A stretch of 64,000 nt of DNA from a candidate division WOR-3 bacterium (lineage in GTDB: Bacteria; Hydrothermota; Tepidihabitantia; Tepidihabitantales; Tepidihabitantaceae), in assembly GCA_965648905.1 (NCBI GenBank), contig CBFGIT010000016.1, positions 2,281 through 66,280 of the forward strand, given 5' to 3'. A program made the translations under genes and the position numbers. Positions 1 to 64,000 of this stretch are shown in pieces. Positions within the stretch are counted from its first letter, which is position 1. Each line of letters begins with the position of its first letter. The notes below the pieces were generated by a model. It was not told the origin of the DNA. It searched no databases and was given only the letters and a program-made list of their open reading frames with translations.

Positions 1-684
1 GTCTGGTCCGGTTCGAGCAACGGCTGCCTGGGCCGGTTCGTGAACCGGGACGGCATGCCTGAAGGCGACGTGGTCAGAATCGCCTCTGGTACTGCGAGCG
101 GCCCGAACCTCGCGTTTGGCGACTCATGCTACCTGGTGGCATGGTTCACCGGCACCTATCCTGCGCTCGAGCTCTATGCCAGCCTCGTGTCCCGGACCGG
201 CGAGCTGCTGGTCAGCATTATCCCGATTGCGCTCGGGCCGGACTGCCACCGCTGGGCCGACGCTGCCTATGACGGCGAGAACTTCCTCGTGGTCTGGCAG
301 ACCGGACTCAACAACGTGGCCACGACCATCTTTGGCCAGTTCGTCGGCGATGACGGCGTGCCCATCGGCACCGCTTTCCCCATCAACGGCACCGAGCCGC
401 AGCAGCGCTGGTGGCCGGCCATCGCGGTTTCAGACTCCAACTTCCTCGTCGCGTGGGAGCAGGGCTCAAGCCGCGATGTCTGGGGCAATGTCGACATCAT
501 GCTGACCAGCGTAGCCGAACAGCCCGCGGGTTCGCCGCGCGCAACCAGCAGCCCGACCGTGGTTTCACGCCCATTGAACTCGCGCGTGCTCTATGATGCG
601 CTCGGCCGCCGCGTCACCAGCGCAATCAAGCCCGGTGTCTACTTCTCCCCTGCCGCACGCGGCAAGCTGCTGGTCACTCACTAA
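1..684 (+). CDS. Secreted protein, C-terminal part, with T9SS-like C-terminal sorting domain (probably 5'-truncated by window edge)
   Basis: Frame is open from the window start. Repeated 'YLVAW/FLVVW/FLVAW' beta-strand units; C-terminus 'VLYDALGRRV...PGVYF...KLLV' resembles a T9SS type A CTD. Confidence 0.7.
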   Translation, partial: VWSGSSNGCLGRFVNRDGMPEGDVVRIASGTASGPNLAFGDSCYLVAWFTGTYPALELYASLVSRTGELLVSIIPIALGPDCHRWADAAYDGENFLVVWQTGLNNVATTIFGQFVGDDGVPIGTAFPINGTEPQQRWWPAIAVSDSNFLVAWEQGSSRDVWGNVDIMLTSVAEQPAGSPRATSSPTVVSRPLNSRVLYDALGRRVTSAIKPGVYFSPAARGKLLVTH

Positions 685-709
685 CACTCTGCCTGCCAAG
701 GGCAGGGCT

Positions 710-738
710 TTGACAACCGCAGCCAACGTGCGTAAGCT
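710..738 (+). promoter_or_regulatory. sigma70-type promoter, leaderless (TTGACA-17-TAAGCT, ATG 6 nt downstream)
   Basis: TTGACA 710-715, TAAGCT 733-738, ATG at 745, no Shine-Dalgarno. Confidence 0.65.
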
Positions 739-744
739 GATGGC

Positions 745-1962
745 ATGATGCTTGACCGAGGCCTGCTCGACTGGGTCGTCGCCCAGCGCCGCTGGTTTCA
801 CCAGCACCCTGAACCCGGTTTCGGCGAGTTCAAGACCCAGGAGCGCATCCTCAGCCTGCTCAAGGACATGGGTATCGAGAGCCGAAAGGCCGCCTCGACC
901 GGCGTCATCGCGACAATAAGAGGTGCAGAGCCCGGCCCCTGTATCGCCTTGCGTGCGGACATGGACGCCCTGCGCATCACTGAGCCTGAAACCGCGCTCA
1001 ATCGCGCGTACCGCTCAGAGAACCCTGAGTACATGCACGCCTGCGGTCATGACGGCCACATGGCCATGGTGCTCGGCGCAGCCCGCCTGCTCCAGAAGCA
1101 CCGCACCGAGTTCGCCGGTAGCGTGCGTCTCATCTTCCAGCCCTCAGAAGAAACCCTGCCTGGCGGCGCAGTCCGCATCATCGCCGAAGGCGGTCTGGAC
1201 AAAGTGGACGGCTTCTTCTGCATCCACCTGCTCGGCCGGGCTACGCTCGGTGAGTTCCGGTTCCGCTCCGGCCCATTCATGGCGCACACCTGCGACTTCA
1301 ACCTGACCGTCACCGGCAAAGGCGGACACCACATGTCTCCGCAGAAGAACATCGACCCGATTGCCCTTGCCGCCCGCTTTGTGAGCACAATTCAGACCGA
1401 CATCAAGGCCCGCGTCGCGCCGGACAAGCCCTGGGTCTTAGGATTCGGCACACTCCACGCCGGCACCCAGTTCAACCAGACCCCGGAACAGGTCACATCA
1501 ACCGGCAGCTTCCGCGCTTTCGAGACCGAAGTCACGGACATCATTGAGCAGACCATGCGCCAGAATCTCAATGGTCTGGTCGAGCAGTTCCGGAACCCCG
1601 AAGCCGGAGCTGAGCCGCGTTACGAGCTTGCGGTGAAGCACGGCTACCCGGTGCTTTCAAACCACCCGAGCTTCACCCGCCGGGCCGCCCAGCTACTGCG
1701 CTCTGAGTTCACGAACGTCGTCGACAACTGCGACCTGAACCTCGGCGCTGAGGACGTCGCCTACTACCTCCAGCAGGTACCCGGCATGTTCACCTTCCTC
1801 GGTGCTTCCAACCCGGCTCTGGGCATCACCGAGATGAACCACTCCAACCGGTTCGACATCGACGAAGCCGCACTTGGCGTCGGCGTCCACGCCTACGTTA
1901 CGCTGACGCTCGACTTCCTCGCCCACAAGTCAAGCTACACCGAGAACAGAAAGGATGACTAG
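745..1962 (+). CDS. M20D family amidohydrolase
   Basis: Motifs 'HQHPE', 'ALRADMDAL', 'MHACGHDGH', 'FQPSEE', 'GKGGH', 'GAED', 'HSNRFDIDE'. Confidence 0.93.
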   Translation: MMLDRGLLDWVVAQRRWFHQHPEPGFGEFKTQERILSLLKDMGIESRKAASTGVIATIRGAEPGPCIALRADMDALRITEPETALNRAYRSENPEYMHACGHDGHMAMVLGAARLLQKHRTEFAGSVRLIFQPSEETLPGGAVRIIAEGGLDKVDGFFCIHLLGRATLGEFRFRSGPFMAHTCDFNLTVTGKGGHHMSPQKNIDPIALAARFVSTIQTDIKARVAPDKPWVLGFGTLHAGTQFNQTPEQVTSTGSFRAFETEVTDIIEQTMRQNLNGLVEQFRNPEAGAEPRYELAVKHGYPVLSNHPSFTRRAAQLLRSEFTNVVDNCDLNLGAEDVAYYLQQVPGMFTFLGASNPALGITEMNHSNRFDIDEAALGVGVHAYVTLTLDFLAHKSSYTENRKDD

Positions 1963-1964
1963 AA

Positions 1965-2810
1965 ATGAGACTGTGCATGATTGTCCTGCTGACCGGGGCC
2001 GCGCTGGTGCCGGCCCATGCCACCTGGCTCAACAACCCGGACAACAACTACGAGTTCCGCGGCGGCGTTGAGCTCGGCTTTTTCGGCTTCTTCTCGAACC
2101 GCATCCAGTTCGGCCGGGGCGACTCCGGCACCCGGTTCGACTACGTGGACGAAGGCAAGGCCAATATTCTGTTCCCGTTCCGCCGCCTCTCGGCAGAACT
2201 GCACCTCAAGCCCCGCCACACCTTTGTCTTCCTGATTCAGCCCATTGACGTCCGCACCCAGGCCACATTGCGCCAGAACCTGGTGCTCGACGCAGACACC
2301 TTCCCGGCCGGCACGCCCATGAACCTGCGCTACGGGTTCGACTTCTATCGGGTGAGCTGGCAGTACGACCTATGGCCTGACCCGGAGCGCGAGCTGGCCC
2401 TCGGCCTGTCGCTCCAACTCCGCGACGCGGCCATCGTCTTCTCCAGCCAGGACGGCAAGATGTCGCGCACCTACACCGACGTCGGCCCAGTGCCGGTCCT
2501 CCGCGTGCGCACCCGGTTCCCATTGGGCAGCTCAAGCTGGCTCGGCCTTGAGGCCGACGGATTCTACGCCCAGGGCACGGTCGTCACCGGCAGCACCAAT
2601 GTCGAAAGCAGCTTCAAAGGCGCAATTCTCGACGCCTCAGCCCGCTACGGCATGTCCTTCAATGACTGGCTCGATGGATTTCTGAACCTGCGCTACCTTG
2701 GTGGCGGCGCGAGCGGCGGCCAGCTCGACCCGGAAAACCCGGACTCGGGCGGCTACACGGACAACTGGCTCGGTGCCTTCTCGGTCGGCCTCGGCTTCTA
2801 CCTTAAGTAG
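1965..2810 (+). CDS. Exported protein, probable outer-membrane beta-barrel
   Basis: Signal peptide, alternating aromatic/hydrophobic strands, C-terminal 'SVGLGFYLK'. Confidence 0.65.
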   Translation: MRLCMIVLLTGAALVPAHATWLNNPDNNYEFRGGVELGFFGFFSNRIQFGRGDSGTRFDYVDEGKANILFPFRRLSAELHLKPRHTFVFLIQPIDVRTQATLRQNLVLDADTFPAGTPMNLRYGFDFYRVSWQYDLWPDPERELALGLSLQLRDAAIVFSSQDGKMSRTYTDVGPVPVLRVRTRFPLGSSSWLGLEADGFYAQGTVVTGSTNVESSFKGAILDASARYGMSFNDWLDGFLNLRYLGGGASGGQLDPENPDSGGYTDNWLGAFSVGLGFYLK

Positions 2811-2822
2811 CCGGCGGCCGGG

Positions 2823-3176
2823 CTAGTACTCCGGCACCGGGTCCAAGAACGCCTGGAACTCAACTGCCCGGCCTTCCGGGTCTTGGGCAAAGAAGTGGTA
2901 GATGCGGTATTTCTCGTTCGTCTTCGGCTCGGCCTCGGCCACGTCGCGCATCAGCCGGTGCATCCGGTCCACGTCTGAACTTTCCGGGTAAACGAGCGTT
3001 ACCATGCCCTGCGTGTCTGCCGTCTCCCGCTGGCAGAACCCCAAGAGCATGTTCCCGTACTTCAGGATGGTGCAGTCTGCCTGTTCGAGCCAGACCGTCA
3101 TGCCTACCCGCTCGCGGTAGAAGCGCAGCACTTCCTCGTACCGCCGCGTCTTCAGGAAGACGATGCCGGACAACAC
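2823..3176 (-). CDS. VOC/glyoxalase family protein
   Basis: 'FYRERVGM' and 'FFAQDPEGRAVEF' VOC motifs, 117 aa. Confidence 0.85.
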   Translation of the reverse strand: MLSGIVFLKTRRYEEVLRFYRERVGMTVWLEQADCTILKYGNMLLGFCQRETADTQGMVTLVYPESSDVDRMHRLMRDVAEAEPKTNEKYRIYHFFAQDPEGRAVEFQAFLDPVPEY

Positions 3177-3185
3177 AACCCGGGC

Positions 3186-4643
3186 TCAGCTCGGACGCCT
3201 GTCGCCCGGCCCGAACGCGGCTGCAATGGTCGCCTCATCCGGCGGCTTCGTGGCCAGACTGACCGCAAGAATCAGCAGGAGTGCGATGCCCATGCCCGGG
3301 ATGAACCCATGCACGCCGAACGGGTTCTTGAATGCCATCCAGACAAGGGCCGTGACGCAGCCACCGACCATAGCGCAGACCACTCCGGGCCGCGTTGCGC
3401 GACGCCAGTACAGGCCGAGCACATAAGGCCACAGAGTGGTTGAGGCGATAACCGCCCATGAGAACGCAGTGATGACGAGAATCATCGCCGGCGGCTTCAG
3501 GGCGACCGCGACCGCAGCCAGTCCGATGACCACCGAGGCCAGCCGTGACAAGACCACCTCGGTCTTGGGTTCGAGTCTTGTCCTGAAGCTGTCGCGCAAC
3601 AGGTCCTTGACCAGCGAGCTGACCGAAACAATCAGCACCGCGGCAAAGGTGGACATGCCTGCGGCAATCACCGCAGCGAGAAAAAGCGCCGACGCCCAGG
3701 CCGGCATCGTTGCCTTTACAAGACTAGGAATCGCCTTGTCCGCGGCCGGCAGGTTCGGGAACAGCAGCCGGGTCAGGGCACCGCTGAAGTACGGCAGCAG
3801 GGCGACAGTGCCGCCGACCGTCGCCACGACCGTGCCGAGCCTCAGTACCTTGACGCTCTTGATGGAGTAGAATCTCGTGACAAGCTGAGGCATGCCCCAG
3901 ACGCCGAAACTGACAATCATCGAGTAGGAGACAAGCCCGGGCCAGCCCCAGATGCCTGGAGTCTGGAGGTACCTGCCGCTCTCGATTTCCCCAAGCCGCT
4001 GGAACACTGCGCCGAGGCTGCCGACCCGCGCGACTGCAAGCACAACCAAAAGCACGAGCCCGGCAATCATGATTATCCCCTGTGCGAAACCGGTCCAGAC
4101 CACGGCCACATATCCGCCCAGAGCGACGTAGACTACAATGATGAGCGCCGACAGCAGCACGCCATAGGCATAGGGCAGGTCCACGAGCACCTCGAATGAG
4201 CGCCCCATGCCCTGGATTACCGACACACTGTAGATGATAAGAAAGACCGTAACCACCAAGGCCGATATCAGCCGTGCCTCGGGCGCGTTGTACCGCCGGG
4301 CCAGAAAGCCCGGCATCGTTATCGTGTCCAGCCGACCGGTCATTGCCCGTGTCCGGGCCCCGAGCACAATCCACGCCAGCAGCGTGCCCACCACGACATT
4401 GGTCGCACCGACCCAGAGCGTGGCCATGCCGTATTTGTACCCGAAACCACCGCCGCCAATGATGACCACTGAGCTATAGTACGCCGCCACGAACGAGAAC
4501 GCGGTCACCCACGGCCCGATGGAACGCGAGCCAAGGTGAAAACCCTCGGCCGAATGTGCTCGCCGCCGCGACAGAAGCCCGATGACAAAAAGCAGCGCAA
4601 GGTACGCGACGAGGACGGTGAAATGGACGGCGAGGGAACTCAG
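3186..4643 (-). CDS. Sodium:solute symporter (SSS family, PanF/PutP-like); probable CTG start at 4643
   Basis: Multiple TM helices, 'GMPQLVTRFY', 'AAGMST'. The frame extends 45 codons upstream of the ORF-track start (SSLAVHFTVLVAYLALLFVIGLLSRRRAHSAEGFHLGSRSIGPW = typical SSS TM1), with GGAGGA 5 nt before CTG. Confidence 0.88.
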   Translation of the reverse strand: MSSLAVHFTVLVAYLALLFVIGLLSRRRAHSAEGFHLGSRSIGPWVTAFSFVAAYYSSVVIIGGGGFGYKYGMATLWVGATNVVVGTLLAWIVLGARTRAMTGRLDTITMPGFLARRYNAPEARLISALVVTVFLIIYSVSVIQGMGRSFEVLVDLPYAYGVLLSALIIVVYVALGGYVAVVWTGFAQGIIMIAGLVLLVVLAVARVGSLGAVFQRLGEIESGRYLQTPGIWGWPGLVSYSMIVSFGVWGMPQLVTRFYSIKSVKVLRLGTVVATVGGTVALLPYFSGALTRLLFPNLPAADKAIPSLVKATMPAWASALFLAAVIAAGMSTFAAVLIVSVSSLVKDLLRDSFRTRLEPKTEVVLSRLASVVIGLAAVAVALKPPAMILVITAFSWAVIASTTLWPYVLGLYWRRATRPGVVCAMVGGCVTALVWMAFKNPFGVHGFIPGMGIALLLILAVSLATKPPDEATIAAAFGPGDRRPS

Positions 4644-4644
4644 G

Positions 4645-4755
4645 TTAATCCTCCAATTTCACGAGCGCTGCCCACACCACCGCGGCAACCGCGGCAAGCA
4701 CCACCGCGATGACCGCGGCGAACGTTGGCCAGGGGCAGCCGAGAGGGCCGTTCAC
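4645..4755 (-). CDS. 36-aa single-TM small protein, probable symporter accessory subunit
   Basis: GTG...TAA gives MNGPLGCPWPTFAAVIAVVLAAVAAVVWAALVKLED; lies between the promoter and the symporter; its 3' end carries the symporter SD. Confidence 0.7.
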   Translation of the reverse strand: MNGPLGCPWPTFAAVIAVVLAAVAAVVWAALVKLED

Positions 4756-4761
4756 GGTCGA

Positions 4762-4789
4762 ATCATAGCCCGCACCCCGCACCTGTCAA
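4762..4789 (-). promoter_or_regulatory. sigma70-type promoter, leaderless (TTGACA-16-TATGAT, GTG 6 nt downstream)
   Basis: Reverse strand reads ttgaca ggtgcggggtgcgggc tatgat tcgacc GTG. Confidence 0.7.
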
Positions 4790-5239
4790 CTGGAGCAGAC
4801 TCGCATTGTACCCGGCATCCCGCCTGGCATATCTGCAGTCCTGCCGAGCGCAGCCACCGGTGAGCCTTCGCAGACCACGAACAGGCTGAACTCACCACTG
4901 TTCGACGTTCTGCTCCGGCAGACGTCTAACCATATGCCGTTCGTCTTGCTCACCGGCTCGTCTGGGCAAATCGCGCTGTGAGCAACAACACACCTGCAGG
5001 AGCGCTTCCCGCCACGAGCGCCTTCTCCTGCGGCAAGGCGAGCGGATACCAGCCTGCTGTCCGGCCTGCTCTCGAGAGCGACTGGGGGAGTCACTCCCCC
5101 CTCCAGTTCGCCTTTCAGACCCTCATGGAAAAGCAGCAAGATAAGATACGCATCTGCCAAAGATAGCCTGACGCCAGGCGATGCGGGTCAGGACATCCGG
5201 GGCCGCTTCGACCGCACCCCGCCAGGTCGCACCGGACGG

Positions 5240-6154
5240 TCAGAGCATCCCCAGCAGCTTCTCGACCTTGCTGATGGCGGCGAGTTCCTTAGTCCTGAGG
5301 TCGGCGAGGATGCGGGCCTTTTCGCCCGGCTGCATCTCCTTGTCTGCGACCTTGGCGAGCAAGGCGGCAATCTCCTTGTAGGCCCTGGAAAGCTCGAACG
5401 CGGGTCCGGCCACGCGGACGAGCTTCTGCCCTATCTCGGTGAAATAGTCGGCGGCCATGGCCCGGCACTCTGACCAGACCGTCGCGTTCCACCAGTTGCC
5501 GTGCGAACCACCGTGCCCGGCCCCCACCGCTCTGGCCCAGTTGTCGTAGGCTTTGGGTCCGATGCCGTACCGCGTGAAGCTGTGCTGCTCAGGATGCCTG
5601 AACAGGTCGACCGCATATGCGAGGCTTTCGCGCACGACCGTGGCATCGTCCTGAGGCGCGAGCTTCTTGAACGTCCAGAAAGTCGCATGACACTCGTCCT
5701 TGAACTCCTGCCACGTGCCAAAGGTCAGGGTTGCAGGCGGGAACCCATCGCAGCAGTCACCCCAGGGCCGGGCAGTGAAGAACTGCTTGTCGTCATACCC
5801 GTAGATGACCTGGTTCTCCATGTTCCCGAGCGCGCAGGGCTGGCCCTTGTCCAGGTGCGCCTTGAGCTTCTCCTCGACTTCAGCCCGCGCCTCGGGACTC
5901 GAACTCCCATCAAAGAACCCGAGGTCAATCATGTCGAGACCGAGGTTCCGCACCAGCTTGTAGAACGGCTCGTACTTCCAGCAGTACGGCCCGCTCGGGC
6001 ATATCTCCTCGTGGACATTGATGAGGAACGCGTGGCCTGAACCGCCAAAGGCCCAGGCCGCGTTCATCTCGATTCCGTAGTAGTCCAGCACCGCCTTCAC
6101 TACGCCCATCATGGTCGTGTTCAGGCGAGACTGCTTCAGGTTCTCAATCTTCAT
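5240..6154 (-). CDS. Hypothetical protein (possible BtrH-N/papain-like fold)
   Basis: 304-aa ORF with AGGAG SD and coding-like codon usage; 'LDYYG...FGGSGHAF', 'VIYGYDD', 'GPKAYDNW'. Confidence 0.7.
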   Translation of the reverse strand: MKIENLKQSRLNTTMMGVVKAVLDYYGIEMNAAWAFGGSGHAFLINVHEEICPSGPYCWKYEPFYKLVRNLGLDMIDLGFFDGSSSPEARAEVEEKLKAHLDKGQPCALGNMENQVIYGYDDKQFFTARPWGDCCDGFPPATLTFGTWQEFKDECHATFWTFKKLAPQDDATVVRESLAYAVDLFRHPEQHSFTRYGIGPKAYDNWARAVGAGHGGSHGNWWNATVWSECRAMAADYFTEIGQKLVRVAGPAFELSRAYKEIAALLAKVADKEMQPGEKARILADLRTKELAAISKVEKLLGML

Positions 6155-6228
6155 GGCATCTCCTCTGCACCAGCCGGTTCGGCTCTTGCTTCATCCAACG
6201 CAACGGCCGACTTTCGCCCGAGTCACCC

Positions 6229-8025
6229 CTACCCAAGCAGCCCGCCCTTGCGATAGATGTCAAGCTGGGCCTTGGGGAACGGCCGGCCCTGAACCGTCCT
6301 GCCTTCAGACAGAGTGATGAGACCGGTTTCGATGTTGGCCGTGATGGTATCGCCATCCTTCAGACCCGTGCCTCTCAGGTCCGCAACCATCACCGGCAAC
6401 GCAGCGTTGACCGCATTGCGGAAGTAGATGGCGCCGAACGAACGTGCGATAATCAGACCGATACCCAGGCTCTTGAAGCAGTCAACCGCCTGTTGCCGCG
6501 AGGACCCGGCGCCGAAGTTCTCGCCCGTGACCACGACGTCACCGGGCCTTGCCTTCTTAGCGAAGTCCTCCCAGCCCTTCATATTGCCGAAAGTGTACTG
6601 GCCCATTTCCTTCACTTCGGTAATGGTCAAGTGGCGGTTATGAAAAATCATGTCGGTATCGATGTTGTCCCTGTCCACAACCCAGACCCGACCGGATATC
6701 TCTGACCGGGTGCTGGTTGGGGACAATCGGCTTAGGGTCGGCGTGGCCTCGGCCTTGCCCGGACTGAACACCGCAGGTGCGGAAGGAATCTTGTCCGCAG
6801 TGGCGATGACACCGGCAACGGCTGAGGCTGCGGCTGTGGCGGGCGAACAGAGCCAGACCTCGCCTTTGCCCTGTTTGCCTGCGAAGTTGCGGTTGCCGGT
6901 TGAGACTGTTACCTCGCCCGGCCCGTTCTGGCCAATCTGCCCGGCAGCGCAGCCCGCACACCCGGCATTTCCAATCATCGCGCCCGCGTTCTTCAGAATC
7001 TCGAACAACCCCTCGTAGAGACACTTCTGCCACAGTTCGTCCGTGGCGGGCACAACCTTCAGCACGACCCCGGGCGCAACCTGCCTGCCTTTCAGTATCG
7101 TGGCAACAACCCGCAGGTCTTCCATCCGGCCGTTCGTGCACGAGCCGATGAATGCCGAGTCAATCTTGCGGCTCGCAACATCTGTCACCGGCACCACGTC
7201 TTCCGGATGCCCGGGCCGGGAGATGAGTGGTTTGAGCTCGGTCAGGTCAATCCGTTCAACCCGCTGATAGGCTGCGTCCTTGTCTGCGTACACCGCGTGT
7301 ATCGGCCGCTTGCTCCGCTCGGCCAGATAGTCGAGCACCGGCTTGCTGGGCGGAAACAGGATGACAATCGCGCCCATCTCCGTGCCGAGTGAAGCAACCG
7401 TGATACGGCCATCAAGACTCAGGTTGTCAGCATACTCGCCGTCGACTTCCGCCGCCATGCCCAACAGCCCGTTCGCGCCAAAGTGCCGGAGCAGGGCAAG
7501 ACCAACGTCCTTGGCCGTGACTGTCGGCCCGGGTCTGCCCACCAGCTCAATGCGCACGGTTGGAGGAACTTCGAACCATACCTTACCGTAGGCCCAGGCA
7601 TGAGCAATGTCCTGGTCGCCCATCCCCTGCCCGAACGCTCCGATTGCACCGAGAATGTTGGCATGAGAATCGGTTGAGACGAACGTCTCGCCCGGCCCGA
7701 CCAGACCTTCGTCAATCGCCAGGTGAGTACCTATCCCTGAATCGATATCGAAGACCCTGATGCCGTGGTTTCGGGCAAAGACCCGGCAGACCTGCTGGTT
7801 TGCGGCGTACTTCTGGTCTGAGCCGGTCGGGTTGCAGTCAAAGGTGAAGAAAGTCCGCTTCGGGTCGGCCACGCTCAGACCGTGCTCTTCGATTGCTTTG
7901 ACGACATTAGCTCCGCCGAAGTCGCGTGCCACCCGGGCATCAATCTCCAGCTCGACGATATCGCCTGGCTGGACCGAACCGCCGCCTGAATGGGCCGCGA
8001 TTATCTTCTCAATCATGGTTGGCAT
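6229..8025 (-). CDS. Fused large+small subunit isopropylmalate dehydratase/homoaconitase-family [4Fe-4S] hydro-lyase
   Basis: 'TMIEKII', 'TDSH', 'IGSCTNG', 'GCAGC', 'STGNRNF', then swivel domain 'DNIDTD', 'GENFGAGSSR', 'ARSFGAIYFRNAVN'; SD AGGAGG before ATG 8025. Confidence 0.92.
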   Translation of the reverse strand: MPTMIEKIIAAHSGGGSVQPGDIVELEIDARVARDFGGANVVKAIEEHGLSVADPKRTFFTFDCNPTGSDQKYAANQQVCRVFARNHGIRVFDIDSGIGTHLAIDEGLVGPGETFVSTDSHANILGAIGAFGQGMGDQDIAHAWAYGKVWFEVPPTVRIELVGRPGPTVTAKDVGLALLRHFGANGLLGMAAEVDGEYADNLSLDGRITVASLGTEMGAIVILFPPSKPVLDYLAERSKRPIHAVYADKDAAYQRVERIDLTELKPLISRPGHPEDVVPVTDVASRKIDSAFIGSCTNGRMEDLRVVATILKGRQVAPGVVLKVVPATDELWQKCLYEGLFEILKNAGAMIGNAGCAGCAAGQIGQNGPGEVTVSTGNRNFAGKQGKGEVWLCSPATAAASAVAGVIATADKIPSAPAVFSPGKAEATPTLSRLSPTSTRSEISGRVWVVDRDNIDTDMIFHNRHLTITEVKEMGQYTFGNMKGWEDFAKKARPGDVVVTGENFGAGSSRQQAVDCFKSLGIGLIIARSFGAIYFRNAVNAALPVMVADLRGTGLKDGDTITANIETGLITLSEGRTVQGRPFPKAQLDIYRKGGLLG

Positions 8026-8111
8026 TCCCGTCCTCCTGTCAATTCGGGGGCGCCTCAAAGGGCCACCGCAAGAATGTCATCGCCCTTGGCCGTCTCACCC
8101 CGGGACCCCGC

Positions 8112-8693
8112 CTACTGGATGAGCTGGCCTTTTTCGAGCATCACCAGTGGGTCGAAAGTGGCGAAGTCCGCCTGATGAATGAGCACGGTCTCCACTACCT
8201 TGGGCGCACCTTCGCCTTCTTTGGCATGGCAGGCGATGATGTTGACGATATCCTCAGGCATCCCCACCCGGGCCGCGACAATCGCCCCGGAAATCGGATG
8301 CCGGGCGTACATGCCGCGCCTGGACTTGCGGTACCCGCCCTGCCCGTCCTTCTCGGTTTCGAGCAGCTTCCCGACGTCATGCAGCAGGCCGCCGGCAATC
8401 AGCCGGTCCATGTCGATCTTGTACGGCATTGCCGAGTACGCACCCATCTGGGCGTCGGCCAGCGCCAGCGCACCCTCGGTCACCGCAATCGTGTGCTCAA
8501 TCAGACTGACGCCGTGGGTCCTGGTCAGAAGCGTGAACGGCATCTTCTCCAGTTCCTCGACCGTTTCCCAGCCGCCCTGACGCGCGGCCTCGACCCAGAC
8601 CTTAACGGTCTTGTCACGTATCTCCTGGCTCTCGATCGAAGCAAGCTGGTCGTGAAACAGCTCCTCAATGTCCTTGTCGGCAATCACGTTCAC
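8112..8693 (-). CDS. HD-domain (HDIG) metal-dependent phosphohydrolase
   Basis: 'EHTIAV', 'LLHDVGK', 'RHPISGA', 'ACH', 'HQADF'; start approximate. Confidence 0.85.
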   Translation of the reverse strand: MNVIADKDIEELFHDQLASIESQEIRDKTVKVWVEAARQGGWETVEELEKMPFTLLTRTHGVSLIEHTIAVTEGALALADAQMGAYSAMPYKIDMDRLIAGGLLHDVGKLLETEKDGQGGYRKSRRGMYARHPISGAIVAARVGMPEDIVNIIACHAKEGEGAPKVVETVLIHQADFATFDPLVMLEKGQLIQ

Positions 8694-8694
8694 C

Positions 8695-9876
8695 TCACAG
8701 GTTGGCGATGATAGCATCGGTCATCTGCTTGGTCGAGGCCGCACCGGCCTTGAAGACGTCCGGTCCGCCCGGAAGCCGCATCATGTCATAGGTGCGGACT
8801 CGTCCTTCTTTGACCACCCTGGCGACCGCATTCCGGACGCGTCCGGCCTTGTCGGTCTCACCGACGTGGTCCAGCATCATTGCTGCGGCCAGAATCATGG
8901 CAATCGGGTTGACGATGGACGGCGCCAGCTTCTCGTACTTCGGGGCCGAACCATGGGTCGGCTCGAACACCGCCACCTCTCGGCCGATGTTGGCCGAGCA
9001 GGCAAACCCGAGCCCGCCCACGAGGCCGGCAAACCCGTCCGACACGATGTCGCCGAACATGTTGCCGGCGATAATGACGCCGTAGTCTTCCGGATTCTTG
9101 GTCAGCCACATCATCACCGCATCGATGTTGTCCGACCTGAGCTTGATGTCCGGATACTCCTTGGCCACCTTCTTCGCCTCTGCCTCCATCATCCCCGAGG
9201 TCTCACGCACCACGTTCGGCTTCTCACAGACGGTTACCGACTTGTAACCGAATCTCCTTGCGTACTCGAACGCGGCCCGGCTGATGCGCTCGCATGCGCC
9301 GCGCGTGAAGATACGCAAAGAGATAGCCATGTCGGCCGATGGCACCTTGGCGAACGCCTTCATCTTCTTATGGGTCTCAAGCGCCCGGCGCACCTCGTCC
9401 GGCGGGTTAGTCCACTCCACCCCGACGTACAGACACTCGGTGTTCTGCCGGAATATCGCCGCGTCAACCTTCGGTTCCTCGAAACCCGAATCTCTGCGCC
9501 GAATGAAGTTCAGGGGATTGCCCTCAAACGACCGACACGGCCGCAGGCAGATGTCCAGGTCGAAAAGCTGGCGCATCGTGACGATCGGTGAGTAGTACTG
9601 CAGACCCTTGCCCTGCAATGACGGTTCGAGCTCGGCCTGAGCCTTGTCCTTGGGCTTGGACGTGATGGCACCGAACAGCCCGAGCTTGTGTTCTTCAAGC
9701 AGTCTGATGGTGCGGTCCGGAAAGGCATTGCCCTCCGTGCACCAGAACTCCCAGCCGATATCGCCGTGAACGTAGTCAGCCTCAAAACCGACCGCCGCAA
9801 GCACCCGCAGCGATTCCGGCAGCACGACCTTGCCGATGCCGTCCCCAGGCATGGTTACGATTGTCCGTCTTGCCAT
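8695..9876 (-). CDS. Isocitrate/isopropylmalate dehydrogenase family protein
   Basis: 'PGDGIG', 'RQNTE', 'KPNV', 'NMFGDIVSD', 'EPTHGSAPK', 'NPIAMIL'. Confidence 0.93.
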   Translation of the reverse strand: MARRTIVTMPGDGIGKVVLPESLRVLAAVGFEADYVHGDIGWEFWCTEGNAFPDRTIRLLEEHKLGLFGAITSKPKDKAQAELEPSLQGKGLQYYSPIVTMRQLFDLDICLRPCRSFEGNPLNFIRRRDSGFEEPKVDAAIFRQNTECLYVGVEWTNPPDEVRRALETHKKMKAFAKVPSADMAISLRIFTRGACERISRAAFEYARRFGYKSVTVCEKPNVVRETSGMMEAEAKKVAKEYPDIKLRSDNIDAVMMWLTKNPEDYGVIIAGNMFGDIVSDGFAGLVGGLGFACSANIGREVAVFEPTHGSAPKYEKLAPSIVNPIAMILAAAMMLDHVGETDKAGRVRNAVARVVKEGRVRTYDMMRLPGGPDVFKAGAASTKQMTDAIIANL

Positions 9877-9929
9877 GTCTTCTCCGTATTCGATTATGTT
9901 CTTGCTTTCATCTCATGGTGGTTCGGAGC

Positions 9930-11195
<1,266 letters not shown>

Positions 11196-12386
11196 CTACT
11201 TCAGAATCCGGCGCAGCTCAGGAACCTTGTTGGTCTTCTCCCAGGCGAAGAACTCCAGTTTCGTTCCCCGGTCTCGCTTCTCCACGTAGGGCTCGCGCCC
11301 GAAGTGGCCATAGGCCGAAGTCGGCTGATATATCGGACTGGTCAGCCCCAGATATCGGATCATCTCTCTGGGCCGCAACGGAAACACGTCACGAATCAAC
11401 CCGATTAGTTGCTCATCGCTCACCAGCCCGGTGCCGAACGTATCAACCGCCACGTCGGTCGGGTCAGCCCGACCGATGACGTACGCCAGCCGGACCTCAA
11501 TCTCCCGGCACAACCCGGCAGCAACGCAGTTCTTGGCAATGTGCCGAGCCATGTAGGTTGCCGAACGGTCGACCTTGGACGGATCCTTGCCTGAAAACGC
11601 ACCGCCGCCGTGCGGTATCCGGCCGCCATAGGTATCGACAATCAGCTTGCGGCCGGTCATGCCGGTATCTGACTGGGGCCCGCCGACCACGAACTTGCCG
11701 GTCTCGTTCACATAGAACTTGGTCTTGCGGTCCAGATACTGGGCCGGAATCACGTGCCGGGCCACGACGTCAATGACTTCCTCGCGGGCGGCACGGGTGA
11801 TGCGGTTGCCAGTCCGGTCAAGGATGGTTTCGTCGTGCTGGGCCGCAATCACCACACTGTCAACCCGCACCGGGACACCATTATCGTACTCAACGGTCAC
11901 CTGGGACTTGCCATCCGGCAGCAGGTAGGGCAACACGCCCGACTTGCGCACCTCGGCCAGGCGTCTGACCAGCTGGTGGGCAAGCATTATCGGCAGTGGC
12001 ATCAGCTCCTCGGTCTCCTGACAGGCATAGCCGAACATCACCCCCTGGTCACCGGCACCGCCGGTATCCACCCCTTGGGCAATGTCGGGCGACTGCCGGC
12101 CGATGGCGTTCAGCACTGCGCAACTGCCCGCGGTCAGGCCGCTGGCCGGCGAAACGTAGCCAATGTCACGCAGGACCGCCCGTACGAGCGCCGGCAGGTC
12201 AACCCAGGCGCTGGTCGTAATCTCGCCTCCGACCACAACCATCCCGACCGTGACGAACGTCTCGCACGCCACCCGGCCGCGCCGGTCCTGACGCAGCACC
12301 TCATCGAGCACCGCATCTGATATCCGGTCACAGACCTTGTCCGGATGGCCTTCGGTCACCGACTCTGAAGTGAAACTCGTCCGCAT
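11196..12386 (-). CDS. metK: S-adenosylmethionine synthetase
   Basis: '[13 protein letters not shown]', 'GAGDQG', 'GGGAFSGKD', 'YGHFGR'. Confidence 0.98.
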
Positions 12387-12407
12387 AGCGCAGAACCTCC
12401 TGGGAGA

Positions 12408-12938
12408 CTATCTGAACATCTTCAAACGATACTTTCCGGCCCGCTCGTGCACGCAGCACCGGTAGTACGATCGTACCGGCCGCCGAAACACCAACCGCTC
12501 AAGCATCACCCGGTCGCTCGGGATGACCGCGTCGCGCATCCCAGCCAGCTCGGCCGGCTCAAACCAGCGCACTTCACCCTCGGCCGACCGTTTCACGGCT
12601 GTTCGCCCGGTGGCAAGCCGACACACGAAGAGCAGGTAATGCCGGTCCGGACCGCCCGGCCGAGTCAACAGCTCGGTGACGACACCGCAGAGCTCAACAA
12701 ACCGGCTGCGCAGACCCGATTCCTCAAGAACCTCACGTTCGACTGCTTCATCCAGGTGCTCGCCAAAGTGCACCTTGCCGCCGGGCAGACCCCAAAGACC
12801 CTGGAAAGGCTCTCTATCCCGTCTTATCAGGAGCACGCCGGGCCGGCTGAGGACTGCCGCCACGGCCACGGGTAGAGCTGGGGCCGGTCGTGGAGCAGAC
12901 ACGACCCCAATCTTATTCTGAACTCCGCTGCTGGTCAA
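12408..12938 (-). CDS. NUDIX hydrolase
   Basis: Nudix box 'GGKVHFGEHLDEAVEREVLEESGL'. Confidence 0.9.
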   Translation of the reverse strand: MTSSGVQNKIGVVSAPRPAPALPVAVAAVLSRPGVLLIRRDREPFQGLWGLPGGKVHFGEHLDEAVEREVLEESGLRSRFVELCGVVTELLTRPGGPDRHYLLFVCRLATGRTAVKRSAEGEVRWFEPAELAGMRDAVIPSDRVMLERLVFRRPVRSYYRCCVHERAGKYRLKMFR

Positions 12939-13894
12939 ACCGTGCGTTCGTCTTCCGTGGCGAATGACCGCGAGATTTCAAGCAACGGCTCGAGCCGGTC
13001 GGCAGTCTCCTTGACATCGGTCATCTCGACCCAGTGCGCCTGCTCCAGTCCGCGAAACCAGGTGAGCTGCCGGCGGGCGTAGGCCCGGGTCTTGGCCTTG
13101 GCCAGAGCCACCGCCTGCTCCAGAGTCAACTGACCATCAAGATAGGAAAGCAACTCGGCATAGCCGTAGGCATTGGCCACGTAGGTATCGCGGCCGAACC
13201 CAGCCTCCCTGAGCCGGCGCACCTCATCGAGCAGACCCGCCTGCATCATCTCGTCGAACCGTCTATCAATCCGGCGGTTGAGCTCGGCGCGCGGCCGGGT
13301 GAGCACGACATAGACCGGCTCGAACTCGATCGCGGGCGCCGCCTGCTGCGCCAGCTCGGACATCGGCCGCCCGGTCGCCTCAAATACCTCAATCGCCCGC
13401 ATGACTCGTTGCCGGTCATGAGGATGCAGCTCTGCAGCCCGGCCCGGGTCAACGCGCATCAGGCGCGCGTAAAGCTCAGTCGCAGTCAGCTCGGCCAACT
13501 GTCGACGCCGAGCCGGGTCGATCCTTGGGACTTCGAAGAACGGACGGAACAGCGCCCGCAAGTATAGTCCGGACCCGCCGGCGACAATGAAACCTATCCC
13601 CTGCCTCGTAAGACGGCGCATCACCGCTCGGGCATCCCTGGCATAGTCCGCGGCCGAGTAGCGCCGGCTCGGCTCAACCGTGTCCACCATGTGCACGCCA
13701 ACCTCGGCCCGCACCGTCGAATCCGGCTTGGCCGTACCGATGTCAAGCCAGCAGTAGACCTGACGGGAGTCAGCCGATACCAGATGGAGCCGGTGCCGAC
13801 GGCAGAGTTCGACCGCAACCGCAGTCTTACCCACCCCGGTCGGCCCGCCGACCACAAGTACCGGCCGAGTGTTGTCACCGATCATGGGCGACAT
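12935..13894 (-). CDS. miaA: tRNA (adenosine(37)-N6)-dimethylallyltransferase
   Basis: 'GPTGVGKT', 'SADSRQVY', 'DIGTAKP', 'GGSGLY', 'YARRQLTWF'; follows mutL; start placed after the mutL stop. Confidence 0.96.
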   Translation of the reverse strand: MSPMIGDNTRPVLVVGGPTGVGKTAVAVELCRRHRLHLVSADSRQVYCWLDIGTAKPDSTVRAEVGVHMVDTVEPSRRYSAADYARDARAVMRRLTRQGIGFIVAGGSGLYLRALFRPFFEVPRIDPARRRQLAELTATELYARLMRVDPGRAAELHPHDRQRVMRAIEVFEATGRPMSELAQQAAPAIEFEPVYVVLTRPRAELNRRIDRRFDEMMQAGLLDEVRRLREAGFGRDTYVANAYGYAELLSYLDGQLTLEQAVALAKAKTRAYARRQLTWFRGLEQAHWVEMTDVKETADRLEPLLEISRSFATEDERTV

Positions 13895-13910
13895 CTGCTC
13901 CACGCCCACC

Positions 13911-15527
13911 CTAGGTCCGACCGAATCTCCGCTCCAAGTCTTCGAGAGTGATCTTGATAATCGCCGGTCGACCGTGCGGACAGAAATACGGCTCCCGGCA
14001 GGCAAACAGCCGGTTGATCAGCGACTCCATTTCCGGCTGGGCCAGGCGCTGGCCGGCCTTGACCGCACCCTTGCAGGCAACCAACCGGGCCAACTCGGTC
14101 TCAAGCCCGGCGCTGCCCGGAGCCAGTCGCGCCAGCTCGGCGAAAAACTCGCGCACCTCATCCTTACCCATGAAAGAACCACTCGGCACGGTTTCGACTA
14201 CGACCGTGTTGCCGCTGAATTGCTTGCTCTCGATTCCCATCCGCTCCAGCAGTTCGCCTGAGCGGGTCCAGGCATTAAACTCCTCCGGACTCAGCTCAAC
14301 CGTAATCGGGAACAGCAACCCCTGGGCCGAAGCCTGCTCCCGAACCCTCAGTGCCTCCTCATAGAGAATCCGCTCGTGGGCCGCGTGCTGGTCAACGATC
14401 ACGTAGCCTGAGGAAACCTGGGCCATGATGTAGCTGTTGTGCAGTTGCCAGAACCCCTGGGGCGCGGCATCCTCAGGCACGAACCCGCGCTGGTACAGGA
14501 AATCAGCAATCCCTATTCCTTCGCCACGCCGCATCCCCAACGCCTGACTCACCGCCTCGGCCACGAAGTCAAACAGGAACCGCTCGTCCGCGAACCTGAC
14601 CTCCTGCTTGGTCGGATGCAGATTCACGTCGAGCCGGGACGGGTCGGTCTGGACGAACAAGATGAAGTTCGGGTTGTTCCCCTCAAGCACCGGCCCGTAG
14701 CCCTCATAGACTGCCCGAGTCACGGTGTGATTCCGCACCGGCCGCTGGTTCAGGTAGACCCCCTGAACGTCGTAGAAACTCCGCGCCTGAGTCGGCTCGG
14801 CCAGCAGGCCGCGCAGCGACACCAACGGGTTGTCGACCTTCAGCTCAACCAGACTCTCAACCACCCGTTTCTCGAACAGGCTCGCCACACGCTCCCGAAC
14901 CGAGCCCGCCGGAGCAAGTTTGAACACGACCCGGTCGTTGTTCACGAACTCGAACCCAACCTCGGGAAAGGCCAGCGCGTAGCTACGCACGGTTTCGGCC
15001 ACGAGCCTTGACTCATAGTTCTCGGACTTCAGGAACGCCCGACGCACCGGCAGGTTGAAGAAGAGAGCCCGAACCGACACGGTCGTACCCTGAGGCCGGG
15101 CGACCTCGCGCACTACTCTCACGTCGCCGCCGTCAACCTCGATTGCTGTGCCCGGTCCGGTATCGGCAACATTCGTCTCGATGACCAGTCTGGATACCGC
15201 GCCAATCGAAGCCAGTGCCTCGCCTCGAAAACCGTAGCTCTCCACCCGGGTCAGGTCCTCAACCCGCTCCAGCTTGCTCGTTGCGTGCCGGGTCACGGCC
15301 AACCGCAGGTCCTCTCGGGTCATACCGATGCCATTGTCCGCTACCCGTATCAGATTCCTGCCCCCAGCCTTGATTTCAACCCGGATACTGGTGGCTTTCG
15401 CGTCAAGCGCGTTCTCGACCAACTCCTTCACCGTATTGGCCGGCCGGACAATCACCTCACCCGCAGCAATCCGGCGCACCACCTCCTCAGGCAGCAATCG
15501 CACCGGTCGCCGTCCGCCGTTCACCAC
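13911..15527 (-). CDS. mutL: DNA mismatch repair endonuclease MutL
   Basis: 'IAAGEVI.RP', 'KELVENALDA', 'GFRGEAL', endonuclease motif 'DQHAAHERILYE', 'ACK', 'CPHGRP'. Confidence 0.97.
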   Translation of the reverse strand: MVNGGRRPVRLLPEEVVRRIAAGEVIVRPANTVKELVENALDAKATSIRVEIKAGGRNLIRVADNGIGMTREDLRLAVTRHATSKLERVEDLTRVESYGFRGEALASIGAVSRLVIETNVADTGPGTAIEVDGGDVRVVREVARPQGTTVSVRALFFNLPVRRAFLKSENYESRLVAETVRSYALAFPEVGFEFVNNDRVVFKLAPAGSVRERVASLFEKRVVESLVELKVDNPLVSLRGLLAEPTQARSFYDVQGVYLNQRPVRNHTVTRAVYEGYGPVLEGNNPNFILFVQTDPSRLDVNLHPTKQEVRFADERFLFDFVAEAVSQALGMRRGEGIGIADFLYQRGFVPEDAAPQGFWQLHNSYIMAQVSSGYVIVDQHAAHERILYEEALRVREQASAQGLLFPITVELSPEEFNAWTRSGELLERMGIESKQFSGNTVVVETVPSGSFMGKDEVREFFAELARLAPGSAGLETELARLVACKGAVKAGQRLAQPEMESLINRLFACREPYFCPHGRPAIIKITLEDLERRFGRT

Positions 15528-15537
15528 TACCGGCCCA

Positions 15538-16350
15538 CTATTCGGATGACCCGTGGCCGCTCGCCGCCCGGTACCGACTCAAGTCGATCAACCGGCCATC
15601 AGAAGCGGCCACGACCTCAAACCCGGTTTCCTCACTCATCTGCCGCGCCACTTCCCAGGGCCGGGCACGGATCACGGTCATGCCGAAATGGGAGATGATC
15701 GCCAGCTTCGGTTTGATTGCCCGCACCAGCTCGGTTGCCTCGGGCACGTGCATGTGGTCCAACTCCGACCTCTCCAGCCGAACAACGTTGACCACCACCA
15801 CATCGGCCCGGTACAACTCGGCCAGCTCCGGAAAGTAGCTCGTATCCGCGATGTATGATACGGTCAGGCCCGGCACCCGGAATCTGAACCCGTACACCTC
15901 GCCCCGATGCCGATGCCGAACCGGACACGAAAATTCAACCCGGCCGAGCCGATAGTTACCATGCTCGACGAGGGTCACAACCTGGTCGAGGAACCCGCGC
16001 AGATAGCGCAGCACCACCGGGTCCCCCCCCTCAAGCGCATCCCCAGGCGCAAACAGAACGCCCCGCCTCTCGGTTCCACCGAGCGTCATCGCCTCAACCA
16101 TGATGTTCACGTCACCGGCGTGGTCCAGATGGCGATGTGAAAGCAGGATACCGGAAAGCTCGGTCGGCTTCAGCCCGTGCCGGCTTGCGGTCATTCGCAC
16201 AAGCGCTCCTGGTCCCGGGTCAACGAGGAACCTGGTACCATCCAGACAGAACCAGATTCCGCCCGACGCCCGGACCTGCTTGGCCACGACAATCCGAGCT
16301 CCGCCCGAGCCAAGGAACACCATCCGACAGTAGTTGTCTTCGGAAATCAC
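15538..16350 (-). CDS. MBL-fold metallo-hydrolase
   Basis: 'FLGSGG', 'LVDPG', 'SHRHLDHAGD', 'YIADT', 'SHFG'. Confidence 0.9.
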   Translation of the reverse strand: MISEDNYCRMVFLGSGGARIVVAKQVRASGGIWFCLDGTRFLVDPGPGALVRMTASRHGLKPTELSGILLSHRHLDHAGDVNIMVEAMTLGGTERRGVLFAPGDALEGGDPVVLRYLRGFLDQVVTLVEHGNYRLGRVEFSCPVRHRHRGEVYGFRFRVPGLTVSYIADTSYFPELAELYRADVVVVNVVRLERSELDHMHVPEATELVRAIKPKLAIISHFGMTVIRARPWEVARQMSEETGFEVVAASDGRLIDLSRYRAASGHGSSE

Positions 16351-16358
16351 GACTGGTC

Positions 16359-16386
16359 AGGATACCGCCGTGTCTGAAAGAGTCAA
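16359..16386 (-). promoter_or_regulatory. sigma70-type promoter, near-leaderless (TTGACT-16-TATCCT, GTG 8 nt downstream)
   Basis: Reverse strand ttgact...tatcct gaccagtc GTG; heads the MBL-mutL-miaA operon. Confidence 0.6.
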
Positions 16387-16443
16387 CCCGTAGCACATCG
16401 CCGCCAGGCGCCCCGACCCTGGAGCAAAATCAACGAACAGGCC

Positions 16444-16471
16444 TTGACTCGGCCCGCGCTCGGGCTACCAT
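16444..16471 (+). promoter_or_regulatory. sigma70-type promoter, leaderless (TTGACT-16-TACCAT, GTG 7 nt downstream)
   Basis: TTGACT 16444-16449, TACCAT 16466-16471, GTG 16479. Confidence 0.6.
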
Positions 16472-16478
16472 TGTTTCT

Positions 16479-17771
16479 GTGCTGCCGTTTCTCGCGCTGC
16501 TGCTGGTCGCGCACGACCCCACAACGCTGATCGAACCGCCGTTCGAACACACCCTCGGTTTCAATCGAGTCGGCCGGTTCTTCATCAATCTGTACCTCGG
16601 GCGGAATTTCCGAATCGACGACCCGCAGGGGATGTGCGGCGCCAAAATGATCGAGGAGGACGACCCGGCGACGTCCAAGGACGACCACATCTTGACGATG
16701 TTCGGAGTCAATTCCGGGACCGGACAAATCCTCTACAACGTCAAACTCGTGGAACCACGCATCTACGGCTCGGTCGGTTCTGACACTGCTCAGTTCAACC
16801 GGCCCCATGGCATCTGCTGCAACAAGCATGGCGACGTGTACGTCGCGGACACCGACAACGACCGGGTGGTCCGGCTGAAGTACTCCGCAACCCGCCTGCG
16901 CTGGGTCTCAGTGCTCGACTCGGAACTCTCTTCTCCGCACGATGTGGCGCTCGACTCACGCGGCCGGGTCTACGTCACCGACTCCCGAAACGACCGGATT
17001 GTCATCTACGATTCGCTCGGCTCCCTGCTCGCGGTCTGGCAGACCGGGCTTGAGCATCCGACCGCCATTGCCGTGCTTGACCCTGATGCCGAGTACAACG
17101 AGTTCCGGGTTGGTGCAGTTGCCGTCGTTGACCGCAATCGGACCCGGGTCAATCTGCTCACCCTCGCCGGCGAGCTGGTACGTCAAGTTGACATGCGCCG
17201 CATCGGCCTTGACGAAGCCGGCTTTGCTTACGTCGCGTTTGACCGGCACGGCAATGTCTATGTCACCGACCAGACCAACGACCAGGTCCACGTCTTTGAC
17301 GCCGGGTTGAAGTACATTATCTCATACGGCCGCGGAGGTACCGGCCAGTACCGTTTCTCCTCGCCGCGCGGCATCGCCATCTGGCGCCGATTCGGCCAGG
17401 TCTTCATCGCTGAAGCCGAAGGCGGCCAGTACTACTGGCTGGGACTCGATGCGTACTTGATCGGCTGCTACCCGTCTGAATTTGACTCCCGCCAACCCGG
17501 CACAACCATTGCCCTCTACGTCACCGAGCTGGCCGACGTCACCGTTACGATCGACGACGGCAACGACCATGAAATCCGCACCCTCACGCCACCCCACATG
17601 CAGCGCCCTGGCGAGGTGCTCATTGTCTGGGATGGCCGAGATAACCACGGCGAGGTCGTCCCGGTCGGCACCTATCGCATCAATGTGCTTGCCCGACCAA
17701 CTTACAGCCGTGCTCGATACATACTGAGAAAGGAATTGACGGCATCAGTCCGCCGGGTCGCGGACAGTTGA
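16479..17771 (+). CDS. Exported NHL-repeat beta-propeller protein with C-terminal FlgD-Ig-like domain
   Basis: NHL repeats 'FNRPHGI...VYVADTDNDRV', 'SPHDVALDSRGRVYVTDSRNDRI'; C-terminal 'IVWDGRDNHGEVVPVGTY'; signal-like 'MLPFLALLLVA'. Confidence 0.85.
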   Translation: MLPFLALLLVAHDPTTLIEPPFEHTLGFNRVGRFFINLYLGRNFRIDDPQGMCGAKMIEEDDPATSKDDHILTMFGVNSGTGQILYNVKLVEPRIYGSVGSDTAQFNRPHGICCNKHGDVYVADTDNDRVVRLKYSATRLRWVSVLDSELSSPHDVALDSRGRVYVTDSRNDRIVIYDSLGSLLAVWQTGLEHPTAIAVLDPDAEYNEFRVGAVAVVDRNRTRVNLLTLAGELVRQVDMRRIGLDEAGFAYVAFDRHGNVYVTDQTNDQVHVFDAGLKYIISYGRGGTGQYRFSSPRGIAIWRRFGQVFIAEAEGGQYYWLGLDAYLIGCYPSEFDSRQPGTTIALYVTELADVTVTIDDGNDHEIRTLTPPHMQRPGEVLIVWDGRDNHGEVVPVGTYRINVLARPTYSRARYILRKELTASVRRVADS

Positions 17772-17796
17772 TGCCGCGGAGCATTGGAGGTTCCAC

Positions 17797-18756
17797 TTGA
17801 CCAGCAACACACGACTGCTGTCCGGACTGCGTCGGACAGTGCCGTTCGGATTCCTGACCATATTCCTCATCAGCCCGGCGGCCGCAACCCGGTATGCCGG
17901 CGACTTTGAGCTGCTCGGGACCTCAGCGCGTATCACCGGCATGGGTGGCGCCGCGGTTGCCGCAGCCGACGATGCTAGCGCGATCTACTACAATCCCTCG
18001 CGCTGTGCCGGGCTGGGAAGCCGCTCCGCGGTCTTCCTTCATTCCTCTGACTTCTCCGGTCTGGTCAGCCACAACTATCTGGGCGTTGCGTTCGGCTCAC
18101 GGATTCAGTCCCTGGGCGTGGCAGTGCTCCACAACGGCGTTCCCGGCATCAAACTCACTGCCCTGCCCAACGAGACCATCCCGCCGGGAGAGAACAACCG
18201 ACCGTATATCGTCAAGACCGTCAGCGCCGACCAATTCGTCGGTTACGTCAGCATCGCCCGCGCGCTCAACCCTTACCTCGCGCTCGGCGGCAACGTCAAG
18301 GTCATCTACCACGACATCTCGGTCGGCACGTGCTTCGGCATGGGACTCGACCTAGGCGTGACGGTCACCCCGACCGCTGGCCTGGAGTTGGGCGTTCGAC
18401 TGCGCAACGCCAGCACATCGCCGCTTTTCTGGACTAGTGGCACGCGCGAGTATGTCGAGCCGACTGCCGCGCTCGGTCTGGCCAAGACGTTCCCCCTTGG
18501 CCGAGACCGTCTTACTCTCGCCATCGAATCTGAAGCCGGGTTCGAATCTTCATTCCGGTTGCCCAGCTACGGACTGGAATACTCGTTTCGTAATGTGCTG
18601 CTCGGCCGGATCGGCGCTTACCAGGGCAATCTGACCTTCGGACTGGGTCTGAGGTTCGGCCGCTTCCGGGTTGACTATGGCTATGCGTCGGGCGTCGCGC
18701 CGGACGCACGCGAACTGGGCAGTCCCCAGCAACTGTCCGGAGGAATCCAATTCTAG
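17797..18756 (+). CDS. PorV/PorQ-family (FadL-like) outer-membrane barrel
   Basis: 'GTSARITGMGGA.VA.ADDASAIYYNPS' plug motif, 'DLG', 'FGLGLRF..FRVDYG', terminal F; GGAGG SD. Confidence 0.8.
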   Translation: MTSNTRLLSGLRRTVPFGFLTIFLISPAAATRYAGDFELLGTSARITGMGGAAVAAADDASAIYYNPSRCAGLGSRSAVFLHSSDFSGLVSHNYLGVAFGSRIQSLGVAVLHNGVPGIKLTALPNETIPPGENNRPYIVKTVSADQFVGYVSIARALNPYLALGGNVKVIYHDISVGTCFGMGLDLGVTVTPTAGLELGVRLRNASTSPLFWTSGTREYVEPTAALGLAKTFPLGRDRLTLAIESEAGFESSFRLPSYGLEYSFRNVLLGRIGAYQGNLTFGLGLRFGRFRVDYGYASGVAPDARELGSPQQLSGGIQF

Positions 18757-19358
18757 GTGCAGAACTCAGCCGCAAACTTGCCCACCTTGCCGCACTGCTG
18801 ATCCCGATCGTCTATTACGCCGTGCCCGGCCGCAACTTGGCGATTCTGATCATGGGCGTGTCCACGGCCGTCTTCCTGGTCGTCGATTTCCTGCGCCTGA
18901 GAATCAACCCGCTGAAGAGCATCTTCATTATTCTGTTTGGTTCGCTGCTCAGACGTCGGGAGTTCACGTCGCTGACCGGCGGTTCATACTTGATGCTTGC
19001 GTCCTTCGTCTGCCTGCTGATATTCGGCTCCTCACCCAGCGGCCGGGGTGTGTTCATGGCCGCCGTCTCGTTTCTTGTCCTGGGCGACACGGTCGCGGCG
19101 ATCGTCGGACTGTCAATCGGTCGCATCCGGTTCTTCCGCAAGACACTGGAAGGAACCCTGGCCGGCCTTGCTGCCTGCATCGGCGTTGCCTGGGTGGTGT
19201 CACTGCTCCCCAGACTTGACCTGCCGCTAGGAATCGGTATCCTTGGAGCCGTTGCTGCCTCGGTCGTCGAGGCATTACCAATCGAAGTCAACGATAACGT
19301 GGTTGTCCCGCTGCTATCCGGCGCCGTGATGATGGTCGGATTGCAGGTCGCGCGCTAG
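18750..19358 (+). CDS. Polyprenol/phytol/dolichol kinase-like CTP-dependent membrane kinase; probable ATT start
   Basis: Upstream in-frame 'ELSRKLAHL' (family RKxxH motif), 'LGDTVAAIVG', 'KTLEG', 'VEALP..NDN..VP'. No ATG/GTG/TTG between the stop at 18672 and the motif; GGAGGA 5 nt before ATT at 18750. Confidence 0.82.
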   Translation: MLGAELSRKLAHLAALLIPIVYYAVPGRNLAILIMGVSTAVFLVVDFLRLRINPLKSIFIILFGSLLRRREFTSLTGGSYLMLASFVCLLIFGSSPSGRGVFMAAVSFLVLGDTVAAIVGLSIGRIRFFRKTLEGTLAGLAACIGVAWVVSLLPRLDLPLGIGILGAVAASVVEALPIEVNDNVVVPLLSGAVMMVGLQVAR

Positions 19359-19402
19359 CAATTCCGGGACAACCCGGGCTAGCAAATCACCAAGGAGGAA
19401 AG

Positions 19403-21940
19403 ATGCGCAAAGCCCTGACGGCTGGCCTGCTGGTTCTGGTCGTTGGCGCGGTGACGGCCGCGTCCCTGACCCAGGCAGCCCTTGACAGCGTGTATCAGCT
19501 CTACGTCGCCAAGGACTATCCCGCGGCGCACGAAATGCTCAATCGCCTGGTCGCGTCGGCGAGTCGTGCTGAGGACCGGTTCGCCTTCCGGCTCGAACTC
19601 GGCGACTTTCTGCTCGACAAACTCCAGCACTACGCCGATGCCGAGGCCGTCTACGAAGCACTGCTCGCTGATTTCCCCAAGCACCGCGAAGTTCCGGCCG
19701 TGCTCTATCGACTGGCGCTGGCACAGGAACTCCAAGAGAGATTCCTCGACGCGGCCAAGAGCTACGAGAAGGTCGCGACGCGATACAACAAGTCCGCCTG
19801 GGGAAACGATGCGCTCGACGCGATTGAGCGCTGCTTCCGCAAGAACTACCAGGACCGGGTTGCCTACGTTGATGGCTTCCCGATTACCCGGATCGAAGTC
19901 GACGACCGCATCAGCCGTAACCCAACCGCCTACGAGGCCTTCGAGAAGAAACAACAACTGCTCGATACGATGATTGACAACCGGCTGCTCTACACCGCGG
20001 CCCTGGCCGCCGGCATTTCCGAGGACACCTCGTTCCGATTCAACATGGCCGAGCAGCGCAGCCGAGCAATGTTCCAGGAGTGGTATGACCGTGAGGTCAC
20101 GACCCGTGCCGAACCGGATGAGAAAACCCTGCGCGCCCAGTATCGGAAGGACCTTGCCAGCAAGTACACCACTCCTGAGAAGGTTCACGCCTATCAGATT
20201 CTTGTCGCCAATCGGGCCGAGGCCGAATCTCTGCGCCGATTGCTCGTATCCGATTCCAGCCTAGTCTGGGATTCACTCGCCAAGACCGCCTCACTTGCCC
20301 CGGACAAAGAACGCGGCGGTGACATGGGCCTGTTCGCCCGCGGCGTCCAGGCCCGGGAGATCGAAGCAGCCGCCTTCTCGCTCAAAGTCGGTGCCATCAG
20401 CCAGCCAATACGAACCAAAGATGGCTGGGTCATCCTGAAAGTGACCGAGAGGAAACCCAAGACCGTTCGCAAGTTCGATGAAGTCAGAACCCAGCTCGCC
20501 AGCGAAGGCCGTCAGCAGAACACCTCCCGGCTCTATGAAGAGAAGATTGCCGAACTGAAGCGCCGTGCCGTCATCATTCAGGACACGACCGCCCTCGAGA
20601 CCGGCAAAGAGACCCTGGCGGTGGTCAACGGCCTCGTCATCTCGGCAGCAACACTGCAGCAGCGTATCGACGCCATCCCGCCTTTCTTCCGCAGCCAGTT
20701 CGAGTCACCTGAAGGCCGGCGACGCATACTGGACCAGCTCATTCTCGAAAAGCTGTTGATGAAGGAAGCCGAGAAAGGCAAGTACTGGCTTCTGAACAAG
20801 GTCGTTGACCAGTTGCTCACCCGTCGCAACCAGTTGCTGATTGAAACCTATCGACGTCAGATGACGACCGAAAAGGTCCAGCTTGACTCGACCACGCTCA
20901 TGGCCGATTACCAGGCATCACTCAAGGACTTCAAGGAGCCGACCAAGGTCCACCTGCGCGAGATCGTAGCCAGGAGCCGTGAACGCGCCGAGCAACTGAG
21001 GCGCTGGGCCAAGGAAGGACGCTTGCCCGCGATGCTCGCCGGCCGGGCCCTGCTCATCAGCGATGAAACCGCGGTGCCCGGGTTCGCCGAAGCAATGAAG
21101 TCTACGGCCAACATCGATTCGCTTGTAGCGCAGTTCCCGCTGGCCTTTCCGCCGACCGTGCTTCAGGGCACCCCGACAATCAATGTCATGGGTAAGAACA
21201 TACCTGACCTGGCCGTCTACTGTAGGCTCGCCGGTCCTTTCACGAGCAGCGGCACCTACGGCTTCGGTTTTGCCGACATATCGAAGGAAGACCGGTTGCA
21301 CCGGCCCGAACTCATCACGATCAACGACCTCGACGGGCTCAACGAGTTGCTGGGTCAGACCGCTGCGGCCGGTTCTGACTCAGCGCGTCTCGGGACCTAC
21401 GTCCGGCTGTCAAATCCGCTGCCCCAGAGCTACGTCACCGGGCTGTTCCGACTCGCAACCAACGATGTCGCCGACCCGTACAAGACCACGGACGGCTGGC
21501 TGCTTGTCAAAGTAACGAAGAAGGACTCGGCTCAGAAGGTCAGTTTTGCCGACATCGCCAAGCGTTTCTCGACTGCCGGCTCGCGCTGGTCGGGCGGCGA
21601 CCTGTACTGGGTCGCCCGCGACGACAAGGCGCACGACGCCAAAGTCGTGAATGCCGGGTTCTCCCTCCCGAAGAACGGACTCTCTCAGGTTCTCAAGCTC
21701 AATGATTCAACTTACGCGTTCGTCCTGATGGAAGAACGCAAGGAAGCCTACACTCGGCCATTCAGTGAGGTCAAGGGGAAAATCGAGAACAAACTCCGCC
21801 GGGCCGAAGAGAAGCGGCTAAACGACCAGCTCACCGCCGACCTGAGGGCTCGAGCCAAAATCGAAGTCCTGATGAAGGAATCGGACTTCGTGGTCGAGCC
21901 ACTGCCCGAAGAGACCGCTCCGAACGAGCCAAAGAAGTGA
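19403..21940 (+). CDS. Periplasmic TPR + SurA/PrsA-like parvulin peptidyl-prolyl isomerase
   Basis: Signal peptide, TPR helices, 'HAYQILV...GGDMGLF...SQPIRTKDGWVIL', second 'HLREIV...GGDLYW'; AAGGAGG SD. Confidence 0.87.
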   Translation: MRKALTAGLLVLVVGAVTAASLTQAALDSVYQLYVAKDYPAAHEMLNRLVASASRAEDRFAFRLELGDFLLDKLQHYADAEAVYEALLADFPKHREVPAVLYRLALAQELQERFLDAAKSYEKVATRYNKSAWGNDALDAIERCFRKNYQDRVAYVDGFPITRIEVDDRISRNPTAYEAFEKKQQLLDTMIDNRLLYTAALAAGISEDTSFRFNMAEQRSRAMFQEWYDREVTTRAEPDEKTLRAQYRKDLASKYTTPEKVHAYQILVANRAEAESLRRLLVSDSSLVWDSLAKTASLAPDKERGGDMGLFARGVQAREIEAAAFSLKVGAISQPIRTKDGWVILKVTERKPKTVRKFDEVRTQLASEGRQQNTSRLYEEKIAELKRRAVIIQDTTALETGKETLAVVNGLVISAATLQQRIDAIPPFFRSQFESPEGRRRILDQLILEKLLMKEAEKGKYWLLNKVVDQLLTRRNQLLIETYRRQMTTEKVQLDSTTLMADYQASLKDFKEPTKVHLREIVARSRERAEQLRRWAKEGRLPAMLAGRALLISDETAVPGFAEAMKSTANIDSLVAQFPLAFPPTVLQGTPTINVMGKNIPDLAVYCRLAGPFTSSGTYGFGFADISKEDRLHRPELITINDLDGLNELLGQTAAAGSDSARLGTYVRLSNPLPQSYVTGLFRLATNDVADPYKTTDGWLLVKVTKKDSAQKVSFADIAKRFSTAGSRWSGGDLYWVARDDKAHDAKVVNAGFSLPKNGLSQVLKLNDSTYAFVLMEERKEAYTRPFSEVKGKIENKLRRAEEKRLNDQLTADLRARAKIEVLMKESDFVVEPLPEETAPNEPKK

Positions 21941-21956
21941 ACCTCTCGGACTGAAC

Positions 21957-21990
21957 GCGGGGCGGCTCAAAGGCCGCCCCGCTCTTGTTT
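21957..21990 (+). terminator. Rho-independent terminator between convergent genes
   Basis: gcggggcggc-tcaaag-gccgccccgc 10-bp stem followed by tcttgttt. Confidence 0.8.
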
Positions 21991-22025
21991 GCCGTGACGG
22001 ACAGCACGTCTGCCCGAGACCGCGG

Positions 22026-23804
22026 TCACATGCGGTCGGGAGTTTCAATCCCCAGAAGCCCAAGACCAGTCTTGAGGACCGCACCCGTCATCTCAACCAG
22101 CCTCAGCCGAGCAGCAGTGAGACTGACGGTCTCCGCCCTGAGTACGGGCACCCGGTCATAGAACGCCGAGAAATCACGGGCAAGGCGGTAGAGCCGGTTG
22201 GCAATACGGTGTGGCTCATAGGTCTCGGCCGCGGCGGCAATAGCATCGGGAAACCGGGCAATCTGCCGCAGTAACGCCTGCTCTTCCGGCGTAATCAGTT
22301 GTGAACCGTCGCCAGCGAGGGCCGGGCCGGCTGATGATCTCCTGATGATTGAACGGGTACGGGCATAGGCATATTGAAGATACGGGGCCGAGTCGCCGTC
22401 CAGCGCAAGCATCTTGTCCCAGTCAAAAACAACCTCTTTGATTCTGGTTTGAGAAAGGTCAGCATACTTGATTGCCCCGATGCCCACCGCCCGGGCAATC
22501 TCAGTCTTCTCTTCAGTCGAAAGGTCGCGGTCGGTCAGAACCGCCTCGGCCCGGCGAATCGACTCAGCAATCACGTCCTCGAGAAAAACCACTCGTCCTT
22601 CACGGGTGGACATCCGCCCTTCCGGCAGGCGAATCAGACCGAAGTTGACGTGGATGCAGGGCACCTCATGACCCAGAAGCTTCAAGGCGGCGGCGAACTG
22701 ACGGAAGTAGAGCTCCTGCTCGTTGCCGACGACGTAGAGCATCCTCTCCGGCTGCCAGGTCTGAATGCGGTACTCGGCAGCGGCAAGCTCTCTGGTGGCA
22801 TACAGGCTGGTGCCATCGGACTTCTGAAGGAAAAGCGGCGTGGTGATGCCCTCAGACTCAAGCGGGATGACGACCACCGTCTCGTCTGAAGCAACCTCCT
22901 CGCCCGCGCCCGTCGCAGCCTGCATCGGTCTCTCGCGCCGGGCCACCCCTTTATCAAGGGCACGTTGCACGACTCCGTTCAGCCGGTCGACATAGAAACT
23001 CTCTCCCAGTGCCACATCAAACCTTACCCCGAGCAGTTCATAGATGCGGTTGAATTCAGCGGTGCTGAGCCTGACGAACCGTTGCCAGATGGCCGCGGCT
23101 TCTTCGTCGCCCGTCTCCAGTCGGCGGAACCACTCGCGCGCCCTTGCCTCAAGGTCCGGTTCGATTCGAACCTGGTCGTGGAACCGCACATAGAGCCCCA
23201 ACAGATGCTGCGTCGGGTTCTGATTCAACTCCGTCTCGTCGCCCCAGAGCTTGAAAGCACACAGGAGCTTGCCGAACTGAGTACCCCAGTCACCCAGGTG
23301 GTTATCGCCGATGACACGATAGCCGAGGAACTCAAGGATGTTCTTGAGTGCCTGACCGATGATCGTCGACCGCAGGTGACCGACCGAGAACGGCTTGGCA
23401 ATGTTAGGTGAGGAATAGTCAATCACGATCGTCCGACCGGCACCGCTCGCTGAGCTGCCGTACCGGGTCGGGCTGCGATCGAAGTCGGCCATGACCCCGC
23501 GAGCAAGCTGCTCCGGGTCGAACCTGAAATTGAGGTATCCCCTTGACGCCGATACGGCTCGAAAGGGAGTGCCGGTCAGAACCAGCGACGAGGCCAGGCG
23601 CTCGGCCAGCTCCGATGGGCTAATCTGCATCTGCCGGGCGACACGAAACAGCGGCACGGCAAGGTCGGCGTCAAGGTCGGCCTCGACATCACGAACCTCG
23701 GTCGCGGCCAGCACGACGTGCTGGTCGGCCAGCAGTTCGGCGACTGCTGTCCGGCAACGTGCAAGAAAGTAGTCCGGGGTCACCACGATCCGGCCCGCGA
23801 CCAA
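22026..23804 (-). CDS. argS: Arginine--tRNA ligase
   Basis: 'DYSSPNIAKPFSVGHLRST', 'NHLGDWGTQFG', 'MSTREG', 'GDSAPYLQY'. Confidence 0.97.
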   Translation of the reverse strand: MVAGRIVVTPDYFLARCRTAVAELLADQHVVLAATEVRDVEADLDADLAVPLFRVARQMQISPSELAERLASSLVLTGTPFRAVSASRGYLNFRFDPEQLARGVMADFDRSPTRYGSSASGAGRTIVIDYSSPNIAKPFSVGHLRSTIIGQALKNILEFLGYRVIGDNHLGDWGTQFGKLLCAFKLWGDETELNQNPTQHLLGLYVRFHDQVRIEPDLEARAREWFRRLETGDEEAAAIWQRFVRLSTAEFNRIYELLGVRFDVALGESFYVDRLNGVVQRALDKGVARRERPMQAATGAGEEVASDETVVVIPLESEGITTPLFLQKSDGTSLYATRELAAAEYRIQTWQPERMLYVVGNEQELYFRQFAAALKLLGHEVPCIHVNFGLIRLPEGRMSTREGRVVFLEDVIAESIRRAEAVLTDRDLSTEEKTEIARAVGIGAIKYADLSQTRIKEVVFDWDKMLALDGDSAPYLQYAYARTRSIIRRSSAGPALAGDGSQLITPEEQALLRQIARFPDAIAAAAETYEPHRIANRLYRLARDFSAFYDRVPVLRAETVSLTAARLRLVEMTGAVLKTGLGLLGIETPDRM

Positions 23805-23870
23805 CGGTCGGTGTGAAACGAACGGCTCTTCATTCTCAGTGTTGGATCGCCCGAGGAGACTCCGACCGTC

Positions 23871-24326
23871 TCACTCGTATCGCTGGATCACTTCAATAAC
23901 ATCGTCCGGGCTGGCGGCCCGGCCCAGCTCGACCAGCACTTCGTCGCGCCGCAGGAGCCGGGACAGCCGCGCGAGCGTCACGATGTACTCGGCCTTCTGA
24001 GTCTCCGGTGCAGCGATGAGGAAGATGATGTGAGACGGTCGCCCATCGAGACTGGAGAAGTCAACGCCCTCTTCGGAACGAGCAAATGCCAGTATCGTCC
24101 TGACGACCGATGCGGTCCGAGCGTGGGGAATCGCCACGCCCTGGCCGATGCCGGTGCTCTCCATGTTCTCCCGTCTGAGAATGGCGGAAACCAGCTCCTC
24201 CTCGTTCACCACGGCGCCGGCCTCAACCAGCGGCCTGACCAACTCGCGAATTACTTCGAACTTCTCCCGCGACGTGAGGCGCAGCAGAATGGCCGTTCGC
24301 GGAAGGAGCTCGGATATCTTGACCAT
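23871..24326 (-). CDS. PTS IIA (fructose/nitrogen-type) domain protein
   Basis: 'RRENMESTGIGQGVAIPHAR', 'GVDFSSLDG'; GGAGG SD before ATG at 24326. Confidence 0.9.
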   Translation of the reverse strand: MVKISELLPRTAILLRLTSREKFEVIRELVRPLVEAGAVVNEEELVSAILRRENMESTGIGQGVAIPHARTASVVRTILAFARSEEGVDFSSLDGRPSHIIFLIAAPETQKAEYIVTLARLSRLLRRDEVLVELGRAASPDDVIEVIQRYE

Positions 24327-24340
24327 CGATCCTCCATGAT

Positions 24341-24736
24341 TCAGCGCACAAAGACCACTGGACACGTGATCCTGCGCACAAGTTCGGCCGCACTCAATCG
24401 CGTGTCGGCGCTGAGCACGGCCAGTTCAACGTCATAGTTCACCACCAGGCTGAGCACGCGCGGTAGTGGGTCGCCTTGTTCGAGCAGGAGTGAAATCCGG
24501 GCGTTCTGACGGAAGGCGTCGTCCTCGATCTCATAGAGCGTCTCCCAGGCCTTCTCCTCAGCGTCCTTCTGACTCCGCTCGGCACCTGGGACCAGCACCC
24601 AGGCCGCGAAGACCCGGCAGTTGAAGCACTGAGCCGCACGCAGCGCCCAACTGACTGCCCGTGCCGCGCTCGGTCCCGGCTCAACATAGAGCAGTAGACG
24701 TTCAACCAAGGGATGCTCCGCCACAGCGGCTATCAA
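24341..24736 (-). CDS. Universal stress protein family
   Basis: 'LLLYV...AARAVSWAL', 'GDP', C-terminal 'LVRRITCPVVFVR'. Confidence 0.75.
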   Translation of the reverse strand: MIAAVAEHPLVERLLLYVEPGPSAARAVSWALRAAQCFNCRVFAAWVLVPGAERSQKDAEEKAWETLYEIEDDAFRQNARISLLLEQGDPLPRVLSLVVNYDVELAVLSADTRLSAAELVRRITCPVVFVR

Positions 24737-24746
24737 ACGGTCACAA

Positions 24747-26093
24747 CTACTTACCTACGCAGAAATCTGCAAATACACGGGCGAGGATCTCGGAAGAGGA
24801 AACCGGCACATCGACCTGACTCAGCATATCAACCGCCGCTCGAATTTCAAGTGCGGCGACGTCGATGTCGCCCGCGGCTGCACTGCGTCGCAGAGCATCG
24901 CGGCAGGCGCCAAACACAGCCAAACGCTGTTCACCAAGGACGAGCGCACACCCCGGCAGCGGGCCGAGCCGGCGTCCAATTCGGCTGCGCAGACGTGCGA
25001 GCCCCAGGCCAGTACGACAGGAAACGACTGCCGGCAGATCACACGAGCCAGGCAGCAGATGGTATTCAAGGCGCGAGCCAAGGTCGGACTTGTTCAGCAC
25101 TGGGACAATCGGCCGGCCCGCGACCCTGGACAGCACCAGCCGGTCGGCATTGGTCGCCGGGGCCGAACGGTCAAAGACAACTATGACCAGATCAGCCTCA
25201 GCGATTGCGGCCTTGGTACGTTCCGCCACCCGAGCGGCCAGTCCCGAGCTAGCACGGGCCGGCAGACCCGCGGTATCGAGCAGCCGTACCGGCACTCCGC
25301 GAATCTGGATTTCAGCAGAAACGATATCGCGCGTCGTCCCGGGTCGAGCATCAACGATCGCCATGTCGTACCCGACGAGCCGGTTGAACAGACTGGACTT
25401 GCCCACATTGGGTCGGCCGGTGATAACGACGTTGGCGCCGCGAAACAGGAGGCGGTTCCTCTCGGCACGCCGAACCAGTTGGTCGAACTCATCGGCCAGG
25501 CCACGGACTCCGACTGCCAACTCAGACCAGGATGAGTTTCCAGCATCGTCAACTCCAAGGTGGACTTCCAATCTTGCCAGTTCCTCAAGCAGCTTACGCC
25601 GCAGACGACCGATCGCATCCGACCTGGCTGCCCTGTACCGTTCAAGCGCACGCTCGCGCGCCGCCTCGGTACGAGCATGAATCAGGTCGTTGACCGCTTC
25701 GGCCTGGAACACGGACATGCGACCGTTGAGGCAGGCACGCCACGAGAACTCCCCGGGCCGGGCAATGCGAGCACCGGCACGCACCAGCAGCCTGAGTATC
25801 AAGTCAGACGTTACCGTTCCGCCATGACAGGTCATCTCCGCCAGGTCCTCCCCGGTGTAGGAACGCGGGCCGCGGAAGTAAGTAACCACAACGTGGTCAA
25901 CCCGTCGGCCGCGCTCGTCAAACAGCCAGACGGGCCTGGCCGTGTGCGACCGCGGCCTTCTGCTCTGGTAGTATCTGGTTATCCGGCCCAGGAGCCGCAC
26001 CGTGTCCGGACCGGAAACTCGAACCAACGCCAGACTCCCCAGCCCCGAGGGTGTTGCCAAGGCACAGATGGTGTCAGGTCGATTTTCCGCCAT
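24747..26093 (-). CDS. mnmE: tRNA modification GTPase MnmE (TrmE)
   Basis: 'DTICALATP', 'PRSYTGED..E..CHGG', 'GRPNVGKSS', 'PGTTRD', 'DTAG', 'NKSD', terminal 'FCVGK'; conserved position after yidC-jag. Confidence 0.93.
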   Translation of the reverse strand: MAENRPDTICALATPSGLGSLALVRVSGPDTVRLLGRITRYYQSRRPRSHTARPVWLFDERGRRVDHVVVTYFRGPRSYTGEDLAEMTCHGGTVTSDLILRLLVRAGARIARPGEFSWRACLNGRMSVFQAEAVNDLIHARTEAARERALERYRAARSDAIGRLRRKLLEELARLEVHLGVDDAGNSSWSELAVGVRGLADEFDQLVRRAERNRLLFRGANVVITGRPNVGKSSLFNRLVGYDMAIVDARPGTTRDIVSAEIQIRGVPVRLLDTAGLPARASSGLAARVAERTKAAIAEADLVIVVFDRSAPATNADRLVLSRVAGRPIVPVLNKSDLGSRLEYHLLPGSCDLPAVVSCRTGLGLARLRSRIGRRLGPLPGCALVLGEQRLAVFGACRDALRRSAAAGDIDVAALEIRAAVDMLSQVDVPVSSSEILARVFADFCVGK

Positions 26094-26140
26094 GGATATT
26101 GGAGTTCGGACGCGATTCGGCCCTGCTTCTCGGTTCGGTC

Positions 26141-26638
26141 TTATCGTTCGGCCGGTGCGATAACGACGTTCCGGCGCAGTTCGTCGCCAACGTCCACTGC
26201 CCGGGCACAAAGAGCAGGAAACTGCTTGAGCGCGTCACGGACGATCCTCATTTCATACTGGTAGACCATACCCAGCGCCATTTCTCGTCCACTCTCAAGT
26301 ACGAGCCGGGCAACCGCAGCAGTCTTGCCTTGAAGCTGGCTGGCACGGTGCTCGCGCTGCCCCGCAATCGCAAGGTAGACCGGTGGTGCTCCGGGAAACG
26401 CCCGCCGGACAACCAGATGCGTCAGGTGCTGAACCGCCCCGAGAATCACTCCGTATTGGCTGGCCGGCAGGCCGCGTACTCGCCGCCCGTCCGGTGACCT
26501 GCGGTCGCGTGGTTGAAGGTCAATGAACAAGCCGGCTGGTTCGCGGGTCACGCGCACGTCCGCGTCCAAGCCGACACCGTGCAGGAGTCGCTCGACGACT
26601 TCGTACGCCAGTGCCTTCTCGTCCGGGCCGGGCGTCAC
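26141..26638 (-). CDS. Jag/KhpB-like protein, short and degenerate (KH-like + R3H-like)
   Basis: Lies between yidC and mnmE; 'LGAVQHL', 'VLESGREMAL', 'RRNVVI' match the Jag C-terminal layout. Confidence 0.7.
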   Translation of the reverse strand: MTPGPDEKALAYEVVERLLHGVGLDADVRVTREPAGLFIDLQPRDRRSPDGRRVRGLPASQYGVILGAVQHLTHLVVRRAFPGAPPVYLAIAGQREHRASQLQGKTAAVARLVLESGREMALGMVYQYEMRIVRDALKQFPALCARAVDVGDELRRNVVIAPAER

Positions 26639-28242
26639 CGGGTTGTCGTTGCTTCGAGCGTACGGGTCCTGCTTCGGCGCCAGAGCGAGCCTCCCTTCAA
26701 TGCAATCATGCTCTCCGCAATCGAAAGAACGTTATAGATGAACCAGTAGAGTTGTAAGCCGGAGGGCATGTTCAGGAATATCAGCGTGATGAATACCGGA
26801 AAGATGACCGTCAGAGCCCAGTTGCGCTTATCCGCCGAGGTCAGCAGGTTCTGAGCGATGAACGAGACACCCATCAGCACCGGCAGCAGACCGACTGCGG
26901 AACCGCCAACCATCGGCAGCCCCACGGGCAGGTGGCCGAACAGCATGTCCGGCTCGGACAGGTCCTTGAGCCATAGCCCGAGCCCGGCCCCGCGCAGCTC
27001 GATCGAGTTCCGGAGCACGGCGTAGAGCGCCCAGAACACTGGCAACTGGACGAGCAGGGGCAGGCAGCCGGACATCGGGTTTATCTTGTAGAGCCGATAG
27101 AGCTGCATCGTCTCCTGGTTTAGTCTCTGAGGGTCGTTCTTGTACTTAACTTTTAACTCGTTCAGCTTGGGCGAGAGCAATTGCATCTGGCGCATCTGCC
27201 TGGTTTGAGTCCGTGTCAGCGGATAGAAGGCCGCCTTCATCAGAACTGAGAAGACAATGATTGCCGCTCCCCAGTTCCGCAGCAACGAATGCAGAAGACG
27301 CAGGAACCAGAGCATTGCCAGAGCAACCGGTTTGGTCCAGCCCAGTCCGACCATGCCTTCAAAGCCGAGGTGGTATGACCGGAGCCGGTCATACTCAATC
27401 GGGCCCAAATAGACCATGAAACTGCCGGCCTTGTCGTGCCGCACAACGCTGAACCCGACTCTCCCTGAGGAATCGGCCCGGGCATAGGTCGAATCGAACG
27501 TACCTTCCCGGCTGACCACTGCAAGGACGAAGTACTTCGACTTCAATGCCACCCAGTCTGCCGGGCCGGCCTCGGCCCGCGGCCTCTTCAGCCTGCCGGC
27601 GTGGACTTGCACCAGCTTCCTGCCGCTGTGCGAGCAAAAGTGGTAGTGGGCCGTTGCCTCGCGCATGTTCTTCTCGGTGAACGCAATGCCGGCGCTCGCA
27701 TCGAGCGTCAGGCCGACGACCGGCCCTTCGGTCTCAACCCGGTAACTGAGGACGTAGTCCGGGCCGAGTGAGTAAGTCTTGGTCAGGGTGACGCTGTCAA
27801 GACGCAGCGCGAAACTGACTGACGAATCGCCGACCGTCGTCCGCATCGGGGCCGAACCCAGCGGACACACCCCGGCCGCAAGTGCCAGCTCGCTGCCCAG
27901 CAACGCCGCAGCCGGCGGCACGAGCTCGGCCCGGTAGTGCTTGAGCCAGCACGACCGGACCGTTCCGCCGATGCTCGACAGTTCCAGACGCATCACCTCG
28001 TTCTCAAGCACGACCGTGGTTTCGGGCGGCGACGACGCTTCAGGCCAGAGCGGCTTGAGCACCGGAACCGGCTCCTCGGAGACGACCGCCGACTCCTCAG
28101 GCATAGCCCGGACCGACTCGGCCACAGGCGCGGCTCTCCGGACCGGAGTCCGTGGCTGGGGCTTGAACCACGCCTGCCAGACCAGGAGAATCGCGACGAC
28201 CAGCGCAAACCCGATGACCATCCGCACGGTATCTGACTTCAC
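26635..28242 (-). CDS. yidC: Membrane protein insertase YidC
   Basis: 'NWGAAII', 'INPMSGCLPLLVQLPVFWALY', 'WLKDLSEPD', 'PSGLQLYW'; GTG start overlaps the yidD stop. Confidence 0.96.
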   Translation of the reverse strand: MKSDTVRMVIGFALVVAILLVWQAWFKPQPRTPVRRAAPVAESVRAMPEESAVVSEEPVPVLKPLWPEASSPPETTVVLENEVMRLELSSIGGTVRSCWLKHYRAELVPPAAALLGSELALAAGVCPLGSAPMRTTVGDSSVSFALRLDSVTLTKTYSLGPDYVLSYRVETEGPVVGLTLDASAGIAFTEKNMREATAHYHFCSHSGRKLVQVHAGRLKRPRAEAGPADWVALKSKYFVLAVVSREGTFDSTYARADSSGRVGFSVVRHDKAGSFMVYLGPIEYDRLRSYHLGFEGMVGLGWTKPVALAMLWFLRLLHSLLRNWGAAIIVFSVLMKAAFYPLTRTQTRQMRQMQLLSPKLNELKVKYKNDPQRLNQETMQLYRLYKINPMSGCLPLLVQLPVFWALYAVLRNSIELRGAGLGLWLKDLSEPDMLFGHLPVGLPMVGGSAVGLLPVLMGVSFIAQNLLTSADKRNWALTVIFPVFITLIFLNMPSGLQLYWFIYNVLSIAESMIALKGGSLWRRSRTRTLEATTTR

Positions 28243-28481
28243 TTGGGCATTCTCCTCTCTGCGGTCCGGGCATTGGGAACCGGGTCGTGGCCGCCGACAC
28301 AGAACGGATGACAGCGCAACAGCCGCCGCAGTGCCAGCCACGAACCGCGCAGCGCACCGTGGACAGCAACTGCCTCCAGCGCATAGTGTGAACAGGTCGG
28401 CGAGAACCTGCACGCGTTGGGGAGCACTGAACCCAGCGTGTACTGGTACAGCCGAATCATGAACCTAAGCAGGACTGCCAT
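28239..28481 (-). CDS. yidD: Membrane protein insertion efficiency factor YidD
   Basis: 'CRFSPTCSHYA', 'HGALRG', 'RCHPF..GGHDPVP'. Confidence 0.95.
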   Translation of the reverse strand: MAVLLRFMIRLYQYTLGSVLPNACRFSPTCSHYALEAVAVHGALRGSWLALRRLLRCHPFCVGGHDPVPNARTAERRMPK

Positions 28482-28890
28482 CGGGATGGAACCTCCGGGC
28501 CAGTTCCCTTATGCAGTCCGACAACTGGGCGAACCCGAGTCCGGACGCAGCCGGAGCCGCCAGCAACGCGTAATCATGCCCGCGTGGGAACCAGGACTTG
28601 TGGCGCCGGTATATCTCCCGCAGTCGACGCTTCAGTCGGTTGCGGACAACCGCCTTCCCTGCCCGACGCGACACAAGGAACGCAACCCGGCGCTCCGGCA
28701 CGCCGTGCCGCCCCCGTTGCGGCACACCGCGCAGGCTGAGCGCGCTAACGCTGACCCGCCTTCCCGACCGAAGCAGAAACTCAACGTCGGCCCGACGTCG
28801 CAGCATCTCGGAACGGGACAGACTCTCGTCTGCCGCCGGCACGGGCCGACAACCGCTGCCGGCCTCAGCCGGCTCCTGCTGAACGTACAT
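28465..28890 (-). CDS. rnpA: Ribonuclease P protein component
   Basis: 'GKAVVRNRLKRRLRE' RNR motif; between rpmH and yidD; start uncertain. Confidence 0.9.
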   Translation of the reverse strand: MYVQQEPAEAGSGCRPVPAADESLSRSEMLRRRADVEFLLRSGRRVSVSALSLRGVPQRGRHGVPERRVAFLVSRRAGKAVVRNRLKRRLREIYRRHKSWFPRGHDYALLAAPAASGLGFAQLSDCIRELARRFHPDGSPA

Positions 28891-28898
28891 CAGTTGTG

Positions 28899-29036
28899 CT
28901 AGACCGTCAGACGCTTACGGCCCTTTGCTCGCCGTCGACGCAGGACATTGCGACCGTCCGATGTCTTCATGCGGGCCCGGAATCCGTGGGTTCGCTTGCG
29001 CTTGATGTTGGAGGGTTGATAGGTTCGTTTTGGCAT
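28899..29036 (-). CDS. rpmH: 50S ribosomal protein L34 (absent from the ORF track)
   Basis: Translates to [45 protein letters not shown]. Confidence 0.98.
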
Positions 29037-29054
29037 GATTCTTCCTGTAACGGG

Positions 29055-29082
29055 ATTATAGAGGAGCAGCGCGACATGTCAA
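29055..29082 (-). promoter_or_regulatory. Consensus sigma70 promoter of the rpmH operon (TTGACA-16-TATAAT)
   Basis: Both hexamers match consensus; short leader with AGGAAG before the rpmH ATG. Confidence 0.85.
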
Positions 29083-29163
29083 GCTGACTGCTTGCCACGC
29101 GACTGCCGTTGACGGCCATGCTGCCTGTCACGTTCCCAACCGAAGCGGGAAAGAGCAACCGGA

Positions 29164-30279
29164 CTAGGCGACGGTCAGCTCACCGGCGATGTCCTGCCGT
29201 ATCAGATTCCGGACATCGTCCGGCCTCAGGCTCTTGTCGCCAAGGAGAACCATGAGTTTGACGAGCGCGGCCTCAGGCGTGATGTCGGCTCCGCTCAGCA
29301 CCCCGGCGTCGAGCAGCCGCGCGCTCGCCTCGTAGCGCTCCAGGTCAACTCGACCGCCCCCGCACTGGGTAACCGCCAGGGCAACGACACCGCGTTTGAC
29401 CGCGGTCTCGATCTCACGCAGGACCGACGGCGTGGCCGGCACCGTACCCGCGCCATACGCCATCAGTACTACTCCTCTTAGATTCCTGTCGCGCAGAATG
29501 TCAGCAAGCAACGAGCTGTGCTGGATACCGGGGAAGAAGCTGATGGCGACGACGTTCGTCTCGAGCTTCGTACGCACGCGCAGAACCGCATCCGCTGCAA
29601 CCGACCGGACCACGCGCCGGTCGACAACGATGCTTTCACCCGCGACTGCCAGCGCCGGGTAGTTCGGCGACTGAAATGCTTCGAAGCCCGAGGCATTCAC
29701 CTTTCGCGCCCGGTTGCCGCGCAGCAGGTGGCGGTTGAAGAACACGCCGACTTCAGGCACGACCGGCAGTCCCGTGTACTTGGGATTGGCCAGCATTAGA
29801 GCGGTCAGGAGGTTCTGGAGCCCGTCATTTCGAACGTTGGTCAGATGCGAACGCAGCGCGCCGGTCAGAATCACCGGCCTGGCCAGGCCATGAAGCATGA
29901 AGCTGAGCGCCGAAGCAGTGTAAACCATCGTGTCGGTGCCGTGAAGTACGACGAACCCGTTGTAGCGAAAGTAGTTCTGCTCGACGACTTGGGCAATCTG
30001 CACCCAGTGTTCTGGCCCAACGTTGCAGGAGTCGAGCGGCTCCAGCGAACAGGCGTCAACATTGAATCCGATGTAGCGGTAGTTGGGCGAGCCGTCGGCC
30101 AGCTTCTCACTCAAGGACGAAGTCCGGCGGCGGAACTCAGGCCAGTCAACGACGACCAGCGGGCTTCCGGGGTCGGTCGGGTCGCGCGGCACCGAGCCGA
30201 TCGTACCTCCGGTGTAGATGACAAGCACACCATGACCCCGGTTGCTCGGGTCGCTGACCGGCCACTGGCTTGAAGTCAT
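29164..30279 (-). CDS. ansA: L-asparaginase type I
   Basis: 'IYTGGTIG', 'LDS', 'HGTDTM', 'LRGNRARK', 'FQSPNYP', 'DITPEAA..KL'. Confidence 0.92.
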   Translation of the reverse strand: MTSSQWPVSDPSNRGHGVLVIYTGGTIGSVPRDPTDPGSPLVVVDWPEFRRRTSSLSEKLADGSPNYRYIGFNVDACSLEPLDSCNVGPEHWVQIAQVVEQNYFRYNGFVVLHGTDTMVYTASALSFMLHGLARPVILTGALRSHLTNVRNDGLQNLLTALMLANPKYTGLPVVPEVGVFFNRHLLRGNRARKVNASGFEAFQSPNYPALAVAGESIVVDRRVVRSVAADAVLRVRTKLETNVVAISFFPGIQHSSLLADILRDRNLRGVVLMAYGAGTVPATPSVLREIETAVKRGVVALAVTQCGGGRVDLERYEASARLLDAGVLSGADITPEAALVKLMVLLGDKSLRPDDVRNLIRQDIAGELTVA

Positions 30280-30286
30280 TCGTGAC

Positions 30287-31936
30287 TCAACGCACCGTCA
30301 CAAGCGGCCTTATCTGCTCGAGCTTCTTCGGCCCAATGCCCTTGACCATCTGCAGGTCATCTATCGACTTGAATCGCCCCTGGGTCGTTCGGAACTCGAC
30401 TATCCGCTGGGCGGTCGTCGGCCCGATTCCGGGCAACGTACAGAGCAACTCGGCATTGGCGGTATTAATATTGACCAGTTCGGAGTTGGTCGCCCGCATA
30501 ATGCCCGGTGTCGCCGGATACAGGCGCACGACTGGCGGTGCGGCAAGCGTCTCCTGCCGGCCGCACCAGTCAAGCCATATCTCGGTCAGGTCCTCGCTGA
30601 GTAGCCGACCCGTCACCCCGGAACGTGTCTGTTCGAGCCAGTGCTCAGTTGTCGCCACGCGATAGGTTCCCTGTCTGCGCACGCGCAGACGCGCCCGTGC
30701 AACCTGGCCGACCGTGGGCCAGGTCGACGTGTCGCCACCGACAAAGTAGTCGGCTCCGGCAATCGCCGGCGCTGGCATCTCTCGGTCCACGCGGTCTGAG
30801 CTGACGACCTTGGCCAGCATCGTATCGTCCATCGGCACGACTCTCACCCGCTCGCGGAACGGCACTGCACCGAACAGCTCGTACCAGGTCAGCGGCCCGG
30901 CTCTCAGTCCGGACTCAACCACCGAGAGCGGCAGGACCGCAATGTCGGCGCCGGTCTTAAGGCGCAACGCCTCAGCAACCAGCAGACACAGACTGAGCCG
31001 GCCCGCGCTGTCCGGCATCATTTCGCGCCGACCAAAGCTCACCGGGCGGCTCCACGCTCGCGGCTCGGTATCCCTGGCCGGTCCGGGCTCAACGTTCAGT
31101 ACCAGGAACTCCGATTGGACGACCTGCCACCCGGTCGAGCCAGCGGGTTCGGGCTGACGGCTCAGCAGCAGGTCAACCACACCGACCCGCTGGCCGTATC
31201 TGCCCGCGCGGTACACCCGACCGTGATGCGGCAACGTATCGCCGTCTCCGGCGCAAACGACCAGGGTCACCTCGGGGAAGCTGTCCGCCAGAATCCGGGC
31301 CTGAGTCGAAGTCAGATGGGCGAGCACGATGAGAACGTCCGGCGAGTCAGCGCGGACCGCGGGCAGATACCGTTCAAGCTGAGCGAGGGGCGGCTCAACC
31401 AGGAACCCACGCACGTCAACTGCCCGGTTCAGCCGGGCGATTTCCGGGTCGGTAATCCCGACGACCGCCACGCGAATACCCTTCACATCCCGGATGACGA
31501 ATGGTCGGAACAGCGGCACGCGCCGCTTCAGGACAACGTCGAGCATCGGGTCGGCCAGCACCGCGAACCCGGCGGCTCGGGCCATCAACTCAACGTTCTC
31601 TGCGCCACCCACAAAATCTCTCGGTCCGAGTACCGCAGCGTCGTACCCGACTCGATTCATCATCTGCACGACTTCCCGACCCTGGAGGCTGTCTGACTCC
31701 GGCGCGCCGAACGCGAAATCACCGGCATCGAGCAGCAGACAGGCATCAGTTCGGAGCGAATCGACCAGCCGGGCGAGATTGCGCCAGCCGCCCAGTTCGC
31801 GCCGGGGCAGGCCGGGCGAGGAGAAGTCGACGGTCGGCTGACTGCGGCCGTGCAGGTCGGCGGCAAACAGTACTCTCACCGCCCGGATATCAGCCGGGCC
31901 GGCCGCGACTGCCACCAGCAGCAGGAAACCAAGCAC
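30287..31936 (-). CDS. Exported 5'-nucleotidase-like metallophosphoesterase fold fused to a C-terminal ComEA helix-hairpin-helix domain
   Basis: 'DLHG', 'LLDAGD', 'GYDA..LG' at the N-terminus; 'VNINTANAELLCTLPGIGPTTAQRIVEFRTTQGRFKSIDDLQMVKGIGPKKLE' at the C-terminus; GTG start 6 nt after the -10 box. Confidence 0.85.
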   Translation of the reverse strand: MLGFLLLVAVAAGPADIRAVRVLFAADLHGRSQPTVDFSSPGLPRRELGGWRNLARLVDSLRTDACLLLDAGDFAFGAPESDSLQGREVVQMMNRVGYDAAVLGPRDFVGGAENVELMARAAGFAVLADPMLDVVLKRRVPLFRPFVIRDVKGIRVAVVGITDPEIARLNRAVDVRGFLVEPPLAQLERYLPAVRADSPDVLIVLAHLTSTQARILADSFPEVTLVVCAGDGDTLPHHGRVYRAGRYGQRVGVVDLLLSRQPEPAGSTGWQVVQSEFLVLNVEPGPARDTEPRAWSRPVSFGRREMMPDSAGRLSLCLLVAEALRLKTGADIAVLPLSVVESGLRAGPLTWYELFGAVPFRERVRVVPMDDTMLAKVVSSDRVDREMPAPAIAGADYFVGGDTSTWPTVGQVARARLRVRRQGTYRVATTEHWLEQTRSGVTGRLLSEDLTEIWLDWCGRQETLAAPPVVRLYPATPGIMRATNSELVNINTANAELLCTLPGIGPTTAQRIVEFRTTQGRFKSIDDLQMVKGIGPKKLEQIRPLVTVR

Positions 31937-31942
31937 GGCGAC

Positions 31943-32001
31943 AATATAGCACCAAACCGGCTCATCGCCAAGCTTGACACCAGCACCAACTATCCTACAA
32001 T
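31943..32001. promoter_or_regulatory. Back-to-back divergent leaderless promoters
   Basis: Plus strand: TTGACA 31974-31979, 16 nt, TACAAT 31996-32001, ATG 32009. Minus strand: TTGGCG-17-TATATT (with TGn extension), GTG 31936. Confidence 0.7.
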
Positions 32002-32008
32002 GGCCGCG

Positions 32009-33196
32009 ATGGACCTCTTTGCCAAGTGCCAGCCGTTCTCGCACTACATCGACCGGGTGAAGAAAGCCGGCAACTACCCTTACTTCATGCCGCTCAACTC
32101 CGAGCCGGACCGCCGGGTGGTCATCAACGGCCGGGAGCTGATCATGCTCGGCTCGAACAACTACCTTGGCCTGACCACCCACCCGGCCATCAAGCATGCG
32201 GCAATTAAGGCAATCAACGACTATGGCACCGGCTGCACCGGCTCACGCTTCCTGAACGGCACGCTCGACCTGCACGTCGAGCTCGAGTCCGAGCTTGCGC
32301 ATTTCTACAAGAAGGACGACTGCATCGTCTTCTCGACCGGGTACCAGACCAATCTCGGTGTGGTCTCGGCTCTGGTGCGCAAAGGCGACGTTGCAGTCTG
32401 CGACAAGCTCGACCACGCCTCAATTGTCGACGGCTGCCAGATGTCGTTCGGCTCGGTCAAACGGTTTCTGCACAACGACCCGGACTCACTGGAACGAACC
32501 CTGGCCGGTCTCCATCACCCGGGCGGCCGGCTGGTGGTCGTCGACGGTGTCTTCTCGATGGAAGGCGACCTGTCACCGCTCGACCACATCGTGCCCATCT
32601 GCCGCCGTCATCACACCCGGCTGATGGTCGACGACGCGCACGCGGTCGGTGTCATGGGCCGGCACGGTCGGGGTACATGCGAGCATTTCGGCGTTGAGGA
32701 TTCGGTCGACCTGATCATGGGCACGTTCTCCAAGTCGTTTGCCACCATCGGCGGCTATGTGGTCGGCTCTCATCACGTCATCAACTACATCCGGCACCAG
32801 GCCCGCTCCCTGATATTCTCCGCGGCAATCCCGCCGACCGCGGCCGCCACGGTTCTCGCCGCGCTCCGCGTCATCAAGACCGAACCCGAACGTCGAGAAC
32901 GACTCTGGAAGACCGCCCACAAAATGCTCGCCGGCCTGCGGAGCATGGGCTACAACATCGGCACGACCGAGACCCCGATCATCCCGATTCACATCGGCCC
33001 GGACATGAAGACCCTGGAGTTCTGGCGCAGTCTGTTCGATGCCGGCATCTATGCCAACCCGGTGCTGCCGCCCGCAGTGCCGCCCAATCGCTCGCTCATT
33101 CGCACGAGCTACATGGCGACTCACACCGAAGAAGACACCGACCGGGCACTCGAAATCTTCGAGCGGGTCGGCAGGAAGACGGGCGTACTCGCTTGA
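32009..33196 (+). CDS. spt: Serine palmitoyltransferase-like PLP alpha-oxoamine synthase
   Basis: 'GSNNYLGL', 'GTGCTGSRFLNGTLDLH', 'DHASI', 'DGVFSMEGD', 'DDAH', 'GTFSKS' (SPT-type PLP-lysine motif). Confidence 0.8.
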   Translation: MDLFAKCQPFSHYIDRVKKAGNYPYFMPLNSEPDRRVVINGRELIMLGSNNYLGLTTHPAIKHAAIKAINDYGTGCTGSRFLNGTLDLHVELESELAHFYKKDDCIVFSTGYQTNLGVVSALVRKGDVAVCDKLDHASIVDGCQMSFGSVKRFLHNDPDSLERTLAGLHHPGGRLVVVDGVFSMEGDLSPLDHIVPICRRHHTRLMVDDAHAVGVMGRHGRGTCEHFGVEDSVDLIMGTFSKSFATIGGYVVGSHHVINYIRHQARSLIFSAAIPPTAAATVLAALRVIKTEPERRERLWKTAHKMLAGLRSMGYNIGTTETPIIPIHIGPDMKTLEFWRSLFDAGIYANPVLPPAVPPNRSLIRTSYMATHTEEDTDRALEIFERVGRKTGVLA

Positions 33197-34326
33197 GCCT
33201 GGTCACCGTCACACCGGTCAAGACCCGCCAGGACCTAGACCGGTTTGTCCGGCTGCCGTTCGAGCTGTACCGGAATGACCCGTATTGGGTACCGCCGCTC
33301 ATCGCCGACGTCAAGCGAACCCTGACCCCGGGTGCCAACCCGTTCTGGAATCACGCCGAGCGCGAGCTGTTCCTGGCCCGCCGCGGGAGCAGCATCGTCG
33401 GCCGGGTCGCAGCCATCACTGACCGGAACTACAATCAGGCTCACGCCAGTTCGGTCGCCTATTTCGGCTTCTTCGAGACTGAACACGCTCCGGACACTGC
33501 TCACGCCCTGCTTGACCAGGTCGTTGCCTGGGCTCGAGACCGCGGGGCCGCGGTTGTCTACGGCCCGGCCAACCCTTCGCTCAACGACGAAGCCGGCATG
33601 CTCGTCGAGCCGTTCGATTCCTCGCCGCTCATCAAGATGGCCTACAACCCGCCCTTCTACCCGACACTGGTCGAGCAGGCCGGATTTGCCAAGGTCAAAG
33701 ACCTGTACGCCTATGTCGTCCCGTCCGACCGTCCTCTGCCCGAGAAGTACGAACGGGTAATCAAGGCACTCAAGAACCGGCCTGGTGTCACGGTCCGATG
33801 TCTGGAACTGAGCAACCTCAAACGCGATCTCGACATCATCAAAGAAGTCTACAACGACGCCTGGTCCGACAACTGGGACTTCTCACCGTTCACAAGCGAG
33901 GACATCGACGACATGGCCCGCCAGCTCAAGCCCCTGATCGAACCGTCACTCTGTCCGTTCGTCTTCTGCCGGGACGAACCCGCGGGTATGAGCGTCGCGC
34001 TACCTGACTACAATCAGGTCCTGAAAAAGCTCGGCGGCCGGCTGCTCCCATTCGGCTGGCTCAAGTTCCTTCTTGAGCGGCGGCGAATCAGCCAGGGACG
34101 GCTCTGGGCGCTGGGGCTGAAGAAGAAGTTCCGGCACCAGGGCTTTGACTCGCTGCTCTACTACGAGACCCTGATTGCCGCGCGCCGGCTCGGATACAAG
34201 CAGGGTGAGGTCTCCTGGATTCTGGAAGACAACGTGGCCATCATCCGGCCGATTCTCGCCCTCGGCGGCCGGCTGTACAAGACCTACCGCGTCTACCAGC
34301 GGCCGGTACTGCCTACCACGGAGTAA
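33193..34326 (+). CDS. GNAT-fold acyltransferase, bacterial ceramide synthase (bCerS)/YghO-like
   Basis: 'FVRLPFELYRNDPYWVPPL', 'VGRVAA', 'FGFFE', 'YNPPFY', 'SWILEDN', 'YKTYRVY'; overlaps the spt stop. Confidence 0.78.
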   Translation: MSLVTVTPVKTRQDLDRFVRLPFELYRNDPYWVPPLIADVKRTLTPGANPFWNHAERELFLARRGSSIVGRVAAITDRNYNQAHASSVAYFGFFETEHAPDTAHALLDQVVAWARDRGAAVVYGPANPSLNDEAGMLVEPFDSSPLIKMAYNPPFYPTLVEQAGFAKVKDLYAYVVPSDRPLPEKYERVIKALKNRPGVTVRCLELSNLKRDLDIIKEVYNDAWSDNWDFSPFTSEDIDDMARQLKPLIEPSLCPFVFCRDEPAGMSVALPDYNQVLKKLGGRLLPFGWLKFLLERRRISQGRLWALGLKKKFRHQGFDSLLYYETLIAARRLGYKQGEVSWILEDNVAIIRPILALGGRLYKTYRVYQRPVLPTTE

Positions 34327-35329
34327 ACGACCTTACCACCGCCTCGACCTGCAGCAGGTGGTCGAGCTTCTTCTTGCCCGGGTTGAACACCAGTCCGTCC
34401 ACCATGTAGAACCGACCCTGATGGTTGAAGGCATAACTTACGAACGGACCGCCGATCGTCTCCCGGTTGTTCTTCCAGACGCCGCGCAGCCTCACTGCCG
34501 GCCCGGCCAGAAACTCGACCGTATCAACCACCATGAACTGACGGTCAATCGAATCACCGCCGTAGAACCGACCGGTCAGCCGGTCGCGCAGCCTGACCAG
34601 TGCCTCAGGCTCGAGCGGCTGAACCGAATCGGTCCAGTGGACGAACACGCTCCGGTCCGGATAATGAACGAACATGTACACAAACCCAGAGTCGGCAAAC
34701 TCCTCCCGCACCTGCCACCGCTTCGGCACCTCCAGGGCGAACGAATATCTCTGGAGCATCGCCTCAGTCACGGCCGGGCTCGTGCCCTCAAAATAAGCGG
34801 CTCGCCGCATCTGCTCAAGCACGAACTCCTCAATCGTCCGCCGAATCCGCCCCGAGTAGGCCCGGAGGCCCGGCACGAGCAGACCGGGCTCACGCGCGGC
34901 AAACACAAGCGCGAACTGCCCCTGCTGCCAGGGATTGGGCACCTTGTACAAGCCGAAGTCACCACCGGCCAGCGAACCGGCCCTTGAACCAAGCACCGAC
35001 CTTATCAGCGTATCTTCAACCGTCCCGACCAGCATCACGATCCGGAAGCGTGAATAGGTGTCGAACCGATCTGCCTTGCCCGCCCGAAGTCGGTACTCCG
35101 GCTCGGGCTGGGGTGTCGGGACCGGACGTTGCAGCATTTCAATCACGGTCGAGTCAACCAGGTCCCAGTACTCGGAGACAACCGTGACCTCGCGCAGCGG
35201 CCCGAGCGTCTTGTTCGGGATTCCGCCGTTGCACGCCAACACGAGCAGCGCGCCCAGCGTCGCCAGTACCGCACCGCCTTCCAGGCCGGCTGCATTCCGA
35301 CTTCTGACTTCCGGACGGCACCCCGCCAT
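34313..35329 (-). CDS. Probable lipoprotein, DUF4837-like
   Basis: Lipobox 'LVLAC'; 'RGVW...GGPFVSY...DGLVFNPGKKK..LLQVEAVVRSF'; start uncertain. Confidence 0.7.
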   Translation of the reverse strand: MAGCRPEVRSRNAAGLEGGAVLATLGALLVLACNGGIPNKTLGPLREVTVVSEYWDLVDSTVIEMLQRPVPTPQPEPEYRLRAGKADRFDTYSRFRIVMLVGTVEDTLIRSVLGSRAGSLAGGDFGLYKVPNPWQQGQFALVFAAREPGLLVPGLRAYSGRIRRTIEEFVLEQMRRAAYFEGTSPAVTEAMLQRYSFALEVPKRWQVREEFADSGFVYMFVHYPDRSVFVHWTDSVQPLEPEALVRLRDRLTGRFYGGDSIDRQFMVVDTVEFLAGPAVRLRGVWKNNRETIGGPFVSYAFNHQGRFYMVDGLVFNPGKKKLDHLLQVEAVVRSFTPW

Positions 35330-39436
<4,107 letters not shown>

Positions 39437-39476
39437 CCATCTCCCGCCCGCCCCTTGCCAGCCGCTCCCCGCGGTC

Positions 39477-39575
39477 CTGCACTCTGCCCTCCGACTTCTC
39501 TCCGCTCCTGGTCACTGTCGCCTGGTCCCTGGTCATCCCCTGACTTCGCATTCTGCACTCTGCATGCTGCCCTGG
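39477..39575 (+). repeat. Degenerate heptamer tandem repeats (CTGCACT/CTGCCCT and CCTGGTC types)
   Basis: 'ctgcact ctgccct', 'cctggtc...cctggtc cctggtc', 'cattctg cactctg catgctg'. Confidence 0.5.
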
Positions 39576-40146
39576 TGCGAGCTCAGTGCAATGGTAGCCG
39601 GTCTTAATCAGGACATAGGCAACGCCGCAAGTGAACGGAGTCTGCTCGATGTCCTGGGCTGCGGCCGGAGTCAGTCATCGGCACACGGGCCTCATCCTGA
39701 TTGCCCGCGAGCCTGACGTGAACGCAAACGAAGCCTGCCGCCGCGTATGCTTCTGTAGCCTCGTCTCAGGTGAGTGAGATTGTCTGGGACGACGACGGTT
39801 ACGCACCTCGGCCGGCAGCGCCGGCTTGCCAGCCACCCCGCCCGGCTGCAACCCATCCCATGACAACGAAGCATCTGCCATTTCCTGCTCCCGCCCCCCC
39901 GGCCGTATCCGACCTGATGAGCATCCGCGGATTGGCTCGAGCACGCAGGGTTCGTCTTCCGCAAAGTCACGGCCAGCCCCCCACCAGCGAGTCTCCGCAC
40001 CGGTGCTCTGTTCCACAACTGCGGCCGGGCTGAGGGGCGTTGCGGTGGGTTGGGCAAGGGGAGGCGCGGGCGGATGGGCAGAGGGGTCGGCACCGGTCTG
40101 GGTCTGGGTTGGGGACCCGCGAACGCATGGGGCCTGGGCGCGGGCC

Positions 40147-40247
40147 GCCGAACCCCCCGGGGCGGCGACAGGCGCAGGGGTTGCCGAAAGGATTGGGGCA
40201 GGGGAAGGCGTAGCCGCTTCGCCGGGGCTAGCCCAGGGGGGTTCGGC
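40147..40247. repeat. 17-bp inverted repeat (16/17 match) inside a G-rich hairpin-rich element
   Basis: gccgaaccccccggggc (40147-40163) vs gcccaggggggttcggc (40231-40247). Confidence 0.75.
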
Positions 40248-40512
40248 CGTCGCCGGAGCAGGGGGGTCGGAAAGGGGAACCGTCCCCCTTACCAGCCAGG
40301 GGATGGAGGACATGGGTCTGACTACCACAAGCATTACTCAAGCACGACAACCAGCGTGGGACCATCCAACCCGCGGTCTGACGCCAGTCACGCTCGCCGC
40401 TCACACGCGCCCTTACATCTCAGAACAGCCAAATGGTTTTCCGCTCTGTGCCGTCTGCGAACCCTCTGGCCCGGCTGCCGGCATCCGCTGAGCGACGCGC
40501 AAGCCGGAACCG

Positions 40513-43053
40513 CTAGCGCGTGATGGCGAGCCGGCGCGTGGCTGAAGAACCGCCGGTCGAGAGCCGGACAAAGTGGACGCCGGCACCAAGGCCACTGACG
40601 TCGAGTTCGAACCGCCGACCACCGTGGCAAGGCGATGAGTGCAGAACAACGCGGCCAGAAGCATCAAGCAGGCTGAGCGAAGGACTGCCCGGCGGCAACG
40701 GCGAATCGAGGTCAACCGTGACTGAGCCGGAACCTGCCGGGTTGGGTCGAATTCGGAAACTCAGTTGCCCTGTTGGCCGGCGCTGCTCTTCAATCGCGGT
40801 CCATGGAACTGACGCAGCATGAATGTCCCAGTTGCCGTCGCTCAAGTTCTGCCAGAGAACCCAGACGTTGCCGTCAGCACCGCAGGCTGCTGCCGGGTTG
40901 ATGTCGAGTCCGGCACCGGCTTCGACCGACTGTGCGTCCGACCAGACTCCGGCTGAGTAGGCCGAATAGAAGATGTCCCAGCCACCCTGCCGTGCGCTCA
41001 TCCAGACGACCCACGGCTTCCCTCGACCATCACTCGTCATCATCGGATGTACGTCAAGCGCAGTCTCCGGACAGACCTGAGCCGGGGCCGACCAGTGTGT
41101 ACCGTCAAAGGTGCTGAACCAGATGTCGCCGTCGCCTGAATCAAAGCTCTGCCAGCAGACGACCGGCCTGCCATCCTCACCCGCTGTGGCCGCGGGCCGA
41201 TAGGCACGTGACTGGCCGCCTGAAACCGGCTCGGTTTCGAGCCAAGTGGCACCGGACTTGTACCGGGCCCGAATCTGCGACCGACCGCTGACGTACTCAG
41301 TGTAGACAACCCAGACCGTGCCGTCCGGCATGGTTGCGGTCTGAGGATGAAGCTGCGTCACGCTGTCATGCGTGACATTGGCAACCGCGGTCCAACTCGT
41401 GCCGTTATAAGATGTTACAAAAATATCTGCGAACTCGTCGCGGCGGCTGGTGAAAAGGCACCAGAGAGTGCCGGTCGAGTCGCGCGTGAGTGACGGGGTC
41501 ATGTCTGAGGAGTTGTCGTTGGCCACCTGCTGGGCACTTGACCACGTGGTTCCGTTCCAGAAGCTGTAGTACAGATTGTAATAGTAGTCGTCGGTGAACA
41601 ATGACCACACCACGACCGGCCTGTTGTTTCGGTCGACCCCGATTACCGGGTCGGTTTCCCAGTAGTACGCGGTTCCGACTCCATACGGACTTGACCACAC
41701 GCCGTTTGAGCGCACGGCAGCAAAGATGTCGAATCTGCCGTTCGTGGTGCTGCGGCCGGACTTCCAGGTTGCCCATACGTCACCGTCCGGCATACAGAGT
41801 ATTGCCGGTGAGTCATCAGTCTCTGGGTCTGCGCCCACGACTTCAGCAGTTGTCGGCATGACCCCATGCTGCTCGGGAGTCTGACCGGCTCCTTCGGTCC
41901 GGCCCCGCGGCTTCAGGCTCGGGTCACCGACGATATTCAGGCCATAGTGCCAGAACCGGCTGTACTCCCCATGCAGGTTATACCATGCTCTGAACGCATC
42001 GCCGATTGAGGAGTCCCGACCCATTGGCCGGTAGAAGTCCTGGAAGTAGCCGATCATCGAACCGGTCTTGGAGCTGCCGACCGCAGCCAGGCCATAGTCG
42101 TCCTGGAAGATATCCCAGCCTGCCGAGTAGTTCTCTTCGACGTACCGCGTACCCGAGCAGGCGAACAGGTTGTAGAAATGGGCAGCCGGACGCATGGCGT
42201 AGATTTCAGTGTTGAAGACCGTGCCCCGGTAGCCGCCGTCGGCACGGAACGTATGACCCCAGGGCGATGAGTGGGAGCAGACCTGAATCCACTCGTAGCC
42301 CTGGGCAAGCCTGGTCCGATAGTCCGAGGCCCTTGTCGTGTTGCCCTGGGTTACGGTCGTCACGGTCGGATAGAGCTGGCTGAGTTGACAGTCACCGAAC
42401 CCGCTCCAGTCATCATCAACATAGGCCAGCGCCCGGTCCGGTAGGGCCAGTTGGCCGGTGCGGTAAGCGTGGTTCTTGGCGAAGTAACGCCGAACCAGCC
42501 GCACCTCGTCGTCCCAGGTCAAAGGCCGCGCATAGAGCCTCCCGACCCAAATCTCCAGAGCCAGGTTACCGGAATGGCCGTCGTAGAGCCCGTCCCCATC
42601 CGCATCAGTCCAGGTTCCGTCAAGGTCCATGTAGTAGATGTCAAGCGGGAACTCCTCACCGTCGAGCTCATACCAGGCCACCGGCAGCTCGCCGACAAGC
42701 ATTGCACCGACGAGCTGGTTCTGCCCGGCCAGGTGGTTGCGCAGCAGCACATGACTCAGTCCGCGCATCGTATCAATGCGTACGCTGTACCCGGCGCCAA
42801 TCAGGTCTGACCGATACTGCTCCAGCTCGGCAATAATGCAGGGATACAGCTCGGCATTGACAACGATGTCAACCAGATTGACGAACCCGGCCTGCGCCAC
42901 AAGCCCGATTCGGCTCTGGTCCAGCTCCTGCCCATGCCCTGCCTGCCAGGCAGCGAATGATAGCGCCCTTCTGCCCTGCGGGTCGAACCACCCCGGAACC
43001 GGGACGGCTGAGGTGACACCGGCGACGAACGACACAAGCACAATAGTCTTCAT
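40513..43053 (-). CDS. Secreted C25 (gingipain-like) cysteine peptidase with beta-propeller repeats and T9SS-type CTD
   Basis: 'LVGELP', 'DIYYMDLDG', 'EIWVGRL', His 'SHS' and Cys 'FACS' dyad, 'NIVGDPSL'; C-terminal 'IRPNP...DASGRVV...LGAGVHFVRL'. Confidence 0.82.
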   Translation of the reverse strand: MKTIVLVSFVAGVTSAVPVPGWFDPQGRRALSFAAWQAGHGQELDQSRIGLVAQAGFVNLVDIVVNAELYPCIIAELEQYRSDLIGAGYSVRIDTMRGLSHVLLRNHLAGQNQLVGAMLVGELPVAWYELDGEEFPLDIYYMDLDGTWTDADGDGLYDGHSGNLALEIWVGRLYARPLTWDDEVRLVRRYFAKNHAYRTGQLALPDRALAYVDDDWSGFGDCQLSQLYPTVTTVTQGNTTRASDYRTRLAQGYEWIQVCSHSSPWGHTFRADGGYRGTVFNTEIYAMRPAAHFYNLFACSGTRYVEENYSAGWDIFQDDYGLAAVGSSKTGSMIGYFQDFYRPMGRDSSIGDAFRAWYNLHGEYSRFWHYGLNIVGDPSLKPRGRTEGAGQTPEQHGVMPTTAEVVGADPETDDSPAILCMPDGDVWATWKSGRSTTNGRFDIFAAVRSNGVWSSPYGVGTAYYWETDPVIGVDRNNRPVVVWSLFTDDYYYNLYYSFWNGTTWSSAQQVANDNSSDMTPSLTRDSTGTLWCLFTSRRDEFADIFVTSYNGTSWTAVANVTHDSVTQLHPQTATMPDGTVWVVYTEYVSGRSQIRARYKSGATWLETEPVSGGQSRAYRPAATAGEDGRPVVCWQSFDSGDGDIWFSTFDGTHWSAPAQVCPETALDVHPMMTSDGRGKPWVVWMSARQGGWDIFYSAYSAGVWSDAQSVEAGAGLDINPAAACGADGNVWVLWQNLSDGNWDIHAASVPWTAIEEQRRPTGQLSFRIRPNPAGSGSVTVDLDSPLPPGSPSLSLLDASGRVVLHSSPCHGGRRFELDVSGLGAGVHFVRLSTGGSSATRRLAITR

Positions 43054-43058
43054 CGCTG

Positions 43059-43448
43059 CTACTTGCCCGGACCGGATTTCTTCTTGCCGACCAAACCTGA
43101 TCCCGGTGTCTTGCCCGTCCCGCGCAGCTCAACCAGCGTTTCACGGAAGGCCTTGAGCGAAGGAAGCACCACGCTGGCCGCGCTGCCCAGGTTGTCTAAC
43201 AAGGCAACGGCAAAGGCACTGGCCGGCAGGTAAGACGGCCGTCTGCCGAAAGCGACTATCGTCCCATGTGCCAGAAGCTCATCTGCATCCTTTCTGCCAA
43301 GCATCTCGCGCAGTTTGGACCGAAGGAGCCGGAACCGGAGGCGGGTCAGCGAGAACACCATCTCAACAATGCTCGAGCTGGCCAGACTCAACACCAGGTA
43401 GAGCAGGAACAGCCCGATGGCGACGTCAACTATCTGACTTCCGAACAT
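43059..43448 (-). CDS. Short membrane protein, possibly a truncated member of a longer family
   Basis: N-terminal TM 'VDVAIGLFLLYLVLSL', 'PSYLPASAFAVALLD'; GGAGGGG SD. Confidence 0.6.
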   Translation of the reverse strand: MFGSQIVDVAIGLFLLYLVLSLASSSIVEMVFSLTRLRFRLLRSKLREMLGRKDADELLAHGTIVAFGRRPSYLPASAFAVALLDNLGSAASVVLPSLKAFRETLVELRGTGKTPGSGLVGKKKSGPGK

Positions 43449-43466
43449 CTCCCCTCCTGGCGCAAA

Positions 43467-44015
43467 CTAGACTCCGAACCAACGTACAACTCCCCGGACA
43501 ACTGCCTCGGCAAAACGCTCTTGAGCCGCAGCCGAGCCAAGTAGATTCTCCTCGGTCTGGTTTGAGACAAATGCACACTCAAGCAGAGCCGAAGGCATGT
43601 CGGTCTTTCTCAGCACGTGCAACGAGTTGTTGCCTGGTGCGCTGGCCTTGAGGCCTCGGTTCCGCAACGTGGGGAACCGCGCGGCGACTTCAGCCAGAAT
43701 CGCCTCGGCCAGTCCCCGCCCCCGGGTCGAGGTATGCCAGTACCAGACCTCAAAACCACGAGCCGTGGCTCCGTCCGAGTTGCAGTGTACCGAGACAAAC
43801 GCTCCGGCCCGGGCGTTGTTGGCCATGCTCGTGCGTGTCTCGAGTGTAACCCGGACATCGCTGTCCCGAGTCAGGATGACCCGGTGTCCCGCAGCTCTGA
43901 ACTTCTGCGCCGCTTTCTGCACGATTGCGAGGTTCACATCACATTCTCGGACACCGGACCTTCCGACCGCACCCGGGTCACTGCCACCGTGCCCGGGATC
44001 CAGACACACAAACAT
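43467..44015 (-). CDS. N-acetylmuramoyl-L-alanine amidase (Amidase_3), catalytic domain only
   Basis: 'LDPGHGGSDPGA', 'E', 'LTR', 'FVSVHCNS', 'LLECAFVSN'; no signal peptide. Confidence 0.93.
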   Translation of the reverse strand: MFVCLDPGHGGSDPGAVGRSGVRECDVNLAIVQKAAQKFRAAGHRVILTRDSDVRVTLETRTSMANNARAGAFVSVHCNSDGATARGFEVWYWHTSTRGRGLAEAILAEVAARFPTLRNRGLKASAPGNNSLHVLRKTDMPSALLECAFVSNQTEENLLGSAAAQERFAEAVVRGVVRWFGV

Positions 44016-44069
44016 CTTCGCTCCTTTCCTCAGCAGTTCTACCGACTACTGACCATCGACCTGCCTGGG

Positions 44070-46955
44070 CTACCAGTCGCGCAGAATGGCCCGCAGCCGG
44101 GCATTAACGAACTCATTCGTCTCTCCGGCCTGTACTTCCTTCATCGTTCGGACCAGCGGTTCGTCCATTATCCGACCCAGTGCCTCAACCGCACACAGCC
44201 GCACGAACGGCGTCTCGTGCCCAAGTTGGCCGACAAACGCCCGTCGGCTTCTTACCCGCAGTTCCCGTTGCTCAATAGTATCCAGCTTCTCGGCCAACTG
44301 GCCGGCAGCCCGCAAAGCATGTCCCAGTGCGCGGGGCGTAAGCTGCGGCACGGCCGAAAGCAATGGGTCAAGCGCCGGGGTGCCGGTCGCCACCAGTGCC
44401 AGCTCAGCGGCCGAGCGAACCGTAAACAGCCGGTCGTCAAGCGTCCGGATGAGCTCCGGAATTGCGGCCCGGCTCTTCAACTTGCCGCACGCCTCACTCG
44501 TCACAATCCGCGAAGGCTCATAGGAATCCCTGAGCAGATAGAGTATCTTGGGCACGACCGTCGAGTCACCGATGTCGCCCAGCGCATTGACCGCCCGGCG
44601 TGGGGTGATGCGCCCGGCCTTGAGTGCGGCAAGAATCGAGTCCACACCGTCCTGTGCCTTCTCCTTGAGCTGACCCAGCCAGTAGGCCGCGTTCTGCCGG
44701 GCCTGGAACCGGCTGTCACGCAGAGCGCGGAACAGGTAGGGCTTGGCCGTGTCCGGCATCGCCTTGACCAGTTCCTCAACCGCCCGCGACTCCAGCCCGT
44801 CCTTGGAATCGGCCTTCTTGTCGAACACATAGTCGAGCGCCTGACGACCCTGCCGAATCAACTGCTTGCGCGCCCGGGCGACCTTCTTCCGCGCATTGCC
44901 GACCTCCCAGATTGACGCGGTCTTGAACAGCGACTCAATCGGCTGGCTCAGACTGTCCGCTCCGAGGTCGGTCGTGTCGACATCCGGCTCCTCGTCAACC
45001 ACGGTCGCAGCGCGAGGCAGGTCCAGCCCGGAGCCAAAGGTCCCTTTGGTCCAGCTCGACCGGTCCCGGGCCACGTTGCTCTGCGGGTACTTATCCTTAC
45101 CGGCGAGGTCAAGGAACAGCCCCATGCCGCCGAACCCCCGGGCCGCATTGCCCGAGCCATGACTCAAGAAAGAGTCGGCGCACGTGTAGGCGTCGTTGCC
45201 ATCCTGGTCCAGGAACAGCCCGACCGAATTCGTCAAGCCGATACCCTGCCCGCCCGAGGAGTAGTAGACGTCGTCGCCTTTGCGGTCCACAAGCACGCCA
45301 ACCGAAAGGTCGTGCCCTTCGCCCTGACTTGGCCCGAGCCGGGACACATAGGCATCGCATCCCTCCTCGTCGACCAGCACGCCGACCGCAAGATGAATCC
45401 CTGCGCCCTGGGAATACTGGGCTGCGTTGTAGTGGTCAAATCCGGTCCCATCCCACAGCATCCCGAGTGCGTACCAGTAGCTTGTTCCCTGGCAGAACAC
45501 CTCGCCGTTGTAGAAATCATTGCCCGACCGGTCAAAGAGCAGAGCGATGCCCCCGGCCGCATCCGGTCGGCGGCCGATTGCAAAGCCGTGCGAGAAAGAG
45601 CGATATTCGTGCGGCAGCAGGGGCGCATGAACATACTCACCACCTGCGGTATAGACGTCGTTGCCCGCATGGTCGGCCAGAACCCCGTAGGCCCAGGTCG
45701 AGGAGAACCCCTGGCAGTAGCATGAACTTCGGTAGCTGTCGTTTCCACCTGCGTCTACCAGGAGCCCGGCTCCGAAATCGGCCGCGCCCTGGGCAAAGAA
45801 CCCGGCACGGTAGCAGTCGGTGCCGCCCTTGTCCCAGAGCAGTCCGGTCCCGAGAACCGCTGCACCCTGGCCGTAGTGCCGGCTGCGATAGACGTCGTTG
45901 CCGCTGCAGTCAATCAATACGCCGGCTCCGAACAGTGCCGCTCCTTGGCTGAATAGCTTGTCTGAGAAGTAGCAGTCGTCACCCCCAAGGTCAATCACGA
46001 CACTGAACGGTCGGTCAAGAACGCCAACCGCACCACCGGCCCGGTTCATGTAACGATCAGCACCGCCCAGTTCGATGATCACGGCGCAGTCTGACCGATA
46101 GACGTTATCGACGTGGCTACCAACCACTACCCGGCCGTACTCAGTCGCCAGGTCGAGCAGAACCGGGCCGTCAATGCCCTCAACGTTGCTGCCCATGACT
46201 TCCTGTTGGAGCAGAATCGGTTCAGGCCCCAGCAATCGCTCGGCCTCGCACGCAGCCATGGCCACCGCCAGACCGGAAAAAGCCAGGGCTTTGCGGTCGA
46301 GTCTACGCGCATAGGCCAGCAGGGTCTCGGACTTCACGTTCTGGGTTGTATCATAGACCCTGCCGAACTCAAGGTGCAGCACCCCGCTGAGCGGCTTCTC
46401 TAGTGTGTCGTCTTCGTCTTTCCAGAAATCCGGCGCCTCACCGAGCAGACGGTCAAGCTCGACCGGCGTGAGCCGAGCGACTGCCACACTGAGATAACGC
46501 TGGCCGACCGCGAAGCCGGCAAGGATGGTCTGCAACGCGCGAGCAAGATTGCCGGGGAGCGCTTCGGTTCCCGGCAGTGGTCTGACCGCCGCCCTGACCT
46601 CGCGGCCCAGCCGCACTGAGTCGGTGGGCACAAGACCCGCGTCGGTCGTAGCCCACTGGTGGAACAGGAAGGCGCTCGGTTCGGACTTGAGCCTGTCTAC
46701 AAGAGCCGCGGTTGACTCAGTATAAGCAACAACTTCGAGCGGACGGTCGAGCATCCGGTCCACGTCCTTCAACCGGAAGAAACTGTCCGGTGCCCATTGC
46801 TTGAAGAAACCAAGCTCTGACTCCTCGACACCCTGGATATCAAGTCCGTTGCGGAGTGCGGACCGGGAGAAAGAGTCAAGCCCGACGACCGAAACCGAGG
46901 AGGCAATCGCTGACGCCAGAAAAACAGGCAGGACGGCTAGGCCGAAAGTTCGCAA
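44070..46955 (-). CDS. Large exported protein with about 12 'hhhDxxGxDxY' repeats and C-terminal HEAT repeats
   Basis: Signal peptide; repeats such as VLIDCSGNDVY, LLVDAGGNDSY, LFLDQDGNDAY; HEAT-like 'VRSAAELAL', 'VRLCAVEALG'. Confidence 0.78.
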   Translation of the reverse strand: MRTFGLAVLPVFLASAIASSVSVVGLDSFSRSALRNGLDIQGVEESELGFFKQWAPDSFFRLKDVDRMLDRPLEVVAYTESTAALVDRLKSEPSAFLFHQWATTDAGLVPTDSVRLGREVRAAVRPLPGTEALPGNLARALQTILAGFAVGQRYLSVAVARLTPVELDRLLGEAPDFWKDEDDTLEKPLSGVLHLEFGRVYDTTQNVKSETLLAYARRLDRKALAFSGLAVAMAACEAERLLGPEPILLQQEVMGSNVEGIDGPVLLDLATEYGRVVVGSHVDNVYRSDCAVIIELGGADRYMNRAGGAVGVLDRPFSVVIDLGGDDCYFSDKLFSQGAALFGAGVLIDCSGNDVYRSRHYGQGAAVLGTGLLWDKGGTDCYRAGFFAQGAADFGAGLLVDAGGNDSYRSSCYCQGFSSTWAYGVLADHAGNDVYTAGGEYVHAPLLPHEYRSFSHGFAIGRRPDAAGGIALLFDRSGNDFYNGEVFCQGTSYWYALGMLWDGTGFDHYNAAQYSQGAGIHLAVGVLVDEEGCDAYVSRLGPSQGEGHDLSVGVLVDRKGDDVYYSSGGQGIGLTNSVGLFLDQDGNDAYTCADSFLSHGSGNAARGFGGMGLFLDLAGKDKYPQSNVARDRSSWTKGTFGSGLDLPRAATVVDEEPDVDTTDLGADSLSQPIESLFKTASIWEVGNARKKVARARKQLIRQGRQALDYVFDKKADSKDGLESRAVEELVKAMPDTAKPYLFRALRDSRFQARQNAAYWLGQLKEKAQDGVDSILAALKAGRITPRRAVNALGDIGDSTVVPKILYLLRDSYEPSRIVTSEACGKLKSRAAIPELIRTLDDRLFTVRSAAELALVATGTPALDPLLSAVPQLTPRALGHALRAAGQLAEKLDTIEQRELRVRSRRAFVGQLGHETPFVRLCAVEALGRIMDEPLVRTMKEVQAGETNEFVNARLRAILRDW

Positions 46956-47010
46956 GAAACTGCTCCTCTCAGGATAGTGCTGCTGACTGCGGGGCGAATC
47001 AACAATGCCA

Positions 47011-47085
47011 ATGCTACGCTCGCTCCTGCGGTTGTCAATCGCTGCGGCCGGGCCGGTTTGACTGCCGCGCGCAAGCCGCTATAGT
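47011..47085. promoter_or_regulatory. Divergent promoters (minus: TTGACA-16-TAGCAT; plus: TTGACT-16-TATAGT, leaderless ATG 47093)
   Basis: Minus hexamers at 47033-47038 and 47011-47016; plus hexamers at 47058-47063 and 47080-47085. Confidence 0.65.
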
Positions 47086-47092
47086 CGTTGGC

Positions 47093-48298
47093 ATGAGACC
47101 CATACTACTGTTGCTGACCGCAGCCCTGGCGGTCACCGGCTGCAAGGAAACAAGGTCCGACCTGCCGGCCAAAGGTACGCCTTTTACCGACTCGGTCTAC
47201 GGAGCGACTCTCGTCCGCATCTCAGACAAGACCACCGATAACTACTCAGGACATGGTATCCAGAACGAGTATGCGCGCGCCGACGCCTGGAACGCTGATG
47301 GCTCGTACCTGATACTCCGCAGCAATGACGGCGTATTCTATCTGTACAGCGGCTCGACTTATGCCTTGGTGCGCAGTCTCGATGAACTCGGCGGCGGCCA
47401 GGAGCTGGAACCGCGCTGGCATGACACTGACCCGGATGTGTTCTACTACGTGGCCGGGCCGAACCTGAAGCGGTTCCGGGTCTCAACCGGCAACCAGGAA
47501 GTGGTCCACGACTTCACCGCTCAGTTCCCGGGCTGCCACTTCGTCAGTACCGGTGTCGAAGGCGATGCCTCCCGGGACCGAAGATACTGGTGCTTCGAAG
47601 TCTCGGACAGCCTGTTCAATCTGCTGGCGGTCTGTGTCTACGACGTGCTCACCGACTCGGTCGTGGGCAGAAAGACGTCGTTTCCGGATGCCGTCAACCA
47701 TGTAACCATGGACGCAGGCGGGAACCACGCGGTCGTCGCCTATGACGACTCGGTGCCGTTTGAATCGTACTCACCCGACTTCAGCCGTGTGGTGCGCATG
47801 CCGACTGGTGCGCTTGGCCATGCTGATGTCGCTCTAACCAAGGACGGCCGTGACGTCATCGTGTACCAGAACATCGCGACCGACTTCATCGAGATGGCCG
47901 ACCTTGAGACCGGAACTGCCACCCAGTTGCTTGCGATTCCGTTCGACGTCAATACCGACATCGGCCTGCACGTCTCCGGTAACTGCTACGACAAACCGGG
48001 CTGGGTGCTGGTCTCAACCTACGGAGCAAAGAACCCGGATGCGGGTCGACAGCATTCATGGATGGACAACCTTCTGTTCATGCTCGAACTGAAACCGAAC
48101 CCCGACACCGCGAAGCTGGCCCAGACCCGCTGCTACACAGGCACAAAGCCGCGCTCCAACTACTTTGCCGAGTCGTTTGCCAGCATCAACCACGCCGGCA
48201 CCAGGGTCATATTCGGCTCGAACTGGGGAATCCTTTCCCTTGATGACTACACCGATGCCTATGAGCTGCGCATGCCTGCCGACTGGGACAGCCGCTAG
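47093..48298 (+). CDS. Lipoprotein, probable beta-propeller
   Basis: 'MRPILLLLTAALAVTGC' lipobox; 'AWNADGSYL', 'ASINHAGTRVIFGSNW' propeller-like blades. Confidence 0.75.
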   Translation: MRPILLLLTAALAVTGCKETRSDLPAKGTPFTDSVYGATLVRISDKTTDNYSGHGIQNEYARADAWNADGSYLILRSNDGVFYLYSGSTYALVRSLDELGGGQELEPRWHDTDPDVFYYVAGPNLKRFRVSTGNQEVVHDFTAQFPGCHFVSTGVEGDASRDRRYWCFEVSDSLFNLLAVCVYDVLTDSVVGRKTSFPDAVNHVTMDAGGNHAVVAYDDSVPFESYSPDFSRVVRMPTGALGHADVALTKDGRDVIVYQNIATDFIEMADLETGTATQLLAIPFDVNTDIGLHVSGNCYDKPGWVLVSTYGAKNPDAGRQHSWMDNLLFMLELKPNPDTAKLAQTRCYTGTKPRSNYFAESFASINHAGTRVIFGSNWGILSLDDYTDAYELRMPADWDSR

Positions 48299-48316
48299 AC
48301 CGGTGCGGCGCGGTTG

Positions 48317-49330
48317 ATGAAACGGTCGTACCACGAACAGCCTGAGTTCTGGACCACGGTTGCGTCGGTGCTGGCACTGACGGTCGGTCACTACGCTGCT
48401 CCGACGCACGACCCGTTCTGGCACGACCTGTTCCGGCGGTTGTACTATCTGCCGATTATCCTGGCCGGATTCCGCTACGGTCTCAGAGGCGGACTCATCA
48501 CTGCCGGGTTCATCTCGCTCTTCTTCCTGCCCCACGTGCTGATGACCCGGACCACACTCGCACGCCAGGCCAGCGAGGCGGTATTTGAAGTCCCTCTGTA
48601 TGCGGTCGTCGGTGCGGTAACCGGACTCCTGAGCGACCGACAGCGCCGGGCCGATGCGTCATTGCGCCGGGCCGAGCGACTCAAGACCCTCGGGCAGATG
48701 GCGGCAGGCATGGCCCACGAAGTAAAGAACCCGTTGGCCGCGGTCCGCAGCGCGGCCCAGATGCTCGACCGCCGCGCCCGCGACAAGGACGCTGAGCTGA
48801 CGCGCATCATCCTGTCTGAGGTGGACCGACTCAATCGCGTCGTCGATGACTTCCTGAGCTACGCCCGGCCTGCGCCGTTGAGGTACGGCCCGCTGCGACT
48901 GAGCCAGGTTACCCGAACGTGCGTCGAACTGCTGACGTCCCAGATGACCGACCAAGGCAAGCAAGTCAGTCAGTCCTGGCCTGAGAATGAAGCCGAGGTC
49001 GAGGGCGATGCCAGCCTGCTCAGACAACTGTTTCTCAACCTGCTGCTCAACGCAATTCAGGCGGCGAAACAGAGCATCGTCGTAACCGGCACTCAGACTG
49101 GGCGCGAACTAAGAGTCGATATCGTCGACGATGGCCCGGGAATCCCGGCCGGGAGTCTGAAGCATGTGTTCGAACCTTTCTACACGACACGGCCCGGCGG
49201 CACCGGCCTGGGCCTGGCCATTGCCCGGCGCATCGCAGCCGACCACGGTGGCAGGATAGAGCTTTCCAGCGCACCGGGCAAGGGCACCACGGCAACCGTG
49301 GTCCTGCCGAGAAACCGAGCCACCAGATGA
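48317..49330 (+). CDS. Membrane sensor histidine kinase
   Basis: Several TM helices; H-box 'AHEVKNPL', N-box 'NLLLNAIQA', G1 'DDGPGI', F 'FEPFYTT', G2 'GTGLGL'. Confidence 0.95.
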   Translation: MKRSYHEQPEFWTTVASVLALTVGHYAAPTHDPFWHDLFRRLYYLPIILAGFRYGLRGGLITAGFISLFFLPHVLMTRTTLARQASEAVFEVPLYAVVGAVTGLLSDRQRRADASLRRAERLKTLGQMAAGMAHEVKNPLAAVRSAAQMLDRRARDKDAELTRIILSEVDRLNRVVDDFLSYARPAPLRYGPLRLSQVTRTCVELLTSQMTDQGKQVSQSWPENEAEVEGDASLLRQLFLNLLLNAIQAAKQSIVVTGTQTGRELRVDIVDDGPGIPAGSLKHVFEPFYTTRPGGTGLGLAIARRIAADHGGRIELSSAPGKGTTATVVLPRNRATR

Positions 49331-50673
49331 ACCGCCATCGCGTCCTTGTGGTCGACGACGACCCGAACGTTGCTTCGGTCGTGCGCCTGCTGCTTGAAGA
49401 AGAACACCACGAACCCGAGGTCGTCTCCAGTGTCACCGGAGCGCTTCAGACCGTGCGTCAGGGCGGTCCAGACCTTGTCATCACCGACCTGAAGCTGCCT
49501 GACGGCACCGGGCTTGAGGTACTCCAGGAGGTGAAACAGATGAGCCCGGACACGCCGGTCATTCTCATCACCGCGTATGCCACAGTGAGCACCGCGGTCG
49601 CGGCGATGAAAGCCGGCGCCTATGACTATCTGACCAAGCCATTTGACAACGACCGGTTCAAGGGCCTTGTGGCTAATGCCCTGCGTCTGCGCGACCTTGC
49701 ACGCGAGAATCGACGGCTGCGCAGCGAAGTCGAGGAACAGGTCGGGCTCGGCGCCATTGCCGGGTCCAGCCCGCAGATGCAGAAGGTCCGAGACTTGGTG
49801 CGCCTGGCGGCCACAAGCGATGCCGCGCTTATGGTTCTGGGTGAGACCGGCACCGGCAAGGAGCTGGTGGCCCGGGCGGTTCATTTCCTCAGCACCCGGG
49901 CCGCCGGACCGTTCATCGCAGTGAACTGCGGAGCGATACCTGAGAGCCTGGTCGAGAGCGAGCTGTTCGGCCACAAGAAAGGCTCGTTCACCGGCGCGGT
50001 CGCAGACCGCGATGGGCGATTTGTCCAGGCTGATTCCGGCACCATTCTCCTCGATGAAGTCACCGAGATGAAGCGCGAAGTTCAGGTGAAGCTCCTGCGG
50101 GTGATTGAGACCCGTGAAGTGCAACCGGTCGGCAGCACCGAGACCGTCAAGGTGGACGTCCGCATCATCAGTGCCGCCAACCGTCAGCCTGCGGCCTGTG
50201 TCCGCGCCGGCGAGTTCCGCGAAGACCTCTACTATCGCCTGAATGTATTCACCTTGAGCATCCCGCCCCTGCGCGAACACCGGCCGGACATTCCCGAACT
50301 GGTTGCAGCCTATCTCACGCGGCGCGGGTTTCCGGCCGACACGGTCAGTCCGGAAGCGCTCGCGCTTCTGGCCGAGCACGACTTTCCCGGCAATGTCCGG
50401 GAGCTGCAAAACGTCGTCGAGTACGGTCTGATTCTGAGTCAGGGCCGGCTGGTCGTTCCCGAACACATTGCCGACCGGCTGATGCCTCGGCTCGCTGAAC
50501 CTGACATCCCTGACGCCGGTCTCTCGCTTGCTGACGTCGAGAAAAGCCACCTTGAAGCCGCACTCCGGAAATCGGGCGGCAACCAGTCCCGCGCTGCCCG
50601 CCTGCTCAACATTTCCCGCGCGACCCTGCTCTACCGGATGAGGAAATACGGACTGGGACCGGACCGGGCATGA
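49327..50673 (+). CDS. NtrC-family sigma54-dependent response regulator
   Basis: REC 'VVDDD...TDLKLP', 'GETGTGKE', 'GSFTGA', 'LLDE', 'FREDLYYRL', 'PGNVREL', Fis HTH. Confidence 0.96.
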   Translation: MNRHRVLVVDDDPNVASVVRLLLEEEHHEPEVVSSVTGALQTVRQGGPDLVITDLKLPDGTGLEVLQEVKQMSPDTPVILITAYATVSTAVAAMKAGAYDYLTKPFDNDRFKGLVANALRLRDLARENRRLRSEVEEQVGLGAIAGSSPQMQKVRDLVRLAATSDAALMVLGETGTGKELVARAVHFLSTRAAGPFIAVNCGAIPESLVESELFGHKKGSFTGAVADRDGRFVQADSGTILLDEVTEMKREVQVKLLRVIETREVQPVGSTETVKVDVRIISAANRQPAACVRAGEFREDLYYRLNVFTLSIPPLREHRPDIPELVAAYLTRRGFPADTVSPEALALLAEHDFPGNVRELQNVVEYGLILSQGRLVVPEHIADRLMPRLAEPDIPDAGLSLADVEKSHLEAALRKSGGNQSRAARLLNISRATLLYRMRKYGLGPDRA

Positions 50674-51725
50674 TGCCAGACACCCGCGTCTCAGCGCCGG
50701 CGGTCGAGGCGTTCCGCCATGCCCTGCCGAGTCTGTTGCAGGCGGTTGACGAGCGCATCACCGTTGACGCCTCATTTCATTGTGGCGGGATGTCCTGCGA
50801 CCGATTGACTCTCTCCCGTGAGTACAACGAGCAGTTCGGCCGGACCCTGCTGGCCACATGTGACTTCGGCCTGCCTGACCAGCTCGCGCACGAATTCAGG
50901 TGGCTCGTGAATGTTCTGTCCCGGCGCGGGTTTCTGCCCGAATACTTCGGCCGGATGCTTGAGGCATGGAGTATCGCGATCGTCACCCATCTTGGCTCAG
51001 ATGACGCCGTTGAGCTCCTGCTCCTGCTCGACCACCTGCGCGGCACTCTCGGTCTGTCTCTTGAAGCACAGCAGTACGGGACCGAGTTGACGGACGAGGC
51101 CAAGCAGTTCCTCGCCGCCATACTGGCTCGACAGCGGCGTGTTGCCACTGCCCATGCGCTTTCAATTCTCAGGCAGGGCACTCCGCTGCCCGAAGTCATC
51201 AGCCGGGTGGTGCTGCCTGCCCTGTCGAGAATCGGCTCACTCTGGGAGTCGGCGGCCCTGTCAGCGGCTGAGGAGCACGCCGCGACCGAACTCTGCCGGT
51301 ACGTGCTCCTGCAGCTCTTTGATGCCGTAACTCCGGACCCGGCTTTGGGCCGACGGGCGCTGGTTGCGTGTGTGCCCGGGGAAGAACACGCGCTTGGTGC
51401 CCAGCTTGTCGCTGAGTACCTGACCCTCAGGGGCTGGGATGTGTTCGCGGTCGGACGCAGCGCACCACAGGAGGATATCCTGGTCGCAGTCGCCAAGTTC
51501 AGGCCCGAGGTGCTCCTCCTTTCGGTCACGATGGTCGCCAACCTGCTGCCGGCGCGCGAGTTGATCGAGGCAGCGCGAGCTGCCAGCACCAAACTCGGTA
51601 TCGTCATCGGCGGCCGGGCAGCGCAACCAGCGCGGCCGAGACTGGAGGAGCTGGGACTGACCGTGGTGGGTCGTTTCGAACAAGCGCACGAAGCTGCTCT
51701 GACAACGGCCCGGAACGATGCGTAG
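50670..51725 (+). CDS. Cobalamin-binding protein: N-terminal globin/phycobiliprotein-like domain + B12-binding-2 + B12 Rossmann domain (photocobilin-like)
   Basis: 'W-ESAALSAAE-EH' (Wx9EH), 'GEEHALG' (ExHxxG), 'LLLSVTM', 'IVIGGRA'; helical N-terminal 130 aa with 'WL..VL..RG' pattern. Confidence 0.8.
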   Translation: MMPDTRVSAPAVEAFRHALPSLLQAVDERITVDASFHCGGMSCDRLTLSREYNEQFGRTLLATCDFGLPDQLAHEFRWLVNVLSRRGFLPEYFGRMLEAWSIAIVTHLGSDDAVELLLLLDHLRGTLGLSLEAQQYGTELTDEAKQFLAAILARQRRVATAHALSILRQGTPLPEVISRVVLPALSRIGSLWESAALSAAEEHAATELCRYVLLQLFDAVTPDPALGRRALVACVPGEEHALGAQLVAEYLTLRGWDVFAVGRSAPQEDILVAVAKFRPEVLLLSVTMVANLLPARELIEAARAASTKLGIVIGGRAAQPARPRLEELGLTVVGRFEQAHEAALTTARNDA

Positions 51726-52839
51726 GTACGCTGCGGTCCGGATGCTGCTGCACGAACGGTCCACGACCGCGGGCGCGGTTCTCGGTGTTGTCGCGATTGT
51801 CTTTCTGGTTGGCCAGCAGCTCGCCGTGCTCTTCGGGCTTCTTGCGCTCATGTCGGCACTGATTGACAACAGCGGCGCTGACATCTGGGTCGTTTCGCAG
51901 AATACCACAAATACCCAGTCGGCCGGGACTCTGCCCAGCCGCTACGTTGACCGCCTTGCCGGGCTGGATGGAGTAGAATGGGCGCAGCCGATTGTCATCG
52001 GCGCTGGCCAGCTCAAGCTGGCCAACGGGACGTTCCAGCCCGTGCAGATAGTTGGCGTTTCTCGGCCTCAGATGCGCGGCGGACCATGGCAGTTCGCCGC
52101 TGGTTCGAACGACGTGTTGCTGGAGTACGACGGTGTGACCGTGGACAAGTTCGACCTCGAAGACCTGGGTGAGCCAAAGCTGGGTGAGGTCGTTGAAGTG
52201 AACTCACGCCGCGTGCGCATTGCCGGCTACACCGAAGGGTCGCGAGTGTTCGGGGCGCCGCTGCTCTTCACCAATGCCACCAAGGCACGCGAGGTAACCG
52301 GACTGCCGACTGACCGGTGCAGCAACATCCTGGTCAAACTCAAGCCGGGCAAGAGCGTGGCCCAGGCGGTTGCCGACATCAAAGCGCTCCTGCCCAGGGC
52401 CGAGCCGATTCCTGCGGCTGAACTTGCCCGCAACACCAAGTTGTACAACCTGACCAGCACCGGCATCGGCTCGAGCTTCGGGGTATCGACCATGGTCGGT
52501 GTGCTGGTTGGCGTCATCATCATTACCCTGACGATGTACACCAACGTTCTGAACCGCCAGCGTGACTTCGCCGTGTTGCGGGCCCTGGGCGGCCGCCGGC
52601 GCGACGTCTTTGTCATCATCATGTATCAGGCACTGACCATCGGATTCATCGGCCTGCTCATCGGCTTCTTCCTGATTGCCGGGTTCCTGTTCGGGGTAAA
52701 GGGCTCGCGCCTGCCCGCAAACCTGCCGCTCTGGGTTGCGCCGTCCCATGCTCTGCTTACTCTCCTGCTCTGTTTTGGCGGCTCTGCGCTTGCTGTACGC
52801 CGGGCGCTGAAGATTGAACCGGCTTCGGCCTTCCGCTAG
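51718..52839 (+). CDS. ABC exporter permease (FtsX/DevC-like)
   Basis: TM1, 'ADIWV' periplasmic domain, 'RDFAVLRALG', terminal 'IEPASAFR'. Confidence 0.9.
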   Translation: MRRYAAVRMLLHERSTTAGAVLGVVAIVFLVGQQLAVLFGLLALMSALIDNSGADIWVVSQNTTNTQSAGTLPSRYVDRLAGLDGVEWAQPIVIGAGQLKLANGTFQPVQIVGVSRPQMRGGPWQFAAGSNDVLLEYDGVTVDKFDLEDLGEPKLGEVVEVNSRRVRIAGYTEGSRVFGAPLLFTNATKAREVTGLPTDRCSNILVKLKPGKSVAQAVADIKALLPRAEPIPAAELARNTKLYNLTSTGIGSSFGVSTMVGVLVGVIIITLTMYTNVLNRQRDFAVLRALGGRRRDVFVIIMYQALTIGFIGLLIGFFLIAGFLFGVKGSRLPANLPLWVAPSHALLTLLLCFGGSALAVRRALKIEPASAFR

Positions 52840-53559
52840 ATGGCGGCACCGGTTCTCCGACTTGAGGGCGTGGCCCGCGACTTCTCGGACGGCCGCGTCA
52901 CCCGGCGCGTGCTCAAGGAAACCACGCTCGACATCATGCCGGCCGAACTCACTGCCCTGGCCGGACCATCAGGCTCGGGCAAGACCACGCTGCTCACCAT
53001 CATGGGCCTTGTGCTCAAGCCTTCGGCCGGCCGAATCTACGTCACCGGGGAAGACGTAACCGACCGCACTGAAGACGAACTCGCGACTCTGCGTTTGAAC
53101 AAGTATGGCTTTGTTTTCCAGCAGGCCGCGCTGGTCCCGGCCCTGTCGGTGCTCGACAACGTGCTGGTCGCGACTGCGATTCAGGGCGCGAAGGTTCGAC
53201 CGGAGACCCGCCAACAGGCGGTCAATCTGCTCGAGCGCCTGGGCATGAGAGACTACCTCGACGTCCGACCCCAGCAGCTTTCCGGCGGTCAACAGCAGCG
53301 GGTGGGCATTGCCCGGGCCATGGTCGGCGACCCGGCGCTGCTGCTGTGCGACGAACCAAGCTCAGCGCTCGACGTCGAGAGCAGCCACGCCGTGCTCGAC
53401 TCGCTCAAGAGACTAGCGCGTGACCCGCACCGGGCCGTGGTGCTGGTCACCCATGACCCGAGGGTATTCCCCTATGCCGACCGACTGGTGAAGATGGAAG
53501 ATGGTACAATAGTCTACGACAGCCGACTTGCGGCTGAAGGAGGCAGACACAATGCGTAG
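52840..53559 (+). CDS. ABC transporter ATP-binding protein (LolD/DevA-like)
   Basis: 'GPSGSGKT', 'LSGGQQQRV', 'LLCDEP', 'VTHD'. Confidence 0.96.
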   Translation: MAAPVLRLEGVARDFSDGRVTRRVLKETTLDIMPAELTALAGPSGSGKTTLLTIMGLVLKPSAGRIYVTGEDVTDRTEDELATLRLNKYGFVFQQAALVPALSVLDNVLVATAIQGAKVRPETRQQAVNLLERLGMRDYLDVRPQQLSGGQQQRVGIARAMVGDPALLLCDEPSSALDVESSHAVLDSLKRLARDPHRAVVLVTHDPRVFPYADRLVKMEDGTIVYDSRLAAEGGRHNA

Positions 53560-54424
53560 GAGCTTTGGTCGGGTAGTTACGTGGCTCGCCGTGGTCCTGG
53601 TCCTGTTCTTCATCGTCTTCGCCCTGGTTCGTTCCCGTCCAGGAAAACGAACGCCACTCCAACCCAGCCTCGCTTCGGCCCCGGCCCGAGTCTACGGCAC
53701 AATCGAACCGCTCGGCGGCCCGGTCTACGTCAGCGCTCCGCTATCGCGCAGCGTCATCCGCATCGCGGTCCGCGAGGGTGACACGGTCAGGGCCGGTCAG
53801 GTACTGGTCGAGCTTGAGAACTCGGTCGAGGCAGCCCAGGTTGCTGCCGCGGCCGGTCGGGCTGAGGCCGCACGCAAGGCTTGGGCAATCAGCCGAGAGA
53901 CCTGGGAGCGCAGCACCGGGCTCAAGGCAACGAACGGCATATCAGACCAGGAGTACCGCTCGGCGCTGCTCAAGGCCCAGCTCGACTCGGCCTTGGCTGC
54001 CGCGGCTGAAGCAGACCTGCGACTGGCACAGGCGGCCCTCGAACAGCTAACTCTGAAGTCACCGGTCAACGGCCTGGTGTACAAACTCGACGTGAGACTG
54101 GGGCAGACCATGGCTTCCGGAGATGATTCCAAAGTCACCCTCGGCTCGCCCCGGCTCCAGGTCAGGATGTTTGTCGAGTCGTTCTGGCATGACCGACTCA
54201 AGGTCGGAGACTCCTGCCGGGTCTTCGACCCGGAGACCGGCCGCGACCTGGGCTCAGGTGGAGTGTTGTCCATCTCACCCTATGTTGGCGGCCGAACCGT
54301 GCGCACCGAAGACCCCAGAGAGCGATTCGACGCCGAATACCGAACTGCGGTTCTTGAACTCGACACTGCCGGCCTGCCCCTTGGCATGAACGTTGTCGCG
54401 GAACTCCGGTCTGACGCCAGGTAG
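53552..54424 (+). CDS. HlyD/DevB-family membrane fusion (periplasmic adaptor) protein
   Basis: N-terminal TM, 'VREGDTVRAGQVL', coiled hairpin, 'LKSPVNG', 'LPLGMNV'. Confidence 0.88.
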   Translation: MRRSFGRVVTWLAVVLVLFFIVFALVRSRPGKRTPLQPSLASAPARVYGTIEPLGGPVYVSAPLSRSVIRIAVREGDTVRAGQVLVELENSVEAAQVAAAAGRAEAARKAWAISRETWERSTGLKATNGISDQEYRSALLKAQLDSALAAAAEADLRLAQAALEQLTLKSPVNGLVYKLDVRLGQTMASGDDSKVTLGSPRLQVRMFVESFWHDRLKVGDSCRVFDPETGRDLGSGGVLSISPYVGGRTVRTEDPRERFDAEYRTAVLELDTAGLPLGMNVVAELRSDAR

Positions 54425-54428
54425 TCGC

Positions 54429-55385
54429 ATGAAGCCTGTTGTCGTCGTCAGCAAGTGCCTCGGCTTCGCGCATTGCCGGTATAACGGCGAAATCATCGAA
54501 GACCCGTTTGTCCGACGGCTCCGCGACTTCGTCGAATTCCAGCCGGTCTGTCCGGAGATGGAGATTGGGCTCGGGGTGCCGCGTGACCCAATCCGGGTCG
54601 TGTTTGTCGAAGGTCGGCTCCGGTTAATCCAACCGGCAACCGGCCAGGACTTTTCAGGAGAGATGAACGCGTTTGCCGAGAAGTACCTCGCCGGCCTCGG
54701 CCCGGTGGACGGGTTTCTGCTCAAGTCGCGTTCGCCATCCTGCGGCACAAGGGACGTGAAGATCTACAACGAAACCGGCAATGTACTGCCGGCAACAAGC
54801 CGGCAAGGGTTGTTCGGCGCCGCCGTTCTGAGCCGTTTCCCGCTTCTGCCGATTGAGGACGAAGGAAGGCTCAGGAACTTCCTTATCCGTGACCGGTTCC
54901 TCACAATGCTCTTCACGCTGACGCGGTTCCGTGAGTTGACAAAGGAACCGACCATGGCGCGTCTCACCTCGTTTCACGCCCGGCACAAGCTGCTCCTTCT
55001 GACCTACAATGAACAAGTCATGCGCCGGCTCGGCAAGGTCGGCGCCAACGAGGAACATAGGCCTGTCGCCGAAGTGTACAAGGAGTACGGCCAGACACTG
55101 CCCCAGGTGTTCACCCGCCCGCCCAAGTACACCGCAGCCACGAACGTCCTGATGCACGCGCTTGGCTACTTCAGGCAGAGACTCTCGGCTCAGGAGAAAT
55201 CGTTCTTCCTTGACACGTTGGAACGCTATCACAGAGGCAGACTGCCGCTCAGCGTGCCGGTTGGCATCCTGCGCTCCTGGGTTATCCGATTCAACGAACC
55301 TTATCTCGCGCAGCAAGTGATGTTCCAGCCCTACCCGGAAGAGCTGACCGACATCACTGACTCGGGCAAAGGCCGCGACCGCTAG
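54429..55385 (+). CDS. DUF523 (2-thiouracil desulfurase-like) + DUF1722 protein, YbgA-like
   Basis: 'VSKCLG...RYNG', 'VCPEMEIGLGVPR', 'KSRSPSCG', 'EDEGRL', 'FHARHKLLL', 'NVLMHALGYF', 'PYP'. Confidence 0.9.
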   Translation: MKPVVVVSKCLGFAHCRYNGEIIEDPFVRRLRDFVEFQPVCPEMEIGLGVPRDPIRVVFVEGRLRLIQPATGQDFSGEMNAFAEKYLAGLGPVDGFLLKSRSPSCGTRDVKIYNETGNVLPATSRQGLFGAAVLSRFPLLPIEDEGRLRNFLIRDRFLTMLFTLTRFRELTKEPTMARLTSFHARHKLLLLTYNEQVMRRLGKVGANEEHRPVAEVYKEYGQTLPQVFTRPPKYTAATNVLMHALGYFRQRLSAQEKSFFLDTLERYHRGRLPLSVPVGILRSWVIRFNEPYLAQQVMFQPYPEELTDITDSGKGRDR

Positions 55386-55387
55386 CC

Positions 55388-56299
55388 TTGCGCATCGGCT
55401 ACCCCTGCATCAACCGCTCGATCGGCTGCACCTCGGCCCGGACGTTTCGGCTCGCTTCGTACTCAGACGAACGGCTGCAGGAGACGGTCGCGGCCAACCT
55501 AGAGTGCCTGGAGCGCATCCTGCTCTGGAACGTTGAGCACGGCATCGGCTTCTTCCGCATCACATCTGACCTGGTGCCGTTCGCCTCTCACCGGGTCTGC
55601 CGCTTCAACTGGGCGCATCATTTCCGCAGCCGGTTCCGCTCTTTGGGGCGGTTTGTCCAGCAGCATGGCATGCGCATTTCAATGCACCCGGACCAGTTTG
55701 TCCTGCTCAATGCACTGGACAGAAGAATCGTCGAGAGCAGCATTCGCGAGCTGCAGTACCACTGCCAGATTCTTGACCTGATGCGACTGCCGCTGACGGC
55801 CAAAGTCCAGATTCACCTGGGCGGTGTCTACCGCGACAAAGCGGCAAGCAAGGCACGCTTCGTCGAACGTTACCGGAAACTGCCGACCACGATGAGGCGT
55901 CGCCTCGTCATCGAGAATGACGACCGGACCTACACTGTTGCCGACTGCCTTGAGATCAGTCGTGCCACAACTGCACCGGTCCTGTTCGATGTGTTCCACC
56001 ACAAGGTGAACAACTCTGGTGAGACCGTGGCCGAGGCACTCAGGGCCTGCGCACGCACCTGGCGAAGGACTGACGGCGTGCTGATGGTCGATTATTCATC
56101 CCAGGAACCAGGCCAGCGCTGGGGCCGGCATGCCGAACACATCGACTTGGCGGACTTCCGGCGATTCCTTGGCGCGGTACACGGTATGGATTTAGACATC
56201 ATGCTCGAAATCAAGGACAAAGAAGCAAGTGCGCTCGCCGTACTCCGCCTCCTTTCTCCGTCCTCATTCCCCTCTTGCGGCCGACAGCAACGACGCTAG
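55388..56299 (+). CDS. uvsE: UV DNA damage endonuclease UvsE
   Basis: 'IGYPCIN', 'FFRITSDLVPFASH', 'RISMHPDQF', 'IHLGG', 'LVIENDD', 'FDVFHH', 'IMLEIKDKE'. Confidence 0.94.
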   Translation: MRIGYPCINRSIGCTSARTFRLASYSDERLQETVAANLECLERILLWNVEHGIGFFRITSDLVPFASHRVCRFNWAHHFRSRFRSLGRFVQQHGMRISMHPDQFVLLNALDRRIVESSIRELQYHCQILDLMRLPLTAKVQIHLGGVYRDKAASKARFVERYRKLPTTMRRRLVIENDDRTYTVADCLEISRATTAPVLFDVFHHKVNNSGETVAEALRACARTWRRTDGVLMVDYSSQEPGQRWGRHAEHIDLADFRRFLGAVHGMDLDIMLEIKDKEASALAVLRLLSPSSFPSCGRQQRR

Positions 56300-56334
56300 A
56301 CTTAGTCAATGACAGGCACAAATGGAGCACAACC

Positions 56335-57237
56335 CTGAAGCCGGGCGACTTTGTCTTCGTTGACCCCGAGGGCCGCCGGGTCAGACTCGAGATAAGACCG
56401 GTCACCAAGGATGACCTTGACCGCTACATCAACGACTTGCTAAACACTGACTGGGGGAAAGATGAAACGGCAATGGTGCTCAACCCGAGTCTGCAGCTCG
56501 AAGATGTCGTTCAAACCCGGATGTTCAGCGCGACACGCGTCTTCCTGCGGTATCTTGACGAAATCGGTGGCTCGCCGCTGACCCCAACGGGCTGGATGAA
56601 GCGTAAGGTCGTTGCCCAATTGATCGAGCGCATCACTTGGGCCCAGGAGTACGTCAATCCTATCCGGCATGTCATGAAGAAACTGGATGAGTTCGACGTC
56701 AAGCCGATCAGTGCCGTCCGGGCAGTGTGCGACGTCGGCGGACTGGTACGCAAGCACAAGAACACCATCGTCCCGACACGCAAAGGACTCGAACTATGCG
56801 ACGACCGCAGGGCCGGCGCACTCTACCGCCACCTCTTCATATCGATGTTTCACCGGCTCAGCCTTGATTTCCTCCATGGCGGCCGACCGACGCCCCACCT
56901 CCAATGGTCGGTGCCAGTCATCCTCTGGCGACTGTCACTCGTGGCCGGCGACTGGCTTGACATGCCCCGCCTGATAGATGAGACCTTGCTGCCTCAGGTG
57001 CAACGCGAACTCGCGGCTGATGACTTCGACATCGGCCAGTATGTCTTCGCCGGACGCGTCTTGAAGCCTCTGCTCTGGTTCGGACTGCTCGAGACTAAGG
57101 GCGACCCGGAAGACTGGCGCTGGCGTGTGAGAACCGCTGTCTTTCGCAAGACACCGCTTTTCGACCAGTTCCTTCAGTTCCAGTGGCGACTGACGGTAAC
57201 ACCACTTCCGGTCCCGCCCGACCCCCGGTTCAACTGA
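56335..57237 (+). CDS. Hypothetical protein; probable CTG start
   Basis: Long ORF with winged-helix-like 'LTPTG.MKRKVV', 'GLVRKHK...TRKG', 'PLLWFGLLE'; GGAG 7 nt before in-frame CTG at 56335. Confidence 0.65.
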   Translation: MKPGDFVFVDPEGRRVRLEIRPVTKDDLDRYINDLLNTDWGKDETAMVLNPSLQLEDVVQTRMFSATRVFLRYLDEIGGSPLTPTGWMKRKVVAQLIERITWAQEYVNPIRHVMKKLDEFDVKPISAVRAVCDVGGLVRKHKNTIVPTRKGLELCDDRRAGALYRHLFISMFHRLSLDFLHGGRPTPHLQWSVPVILWRLSLVAGDWLDMPRLIDETLLPQVQRELAADDFDIGQYVFAGRVLKPLLWFGLLETKGDPEDWRWRVRTAVFRKTPLFDQFLQFQWRLTVTPLPVPPDPRFN

Positions 57238-57351
57238 ACTGAACCGACGCTCTGCCCGAACCGACTACCTGGAACTCACGGCTGCAGTCCGACCGGCGCG
57301 GTGCCGCCGCCAACCGTCAGGTCTGCTCATGCTCAATCCGGCATGCTACCG

Positions 57352-57939
57352 CTAGCCCACCTGACCTGCCCAACCGACTCGCAGCGCCCGATTGACAGCA
57401 TCAGGCAGGAACGTCCGCGGGTCGAAGGTAGCGCCCAGACGAATGACCGCATCCTTGTGCCCGGGATGCTTCGGACTAGCCAGCGCCTTCTGCAGTTCAT
57501 AGTAGCCGCGCACGCCACCGCAGTTCTCCGGCGGACAGGCGTTCGCGCCGGCCAGACAGAGCGGATGGCCCGGGTAGCGCTCGTCCTTATCGACGATGCT
57601 CTCAACTTCGACCGTGTGCAGCCAGCGGTCGCGCAGGTCGTACTCGTAGACAAAAGCTTGACCGACCTTGGGCGCCACCTTCCTGAGCTGAACCTTGCGT
57701 TCGTCCTTGGTGCGTTTGATGTCCATCTCCGGGTCTGAATACGCCTTGTCCCCGATGTGGAACACGTGCAACTGGCTGTTGGTCCAGCCCAGGGCAGTCT
57801 GCAATACCCAGTGCAGGTTCGCAAGTGTCACCTCGCCCGGAACCAACAGCCTGCGCCAGACCTCAGGCCCTGAATCCTGCAGAGAAACTCTCAGTTGGTA
57901 TATCATGCTTTCGGCCTTTCTTTCAGGCTTAGGCACCAT
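57352..57939 (-). CDS. Plasmid pRiA4b ORF-3-like family protein
   Basis: 'IYQLRVSL...VWRRLLVP', 'LHWVLQ.ALGW...LHVF', 'YEYD', 'ACPPENCGGVRGY', 'FDP'. Confidence 0.88.
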   Translation of the reverse strand: MVPKPERKAESMIYQLRVSLQDSGPEVWRRLLVPGEVTLANLHWVLQTALGWTNSQLHVFHIGDKAYSDPEMDIKRTKDERKVQLRKVAPKVGQAFVYEYDLRDRWLHTVEVESIVDKDERYPGHPLCLAGANACPPENCGGVRGYYELQKALASPKHPGHKDAVIRLGATFDPRTFLPDAVNRALRVGWAGQVG

Positions 57940-57946
57940 GTGCCCT

Positions 57947-58020
57947 AGCATAAACACGGGCCGGCCCTTGTCAAGCCTGTCCGGGGACAGTTTTGATTCT
58001 GCCGGCTAACAGACTATGAT
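57947..58020. promoter_or_regulatory. Divergent leaderless promoters (minus: TTGACA-16-TATGCT, ATG 57939; plus: TTGATT-16-TATGAT, ATT 58027)
   Basis: Hexamers at 57969-57974/57947-57952 (minus) and 57993-57998/58015-58020 (plus). Confidence 0.65.
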
Positions 58021-58026
58021 TCTCGC

Positions 58027-58425
58027 ATTAATACCCGTCTGGTCTGGGTCGTTCTGTTTGCAGTCGCGGTCGGGTTGCTCGTGCTGTTCTCGCTCCGGTC
58101 ACTGCAGTCCGGTACTGCGGCCAACGAGCTGGTAGCAGGAATGGCTGCGGCGCAGCAGTCACTTGCGCGCCAGCACCCGGACACCCGGTTCGAACTGCGA
58201 CTCTCCCGGCCTGCTCCGGGCATCGTCAACCTCATCGTCAACATCGAACCGTCACATGTCGAATCAACCCTTGTGACCACGCTCGTCAGCGATGCTGAAC
58301 AGGCCGTCCGACAGAGCATGGACCTGACCCGGCTCGACACGCTCGTGCTCGCGGTCACCGGCACGGTCGTGCGTTCCATGCCGGCAAAGAACTCGAACGG
58401 AACGTCTGGTATCTCGGGGCCGTGA
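58027..58425 (+). CDS. Small membrane-anchored hypothetical protein; probable ATT start
   Basis: In-frame upstream extension NTRLVWVVLFAVAVG completes the TM helix; in-frame stop at 57994. Confidence 0.55.
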   Translation: MNTRLVWVVLFAVAVGLLVLFSLRSLQSGTAANELVAGMAAAQQSLARQHPDTRFELRLSRPAPGIVNLIVNIEPSHVESTLVTTLVSDAEQAVRQSMDLTRLDTLVLAVTGTVVRSMPAKNSNGTSGISGP

Positions 58426-58441
58426 CCCCGAGCCGGGAGCG

Positions 58442-59125
58442 CTAGAACGAGTTGTTGATGGCCAGCTCGAACACCCGGTTCAGTCTGGTCTCGTCACGGT
58501 TGCCGAGTATGTCGCGCAGACCGGCGCAGAGCCGCATCTTCTCGCCGAACGTCCAGGCCAGACCGAAGTTCAGAAAGCCGCGATTCTTGTCTGTCCGGTC
58601 ATTGAAAGCCGGGTCGTATTCAGCGATGAGCTCGACGCTTCCAGGCAGAAGCTGGTTGACGGCGACAAATCCGTTGAACCCCTGCCAGTAGTTGGCTCCG
58701 AGTGCGCAGTAAGTTCGGCTGACATCAATCGTCTTGCCGACAGAGAGGTAGCCGCCTTTCTCGCGCACCTGGAATGCCGAGTCAACGTAGTCATCGTAGC
58801 CCTGACTGTCAAAGCCGAGAAGCAGATTCGGCACATACCCCATCTCTTCAAGGATGGCAAGCCGGGCCTGGATTTCCGGCCGGTTCCGGCCAAAAAAGGC
58901 CGGTTTGGCACTGCCGATAATCTGATTCCCGCCGTAAGAAAGACCCAGCGTCAGCCGATTGAACAGGCCGACCCCGAGCCGCGCCATCACGCCACCCGAG
59001 CCCCAGAGTCTTACACCGGCATAGTACTCGCCGTGAGCGAGCGAAACCGGTACCGGCTGGTCAACGTTGTACAGGACTGCAAACCCGGAGGCAACGAACA
59101 AGAGCGAAGCGATGAAGACTCTCAT
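58442..59125 (-). CDS. Exported outer-membrane barrel protein (YjbH-like)
   Basis: Signal peptide, amphipathic strands, 'IAEYD', 'LNFGLAW', terminal F; leaderless promoter TTGACA-17-TATGCT at 59134-59162. Confidence 0.65.
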   Translation of the reverse strand: MRVFIASLLFVASGFAVLYNVDQPVPVSLAHGEYYAGVRLWGSGGVMARLGVGLFNRLTLGLSYGGNQIIGSAKPAFFGRNRPEIQARLAILEEMGYVPNLLLGFDSQGYDDYVDSAFQVREKGGYLSVGKTIDVSRTYCALGANYWQGFNGFVAVNQLLPGSVELIAEYDPAFNDRTDKNRGFLNFGLAWTFGEKMRLCAGLRDILGNRDETRLNRVFELAINNSF

Positions 59126-59181
59126 CGGCAACCAGCATAGAGCGACCCAGGCCTGGTGTCAAGAAGGCTCGCCCGCCGCGT

Positions 59182-59210
59182 TTGATTCGGTCCGCGGCTT
59201 ATGGTATCAT
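59182..59210 (+). promoter_or_regulatory. sigma70 promoter (TTGATT-17-TATCAT, with TGn extension) driving a leader of about 165 nt
   Basis: Hexamers at 59182-59187 and 59205-59210. Confidence 0.6.
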
Positions 59211-59379
59211 TACCAGTGGTCCGGGTTACACCCGAGCCGCGGCGCAGGCCGCGGTATCCTGTCCTGCCGAGAACGGCCCGCCGGGTCGCAGTCTCGGCTC
59301 CATATCACATTTCCGTCAACAAGACAACCAAGCTAATCATCCCGGCCGCATGGGCCGGTTTCAGTCTGAAGGAGTACCT

Positions 59380-59739
59380 ATGCCCAGCCTAGGAATGCGT
59401 GGCCCCTATGATTTGAACGACCGGAAGATTGACGAAGTCGTGAAGCCATATGTCCCCGGAGTTTTCGCAACCGGCTATACCAAAGATACCGGCGCGTTTG
59501 TCGTGCGCTACATCGGTCGCTCGGACTCAGACGTCCGGGCCGAACTCAAAGCCCAAGGATACGACGAAACCGCCCGGTTCAAGTGGATTGAGGCGCCGTC
59601 ACAGCGCGAGGCGTTCGAGATGCAGTGTCGTCTCTACCATGACTTCGGCGGCAGCGCCGTTCTGGAGAACGACGACCATCCGGACCGACCCGCGGGCACC
59701 AACTGGCGCTGCCCGGTCTGCGACATCTTCGGTCGCTAG
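59380..59739 (+). CDS. Small GIY-YIG-like protein with C-terminal putative Zn site, catalytically degenerate
   Basis: 'GVFATG...VRYIGRSD', 'AFEMQCRLYHDFG', 'HPDRP...CPVC'; AAGGAG SD. Confidence 0.65.
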   Translation: MPSLGMRGPYDLNDRKIDEVVKPYVPGVFATGYTKDTGAFVVRYIGRSDSDVRAELKAQGYDETARFKWIEAPSQREAFEMQCRLYHDFGGSAVLENDDHPDRPAGTNWRCPVCDIFGR

Positions 59740-61061
59740 CCGCTTTCTTCGGCCTCAGTTGGCTCGGGTGCGACCGGGTTGGTCACTATGACCAACGCTC
59801 CGACAACCGAGCCGGATGAGTCACGCAGAGCTTCGATACAGACCGCAGACCCAGGCATCGAGGGGATCAGCTCGCATTCGCGGTGGCTCGCTGCACCGGC
59901 CAAGGTGCGCTCGAGCGGCTCACGGAGAAACTGCAGCAGGGGGAACTCGGATATGTCGTGTCCGAGAGCTTCGTTGGCAGGGCGACCGAGCAATGGTGCG
60001 ATTGCGGAATTGGCAAAGGTGATTCTCGGGACGCGGTCAACGACGAGCACGCCCTCGGGCAGGTCGTCGGCCAGGAGTCGAAACCGGCGTTCAAGCAGGA
60101 GGATGCGGTTGACCTTCAGTTCGTCAAACTCGCGCAGTCGGGCAAAGACCCGGTTTATCTGACGGGCAAGCCGACCGAACTCGTCGTGCGTCGTCAGGGG
60201 CACACGTACGTTCAGGTCGCCCTGCTCGGCCCGGGTCAGGGCATGAGCGATGCGCTTGACCGGGATGACCAGCCGGTTGGGCACGGTCGCGACGAGCCAG
60301 ACGAGCAGAATGAGAACTAGGAGCAGCACGGTGACGATGTTGCGCTGACCCCAGACCGACAACCGGCGGGCCGCCTGCTGGTTCCTCCGGGTACGTCCCA
60401 CCGCATGGGCCACGACGCTGTCGGTGCGGGCCCGGATGCGCTCTTCGACAGCCATAACCCGTTCGTTCAGCAGCCGGCCGAGCAGGCCGTCCGGCTGGGG
60501 CCGGGACATCTGGTCAGCCAGCGCATCAGCCGCCCGCAGAAGCGAGTCCCGGACTGCGGAATCCTCGCTGACATCGACCATGTCGAGCAGAAACTGGTGC
60601 TGGTTGCGGAGCTGGGCAAACTCGCGCAGGGCTGCACTGCTGAACTCGGTTGCGGACAAAGCAGTAAGCGTGTCGAGCTGAGCCCGGTAGGCCGCCGCAT
60701 CGGCGAGAATCGCCCGGAACAGCGGCCCAAGGTCTGCGGCCATTCGCGCACCACGGCTGCACAGGGCCGTGACCTGGTCGAGGCTTGCGCGCGTGGCGGC
60801 CAGGTAGGCCGAGTCCCGGTAGAGGAGGAAGTTCTTCTCGTTGCGCCGGGCCTGAAGAAAGGTCAGGGAGACCCGGTCGCCGAGCCTTACCAGCTCCAGG
60901 TCCACGTCGACGACCTGCTGGAGCGCAACGTTCATGCGGCCGATATAGACCAGGGCGACGATAACCGCGGGCGCAACCAGGGCCGCGGAGAGGAACATCC
61001 CGACCGCAATGCGGCCGCGGATTGAACCGTTGCGGCCCCGACGTGGAACTGGGCGTGGCAT
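59736..61061 (-). CDS. Membrane sensor protein (periplasmic helical sensor, HAMP, PAS) with no kinase/output domain
   Basis: TM1, 'ARRNEKNFLL', TM2, HAMP 'PVKRI...GDL.VRV...DEFGRLA..IN', PAS 'LPEGVLVVD...FAN', then stop. Confidence 0.8.
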   Translation of the reverse strand: MPRPVPRRGRNGSIRGRIAVGMFLSAALVAPAVIVALVYIGRMNVALQQVVDVDLELVRLGDRVSLTFLQARRNEKNFLLYRDSAYLAATRASLDQVTALCSRGARMAADLGPLFRAILADAAAYRAQLDTLTALSATEFSSAALREFAQLRNQHQFLLDMVDVSEDSAVRDSLLRAADALADQMSRPQPDGLLGRLLNERVMAVEERIRARTDSVVAHAVGRTRRNQQAARRLSVWGQRNIVTVLLLVLILLVWLVATVPNRLVIPVKRIAHALTRAEQGDLNVRVPLTTHDEFGRLARQINRVFARLREFDELKVNRILLLERRFRLLADDLPEGVLVVDRVPRITFANSAIAPLLGRPANEALGHDISEFPLLQFLREPLERTLAGAASHRECELIPSMPGSAVCIEALRDSSGSVVGALVIVTNPVAPEPTEAEESG

Positions 61062-61064
61062 CGG

Positions 61065-61754
61065 CTACTTGCCCTGAGACAGCCGCTCGATCTCTTCGTC
61101 CGGCCCGACCACGACCAGAACGTCGTCGTTCTCAACCCGGTCGTCCGGGCCCGGGATGTCGTTGATCCGCTCCTCGAAGCGGCTTGAGCCGGTTTCGTCC
61201 ACAACCGGCACCCGCTTCTTGATGGCGATGACGTTGACCTGATAACGCCGCCGGATGTCGAGCTCCCCGAGCTTGCGGCCGAGCATCTCGCGCCGCGGCT
61301 TCATCTCGACCAGACTGTGACCGCTGGCAAGGTTAATCATCTCGATGATGTCGGGAGCAATCAGGGTCCGGGCAACCTGCTCCGCCATCTGCTCCTCAAT
61401 CAGCACGGTGCGGTCGGCCCCGACGTCGTGCAGAATCTGGGCGTAGATATTGGACGAGGCCCGGGCAACGACGTAGGCCGCGCCGAGCCGATGGAGAATC
61501 GCGGTACAGAGCACCGCTGCCTCCATCCGCTCGCCCATTGCCACGACCACCGCATCGACGTCGAGCACACCCGAGCGCGCCAGCGCCTCTTCGTTGGTCG
61601 CGTCAAGACAGAGTACCTGGGTAAGTTCGTCTTTCAGTTCCTCGACGCGCTGCGGGTTGGAATCGATACCCAGCACCTCGGCGTCCTTGGCCGCGAGCGA
61701 GCGGGCAACTCGGCCACCGAAAGTGCCCAGTCCGATGACGGCAAACTGCTTCAT
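61065..61754 (-). CDS. trkA: TrkA/KtrA-family potassium uptake RCK subunit
   Basis: 'VIGLGTFG', 'DAT', 'GAD', RCK-C 'VNVIAIK...DVLVVVG'. Confidence 0.93.
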   Translation of the reverse strand: MKQFAVIGLGTFGGRVARSLAAKDAEVLGIDSNPQRVEELKDELTQVLCLDATNEEALARSGVLDVDAVVVAMGERMEAAVLCTAILHRLGAAYVVARASSNIYAQILHDVGADRTVLIEEQMAEQVARTLIAPDIIEMINLASGHSLVEMKPRREMLGRKLGELDIRRRYQVNVIAIKKRVPVVDETGSSRFEERINDIPGPDDRVENDDVLVVVGPDEEIERLSQGK

Positions 61755-61762
61755 GTTCCTCC

Positions 61763-63505
61763 TTATCCGACCAGAATACGGGCCTCAGGGTAGGCGATGG
61801 CTGGGCGCGATTCACGCGCGCGCATCGCCAGCGCCAGAGTCAACGGCCCGAGACGACCAACGTACATCAAGATGATAATCAGCAGCCTGCCGGCTACTGT
61901 CAACTTTGGCGTGATGCCGGTAGACAGACCGACGGTGCCGAACGCAGAGACGGTCTCAAACAGCACGCCGGCAAAAGAGCCCTGCTCGGTTAGAAGCAGC
62001 AGTGCAAAGAAACCGACGACGATGGCCGCGGAAACCGCGGCAATCGAGGTCGCCCGATAGACGACATCGCGCGGCACCAGTCGTCCCCGGAACTCAACGT
62101 CCTCGCGGCCCGCGATGCGGTTACGCACCGCGAGAAAGAACACCGCCACGGTGCTGGTCTTGATGCCGCCGCCCGTGCCGCCGGGCGAAGCGCCGATGAA
62201 CATGAGAATAGACCAAAGCAGCATGGTCACCGGTCTGAGATTCTCCAGCGGCACAGTATTGAACCCGGCGGTGCGCGGCGTGACCGACTGAAACAGGGCA
62301 GCAAGAAGCTTGGACCCCAGACCCAGGTTGGCGAGGGCATTGTCGTATTCGAGGAAGAAGAACGCGACCGTGCCGGCCACGACCAGCAGCCCGGAAGTGT
62401 ACAGCACCAGCCGGCTGTGAACCGTAAGACGTCGCAGCAGCCCGGTCGGGTTCGAACGCAGCGTGCGGCGGCTGACTACCTCGTGGACCACGCTGAACCC
62501 CATGCCGCCGACCAGAACCAGCCCGATAATCACGAAGTTGACGAGCAGGTCAGCGCGAAAGCGCACGAGCGAGTCGGAGAAGAGCGAGAAGCCGGCATTG
62601 CAGAACGCCGAGACCGAGTGGAACACGGCCTGGTACAAAGCCTGACCTGGGGTCGAGAACTGGTCCAGCCAGCGGACAAATAGCAGCAGCGCGCCGACCG
62701 CCTCGGCAAGCAGGGTCAGCAGCACGATGTAACGCAGGGTGCGGGCGATGTCGACGTCGCGGGCCTCCTCAATCATCGCCGACATGGTCTGACGCCGACT
62801 CAGACCCAGTCTGCGGCCGAAGATGACTGCCAAGCTAGCGGAGAAGGTCATGATACCCAACCCCCCCAACTGAATCAGGGCCAGGATGACAAGCTCGCCG
62901 AAGAACGAGAAGTAGACCGGCGTGTCCCGGACGACAAGACCGGTGACGCACGTTGCTGAGGTGGCGGTAAAAAGGGCATCGAGGAACGGCGTGCCCCGGC
63001 CGTCAGCAGTCGCTGCCGGAAAAGTCAGGAACAGCGTACCGACCGCAATGAGGCCGACAAAACTCAGCGCCATCAGCCGCACCGGCTGGAGCCGGACCTG
63101 CTCGATGATACCTGCGAAGCGCCGGGAATGGGTGAACGCATAGGTGAGCACCGTGACTTGGCGGATGATCACAACCGCCAGAACCGACTGGCCGAACAGC
63201 GCCCCGGCGAGAATCGGAACAACGAGCGCGAGGTCGAACCACCGCGTCCGGAAGTAGTCCCGGAAGGTCGGGGCATATAGAAAGCTGATAACCATGTCCA
63301 CCAGAGTGCCGGCGATAACCACGTAGGTCACAGCCTGAAGCAACCAGTCAAGCGATGCAAGCAGGCCAATCAGATAGCCGTGGCGCAGCACTACGAGCAC
63401 GAGCGCAACCGCCACGAGCGCGGTCAGCACCAGCCGCAGGCGAACCGGCAATGGCGGCGAGGCGCGCTCAGTGCGGATGATGCGGAAGCGGCGAAAAAGC
63501 TTCAC
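61763..63505 (-). CDS. trkH: TrkH/KtrB-family K+ transporter with an extra N-terminal 4-TM domain
   Basis: 'ATSATCVTGL', 'SAFCNAGF', 'RTAGFN', 'GGTGGGIKT', 'SAFGTVGLS', 'GRLGPLT'. Confidence 0.92.
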   Translation of the reverse strand: MKLFRRFRIIRTERASPPLPVRLRLVLTALVAVALVLVVLRHGYLIGLLASLDWLLQAVTYVVIAGTLVDMVISFLYAPTFRDYFRTRWFDLALVVPILAGALFGQSVLAVVIIRQVTVLTYAFTHSRRFAGIIEQVRLQPVRLMALSFVGLIAVGTLFLTFPAATADGRGTPFLDALFTATSATCVTGLVVRDTPVYFSFFGELVILALIQLGGLGIMTFSASLAVIFGRRLGLSRRQTMSAMIEEARDVDIARTLRYIVLLTLLAEAVGALLLFVRWLDQFSTPGQALYQAVFHSVSAFCNAGFSLFSDSLVRFRADLLVNFVIIGLVLVGGMGFSVVHEVVSRRTLRSNPTGLLRRLTVHSRLVLYTSGLLVVAGTVAFFFLEYDNALANLGLGSKLLAALFQSVTPRTAGFNTVPLENLRPVTMLLWSILMFIGASPGGTGGGIKTSTVAVFFLAVRNRIAGREDVEFRGRLVPRDVVYRATSIAAVSAAIVVGFFALLLLTEQGSFAGVLFETVSAFGTVGLSTGITPKLTVAGRLLIIILMYVGRLGPLTLALAMRARESRPAIAYPEARILVG

Positions 63506-63511
63506 GGGACT

Positions 63512-63539
63512 AGGTTAGCCTGCCAAGGCGCAAAGTCAA
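63512..63539 (-). promoter_or_regulatory. Leaderless promoter of trkH (TTGACT-16-TAACCT, GTG 6 nt downstream)
   Basis: Reverse strand ttgact...taacct agtccc GTG. Confidence 0.6.
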
Positions 63540-63671
63540 ACCGACCCGAGGCGCACGGCGGAGCGCGGCTCTCGTAATGACATGAAATACAAGCACTTGC
63601 TGTATGGGCATGCTGGCTTGGACTGGGAAAGCCTATTCGGCGAGCTGGAGCACGGACATAGTGTGTACTCT

Positions 63672-63699
63672 ATTATACTCGGAAACGGCGGGCTGACAA
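63672..63699 (-). promoter_or_regulatory. Strong sigma70-like promoter (TTGTCA-16-TATAAT) upstream of trkH
   Basis: Hexamers read directly; followed by an 8-codon ORF at 63633-63659. Confidence 0.55.
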
Positions 63700-63708
63700 G
63701 AAAACCGG

Positions 63709-64000
63709 CTAGAGCACGATTGCCAGCCCGATAGCGGCCGCAAGTCCCAGGCCTCCGCCGAACCAGAACGGCGCTGACGGGCCGGCAAGACTCCAGAGTG
63801 CACCGGCAATGAGCGACGCGGGCAGCAGACCGATGCCGACCAGGGTAGCATGCAGCCCGATGAACGTGGCCCGGTGCTGCTCAGGTGCGATATCGGCCAC
63901 CAGAGCCTTCTCCAGACCTTCGGTCAAAGCGGAGTAGACCCCGTACACGGCGAACAGCGGCAGGACAACGACGAACGGCGAATAGCGGAGGGCGAACTGC
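63709..64000 (-). CDS. MFS transporter, C-terminal part (5'-truncated by window edge)
   Basis: 'LYG..SALTEG..KALVAD...RAT.IG....GI.LLPASLIAG.LW' MFS C-terminal pattern. Confidence 0.85.
   Translation of the reverse strand, partial: QFALRYSPFVVVLPLFAVYGVYSALTEGLEKALVADIAPEQHRATFIGLHATLVGIGLLPASLIAGALWSLAGPSAPFWFGGGLGLAAAIGLAIVL

Follow-up and report, generated by a model that had tools for sequence, protein, structure and literature searches.

A cobalamin photoreceptor-like protein tied to an ABC exporter in a four-gene cassette conserved across WOR-3 bacteria and other phyla

A stretch of 64,000 nucleotides from a candidate division WOR-3 genome (contig CBFGIT010000016.1 of assembly GCA_965648905.1, hereafter the window) carries a cobalamin (B12) protein gene between a two-component system and an ABC exporter, followed by two genes connected with light and UV damage. 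The question raised by this locus is which of these neighbours the B12 protein works with. An earlier note had described eight co-oriented genes and proposed a light-sensing module working through the kinase and its sigma54 activator or through the exporter. All eight were recovered at the positions given there, all on the + strand, and the gene names agree with the Pfam assignments throughout. A ninth co-oriented gene, for a lipoprotein, lies 15 nt 5' of the kinase gene. The features are as follows.

47058-47085, + strand: sigma70-type promoter, TTGACT-16 nt-TATAGT, 10 of 12 consensus matches
47093-48298, + strand: lipoprotein gene, 401 aa, signal peptide with Cys
48314-49330, + strand: histidine kinase gene (Pfam HisKA, HATPase_c, weak DUF4118)
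49327-50673, + strand: NtrC-type sigma54 activator gene (Response_reg, Sigma54_activat, HTH_8; GSFTGA loop in the AAA+ domain)
50670-51725, + strand: B12 protein gene (Pfam B12-binding_2, B12-binding)
51718-52839, + strand: permease gene, MacB/DevC-like (Pfam MacB_PCD, FtsX)
52840-53559, + strand: ABC ATPase gene, DevA/MacB-like (Pfam, NCBIfam)
53528-54424, + strand: periplasmic adaptor gene, HlyD/membrane-fusion type, likely start at ATG 53552
54393-55385, + strand: 2-thiour_desulf plus DUF1722 gene (TudS/DUF523 fusion, RudS-type), likely start at ATG 54429
55388-56299, + strand: UvdE/UvsE UV damage endonuclease gene (Pfam, TIGR00629, PDB match)

The genes are tightly packed. The kinase gene overlaps ntrC by 4 nt, as ntrC does the B12 gene (ATGA), the B12 and permease genes overlap by 8 nt, and the permease and ATPase genes abut with a gap of 0. 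With the likely starts listed above, the ATPase and adaptor genes overlap by 8 nt and a gap of 4 nt separates the adaptor gene from the DUF523 gene, which is followed after 2 nt by uvdE. A further ORF (56275-57237) overlaps the end of uvdE and is without match in any related locus. A tRNA scan found none.

The neighbourhood survey that the earlier note had suggested as a check was carried out, and it shows that the B12 gene stays linked to the ABC exporter genes in several phyla, with loci from WOR-3, Zixibacteria, Ignavibacteria, and Thermodesulfobacteriota. The conserved unit consists of four genes, namely the B12 protein, the MacB/DevC-like permease, the ABC ATPase, and the periplasmic adaptor. 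The permease gene lies directly 3' of the B12 gene in 86 of 87 assessable unique loci (duplicates removed), and this adjacency was found in all 16 genome loci with downstream DNA, in all 12 loci from relatives, and in 71 of the 73 assessable metagenome loci seeded with the permease. The spacing between the B12 stop and the permease start is also constrained. Of 95 loci, 94 fall in the range from -14 to +9 nt and 78 have an overlap of precisely 8 nt, a spacing that persists between proteins with an identity as low as 24%, and the permease gene appears to be translationally coupled to the B12 gene. Among 61 relatives, a full-length B12 protein and the permease occur in an identical set of 16 genomes, presence matching in all 61. 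The B12 protein and the permease have diverged from the window copies in close step (Spearman 0.92 over 67 unique loci, among which kin are not independent). One lineage (L132/L134) kept the pump and the DUF523 gene and lost the B12 gene; therefore, the pump can exist without the B12 protein.

The B12 protein comprises a globin-fold N-domain (residues ~1-135), a four-helix cap (142-218), and a Rossmann B12 domain (229-348). The Wx9EH motif reported in the earlier note is present (W192, E202, and H203) and invariant in 30 homologues. It belongs to a wider signature of light-responsive cobalamin-binding domains, GxxW, EH, GxxH, and GxxxP (PMC11796333), which is found complete (G189-W192, E202-H203, G237-H240, and G262-P266), with seven of the eight named residues invariant in 30 sequences and G237 at 90% or more. 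Among solved structures, photocobilins and CarH are closest to the protein (sequence E 5e-33; fold Z 24.8 and 24.6). The structure model (pLDDT 92.4) has the four-helix cap and Rossmann fold seen in CarH and matches 8j2w_B (Z 24.8, rmsd 2.6 over 207 residues), 5c8d_A (Z 19.2), and, by Foldseek, 8jbs (E 1.4e-9). The signature and these CarH-type sequence and fold matches uphold the assignment of the B12 domain to the light-sensing class. The subfamily is small: of 1.84 billion representatives, 203 match at an E of 0.001 or lower.

Where CarH and LitR carry a MerR-type DNA-binding domain, the window protein has an all-helical N-domain with globin-type matches, and no helix-turn-helix or other DNA-binding family was detected in any of 30 members (E up to 1). 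The globin assignment rests on the whole-protein model, in which the N-domain has a fold like that of RsbR, a globin-coupled sensor, and phycobiliproteins, with Z of 12.6-13.2 over 115-132 aligned residues (2bnl_A, Z 13.2, 124 aligned; 4uiq_A, Z 13.2, 132 aligned; 4xxi_A, Z 12.9, rmsd 2.2, 115 aligned; 8or7_A, Z 12.8), values at about the level that common helical arrangements can give, according to the tool's own warning. The N-domain has no Pfam family and a narrow profile gave no matches in the PDB, the best match of a widened profile being the globin domain of the photocobilin SasPcob (8j2x/8j2w) at a marginal E of 0.048. Atlas neighbours with the Phycobilisome family (score 0.77-0.83) are a lead only, and an hhalign comparison between A2 and the N-domain taken from a different protein of N-domain-plus-B12 type (L021) was not significant (probability 3.8%). 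The best reading of these models and alignments is a stand-alone photocobilin-like protein, predicted to be cytoplasmic and to bind adenosylcobalamin. A CobA-type adenosyltransferase is encoded in the same genome. Bilin as a second chromophore is doubtful here because no canonical heme oxygenase (PF01126) was found in this 99.6% complete genome.

A protein of this kind might act as a light-sensing transcription co-regulator through an unlinked DNA-binding protein, the pump being only a co-expressed output. AerR and PpaA, which are stand-alone B12-domain proteins, act in this way on CrtJ/PpsR (PMC9144470); the AerR structure 7te2 matches our model (Z 17.9), and most photoglobin loci adjoin signalling proteins (PMC8717448). 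However, no transcription factor recurs beside the cassette among 49 upstream-neighbour ORFs from 16 loci, the fixed 8-nt overlap is better suited to a stoichiometric partner than to a free regulator, and the agreement between B12 protein and pump over the 61 genomes also speaks against it. We therefore regard such a co-regulator as unlikely. AerR and PpaA also differ in that their partner is a transcription factor for photosynthesis genes, the conserved neighbour here being a pump, and in that the light signature of the window protein is the CarH one.

The exporter is of MacB type, with PF02687 (64.1 bits), PF12704 (58.4), PF00005 (109.8), and PF13437 (30.7) all above their cut-offs. It falls outside the DevBCA family as defined by NCBIfam, scoring 69.8 for DevC against a cut-off of 290.35, 208.1 bits for DevA (ATPase) against 295.8, and 58.2 for DevB against 129. 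DevBCA, MacAB-TolC, and HrtBA have the same parts, namely a permease of FtsX type that bears a MacB periplasmic domain, an ATPase that is either separate or fused, and an adaptor in the periplasm. We know of no photoreceptor subunit in any of these three systems, and a literature search found none either. A complex prediction of the B12 protein with the ATPase and permease (score 0.22, mark 0.32) tells neither way.

Among solved structures, the permease is closest to 7w78, albeit with a weak E of 0.0011, and this entry is HrtB from the HrtBA heme efflux pump (PMC9271180). Since MacB-type pumps that handle tetrapyrroles do exist, and the N-domain shares the fold of bilin-binding globins, the cassette could instead have a dark function, with the B12 protein as a sensor or carrier of corrinoids or tetrapyrroles and a pump for corrinoids, porphyrins, or related compounds, light being irrelevant or a matter of phototoxicity only. 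Against this, the full signature that separates light-responsive from enzyme-type cobalamin domains is present, and in NCBIfam the protein scores higher with CarH (59.7 bits) than with corrinoid methyl-carrier proteins (at most 34.9 bits). Genes for UV damage, rather than for cobalamin or heme metabolism, recur next to the cassette, and Rfam at gathering thresholds returned no family in the window, hence no cobalamin riboswitch at that level. All this makes a dark function seem quite improbable.

The genes that recur beside the cassette bear out the light/UV theme of the earlier note. Of 46 unique loci, 23 have a DUF523-type (TudS-DUF1722) gene after the adaptor gene, and 11 of these 23 also have UvdE; the co-occurrence of both genes with the cassette, on its 3' side, extends over one whole clade and a few distant loci. 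One of the loci with RudS and UvdE (L127) has a B12 protein only 29% identical. The other 23 loci are without an adjacent light-related gene, and all have a permease 50-60% identical to that of the window. Photolyase was not found in the window's genome, and in two other lineages (L014 and L049) its gene lies upstream of the cassette. The product of 54393-55385 has the features of RudS, with PF04463 (117.9 bits) and PF08349 (129.1 bits) above their cut-offs and three Cys that, read from the translation, are spaced as in a table of PMC11417400; a phmmer search against PDB sequences gave no matches. That paper defines TudS fused to DUF1722 as RudS, a tRNA 4-thiouridine desulfidase whose genes are reported to lie often in light-responsive operons (PMC11417400). 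Hence, the thiouracil salvage proposed in the earlier note is better read as removal of tRNA 4-thiouridine by a predicted RudS-type fusion. The UvdE/UvsE assignment is clear from PF03851 (222.8 bits), TIGR00629 (198.4 bits, cut-off 124.45), and PDB 3tc3 (E 1.5e-80).

Our best explanation overall, to which we give about an even chance, is that the locus is a light/UV-stress operon whose B12 photoreceptor acts on the ABC exporter through protein contact. The photoreceptor would be co-produced with the tripartite MacB/DevCAB-like exporter as a four-gene functional core. In the dark, the protein loaded with adenosylcobalamin would keep one oligomeric or conformational state, and green or blue light would break the Co-C bond and shift this state, as for CarH and photocobilins. 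The shift may then alter how the protein touches the pump on its cytoplasmic side, at the ATPase or at the strongly conserved N-terminus of the permease, and light would thereby switch the export of a compound. In the WOR-3 clade of the window, the cassette is extended by the genes for the RudS-type desulfidase and UvdE, which would make it one light/UV-stress operon, read from a conserved promoter ahead of the lipoprotein gene. A bolder proposal is a light-gated ABC exporter in at least four non-phototroph phyla, with the B12/globin photoreceptor as a dedicated pump subunit and transport, not transcription, switched by light; this we consider possible, with a chance somewhat short of even. 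The host organisms are known mostly from sediments and other dim habitats, so that a role of light is less obvious. Stand-alone photocobilins have been shown to regulate an enzyme via protein contact (PMC10979010).

The kinase and NtrC genes are the most striking neighbours in the window, and the signal could run from the B12 protein through this pair to the operon by way of a sigma54 promoter, which was one branch of the earlier proposal. The 4-nt overlaps that join kinase, ntrC, and B12 gene fit such a route, as do the presence of rpoN in the genome and the frequent occurrence of two-component genes beside photoglobin loci (PMC8717448). The domains of both proteins are complete according to Pfam. 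However, neither a kinase nor NtrC was found beside the cassette in any other locus examined, the single match (L140) being a weak, kinase-like one, 25% identical, on the opposite strand, and ~4 kb away, so that the linkage expected by the earlier note is not conserved and the pair adjoins the cassette in the window's genome only. In the nearest relative, the lipoprotein gene is followed by an 87-nt gap and the B12 gene, with the pair absent at that spot. Full-length orthologues of the kinase (61% identity in G001 and 66-67% in G010) and orthologues of NtrC (70 and 73%, respectively) are located off the cassette contigs, where they precede a different MacB-type operon, one that has a sigma54 promoter and inverted repeat. 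On another contig of the window's genome (C4), a perfect sigma54 promoter match, an upstream enhancer-like inverted repeat, and a diverged ntrC relic (80% over 46 nt) remain next to such an operon, and a search of the + strand from 44 to 58 kb of the window found no sigma54 promoter (GG-N10-GC type). Signalling through the pair thus appears very improbable.

Judging from these comparisons, the pair is a recent local insertion of 2.36 kb between the lipoprotein and B12 genes, and it probably acts on the sigma54 promoter that belongs to the different MacB-type operon, on C4. A newly acquired regulatory tie of the cassette to the inserted pair may exist. An assembly chimera was considered as the source of the segment and set aside, since both of its ends give clean gene junctions, the pair is 61-73% identical to its orthologues, and the C4 relic is diverged. 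The kinase and regulator of G001, G010, and C4 bear a possible resemblance to BceRS-BceAB in that they belong with a MacB-type permease operon, and the membrane part of the kinase is without a large periplasmic domain; the BceRS-BceAB regulator differs in being OmpR-type, whereas here it is a sigma54 activator. What holds from the earlier proposal is its exporter branch and its light/UV theme, because the exporter linkage is conserved, the B12 domain is of the light class, and the DUF523/DUF1722 and UvdE genes follow.

The reading of a B12 photoreceptor acting on the exporter has its closest parallels in the photocobilins (stand-alone SasPcob, 8j2w/8j2x) and photoglobins, in which a CarH-type cobalamin domain is joined to a globin-fold domain and stand-alone members act by protein contact. 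The globin domain may precede or follow the B12 domains in these families (PMC8717448, PMC10979010). The window protein differs in its N-terminal globin domain of marginal sequence likeness and in the tie of its subfamily to an ABC exporter. CarH and LitR have the same cobalamin module, with Wx9EH and the lower-ligand His, and broadly share its presumed role, responding to light damage. The Pseudomonas light-inducible PhrB-LitR-RudS operon also unites a B12 light sensor, RudS, and a UV-lesion repair enzyme; it differs in having a MerR-type repressor as sensor, a photolyase where UvdE is found here, and no pump (PMC11417400).

The earlier note knew of no description of this architecture. Proteins with photoglobin and B12 domains (photocobilins) were already in print, and the pairing with an exporter is absent from the main texts (PMC8717448, PMC10979010). 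We found no published pairing of a B12 photoreceptor with an ABC exporter, although gene neighbourhoods drawn in the supplements to the papers on photoglobins, photocobilins, and RudS may show it, and the titles and abstract openings of the photocobilin literature point to no work on a transporter. The defining paper states that the function of stand-alone photocobilins is unclear (PMC10979010), and the cassette gives them a concrete, conserved candidate partner. If this relation is true, it would be the first case known to us of a photoreceptor directly controlling an ABC transporter, and the two compact parts would be candidates for putting export in engineered cells under light control. The cassette also hints at how WOR-3 and Zixibacteria, uncultured lineages of sediments and hot springs, cope with light. 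The kinase and sigma54 activator, a one-genome insertion, call for caution in neighbourhood reasoning.

The lipoprotein gene, without any family in Pfam or NCBIfam, heads the transcription unit in the window's genus only. A homologue 81% identical is found at the same position in L066/L089, and another in L001. The sigma70-type promoter ends 7 nt ahead of the lipoprotein ATG and is the sole conserved promoter of this type found; both of its hexamers and the ATG are invariant among the window, L066, and L001. Transcription of the whole unit likely starts at this promoter. The cassette's own upstream intergenic region has been lost in the window's genome, and transcription would therefore now pass through the inserted kinase and ntrC genes.

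The window carries nine co-oriented genes on its + strand from 47.1 to 56.3 kb. Eight of them make up the run which the earlier note had read as a light/UV operon, and Pfam and NCBIfam give them the same names, so that the run itself is confirmed; the ninth, at the head of the series, is a lipoprotein gene.

Genes of the run, with names from Pfam/NCBIfam
47093-48298, + strand, lipoprotein gene of no known family, 15 nt 5' of the kinase gene
48314-49330, + strand, histidine kinase
49327-50673, + strand, NtrC-type sigma54 activator
50670-51725, + strand, B12 protein, 351 aa
51718-52839, + strand, MacB_PCD/FtsX permease
52840-53559, + strand, ABC ATPase
53528-54424, + strand, HlyD-type adaptor
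54393-55385, + strand, 2-thiouracil-desulfurase/DUF1722 fusion
55388-56299, + strand, UvdE

The junctions of the eight genes are, in order, overlaps of 4, 4, and 8 nt and thereafter gaps of 0 to 4 nt. The sole good sigma70-type promoter is located ahead of the lipoprotein gene; the two closest relatives share both of its hexamers and the subsequent ATG without change. Since this ATG comes only 7 nt after the end of the conserved -10 hexamer (47058-47095), a leaderless transcript is possible.

The B12 protein is a member of a small family found in uncultured bacteria, with 39 clusters in a word-indexed search, the closest named one being from candidate division WOR-3. To survey its linkage, the window proteins were mapped on 17 full-length-type loci from species genomes and on 12 loci from relatives of the window's genome. 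Wherever downstream DNA was available (16/16 and 12/12 loci), the B12 gene was followed directly by the permease gene and then by those of the ATPase and the adaptor, a cassette whose named sources include Zixibacteria, Ignavibacteria, Thermodesulfobacteriota, and 'delta proteobacterium' MAGs. Two-piece matches in different frames seen in the last of these (B12 gene of L017, 10001-11016; ATPase gene of L012, 12486-13173) are frameshifts or sequencing errors. The converse test, seeded with the permease in 80 metagenome loci, placed the B12 gene directly upstream in 71 of the 73 having enough DNA there to be assessed. With duplicates removed from all collections, it stood directly 5' of the permease gene in 86 of 87 unique loci, so that the linkage supposed in the earlier note is indeed conserved as regards the B12 gene and the exporter. 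The exception is L132 (near-copy L134), where a CorA gene occupies the B12 gene's expected place, whereas in L016, L125, and L126 the order is CorA and then the B12 gene. Both L132 (3885-6122) and L134 keep the pump and the DUF523 gene, with CorA directly before the permease and without a B12 gene, as if the photoreceptor gene had been cleanly lost.

Of 95 loci, 14 of them duplicates, 78 have an overlap of exactly 8 nt between the B12 stop and the permease start; in 94 the two fall within -14 to +9 nt of each other, with B12 proteins down to 24% identity to that of the window. The permease was found in 19 of the 272 genomes of a phylum sample, and among 61 genomes searched with both proteins the same 16 have the B12 protein and the permease, while at the thresholds applied the other 45 lack both. 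Their identities to the window's copies also covary (Spearman 0.92, 67 unique loci), a value that reflects joint inheritance rather than a test because relatives are not independent. Conserved order, fixed overlap, co-occurrence, and covarying identity indicate that the B12 gene and the permease behave as one unit.

The B12 domain of this protein belongs to the photoreceptor class. It has the complete GxxW/EH/GxxH/GxxxP signature, which distinguishes light-responsive from enzyme-type cobalamin domains (PMC11796333), with seven of the eight named residues invariant in the family and G237 conserved in at least 90%. The best PDB matches of the family profile are photocobilins (8j2x/8j2w, E 5e-33), followed by CarH, which is also the best NCBIfam model. 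In the AlphaFold model (pLDDT 92.4, pTM 0.89) the fold of residues 138-351 matches that of photocobilins (Z 24.8 and 24.6) and of CarH (Z 19.2), with concordant Foldseek results. Residues 1-135 are modelled as five to six helices, and all their fold matches are non-heme or sensor globins, namely the RsbR N-domain (Z 13.2, 124 aligned), a globin-coupled sensor (Z 13.2, 132 aligned), the bilin-binding domain of ApcE (Z 12.9, rmsd 2.2), and allophycocyanin (Z 12.8), values close to 13 that common helical packing can yield. It is this globin fold that defines the 'photoglobin', a domain described before or after two B12 domains (PMC8717448). Photocobilins are the closest solved relatives of the B12 domain, although the likeness of the N-domain to SasPcob, a stand-alone photocobilin, is marginal in sequence, its globin domain being the best PDB match of a widened profile at E 0.048; a language-model atlas gave leads only. 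An exhaustive profile search retrieved 203 representatives of the N-domain among 1.84 billion proteins. Two B12 domains stand behind it in 22 of the 23 longer hits scanned, and the 13 short hits (136-162 aa) gave no family above cut-off and one weak B12-binding match (E 0.004). None of the 30 members of the B12-protein family scanned has a DNA-binding family. The window's genome contains a CobA-type adenosyltransferase, and a canonical heme oxygenase was not found in it. The protein is classed here as a stand-alone photoreceptor of photocobilin-like type with putative chromophores.

A different picture was obtained for the kinase and the NtrC activator, through which, or through the exporter, the earlier note had the signal pass. 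Neither gene was found near the cassette in the related loci examined, bar one weak kinase-like match in L140 (25% identity, opposite strand, 4 kb off). The nearest relative (L066/L089), with identities of 84% for a HEAT-repeat protein, 81% for the lipoprotein, 72% for the B12 protein, and 91% for the permease, has the order HEAT gene, lipoprotein gene, 87 nt, B12 gene. Its alignment with the window extends to ~12 nt past the lipoprotein stop and resumes at the B12 start, so a 2.36-kb kinase-ntrC segment has taken the place of the intergenic region. In two relatives' genomes, G001 (61% and 70%) and G010 (66-67% and 73%), the pair has full-length orthologues, which lie on contigs separate from the cassette's. 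There they precede an operon of two family-less proteins, two MacB-type permeases, and two ATPases, and in both genomes a sigma54 promoter and an enhancer-type inverted repeat lie between ntrC and this second MacB-type operon. The same operon is present in the window's genome on another contig, C4, where a perfect sigma54 promoter match (94716-94731) is accompanied by the only TGTCTG-N8-CAGACA repeat adjoining a sigma54 promoter and by an ntrC relic (last codons; 80% identity to the window's copy over 46 nt). The genome has rpoN, and no sigma54 promoter matched the + strand of the window at 44-58 kb. From this we infer action of the pair in trans, on the C4 operon, and regard its position next to the B12 gene as an accident of this single genome. 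Signalling through the kinase and sigma54 activator, the central mechanism of the first reading, was consequently set aside, the pair being a local insertion whose orthologues lie ahead of another operon. Having lost its own upstream region, the cassette must be transcribed through the inserted genes, and it is possible that these have gained a new regulatory tie to it.

The diverged ntrC 3'-end relic, the repeat, and the promoter of C4 are contained in 94640-94900, outside the window, and the promoter is followed by a short ORF for a membrane peptide of roughly 47 aa, present in G001 and G010 too. The 16-base promoter word occurs on three contigs of the genome (C3:137906, C4:94716, and C6:62606), being apparently intragenic on C3 and apparently intergenic, with a different upstream region, on C6.

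Downstream of the exporter, the TudS-DUF1722 fusion has the architecture of RudS, a tRNA 4-thiouridine desulfidase. Overexpression of RudS shortens the UVA-induced growth delay, and RudS genes are often in light-responsive operons, e.g., the LitR-controlled PhrB-LitR-RudS operon (PMC11417400). By this architecture, the 'thiouracil salvage' proposed before is better replaced by a predicted RudS-type removal of tRNA 4-thiouridine. UvdE scored above its family cut-off, and its match to a solved UvdE has E 1.5e-80. A DUF523-type gene comes next after the adaptor gene in 23 of the 46 unique loci that extend 700 nt or more beyond it (15 full fusions, 6 with the TudS part only, and 2 cut by the contig end), and UvdE continues in 11 of these. 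The 23 loci comprise every locus with a permease of 61% or more identity to that of the window, together with L125, L127, and L132. A same-strand photolyase was found upstream of the cassette in two further lineages, L014 (together with GTP cyclohydrolase I and HPPK) and L049; none was found in the window's genome. With DUF523 genes at half of the loci and photolyase in two lineages, the light theme is recurrent, not universal. The recurrence of UV-damage genes beside the cassette stands as part of the light/UV operon reading; the other 23 of the 46 loci have no DUF523-type gene after the adaptor. Photolyase, HPPK, GTP cyclohydrolase I, and Rieske/pyridine-nucleotide oxidoreductase genes were observed upstream of distant cassettes on the same strand (L014:331-4419, L049:6722-8041, and L127:3-3684), and a possible role of the folate genes is in the photolyase antenna.

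Photoglobin-B12 proteins, CarH-type sensing, MacB-type pumps, and RudS in light operons are already known. In the literature searched, at the level of main texts, no photoreceptor gene was found in obligate, translational coupling with an ABC exporter. Light changes the state of stand-alone photocobilins, which regulate an enzyme by protein contact (PMC10979010); in the proposed mechanism, the B12 protein would contact the cytoplasmic face of the pump, and export would become light-dependent. One idea for the substrate is photosensitising tetrapyrroles, and the weak best match of the permease is the heme pump HrtB (a lead only); another is a protective envelope lipid or pigment.

On the - strand, divergent from the lipoprotein gene, 44070-46955 encodes a 961-aa protein with C-terminal HEAT repeats, which is 84% conserved in L066 and a stable neighbour of the unit within this genus. 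At the other side (56275-57957), a 320-aa ORF without family and without match in related loci overlaps the end of uvdE and is adjoined by a - strand PRiA4_ORF3 (plasmid pRiA4b ORF-3-like) gene; GC drops to 0.58-0.60 across this stretch, which may thus be an edge of acquired DNA.
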